DNA of 15,019 nt from Nitrospinota bacterium (GTDB lineage: Bacteria; UBA8248): positions 1-15,019 of the forward strand of contig JAYGFR010000163.1 in the NCBI GenBank assembly GCA_046581755.1, read 5' to 3'. The notes beneath the pieces were generated by a model. It did no database searches, was not told the origin of the DNA, and saw only the letters and a program-made list of their open reading frames with translations. Below, in pieces: positions 1 through 15,019 of the stretch (position 1 is the stretch's first letter; each line of letters starts with the position of its first letter). Position numbers and translations under genes: made by a program.

Positions 1-18
1 CGTGTGCTCTTCCGATCT
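1..18 (+). other. Illumina TruSeq adapter remnant (sequencing artefact)
   Basis: CGTGTGCTCTTCCGATCT is the exact 3' end of the Illumina read-2 primer/adapter GTGACTGGAGTTCAGACGTGTGCTCTTCCGATCT, and it sits at the very start of the window. Confidence 0.95.
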
Positions 19-268
19 GCTCAGATCGGGAACCTTAAGCGATCGATGAAGGCTGCCCACATCTTCGGCTCGAATATCGTCCGAGTTCTCTATCCCTTCT
101 TCCTTCGTGGTGGTGACCTGCCCCCGTTAGTTGTACCATTCGCTGTAACGGAAATTTTTCGAAGCAACCCCCAAGAGATTGCCCTGGCACGCGTTCCTGG
201 GAGAGCATCCGAAGATACGGCCCTCAGAACAATTTCTAGCGCATCAATCCATTTTCGAGGATACCCCC

Positions 269-1402
269 ATGCAGCCCCCCTACGACAACGCGAAGCTCAA
301 CCGCCTCATGGACGAGGCGGGGATCGACCTTATCCTGGCCCACACGCCGCACAACATCCGCTACCTGAGCGGCGGCTATTACTTCCACTTCCGCGAGCGC
401 ATTGCCGCCATCGGCCCGAGCCAGTACCTCCCCTTCGTCGGCATCCCGAAGGACGACTCGACGCGCGCCTTCCAGGTCGCCTGGCTCGTCGAGGCTTCCC
501 CGCGCAACGAGATCGACGTCTGGATACCCGACGTCATTCATACGAAAGCGCGCGGCACCGTGGGTGCCGCCCAGACGGCGGCCGAGGCCATCCGCATCCG
601 GGGACTCACAAAGGCCACCATCGGTATCGAGCGAGCCTTCATGCCGGTCGACGCCATGGACGCGCTGCGCGAGGAACTGCCCGACGCGCACTTCGTCGAA
701 TCGTTCGGCATCCTCGAAGAACTCCGGGTCATCAAGCGCCCCGACGAACTCGAAATCCTCTGTCAAGTGGGCCAATCCGCCGCCGAAGCCATTCAAGAGG
801 GCTTCCGCCTGGGAGCGACCGACGCCACGACGGAGAAAATCGCGCGCACCGTCGAAGGGGGAATGGTCCAGCGCGGAATTCACTTTCACTACGTATTTAC
901 CGCCGCGGGGCCCGGCATGCGACGCGAGCCCTCCGAGAAAAAATGGGAACGGGGTGAAATCCTCCACATCGACTCGGGCGGCTCCCAAGCGGGCTATATG
1001 GCCGACATCTGCCGCATGGGCTCGCGTGGAGAGCCCTCCCTGCTCGCGGACGAAATCTACAGAGCCTGCCTCCACATCGTGGACAAAACGCGCGCAGCCA
1101 TGAAGCCCGGCGTCGACTGCGGGACCGTCTATCGGATCGGCCAATCGGCCCTCCAGGAGACCGGCCACGCCGAGAACGGATTTTTCCTCGTCCACGGCAT
1201 CGGCATGGTTCAGCAGGAGCTTCCCCGCTTCAGCCCGGATGAGGAGCGCCCGCTCGAAGCGGGCATGATCGTTTCGGTCGAAAACGACATCCGCCACCCC
1301 GAGGTGGGCTTCGTGAAGATCGAGGACACAGTCGCCATCACCGAAGAGGGTTGCGAGGGTCTGAGCGATTTGGGACGCGACACCTGGGCTATCGTCGATT
1401 AG
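269..1402 (+). CDS. M24 family (Xaa-Pro peptidase/creatinase-like) hydrolase
   Basis: Creatinase_N-like N-terminus (LNRLMDEAGIDLIL..HNIRYLSG), IKRPDELE linker, and pita-bread metal ligands in HIDSGG..GYMADICR, HGIG, SVEND and KIEDTV. Start placed at ATG 269 behind GAGGA (257-261) rather than the TTG at 179. Confidence 0.9.
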   Translation: MQPPYDNAKLNRLMDEAGIDLILAHTPHNIRYLSGGYYFHFRERIAAIGPSQYLPFVGIPKDDSTRAFQVAWLVEASPRNEIDVWIPDVIHTKARGTVGAAQTAAEAIRIRGLTKATIGIERAFMPVDAMDALREELPDAHFVESFGILEELRVIKRPDELEILCQVGQSAAEAIQEGFRLGATDATTEKIARTVEGGMVQRGIHFHYVFTAAGPGMRREPSEKKWERGEILHIDSGGSQAGYMADICRMGSRGEPSLLADEIYRACLHIVDKTRAAMKPGVDCGTVYRIGQSALQETGHAENGFFLVHGIGMVQQELPRFSPDEERPLEAGMIVSVENDIRHPEVGFVKIEDTVAITEEGCEGLSDLGRDTWAIVD

Positions 1403-1405
1403 TTC

Positions 1406-1546
1406 CTGTGCTCCGCATTAATTGGATCGTATGTAGATTGGATAGGTTAAGAAGTTGGCTTGGAGGTGACATGCTACGGCGCCAATCAATTATTCGACCT
1501 CGATGATTCGTTCATTTTACTGGGGTTCTAATTTTTCGGAGCACAC
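1406..1546. mobile_element. MITE-like element, family A, copy 1 (141 bp)
   Basis: Left end CTGTGCTCCGCATTAATTGGATC; right end reverse-complements to GTGTGCTCCGAAAAATTAGAAC (imperfect inverted repeats). AT-rich, no ORF. Homologous to 6863-7080 at both ends and internally. Confidence 0.7.
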
Positions 1547-1598
1547 CCTGTACATGGCGAATTACTAATTTGGCCGAAAGAGAAGCCTACGTAGGGAT

Positions 1599-1745
1599 TT
1601 CCCTGTTAATTCCCTGTTATTCCCTGTTCGGTATTAGTGAGGATATCCCTGAAACCCTTTAATGGCGGTTGAATCCAGGGGTTTTTGGCGATTTTGGGCC
1701 CCAAAAACGAAAATAATCCCTGGATTTTCCCTGTTAAACAGGGAA
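1599..1745. repeat. TTCCCTGTT repeat/palindrome module
   Basis: TTCCCTGTT at 1599-1607, 1610-1618, 1620-1628 and 1727-1735. The last copy forms the palindrome TTCCCTGTT-A-AACAGGGAA (1727-1745). Nested inverted repeats AATCCAGGG/CCCTGGATT (1672-1680/1718-1726) and GTTTTTGG/CCAAAAAC (1681-1688/1701-1708). Confidence 0.9.
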
Positions 1746-1751
1746 TTGGGG

Positions 1752-1786
1752 GGAGACGGGTTCGCTCCGGACTGCGTCCACCACCA
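1752..1786 (+). other. tRNA/tmRNA-like 3' fragment (possible attachment-site remnant)
   Basis: GGAGACGGGTTCGCTCCGGACTGCGTCCACCACCA has a GGTTCG T-loop-like motif and ends in CCACCA. No D arm or anticodon arm upstream. A terminator-like hairpin follows immediately. Confidence 0.5.
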
Positions 1787-1794
1787 GACTTTTC

Positions 1795-1828
1795 AAAAGG
1801 TTCCGGGAATTTCTCGGGACTCTTTTTT
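1795..1828 (+). terminator. Rho-independent terminator-like hairpin
   Basis: AAAA-GGTTCCGGGA-attt-CTCGGGACT-CTTTTTT: a stem with G-U pairs followed by a T tract. Confidence 0.55.
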
Positions 1829-2076
1829 GTGCCTGGAATCTTAGCGGCCCCTATGTGGACCTGAAACCGAATCCGGCCGCCCCATGTGAAAAAGCTCCTC
1901 CTCAAACTCCCTCAAACCCCGTTCATTTTTCGCACCGGGCAAACCCCGCCCCCCTTGCCGGTGCATTCGCAATCAACAACCAGCGCGATGAATATAGGGG
2001 CGAGGAGAGAAATGGGCACTACCGAATATGCGCGGAGATTCGGGGGGTTCTGATTTGAACGGCATATCAAGCTCTC

Positions 2077-2265
2077 CCGGCGGGGGCCTGGGATGTGCGG
2101 GCTGGCGGCCCTCTTGCCCTCGACTCAAACCTGGAGCGCGGACCCGCCGGTTTCATCCCGTGATGGATCTCAGCGGGGGTCTGCCCGCGAAGAGTTGAGA
2201 GCGGTCTGTGGCGGCTGTACCAATCCGAGAAGAGTGCCAGCTCACGGCGGAATGCCTCTTCCCGG
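2077..2265 (+). ncRNA. Structured rod-like ncRNA candidate, 6S RNA-like
   Basis: Nested pairings: CCGG 2077-80/2262-65; GGGGGC 2082-87/GCCTCT 2254-59; GGGCTGGC 2099-2106/GCCAGCTC 2236-43; CTCTT 2111-15/AAGAG 2230-34; CTCG 2119-22/CGAG 2226-29; CTCAA 2124-28/TTGAG 2195-99; GCGGACCC 2138-45/GGGTCTGC 2177-84; CATC 2154-57/GATG 2162-65. The 5' CCTGGGATGTGCG and 3' ACGGCGG resemble conserved 6S terminal motifs. Length is about 190 nt. Confidence 0.5.
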
Positions 2266-2519
2266 ATTGGCGCTCATTCCGCGCCGCCAGCCGCACACGG
2301 CGGCGGATGTGGCCAGCAGCCATCCCGCGGGCATTTTGGCCTCCGAAAAGATTTTTGCTACCGGATCCATGAGGCTAGCGTAAATGCCGGATATTCAATA
2401 AATTCAGGCCGGACGACCTCACCATAAATTCGCCGGACCAGGACAGCATACACAGGCAATCATGCCGAAAGTTTTCCAAATTCATGCAATTCGCCATGGA
2501 CAGGCTGTGGGTATTCCGT

Positions 2520-3629
2520 TTAGGCCCGAATGATTGCGGATACGACGCCGCCCCCGACCGGTCCTTGATGAAACACCAAGCCCGCGGATACGTAGACGGC
2601 CGGATCCTGAACAACGGATGCAATGACGGCGTTCGCCACCGCGCGCACGGGACGGGTACCGAGGACGGAATCCGTGAGCAAGGTCGTCCGCTTCTCGAGG
2701 AGGAGGCCGTCCCACGGCGCTCCGGCCTTCGCGAGCACATGCACTACCCGGTCCAAATCCGCCTGACTCGGCAGCCCATCGAACTGGAGGCCCGCATTTT
2801 TGAGGGCTTGACGGACGCCGTCCGCGTCGATCAGATTCCGAAGCAGGGCGCGTCCAATTTTGTATTTACTCACGGAATTTGCCGCGTTTCCAATGACGAT
2901 GACCTCGGAACGCATGAGCTCGACGCCAGCCGAGCAAGACACCATCTCCGAATATAAATCCCCCCGGGAACACACATCCTCGGGCTTCAAATCGTCCCGG
3001 TCGATTTCACCTAGTCCGACCGCCGCGCCGAGCGCGGAGCATCCGTTCGAAAAGCTCATCGAACGCGTGGTGTCGGTTGAAACCACTTTTTTCCCGCGCG
3101 AAGCCGCATCGTTGATTCGGTCCGAAGTGAGAAGAGGACATTTCACCTGAACGTATCCCACATCATCGAGCGATTCCACGCCCGTTTCTTTGAGGGCGGT
3201 TCCGGCGGCCTCAGCGACAAGATCGATATGTGCCATGGTGCCGATCTCTTCGGGCAAAAGATCGCGCGTGAACCCGAGCCCGATGGTGAGGCGTTTCTCT
3301 CCGGGGCTGGGAGTACCGTCAGGCACTTCTTTTTTGGTGAAGACCACCGCATGAGGGCTCATCACGCCCTCGCAGCCACCCGACATCACCATCGCGCACC
3401 GGGCCTGGACTTCCTCCCGGCTGATGGAGAGGGATTCCATCAAGTAGTCTTCGAACGCGTGGAGCGCATAAGGCCGCGAGAAGTCGTTCACCCGCCCGTT
3501 CCCTTCGGTTTTGGAAATGATGGCTTGGATGTCACCGGCGGCTATCGTTCCATTGTTGACCGCTTCCGCTAGCCCGGAGACATCTTCCGGACCCGCCATC
3601 TGAAATTTTACAATCTCCACATCGATCAT
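2520..3629 (-). CDS. Ring-opening cyclic amide hydrolase, cyanuric acid hydrolase (AtzD/TrzD)/barbiturase family (Toblerone fold)
   Basis: Family motifs KTEGNG.VNDFSR, VMSGGCEGVMSPH, YVQVKCPLLT, SCSAGVEL and VYVS....HQGP.GGG. 369 aa, with a GGAGG RBS upstream. Confidence 0.95.
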   Translation of the reverse strand: MIDVEIVKFQMAGPEDVSGLAEAVNNGTIAAGDIQAIISKTEGNGRVNDFSRPYALHAFEDYLMESLSISREEVQARCAMVMSGGCEGVMSPHAVVFTKKEVPDGTPSPGEKRLTIGLGFTRDLLPEEIGTMAHIDLVAEAAGTALKETGVESLDDVGYVQVKCPLLTSDRINDAASRGKKVVSTDTTRSMSFSNGCSALGAAVGLGEIDRDDLKPEDVCSRGDLYSEMVSCSAGVELMRSEVIVIGNAANSVSKYKIGRALLRNLIDADGVRQALKNAGLQFDGLPSQADLDRVVHVLAKAGAPWDGLLLEKRTTLLTDSVLGTRPVRAVANAVIASVVQDPAVYVSAGLVFHQGPVGGGVVSAIIRA

Positions 3630-3676
3630 GGATTTATTCCTCCAAGTCTCTTTTCATGACTCCAATAAAAGCACGT

Positions 3677-5083
3677 TTATGATCCCGGCATCTGCAGGCC
3701 GGCCCGTCCGGCGACAGCCGTGGATGCGGTCTGTGCTCTTTCCAGTACCTGTTTTTCTTCTTTGGGACTGAGCCACGTCAGCTTCCCATCTTCCATAAGG
3801 GGTTCTCCGTCCACCCAGACCCACTGCACCTCGGAGCCTTGCGATTGGTAAACGAGGCCGGAGGGCAGGTGATGCAGCGGGCGGAGATGGGGGCGGTCCA
3901 GATCGAACAGGATCAAGTCCGCACGCTTGCCGGGCTCGATGACGCCGATCTCGTCATCCATTCCAAGCGCCGCCGCTCCGTTCCGGGTTGCCATGTCGAG
4001 CGCCTGCTGAGCGCTCATGGCGGCCGGATCCGCGTTCACCCCCTTATGAAGAAGACAAGCGAGGCGCATCTCCCAGAACATGTTCGCCATATCGTTGCAG
4101 TTGGCGTTGTCCGTCCCCAGTGCGACTGGAACCCCAGCCATCATCATCCGGGGAACGGGAGCGATTCCGGAGCCGAGATAGAGATTGCTGGAAGGGAGGT
4201 GGACCACCCGGGTGCCGGATTCACGCAAAAGACGGATGTCTTCATCGCCGAGGTGGATGCAGTGCGCTGCGACGAGATCCGGCGAGAGCAGCCCCCAGGC
4301 CGCCAGGTGCTGTACGACAGGCAGACCTCCTACCGTGGATTCCATCGGGTCCTCCGAGACATGGGTGGATACCCGGAGATTCCGCTCCGACGCCCATCCG
4401 GACACCCGCCGGAAAGTTTCCCCTTTCACATAAACGGGGATGTTCGGGCCGGGCCAGATGTGAATCCGTCCGTTCCGCTCTCCGTGATATTTTTCGAAGA
4501 GAAACGTCATCTCCGAAAGAAACGAATCCCCGTCTTTGAGATGAGAAGGAAAATCCCGCGGCCAGGCCGCCGTGAGGGAGCCGGCACGTTCGGCCAGTTT
4601 TCCGGTTGGACCCACTTCGTTGAAGCACAAGACGAAGACGCTTCTCATTCCGCTTTCGATTAGAGCTCCCAGCATGGCCTCCGAAAGCGGACGCTCCACC
4701 CGTTCGTTGGTCACCACGGTGGTGGTGCCCGACCGAATCGCCTCGATGGTGAAGAGCTTGGTCGCCACTGCGGCGTCATCCGGGGTGTAGAAGGCCTGGC
4801 CCGGCGCCATCACATTCAGCCGCCAGTCCATGAGGCGTCGGTCGGCGCTCAGGCCCCCGCGCAGGAGAATGCACATGATGTGACTGTGGGCGTTCACCAG
4901 GCCCGGCAACAGCGCCATCCCCTCGGCATCGATGATCTCGGCGCCACTCTCTTGGACGTCCGCGCGGTCATCCACCCGAGCGATACGGGCATCCTCGATG
5001 AGGACCGATCCCCGCTTGTACACGTCCCGGGCATCGTTCTGCGTGAGGATGTGTGCGTTACGGATGAGGGTTCTGGTCGCCAT
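3677..5083 (-). CDS. Metal-dependent amidohydrolase, TrzA/TriA/AtzA (s-triazine hydrolase) subfamily
   Basis: Metal ligands in NAHSH, THVSED, AAHCIH and GTDN. Subfamily-type segments ILLRGG.S.DR.L.DW..NV..PG, TTVV.NE.V, GRI.IWP.P.IP, HVSEDP.E, GTD.ANCND and a C-terminal L.WL.P.EEK match TrzA/AtzA as recalled. GGAG RBS upstream. Confidence 0.9.
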   Translation of the reverse strand: MATRTLIRNAHILTQNDARDVYKRGSVLIEDARIARVDDRADVQESGAEIIDAEGMALLPGLVNAHSHIMCILLRGGLSADRRLMDWRLNVMAPGQAFYTPDDAAVATKLFTIEAIRSGTTTVVTNERVERPLSEAMLGALIESGMRSVFVLCFNEVGPTGKLAERAGSLTAAWPRDFPSHLKDGDSFLSEMTFLFEKYHGERNGRIHIWPGPNIPVYVKGETFRRVSGWASERNLRVSTHVSEDPMESTVGGLPVVQHLAAWGLLSPDLVAAHCIHLGDEDIRLLRESGTRVVHLPSSNLYLGSGIAPVPRMMMAGVPVALGTDNANCNDMANMFWEMRLACLLHKGVNADPAAMSAQQALDMATRNGAAALGMDDEIGVIEPGKRADLILFDLDRPHLRPLHHLPSGLVYQSQGSEVQWVWVDGEPLMEDGKLTWLSPKEEKQVLERAQTASTAVAGRAGLQMPGS

Positions 5084-5115
5084 TTGGACTATTCTCCGGA
5101 GATGAGATCAAATGC

Positions 5116-5517
5116 TCAAATTTCGATTTCTTCGACCAATTCGGTGTGGCCGTAATCCTCTTTTCCGATGTGCGGAAGGAAAAAACTGATCTGTTTGGAG
5201 TCGCGCTCCCCCTTGTTCGCAACGCTGTGCACGATACCCGCCGGGACGACGAGGGAGTCTCCCGGATGGCAGATTGTTCTCTCTTCTCCCATGATGACGG
5301 ATACCTCTTCTTCCAGGAAATGGATGATTTCGGCGACATCATGATAGTGCGGGAGTACGGCTCCTCCCGGCTCGATTTTCTCGATGAGAACTTTCCAAAT
5401 GCGCAAGCCGATTTTTTCCCATTCCTCTTTCGATAGAATCTCCTTGTGAAAGAGACCCGGATGACGGGGCATCGGTCCCCATTCGAGGTCGTCCCATCTG
5501 AGCAACGTTGGCTTCAT
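5116..5517 (-). CDS. Cupin_2 domain protein (metal-binding)
   Basis: IEPGGAVLPHYHDVAEII...PGDSLVVPAGIVHSVAN contains the cupin motifs HxHxxxE and PxGxxH. Start at ATG 5517 behind GAAGGAGG (133 aa); the longer listed ORF overlaps the M20 gene. Confidence 0.9.
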   Translation of the reverse strand: MKPTLLRWDDLEWGPMPRHPGLFHKEILSKEEWEKIGLRIWKVLIEKIEPGGAVLPHYHDVAEIIHFLEEEVSVIMGEERTICHPGDSLVVPAGIVHSVANKGERDSKQISFFLPHIGKEDYGHTELVEEIEI

Positions 5518-5536
5518 GTCGATAATGCGCCCTCCT

Positions 5537-6715
5537 TCATTGGAGCACCGGCAACCCGAGTACCTTGGCCCCCACCTTCGTGAGGATAACTGCTGTGTCC
5601 CGGATGGCATCAACGCCCATCCACTCGTCCACCGCGTGCGCGCAATTCGTCTCCCCCAAACCCCACACGATTCCGTCGTAGTTTTGAAGCCCCGGTCCGA
5701 GCACAGAAAAATCGGTGAAGGCTTCGTGGCCGTCCTCTCCGCCCCTTTCCAAGGGATTTCCGGTCACATCTTGATAGGTGTCCATTAGGGCGGAGATTAA
5801 AGGAGAATTCTCGTTTGTCTGGTACGGCTCGCGTTCAACACTGAGGGCCTCGATTGTCACCGAGGTACCCGGAACCAGCGCGCACGCACCCTCCGCCGCC
5901 TGGCGGATACGTTCCTTCAGGTCATCGCACGAAAGAGGCGGCACGATTCGGATGTCCATCTCGGCCCGGCAGCTCGGAGGAACCACGTTGGTCTGAAGGC
6001 CTCCCTCCACACGTCCAATTGTAAGCTGGGGGCGCCCCAGTACTGGATGTTCGGTATCGAGATCCACGATGGTAGCCTTTACAGCCCGAATAACCTCCGC
6101 CATGGCGTGATTCGCATCCGCTCCGAGCCATGGCTTTCCCGCATGTGCCATCTTGCCGCTGGTCACTACCTCAAGCCAGAAGGCACCAACATGAGCCGCT
6201 CGGAGCCGCCCTCCCGTGGGCTCCGGGACCACGATCAACGCATGGGGAGGAAGTTTCTTTTCTTTCACCAAGGCCTTCGCCCCGAGCATGGACTTTCCTT
6301 CCTCGTCCATAGTCGTCACGACGAACAAATCTCCCTGGAGAGAGTCTCGATGTTCTGCAAGTTGAGCGGCGGCCGTCATGGCGGCAGCGAGGCCCCCTTT
6401 CATATCGGTGGATCCGCGCCCATAGAGGCGCCCTTCGTGAATTTCCCCCGCTAGTGGGGGGTGACTCCAGCCGTCCCCGGCGGGAACCGTGTCGAGGTGG
6501 GCCAAAAAGACGAGTGGCCGGTGACTTCCATTCCCCGTCATTTTGGCAATGAGGTTTGCCCGGCCCGAGGCGACAGTCTGGACCTCGACCTCAAAATCCC
6601 GTTCGCGGAGCCAGCCTGCGCAAAATCGGGCACACTCTTCCTCCTGCGGTCCGGGATTTTGTGAATCGATCCGAACAAGTTTTTTCGTTAAATCGACAGG
6701 GTCGATAACAGGCAT
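5537..6715 (-). CDS. M20 family metallo-hydrolase (ArgE/DapE-like deacylase)
   Basis: Motifs AHLDTVP, LYGRGSTDMKGG, DEE, GKMAHAG, GG..TNVVP, D.R.VP and AHAVDE. Start taken at MPVIDPVDL (ATG 6715); the start is uncertain. Confidence 0.92.
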   Translation of the reverse strand: MPVIDPVDLTKKLVRIDSQNPGPQEEECARFCAGWLRERDFEVEVQTVASGRANLIAKMTGNGSHRPLVFLAHLDTVPAGDGWSHPPLAGEIHEGRLYGRGSTDMKGGLAAAMTAAAQLAEHRDSLQGDLFVVTTMDEEGKSMLGAKALVKEKKLPPHALIVVPEPTGGRLRAAHVGAFWLEVVTSGKMAHAGKPWLGADANHAMAEVIRAVKATIVDLDTEHPVLGRPQLTIGRVEGGLQTNVVPPSCRAEMDIRIVPPLSCDDLKERIRQAAEGACALVPGTSVTIEALSVEREPYQTNENSPLISALMDTYQDVTGNPLERGGEDGHEAFTDFSVLGPGLQNYDGIVWGLGETNCAHAVDEWMGVDAIRDTAVILTKVGAKVLGLPVLQ

Positions 6716-6862
6716 GGCTTTTCTCAACCAGTCCGAGTCAATATTTTGAAGAGAAACTCTCGAAATTATGCGGATACCGCCGCTCATTCCTGGATTCCGC
6801 ATTATCGGTCCGCGATTCGGCCATAATTTTCAAATGAGGTCCGTCAAAACTAGCAGAAATCG

Positions 6863-7080
6863 CTGTGCTCCGCAATAATTAGGTCTTCTATAAATTTATC
6901 AGTTTTAAAATCTGAAAAAAATCCCATTCAAACAGGAATTTAAGACTCGACCGTGAATTTGGACAGCACGCAATTATCGTATTGGCTATAGGCATGACGC
7001 AAATCATGCCACGACGAGACCCGATTAATTGACCTCGCAAATCATTCATTTTATGAGGGATCTAAATTTGCGAAGCGCAG
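6863..7080. mobile_element. MITE-like element, family A, copy 2 (218 bp)
   Basis: Left end CTGTGCTCCGCAATAATTAGGTC is 20/23 identical to 1406-1428. Right end reverse-complements to CTGCGCTTCGCAAATTTAGATC. The internal GACCTCG..TTCATTTTA..GGG.TCTAA block is shared with copy 1. Confidence 0.7.
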
Positions 7081-7323
7081 GAGTTCTATGATGGGATCCG
7101 GGGAGATATTTTTACACAAAAGAGGATTTTAATGCGAAATTCTCTTATGCGGCATGGAGCGATTATGGAGGGGCAGATCAGTGGCCCAAAGCCTCTCCCT
7201 TCTTCTTAGCCCCCTCCTTTGCTCTGGCGGATCCCATCATGTCTTAGACTCACAACAATGGATGACATAACTATCGGAGCAGGCCATTATCACTAATTTC
7301 CCTTCTCGACGGGATGGTTCTCA

Positions 7324-8202
7324 TTGCTCGAAACCTTGAATCCCAACTTGATGTCCTTCATCGCCGCGATATTCGTAGCGGTTTCCCAGGTGATGTACCG
7401 CCTAGCTTTGAACCGCCTGAGCCCCGCAATCACGACCCTGATGCTGAATCTCATCTCCGCGATCCTCGCGATTGGGCTCTATGCGATCGGGGAAGGGGTA
7501 AGAACCTGGCCCCTGGCCGCCCTGTTCTGGTTTGTCCTGGTCGGCGTGTTCGGCAACTCGGTGGGCCGCTACCTGAGCCTTCTGGGTGTGAACCTTATTG
7601 GACTCTCGCGGACTCAGGTATTGTTGCAAACCGTCCTGATTTGGTCTTCCCTCCAAGGCATATTTTTCCTCGGAGAGCAGATGACAGTGGGGATTGCCGT
7701 CGGCACTCTGGCTATTATGTGCGGCGCCATCCTCCTCCTCTACGACCGACGGACTGATGAGGTGAGCACCCCCCTCCGGTATTACTTCGTTCCCGTGTTC
7801 GCCTCCTTTCTCTTATCATTGACATTTGTATTCAGAAAGTTTGGGCTCGTCATGCTCCCCTCAACCTCGATGGGGATCGCCGTGTCCACCGGCTCGGCGG
7901 CCCTGCTTTTGGCCGCCATCATTCCCTTTGACAAAAAAGGCGGTACCAGGCGCTGGGATCCCCGAGGCCTGTTCACCGTGTCCCTTGGGACAGTTTCCAA
8001 CTTCGTTGCCGCAATCTTCTTCTGGTCCGCTGTCCAACGGGGAGAAGTTGTGCAGGTGATCCCCATCAACCGCTTGTCGATCCTTTTAGTGATCTTTCTC
8101 TCCTGGTTCTTCATGCAGAAGCAGGAGGCTGTCACTTGGCGCATCGCCTTGGGCGGCGCTTTCTCGGTTGTGGGTGCATTTGCGGTGGTGTGGGGGAAGT
8201 GA
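7324..8202 (+). CDS. EamA/DMT family transporter
   Basis: About 290 aa with ~10 hydrophobic segments in two EamA repeats (..IFFLGEQ..; GEVVQVIPINRLS.LLV..LS.FF..KQE.VT). Start is TTG 7324 or ATG 7351. Confidence 0.9.
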   Translation: MLETLNPNLMSFIAAIFVAVSQVMYRLALNRLSPAITTLMLNLISAILAIGLYAIGEGVRTWPLAALFWFVLVGVFGNSVGRYLSLLGVNLIGLSRTQVLLQTVLIWSSLQGIFFLGEQMTVGIAVGTLAIMCGAILLLYDRRTDEVSTPLRYYFVPVFASFLLSLTFVFRKFGLVMLPSTSMGIAVSTGSAALLLAAIIPFDKKGGTRRWDPRGLFTVSLGTVSNFVAAIFFWSAVQRGEVVQVIPINRLSILLVIFLSWFFMQKQEAVTWRIALGGAFSVVGAFAVVWGK

Positions 8203-8631
8203 GGTCGAGTAATAAAAACAACATACCATCGTCCTGTCCAAATTTACGAATGAACCTAAACGTTCTGTTTTTCGCTGACAGCTGGCAAGCTATTTCCCTG
8301 ATAATTTCCTGTATATGGCGAAATCCTATTCAAGCGGCAATCGGAGCCTGAAACAGACCTCGGCAATGTGAATTTCACGCATAATTTTCTAAATTCGCTT
8401 GAATCGGTGAGTTCGCGCCCAAGAGAGAGGCGAGGAAATGCTTGATTTCAGGTAGAATTACTATTTCGCCATGCACACCCCGCCCACCGTTTGAAGTGGT
8501 ACATTTAGTGGGACCCCCTTGGCGGAGAGTTTCCTTTCAGGCGGGGGGCCTGGGAATCATGTCCGGCCTCCGAGGATTTTCTTCCAGAGGCCCCGGTTTC
8601 AATTTTTGCGCAAAACAGGTTTGAGGAGCGC

Positions 8632-10665
8632 ATGGCCGAATCTTCGTCTCGTCCGCTTGATCTCATCATGCTCGAAGTCTTGAACGAATCCTTCGTGGCG
8701 ATCGTTCGCGAGATGCGCGCCAGCATGGTGCGGACGGCCTATTCCTCGATCATATACGAAGGCCACGATTTTTCGTGCGCTCTGGTGGACGGCCGGGGAC
8801 AACTCGTCGCCATGGCCGAGGACAATCCGGTCCACATTTTCCCGATCCCGATAGAGGTGGGGGAGATGTTGGTGCGGTTCGAGGGGGATATTCATCCGGG
8901 CGATGTTTTTCTCCACAACGATCCCTACACGGGCGGAACCCACCTGAACGACGTGGCCATGATCTCCCCGCTGTTCGACGGCGGGGAGATGACCATCTAT
9001 CCCGTCGTGCGTGCCCATTGGGGGGACGTCGGCGGGACAACGCCGGGGAGCATTTCGGGAAAGAACACCGAGATATTCCACGACGGAATTCGGATTCCTC
9101 TCCTGAAGGTTATCGAGCGCGGGAAGTTGAATCGGGCCGTCACGGATCTTCTCTTTCACAACATGCGGGTTCCGGACGAACGGCGGGGCGATTTTTTCGC
9201 CATGCTGGCGACATGCCACACGGCCCACCAAAGGCTCGGGGAACTGGCGGCTCAATACGATTGGGCCACCCTCATCCAGGCCAAGGAGAGTCTGCTCGAT
9301 CGATCGGAAGCCCCGATGCGCCGCCGCATCAAGGCGGTCCCGGACGGCGAATACGTATTCGAGCATTTCATGGATCATGCGGGCCATTCGCTCGACCCGC
9401 TACGAATCCGGGTCCGGGTGGCGGTTTCTGGCGACGGACTTCGGATAGATTTCAGCGGAACGGACCCGCAGGTGCGGGGAGCCTACAATGTGGGCCCGGC
9501 CATGGCACCCTCGGCTTCGTTTGCCGTCATCAAAGCCTTTCTGGACCCCCATTCTCCCATCAACCATGGCGCTTTCCGCCCTCTCGAGATCGTGACCGAG
9601 CCGGGCTCGCTCCTCTCCGCCCGCTATCCGGCCAGCTGCGCCGGATCGATGGAGGTCAGCCATGCCGTGGTCACGGCGCTGATCGGGGCCGCCGGGCAAA
9701 TGGCGCCGGATGCCGTGACGGGCGACCTCAAGGGGACCTCGAACCATTTCTATATCGGGGGAAACGATCCCCGCACGGGCGAGGCCTTTTTGTTTTATGA
9801 ATATCCCGCAGGGGGAACGGGGGGCTTCGCCGAAGAAGATGGGAACAATGCCACGCGAAATTTCACCGAAGGCGATTTCTCCTCGATCCAATCGATCGAG
9901 GTCATAGAGCATGCCTATCCTCTTCAGATCAAAAGCCTCGAATTGCGCCGGGATTCTGGCGGGCCGGGATTTCGCCGGGGCGGACTCGGCCTCCGGCGTG
10001 TGGTCGCAGTTTTGGCCGGGGATGCTCTGTTGTCCATTTCCTCGGATAAAAACATCATTCCGCCATTCGGGGTGTTTGGAGGAGGCCCCGGCAGCCCGAA
10101 CCGGTTCACCGTGCTGCGGGAGGATCGGACTCTCATGCCTTCGGATACTCCGGGGAAAGTGGCCGGTTTCCGGCTCGGACGGGGGGACCGCGTAGTGATA
10201 GAGACATCGGGAGGCGGAGGCTATGGCGATCCACTCGAGAGGGAGCCCGAGCGGGTTGCGGCCGACGTTCGCGAAGGCTACGTCTCGCCCGATGAGGCAA
10301 GGGGCGAATATGGCGTGCATCTAACAGGCGAGGAAGTGGACGAGGAGAAAACCCGCGCATGCCGCCAGGCCATGAAAGATGCCCGGCGAAGCCTTCCCCT
10401 GATTCAGGCGGAAACGCACCGGGCCAGAGGGTCGAGACGTTTGTGTTCCATCGGGCCGGATACCGCAGCCGATTTGGGACTCGAAGCCGGCGCTCTCGTT
10501 GAGTTGAAAGGCCGTCCCTGCGCTCCTTTAAGAGCGTGGATCGAGATTGTCCAGGGCCATCCCGAGGGACAGTTGGGGTTGGATGCACTGGGGATGGCCA
10601 TCCTTCAAGGGGGTTTCGGCGGCAGCGCCGCAATCCGGCTCCTTTCGGGAGGTGTAGGCGGTTGA
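8632..10665 (+). CDS. hyuB: Hydantoinase B/oxoprolinase family subunit with C-terminal extra domain
   Basis: RTAYSSIIYEGHDFSCAL, PGDVFLHNDPYTGGTHLND, AHWGDVGG..PGS, IDFSGTDPQV.G..N, EVIE..YP, DSGGPG..RGGLG and TSGGGGYGDPLER. GAGGAG RBS upstream. Confidence 0.95.
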   Translation: MAESSSRPLDLIMLEVLNESFVAIVREMRASMVRTAYSSIIYEGHDFSCALVDGRGQLVAMAEDNPVHIFPIPIEVGEMLVRFEGDIHPGDVFLHNDPYTGGTHLNDVAMISPLFDGGEMTIYPVVRAHWGDVGGTTPGSISGKNTEIFHDGIRIPLLKVIERGKLNRAVTDLLFHNMRVPDERRGDFFAMLATCHTAHQRLGELAAQYDWATLIQAKESLLDRSEAPMRRRIKAVPDGEYVFEHFMDHAGHSLDPLRIRVRVAVSGDGLRIDFSGTDPQVRGAYNVGPAMAPSASFAVIKAFLDPHSPINHGAFRPLEIVTEPGSLLSARYPASCAGSMEVSHAVVTALIGAAGQMAPDAVTGDLKGTSNHFYIGGNDPRTGEAFLFYEYPAGGTGGFAEEDGNNATRNFTEGDFSSIQSIEVIEHAYPLQIKSLELRRDSGGPGFRRGGLGLRRVVAVLAGDALLSISSDKNIIPPFGVFGGGPGSPNRFTVLREDRTLMPSDTPGKVAGFRLGRGDRVVIETSGGGGYGDPLEREPERVAADVREGYVSPDEARGEYGVHLTGEEVDEEKTRACRQAMKDARRSLPLIQAETHRARGSRRLCSIGPDTAADLGLEAGALVELKGRPCAPLRAWIEIVQGHPEGQLGLDALGMAILQGGFGGSAAIRLLSGGVGG

Positions 10666-10726
10666 GCGGCCTGCGCCGGATTCGGCCTGGTTTCGTGTCG
10701 CCTTTTCACCGGAGGATATCGGTCCA

Positions 10727-12787
10727 TTGCGCCTGGTAGGTGTGGATATCGGAGGAACGTTTACCGACCTGGTCTTCTATGACGAAGACAAGGGAACCAT
10801 GGAGGTGGCCAAGCTGCCCTCCCAGCGCGGGAGGGAGACGGATGTCGTGCTCGATGCCCTCGATGGCCTGGATCTGGAAGCCGCCTCGATCGGCCGGATC
10901 ACCCACGGAACCACGGTGGGCACCAACACCCTGCTTGAGAAAACCGGTGCACGGACCGCGCTATTGACCACGCGCGGGTTTCGCGATGTCCTTGAAATCG
11001 GCCGCACCCAGCGCCTGGTGCCCAAGAGTTTATTCGACTCGAAATTTGTCCGGCCCAGGCCACTGGTTCCCCGCGGGCGCCGTCTGGAGGTCGAGGAGCG
11101 CACCCTGGCCGACGGAAGCGTTCAACAGCCCGTGCGCGCCGAGGAGATCGCCGCTCTGGCGGAGCGCCTCAAGGAGATGGAAATTGAGGCCGTCGCCGTA
11201 TGTTATTTGCACTCCTATGCCGATGGGGGCAATGAGCTGCGAACGGCCGAACTTCTCCTCCAGGCGATGCCCGAATTGTATGTCTCCCTTTCCCATCAAG
11301 TGGTACCCGAATACAAGGAGTTCGAGCGCTTCTCCACGGCGGCCATCAACTCTTTTATTGGACCGAAAATCCGAGGCTACCTCGGCGCCCTGGAGGATCG
11401 GTTAAAGGATGCAGGCTACCGGGCGCCCCTTTTCGTGATGGCGTCGAGCGGCGGCATGATCGATGCGGGCAGCGCGGTCGCCTTTCCCGTCCAGACTATT
11501 CTTTCCGGGCCCGCGGGCGGGGTAGTCGGAAGCACGGCTCTGGCCCGGAAACTCGGGCTCGATCACTTGATTACCTACGACATGGGCGGGACCAGCACGG
11601 ATGTGTGCCTGGTCCGGGACGGCCAACCCGTCGTCGCTCGGGAAAACACTGTCGGTCGCCTACCGCTAAAAACGTCTCAGATTCAAATCAACACGGTCGG
11701 CGCGGGCGGGGGGAGCATCGCCTGGCGGGACGAGGACGGCGCCCTTCATGTCGGACCCAGGAGCGCGGGCTCACACCCCGGCCCCGCCTGTTACGGGCAG
11801 GGAGGAAGCGAGCCCACCGTCACGGACGCCAACTTGGCGCTTTTGCGCCTGGGCAGAGGCACGTTGCTTGCTGGGCAGATGCCGCTCCAGCCGGAACTTG
11901 CCGAAAAATCCCTGGCCCTCCTGGCTGAAAGTACGGGGATCGGGGATACCGCCGCGATGGCCCGGGGAATCATCGACATCGCCGTGGCGAAGATGGTGAG
12001 TTCGGTCCGGGAAATTTCTGTCGAGCGGGGTTTCGACCCGCGGGAGCATACCTTGGTGGCCTACGGTGGTGCGGGCCCGCTTCACGCCGCCCTGATTGCC
12101 GAGCGGCTCTCGATGGAGCGGATCGTCGTTCCCATGTATCCGGGAAACTTCTCGGCCGTCGGACTGCTTATGGCGGACCCCACCTTCAACAGCGTGAGGA
12201 CCCATTTCGTTCGCATGGAAGATGCGCGTGCGGATGCGCTGGATGCCGTTTTCGAGGAGCTTGCCTCGGCCCCCGCCGCCCGGCTCCGGGATGCCGGGTT
12301 CGAGGAGGTGCGACGCTTCCGGTCGGTGGACATTCGCTACGTGGGCCAGGCGTTTGAGCTCACTATCCCGGCGGGAGAGGGCCTGGGCTGGCTCGAAGTG
12401 TTGGCGGCGGATTTTCACCGCCTCTACGAAGCGCGCTACGGCCACTGCCACCCGGATGAGCCGACCGAAATCGTTCATCTTCGGATGCGCGTTGCGGGGG
12501 AGGTGGAAAAGGCGCGCTGGCTGGACCGCCCGGACGGTGAAAGGACGCTGGAAGGCGCCCTGATCGAGGAGCGCAGCGTTCATTTTCGGGAACGGTTTTT
12601 CGCCTGTCCCATCTACGCGAGAGATCGCCTTCCCGCCGGCCAGCCTTTTTCGGGGCCAGCGGTTATCGAAGAGTACGGCTCGGCCACCCTCGTTCCGCCG
12701 GAGTGGAAAGCGAGCCAGGACGCCGAGGGCCATCTGCATCTGGTTCGGGCGGAGGCGCCGCCGGCGTCTAGCGGCCCCGGGGAGTAG
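10727..12787 (+). CDS. hyuA: Hydantoinase A/oxoprolinase family ATP-binding subunit
   Basis: GVDIGGTFTD, HGTTVGTN.LLE, TTRGFRD.LEI, EFERFST...N, SGPAGGV, DMGGTSTDV, TVGAGGGSIA, GP.SAGS.PGPACYG.GG..PTVTDAN and GGAGPLHA. TTG start behind GGAGG (10711-10715). Confidence 0.95.
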   Translation: MRLVGVDIGGTFTDLVFYDEDKGTMEVAKLPSQRGRETDVVLDALDGLDLEAASIGRITHGTTVGTNTLLEKTGARTALLTTRGFRDVLEIGRTQRLVPKSLFDSKFVRPRPLVPRGRRLEVEERTLADGSVQQPVRAEEIAALAERLKEMEIEAVAVCYLHSYADGGNELRTAELLLQAMPELYVSLSHQVVPEYKEFERFSTAAINSFIGPKIRGYLGALEDRLKDAGYRAPLFVMASSGGMIDAGSAVAFPVQTILSGPAGGVVGSTALARKLGLDHLITYDMGGTSTDVCLVRDGQPVVARENTVGRLPLKTSQIQINTVGAGGGSIAWRDEDGALHVGPRSAGSHPGPACYGQGGSEPTVTDANLALLRLGRGTLLAGQMPLQPELAEKSLALLAESTGIGDTAAMARGIIDIAVAKMVSSVREISVERGFDPREHTLVAYGGAGPLHAALIAERLSMERIVVPMYPGNFSAVGLLMADPTFNSVRTHFVRMEDARADALDAVFEELASAPAARLRDAGFEEVRRFRSVDIRYVGQAFELTIPAGEGLGWLEVLAADFHRLYEARYGHCHPDEPTEIVHLRMRVAGEVEKARWLDRPDGERTLEGALIEERSVHFRERFFACPIYARDRLPAGQPFSGPAVIEEYGSATLVPPEWKASQDAEGHLHLVRAEAPPASSGPGE

Positions 12788-12795
12788 GAGCGCCA

Positions 12796-14442
12796 ATGCC
12801 GGAACCCACCGGGCTCTTGGATACTTTCGTTCGCGATCATCTTCCGCCGGAGGCGCTCCTGCCGGAAATGGATTATTCATCCCTTCCCGCGCTGGCCGTC
12901 TATCCTTCCCGCCTCAACGCGGGGGCCGAGCTTCTCGACAAGCCGGCCCGGGGAGAGTTCGCCGCGCGGCCCGCGATTCATTTCGAAGGGGAGGTTTGGA
13001 CCTACGCCGAACTTCTGGACAAGGCCAACCGCATCGCCTCGGCGTTGACCGGGGACCTCGGGCTCGTTCCCGGGGGGAGGGTGCTCCTCCGGTCGGCCAA
13101 TCATCCGCTCATGGTGGCGTGTTGCCTGGGGGTATGGAAAGCGGGCGGGATCGTGATTCCCACCATGCCCGTATTGAGAGAGCGCGAGCTGGTTTACGTG
13201 ATGGAAAAAGCCCGGGTCCAGTTCGCCGTCTCGGACGCGCGCTTGGCCGGGGACATTCAGCGGGCCGGGGAAAAGGCGCCTTCGCTCCAAAGGATTCTGT
13301 ATTTCGGCGATGGCGGCGGGGATGGATTAGAGGCCCTCATGGAGGCGAGCTCGGATACGTTCGAGAATGCGGACACCTCCTCCGCCGATCCTGCCCTCAT
13401 CGGGTTCACCTCGGGCTCGACGGGAACTCCCAAGGGAACGGTCCATCTCCACAAGGATTTGCTGGCCGTGGCGGACACCTTCGCCGGCGGTTTGCTGGAC
13501 ATCGGCCCCGGCGACATCGTTTGCGGCAGCCCGCAAATCGCTTTTTTGTACGGTCTTTGCGCATTCATTCCCGACACCTTGCGGTTCGGGGCCTCGGCCG
13601 TATTGCTTGAGCGGGGAACGCCGGAGGCCTTGCTGAAAGCCATTGAGCGCCACGGCGCCACCGTTTGCTTTAGCACGCCGTCGGGATACACCCAAATGCT
13701 CGAAAAAGCCTCGGACCACGACCTGAAAAGCCTGCGGGTGTGCGTTGCCGGGGGAGAGCCGCTTGCCCCCGGGGTCTTTCAAGCCTGGAAGAATGAGACC
13801 GGGGTGGAAATCATCAACGGGCTGGGAATATCCGAGCTGCTGCATATTTTCATTTCAGCAAAAGGCGGGGACATCCGGCCCGGCGCTATCGGAAAGGAAA
13901 TTCCCGGGTACCGGGTCCGGGTGGTGGACGGGGAAATGAACGATACGGCTCCGGGCGAGATCGGCCAGATGATCGTCAAGGGTCCCACGGGCTGCCGGTA
14001 TCTGGACGATCTGGATCGCCAGAAAAAATATGTACAGGATGGCTGGAACATGACGGGAGACCTTTGCCGCACCGATGAGGACGGCTATATCTACTACGAG
14101 GCGCGCATGGACGACATGATCAATACGGGCGGCTACAACGTCTCGGGGCTCGATGTGGAGTCGGTTCTGATTGAGCATCCTAAGGTCCGGGAATGCGCCG
14201 TGGTCGGATCGCCCGACAAGCTGCGGGGCCAGATCGTCAAGGCGTTTGTCGTACTGGCTGGAGAGGCGGAGGCGACCGGGGAGACCGCCGCTGAACTGCA
14301 GGATTTCGTGAAATCCCAGATCGCCGCCTATAAATACCCGCGTGCGGTGGAGTTCGTTGAAAGTCTGCCCCTTACTCCCACAGGAAAAATCCGGAGGGGC
14401 GCCCTTCGGAACCTCGAGATCGATCGGAATGCTTTACCTTAA
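12796..14442 (+). CDS. AMP-binding aryl-CoA ligase, 2-aminobenzoate-CoA ligase (AbmG)-like
   Basis: Adenylation motifs FTSGSTGTPKG, NGLGISE, TGD, R.DDMI..GGYNVS..DVE and LPLTPTGKI. The N-terminal DTFVRDHLPP and YP.RLNA..ELLD, plus GPTGCRYL..RQ..YV..GWN.TGD, are typical of the AbmG-like subgroup. Confidence 0.88.
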   Translation: MPEPTGLLDTFVRDHLPPEALLPEMDYSSLPALAVYPSRLNAGAELLDKPARGEFAARPAIHFEGEVWTYAELLDKANRIASALTGDLGLVPGGRVLLRSANHPLMVACCLGVWKAGGIVIPTMPVLRERELVYVMEKARVQFAVSDARLAGDIQRAGEKAPSLQRILYFGDGGGDGLEALMEASSDTFENADTSSADPALIGFTSGSTGTPKGTVHLHKDLLAVADTFAGGLLDIGPGDIVCGSPQIAFLYGLCAFIPDTLRFGASAVLLERGTPEALLKAIERHGATVCFSTPSGYTQMLEKASDHDLKSLRVCVAGGEPLAPGVFQAWKNETGVEIINGLGISELLHIFISAKGGDIRPGAIGKEIPGYRVRVVDGEMNDTAPGEIGQMIVKGPTGCRYLDDLDRQKKYVQDGWNMTGDLCRTDEDGYIYYEARMDDMINTGGYNVSGLDVESVLIEHPKVRECAVVGSPDKLRGQIVKAFVVLAGEAEATGETAAELQDFVKSQIAAYKYPRAVEFVESLPLTPTGKIRRGALRNLEIDRNALP

Positions 14443-14595
14443 AGAGGCTGCTGAAAAACTATTTTCAGAGGTCTTCGACGAGTGATATTCCCTAAAAATT
14501 CATATCATAATAGAAGAAAATGGATATCATTTACTACTATTGGATAAGTTTTAGGTCCAGTGAAGCTCATTTGGGGACTTTTTCAGCAGCCTCTT
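14442..14595. mobile_element. MITE-like element, family B, with perfect 17-bp terminal inverted repeats
   Basis: AAGAGGCTGCTGAAAAA (14442-14458) and TTTTTCAGCAGCCTCTT (14579-14595) enclose about 120 bp of AT-rich DNA between two convergent genes. Confidence 0.7.
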
Positions 14596-15019
14596 ATAAA
14601 TCCGAACTGCGTAGGATTTTCTCCTCCGGAAAGCCCATCACCCGAAGGCGGCCGAAGCATTGCTCTATTTTTTCGAGTTCCATTACGCAGACATATTCAG
14701 CGCCGCTGTCCCTCAATACTTCCAGCGGCTCCACTGGATATCCGAGAAAACTTCCCCCCGAATTCTCCGATGAGGACACTACGGCGATTTCGATATTGTT
14801 TTGCTTCATCGCCAAATAGAAAAGCTCGGCCAATTCTCCAGTTCCCACCAGGGCGACCCGGCTGACTCCTTTTGACTGAAGGTCCGAGGCCAGGCCCTGC
14901 AATTTCACGCGAACCTCTTTATAGTAATTTAGGGAATGCTGAACGTAGTCCATTGTTTTTCGGGATTTTTCCGAGAGTCCCTTGGGCGTCAATATGTAGC
15001 GCACCCTGCGGCCGGGGAT
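14594..15019 (-). CDS. Winged-helix MarR/EPS-associated-type transcriptional regulator, 3' part (5' end outside window)
   Basis: The frame is open to the window edge (IPGRRVRYILTPKGLSEKSRKTMDYVQHSLNYY). Y.LTPKG..EK is the wing signature of this family, followed by a Rossmann-like VALVGTGELAEL segment. Confidence 0.8.
   Translation of the reverse strand: MPGRRVRYILTPKGLSEKSRKTMDYVQHSLNYYKEVRVKLQGLASDLQSKGVSRVALVGTGELAELFYLAMKQNNIEIAVVSSSENSGGSFLGYPVEPLEVLRDSGAEYVCVMELEKIEQCFGRLRVMGFPEEKILRSSDL

Follow-up and report, generated by a model that had tools for sequence, protein, structure and literature searches.

Gene content of the locus

The window, that is, the whole stretch of DNA analysed here (15,019 nucleotides), contains four consecutive genes, all on the minus strand:

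6715-5537, minus strand: M20 hydrolase, ArgE/DapE type, 392 aa, accessory (the start could also be an upstream ATG at 6802)
5517-5116, minus strand: cupin, 133 aa, PF07883, accessory
5083-3677, minus strand: AtzA/TriA-clade metal-dependent amidohydrolase, 468 aa, PF01979, core gene 1 (below, the hydrolase)
3629-2520, minus strand: Toblerone-fold cyclic amide hydrolase, 369 aa, PF09663, core gene 2 (below, the ring-opener)

The open reading frames and the gaps between them (19, 32, and 47 bp) agree with the first-pass annotation, and purine-rich stretches lie upstream of the starts. Purifying selection acts on each of the four genes (dN/dS 0.07-0.11, measured against a relative that is 88-90% identical). 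A profile scan of 10 window ORFs gave no match to the AtzE, BiuH, or AtzF families; an AtzF is encoded elsewhere in the genome. The scans for promoters and terminators found 4 and 7 sites, about as many as expected by chance (3.1 and 8.6), and the Rfam scan of the window gave no match at E 0.1.

Contigs from seawater RNA libraries (4 of the 12 listed runs) match all four genes; they are 151-347 nt long and mostly 99% or more alike. Because these contigs also match intergenic DNA and none from those runs spans two genes of the window, they do not demonstrate expression or co-transcription.

Conservation of the gene pair

The hydrolase is present in 24 of the 51 genomes of the phylum, and in all 24 the ring-opener lies downstream on the same strand. 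By match coordinates the two are 51-130 bp apart in 23 of these genomes; in the other, a methyltransferase gene is inserted. Note that the 24 carriers are kin from three genera, 21 of them from one (genus g8), and are not independent. One further genome, G005 (87% complete), has a ring-opener gene near a contig end and no hydrolase was found in it, so that both enzymes occur together in 24 of 25 carriers. The hydrolase also accompanies this type of ring-opener in four of four metagenome loci, and the pair stays together in several different chromosomal settings. In g8, for example, it is flanked by a RidA gene and a cupin gene; on another contig of the present genome these two genes are separated by about 1.2 kb. 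Among 401 genomes of another phylum, eight contain matches of 31-39%, too uncertain in their AtzA-clade membership to be informative, with no ring-opener within about 1.5 kb.

Thus, in this group of uncultured bacteria the conserved unit consists of only two of the four genes, the hydrolase followed by the ring-opener. This supports the order of reactions proposed in the first-pass annotation, substituent hydrolysis and then ring opening, but not its self-contained four-gene pathway. The complete set was found just in this species and one close relative, and the M20 gene was found whole nowhere else: no orthologue of it was found in the other 50 genomes of the phylum (best match 39%), and the 21 g8 genomes carrying the pair contain no orthologue of the cupin. 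Remnants of the M20 or cupin gene occur in two genomes of a neighbouring genus. These two genes are optional add-ons to the two-gene unit.

Other neighbours were also considered as module parts and rejected. The window's hydantoinase A/B, CoA ligase, EamA, and M24 genes do not accompany the pair at any of 20 relative loci, and in g8 the genes flanking it (RidA, FAD oxidoreductase, and a second cupin) look like chromosomal backbone.

The M20 protein matches PF01546 and has the ArgE/DapE-type motifs HLD, DMK, DEE, and EPT with the C-terminal His. It passes TIGR01910 (225.7 bits; cut-off, 217.6) and is under every equivalog cut-off shown. The cupin has a His/Glu metal-type motif (HYH..E..H), and in the ESM Atlas it falls only in generic Cupin_2 clusters.

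The AtzA/TriA-clade hydrolase

The hydrolase is 37% identical to AtzA, which is its best match in the PDB (321.6 bits; the next is 206) and the top fold match of its AlphaFold model (pLDDT 94.9, TM 0.97). Neither the PDB list nor the nine plasmid matches included a TrzA sequence. In a FastTree phylogeny of 101 amidohydrolases, constructed without bootstrap or outgroup, it belongs to an AtzA/TriA clade of 48 rows with an SH-like support of 100. H66, H68, H241, H274, D325, and E244 are all kept, that is, the mononuclear His4-Asp site with Glu246 that goes with this clade. The hydrolase is not the sister of AtzA/TriA in the tree, and other environmental proteins are closer to AtzA. By this placement the gene would be a derived side branch and not an AtzA ancestor, contrary to the earlier suggestion that the operon shows the ancestral context of AtzA/TriA. 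In addition, it is part of a stable chromosomal pair, not an IS-flanked plasmid gene.

The pocket residues C71, L84, M85, R88, R128, N326, and C329 correspond to AtzA Q71, F84, Y85, L88, D128, N328, and S331. Hence, where the AtzA chlorohydrolase triad is Phe84/Asn328/Ser331, the hydrolase has Leu, Asn, and Cys, and it departs from the TriA deaminase triad Leu84/Asp328/Cys331 in having Asn at 328, a position that is Asp in 29 of the 32 rows of the neighbouring clade. The resulting Asn/Cys dyad differs from both references (AtzA, Asn/Ser; TriA, Asp/Cys). The arginines R88 and R128 are new to the pocket and occur only in the seven rows of this lineage among the 48 rows of the clade.

Mutants of both reference enzymes share residues with this pocket (PMC3387218). 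TriA D328N, which carries the same Leu84/Asn328/Cys331 combination, had no detectable activity on any of the three substrates atrazine, melamine, and ametryn. The mutant AtzA S331C shares the Asn/Cys dyad and remains partly active on them (atrazine, 3,200; ametryn, 127; melamine, 50; Table 1 of that paper), and the dyad in AtzA prefers chloride over amine about 60-fold.

The Toblerone ring-opener

The ring-opener matches PF09663 over its full length (421.6 bits, residues 6-368). It scores higher with cyanuric acid hydrolases (354 bits) than with barbiturase (262 bits), and is 44% identical to AtzD; its top PDB match is the Moorella enzyme, and Frankia chain 5hy0 is the 7th of 7 in its structure ranking. 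In a FastTree phylogeny of 67 of 166 rows, again without bootstrap or outgroup, it falls in a clade apart from the canonical cyanuric acid hydrolases (98 SH-like support). It shares with AtzD/TrzD (Groups I-III) the fold, the three Ser-Lys dyads, and Arg52; the retained residues are K40, R52, S83, K163, S233, K301, and S348.

The specificity residues N195-T325-R329-A349-G350 (own numbering) correspond to N194-T320-R324-A344-G345 in AtzD numbering. Where Groups I-III have Arg-Thr-Arg-Gly-Gly (positions 195, 321, 325, 345, and 346), the ring-opener therefore has Asn-Thr-Arg-Ala-Gly, and where their metal loop is SGGAEHQGP it has SAGLVFHQGP, with one residue inserted and Gly at the position of Glu297. 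The changes from AtzD/TrzD are thus R194N, G344A, E347F, and the loss of E297. Of the barbiturase (Group VI) signature, Asn-His-Lys-Val-Ser/Ala, just the Asn is in common; the absence of Glu at 347, a non-Gly residue at 344, and SCS at the central serine are further likenesses to the barbiturase Bar. The ring-opener differs from Bar in retaining the cyanurate-type T320/R324 instead of His/Lys, in having Ala instead of Val at 344 and Gly at 345, and in that the known oxidative pyrimidine genes are not with it here. Judged by the descriptions in PMC3758960, it also differs from Groups IV (Arg-Met/Thr-Arg-Thr-Arg) and V (no residue at 195, Gly/Arg/Trp at 321). On these residues the signature is a hybrid that fits neither a cyanuric acid hydrolase nor a barbiturase.

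In the Toblerone site one Arg binds each carbonyl of the cyclic ring, Glu351 holds Arg193 (AtzD 194), and Gly348 faces the carbon of barbiturate (PMC6557486). Barbiturase has Asn194 (PMC3758960), and Val at 344 in our alignment. Losing Arg194 costs 5,000-23,000-fold on cyanurate, the R188Q mutation accounting for 23,000-fold (PMC4051656).

Proposed function of the pair

We propose, with a probability of roughly 45%, that the two-gene module strips one substituent from an acidic six-membered N ring and converts the product, a barbiturate-like trione, to an acylurea, for nitrogen. In the first step, metal-activated water would displace the ring substituent in the hydrolase. The leaving group (NH2, SH/SR, or OR) would take its proton from Cys329, a halide also being possible with Asn326, and Arg88/Arg128 may bind a ring oxo or carboxylate group, where TriA-type enzymes have Leu and Asp/Glu. 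In the second step, Ser233-Lys163 of the ring-opener would attack a ring carbonyl. R194N, E347F, G344A, and the one-residue insertion map to sites C and C', the place of barbiturate C5, so the ring is likely to have a carbon there, not NH. More speculatively, the acylurea may then be cut by the M20 enzyme, or by unlinked amidases in genomes without it, with the cupin as an accessory. Candidate substrates include 2-amino-4,6-dihydroxypyrimidine, 6-aminouracil, 2-thiobarbiturate, and 5-substituted analogues; no natural seawater source was identified for the aminopyrimidines among them. The retained T320/R324 and the higher score with cyanuric acid hydrolases also speak against a barbiturate-like ring.

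The logic resembles that of the reductive urate pathway SsnA-HyuA-YgeY (PMC12507026): an amidohydrolase-superfamily enzyme, a ring-opener, and a ureide-cleaving M20. The components are different, however, since the hydrolase (P0003) is far under the SsnA cut-off, the M20 protein (P0001) is under that of YgeY, no reductases lie beside the window genes, and ring opening falls to a Toblerone enzyme instead of a hydantoinase.

Alternative explanations

A less likely reading is salvage of oxidised-purine products whose ring is five-membered or non-symmetric. Here the hydrolase would act as a deaminase of an imino-imidazolidinedione or an amino-triazine carboxylate, and a parabanate-type ring would be converted to oxalurate by the ring-opener. 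This reading draws on a sister branch of ring-openers, whose neighbours include AtzH-like genes (24 of 44 loci), AtzE (6), an allantoate-amidohydrolase-like M20 (4), an 8-oxoguanine-deaminase-like protein unlike the present hydrolase (5), and creatininase genes. AtzH/HpxZ is annotated as 'oxalurate catabolism protein', PMC12623156 proposes parabanic and oxaluric acid as oxidised-guanine products, and R88/R128 would fit an anionic substrate. This setting also suits oxalurate chemistry and counts against a barbiturate-like substrate. However, the window's lineage has the loop LVF where the sister branch has WG[YF], and none of the sister-branch neighbours; the structure model of one sister-branch protein (P0044) confirms the fold only. 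AtzH was not found in any of the 51 genomes of the phylum, which leaves the downstream step unaccounted for in most carriers. The genome does encode homologues of FdrA/DUF1116 and carbamate kinase, a set described as oxamic transcarbamylase (PMC11326118), but the carbamate kinase and FdrA genes of relatives adjoin the canonical atzD.

An s-triazine route, from melamine, ammelide, or a chlorotriazine through cyanurate to biuret, is suggested by automatic labels and by the first-pass annotation and is in our view very unlikely. AtzA is the top match of the hydrolase in sequence and fold, the S331C mutant retains some triazine activity, and the ring-opener exceeds the NCBIfam cut-off for cyanuric acid amidohydrolase (NF052395; 413.1 and 360 bits, respectively); a sister-branch protein also clears this cut-off, so it does not separate the two. 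Against this route stand the replacement of Arg194 and the inactivity of TriA D328N. A canonical AtzD is present in 11 of 20 carriers, including this genome, where it (contig C116) and AtzF (48%) are on other contigs; the remaining 9 have no other AtzD. None of atzG, atzE, atzH, and atzF lies beside the ring-opener among the window ORFs scanned. Moreover, members of the lineage are 66-89% identical and dS to the neighbouring genus exceeds 1, which suggests an age far greater than that of industrial triazines. The ring-opener signature, a hydrolase residue combination that is inactive in TriA, and the AtzD elsewhere together make a triazine-herbicide or melamine route unlikely, and the substrate is likely a natural N ring, probably barbiturate-like, not a herbicide. 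The earlier remark that known degraders have atzA and atzD unlinked is correct for pADP-1, but a melamine-type plasmid has triA about 11 kb from trzD, with triA followed, four genes downstream, by a truncated ring-opener gene.

It is highly improbable that the hydrolase serves naturally to dehalogenate or desulfurise a halogenated or thio-substituted marine pyrimidine (e.g. 6-halouracil) and so feeds the ring-opener. Asn at 328 is the halide state of AtzA, the dyad's preference for chloride points the same way, and a near-identical sequence occurs in seawater RNA libraries; however, a leaving halide has no need of the proton donor Cys331 (PMC3387218), and no such natural compound was identified. 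Equally improbable is that the four genes are scavenging hydrolases gathered loosely on a mobile cassette and have no common intermediate: the M20 and cupin genes are lost or decaying in relatives, cupin homologues occur in unrelated settings (with PALP and metallo-beta-lactamase genes) in genomes without a Toblerone gene, the cassette was not found in four of four other genomes of the same genus, and amidases and cyclases abound in the genome, but the two hydrolases are gained and lost jointly, remain together across relocations, and have lineage-specific changes in both pockets.

Implications

On the preferred reading, and with the same somewhat-below-even confidence, the pair would represent an undescribed catabolic route for a natural N heterocycle in marine bacteria. 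It would give the first gene-context handle on a natural substrate within the AtzA/TriA clade and the first function for the large, unrecognised Asn194/Arg324 Toblerone group. According to PMC7615792, what the old progenitor of AtzA/TriA acted on is unresolved; with a clade member tied to a ring-opener, the question of progenitor and natural substrate becomes testable with a small two-enzyme panel. Likewise, most Toblerone enzymes have no assigned natural substrate. The Asn194 group makes up 100 of the 120 best matches of the ring-opener and is automatically labelled 'cyanuric acid amidohydrolase'; if the prediction holds, counting these genes as triazine degradation in surveys would be a mistake.

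Gene cluster organization

The contig belongs to a genome of 4.2 Mb that is 96.5% complete. The first-pass annotation had described four co-oriented genes with gaps of 19-47 bp, and this is correct: profile matches identify four ORFs on the minus strand (6715-2520), separated by 19, 32 and 47 bp.

6715-5537, minus strand: M20 hydrolase, ArgE/DapE type
5517-5116, minus strand: cupin with one domain
5083-3677, minus strand: enzyme of the amidohydrolase superfamily (AtzA/TriA clade)
3629-2520, minus strand: ring-opener (Toblerone fold, PF09663)

The four genes have a GC content of 52-62%, near the genome average (60%) and above that of the flanks. In a comparison with a metagenome contig that carries all four genes (88-90% identical), dN/dS is 0.07-0.11 for each. 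The name Nitrospinota or Nitrospinaceae stands in the title of some records that contain the closest orthologues.

The window also contains genes for hydantoinase B (with a C-terminal extension), hydantoinase A and a benzoate-CoA-ligase-like protein (8632-14442, plus strand), an EamA transporter (7324-8202) and an M24 creatinase-like protein (269-1402), none of which is linked to the amidohydrolase/ring-opener pair in relatives. Non-coding repeats occupy both intergenic flanks (1400-2450 and 6860-7085) and have copies on many other contigs at 70-89% identity; one piece (about 2175-2445) recurs immediately upstream of the canonical atzD of contig C116 (84%). Bases 1-18 resemble an Illumina adapter; the same string begins or ends 8 of 400 contigs in this assembly, and ORFs running from base 1 are artefacts.

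Conservation of the pair

Among all 51 genomes of the phylum, own genome counted, the amidohydrolase has an orthologue in 24 (66-78% identity) and the ring-opener in 25 (77-84%). In all 24 amidohydrolase carriers the ring-opener lies downstream on the same strand, 51-130 bp away by match coordinates in 23 and with a methyltransferase gene between in one. The remaining ring-opener (G005, a genome 87% complete) is 653 bp away from the end of its contig; a search near it found no trace of a partner amidohydrolase. The carriers, which are related genomes, comprise 21 of 23 genomes of genus g8, both of genus g7 and the own genome, with none of the four others of its genus. The pair is found in different chromosomal backbones. 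In g8 it follows a divergent RidA gene (21/21 loci) and precedes a convergent, different cupin gene (20/21). In the own genome, the orthologues of these two flanking genes are separated by about 1.2 kb on another contig.

The first-pass reading of a four-gene unit is thus partly supported: the pair stays together in all 24 amidohydrolase carriers, but the M20 hydrolase and cupin are optional. What is conserved is a testable two-gene module made of new variants of known enzymes, for which a substrate can only be inferred.

Ring-opener

In the alignment the full catalytic residue set is intact. At five specificity positions, cyanuric acid hydrolases have Arg-Thr-Arg-Gly-Gly and barbiturases Asn-His-Lys-Val-Ser/Ala (Peat 2013, PMC3758960); the signature here, Asn-Thr-Arg-Ala-Gly, matches none of the six groups as described in the text of that paper. 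Glu297 and Glu347 (AtzD numbering) are absent, and the loop reads SAGLVFHQ instead of SGGAEHQ. As described for the Moorella structures, the Arg lost here contacts one carbonyl and is held by a Glu also lost here, and the next Gly faces a carbon of barbiturate (PMC6557486); therefore, the specificity changes are concentrated in a single corner of the three-fold site. For the enzyme of Azorhizobium, the substitutions R188K and R188Q are reported to lower cyanurate activity 5,000-fold and 23,000-fold (PMC4051656). The protein belongs to the parent family, yet has the signature of neither a cyanuric acid hydrolase nor a barbiturase.

Asn194 is present in 100 of the best 120 database matches (the other 20 are canonical): 13 of the own lineage, 86 with SAG[W/M/L][G/S][Y/F]HQ and one truncated. 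In the tree, the Asn194 proteins fall on one side of a branch (SH-like support 98), with the own lineage nested inside (100). Of 63 metagenome loci classified by ring-opener, 44 are of this sister type, 4 of the own type, 3 canonical and 12 unclassifiable. Neighbours at the 44 sister loci, counted as lower bounds because many contigs are short, include AtzH-like genes (24), AtzE (6), allantoate-amidohydrolase-like M20 (4), 8-oxoguanine-deaminase-like genes (5) and a molybdoenzyme (5, near-copies); an AtzA-clade gene was found at none. The sister ring-openers, a large group, are candidate parabanate or barbiturate hydrolases; they are labelled cyanuric acid amidohydrolase in databases, and TctC and NMT1/THI5 genes also lie alongside (L134-L196).

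A further divergent Toblerone type (L051:8444-9571, genome G038) has an Asn-Ile-Lys signature, Gln for the third Lys and the loop SGAFGTMP, and neighbours an iron alcohol dehydrogenase, an M24 peptidase and a trimethylamine methyltransferase.

Amidohydrolase

The best solved relative is AtzA in sequence (321.6 bits, the next scoring 206; 37% identity) and fold (TM 0.97), and the metal ligands and Glu246 listed by Peat 2015 (PMC4356373) are intact. At the three residues separating AtzA from TriA the enzyme has Leu84, Asn328 and Cys331 (AtzA numbering). TriA D328N, with the same trio, had no detectable activity towards atrazine, melamine or ametryn, and AtzA S331C (Phe/Asn/Cys) gave 3,200, 50 and 127 per M per s, respectively (Noor 2012, PMC3387218); coming from another protein background, these data are only suggestive. 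Pocket residues Leu88 and Asp128 are both Arg in 24 of 24 genome loci compared, a change confined to the own lineage among 48 clade rows.

AtzA and TriA group with environmental proteins (identity up to 48%) in a clade of 11 rows, and Asp328 is present in 29 of 32 rows of that part of the tree. The lineage of the window forms a long branch of its own, and is therefore a cousin of AtzA with a remodelled pocket rather than an ancestor, contrary to the suggestion that the window may preserve the ancestral context of the atrazine/melamine enzymes. It shares their parent family, although its specificity residues are those of neither AtzA nor TriA. The old progenitor of both is described as not clarified in the text of PMC7615792.

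M20 hydrolase and cupin

The other 50 phylum genomes yielded no M20 orthologue, the best match (39%) resembling a paralogue also present in the own genome. C-terminal M20 remnants (55-63%) lie upstream of the cupin at two loci of genome G010, and a cupin remnant lies upstream of the pair in G014; the four-gene order therefore predates the own genome, but its loss proceeds from the 5' end. The complete set was found in 2 of 63 metagenome loci, one from the same species and one 88-90% identical. In another family, all 5 of 5 genomes have a cupin homologue (about 50%) immediately upstream of a canonical atzD, but five genomes of the own family, three without a Toblerone gene, have one next to PALP or metallo-beta-lactamase genes; in view of these mixed contexts, the cupin's connection to ring-opening is uncertain.

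Genome G010 carries a recent duplication of the cassette of M20 remnant, cupin and amidohydrolase (L229/L068, L032/L070, L231). One copy is followed by just 19 codons of ring-opener; the copy adjoining the intact ring-opener has an altered amidohydrolase pocket (C71F, N328A). A third cupin copy lies at a separate place.

Proposed pathway

The order and conservation of the genes, their catalytic residues and the changes in the pockets are established; the named candidate compounds rest on chemical reasoning. The amidohydrolase would hydrolytically displace one substituent from an acidic ring, the ring-opener would open the ring by Ser-Lys chemistry to an acylurea, and this would be cleaved by the M20 hydrolase or by unlinked amidases, such as those of the own genome's AtzE-like loci. 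Of the self-contained route of substituent hydrolysis, ring opening and M20 cleavage proposed earlier, the first two steps are supported by the conserved gene pair, but the M20 and cupin genes are optional.

The substrate may be a pyrimidine that resembles barbiturate and has an amine, or something similar, as the leaving group (probability about 0.45). Oxidised-purine rings such as parabanate, considered also for the sister ring-openers, are unlikely. S-triazines are less probable again, with the cyanurate-type Arg lost. A halide or thio leaving group is improbable in place of the amine, as is the absence of any shared pathway between genes paired in every amidohydrolase carrier.

Comparison with known systems

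The proposed logic of the pair resembles that of AtzA followed by AtzD and, loosely, that of SsnA-HyuA-YgeY as described in PMC12507026. On the Klebsiella plasmid NZ_CP084773.1 (L133:1141-6896), of the melamine type, the genes downstream of triA (8 of 9 TriA substitutions) are, in order, an amidase, one of unknown function, a nucleoside deaminase and a truncated ring-opener that adjoins IS91; trzD is some 11 kb off. The two families are thus linked outside the window as well. Downstream of atzA on pADP-1 there is just an amidase fragment; the longer run after triA may be a trace of the triA/atzA donor locus. Searches of open-licence literature gave no description of the pair or of the ring-opener signature.

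Other nitrogen-ring genes

The own genome has a second, canonical AtzD (C116), AtzF (48%), a TrzC-like gene (35%), homologues of FdrA, DUF1116 and carbamate kinase, and nine AtzE-like loci (34-43%). Both ring-opener types occur in 11 of 20 pair carriers compared. In the canonical cyanurate module, atzD is accompanied by a BMP-type ABC transporter (own genome C116 (L227), C106, C257, C385 and C169; L224, L225, L228, L230). This module may route biuret via a transcarbamylase to carbamoyl phosphate and ATP; in relatives, carbamate kinase lies within about 1.3 kb of canonical atzD with FdrA/DUF1116 in the vicinity, an arrangement shared with the Klebsiella trzD plasmid.
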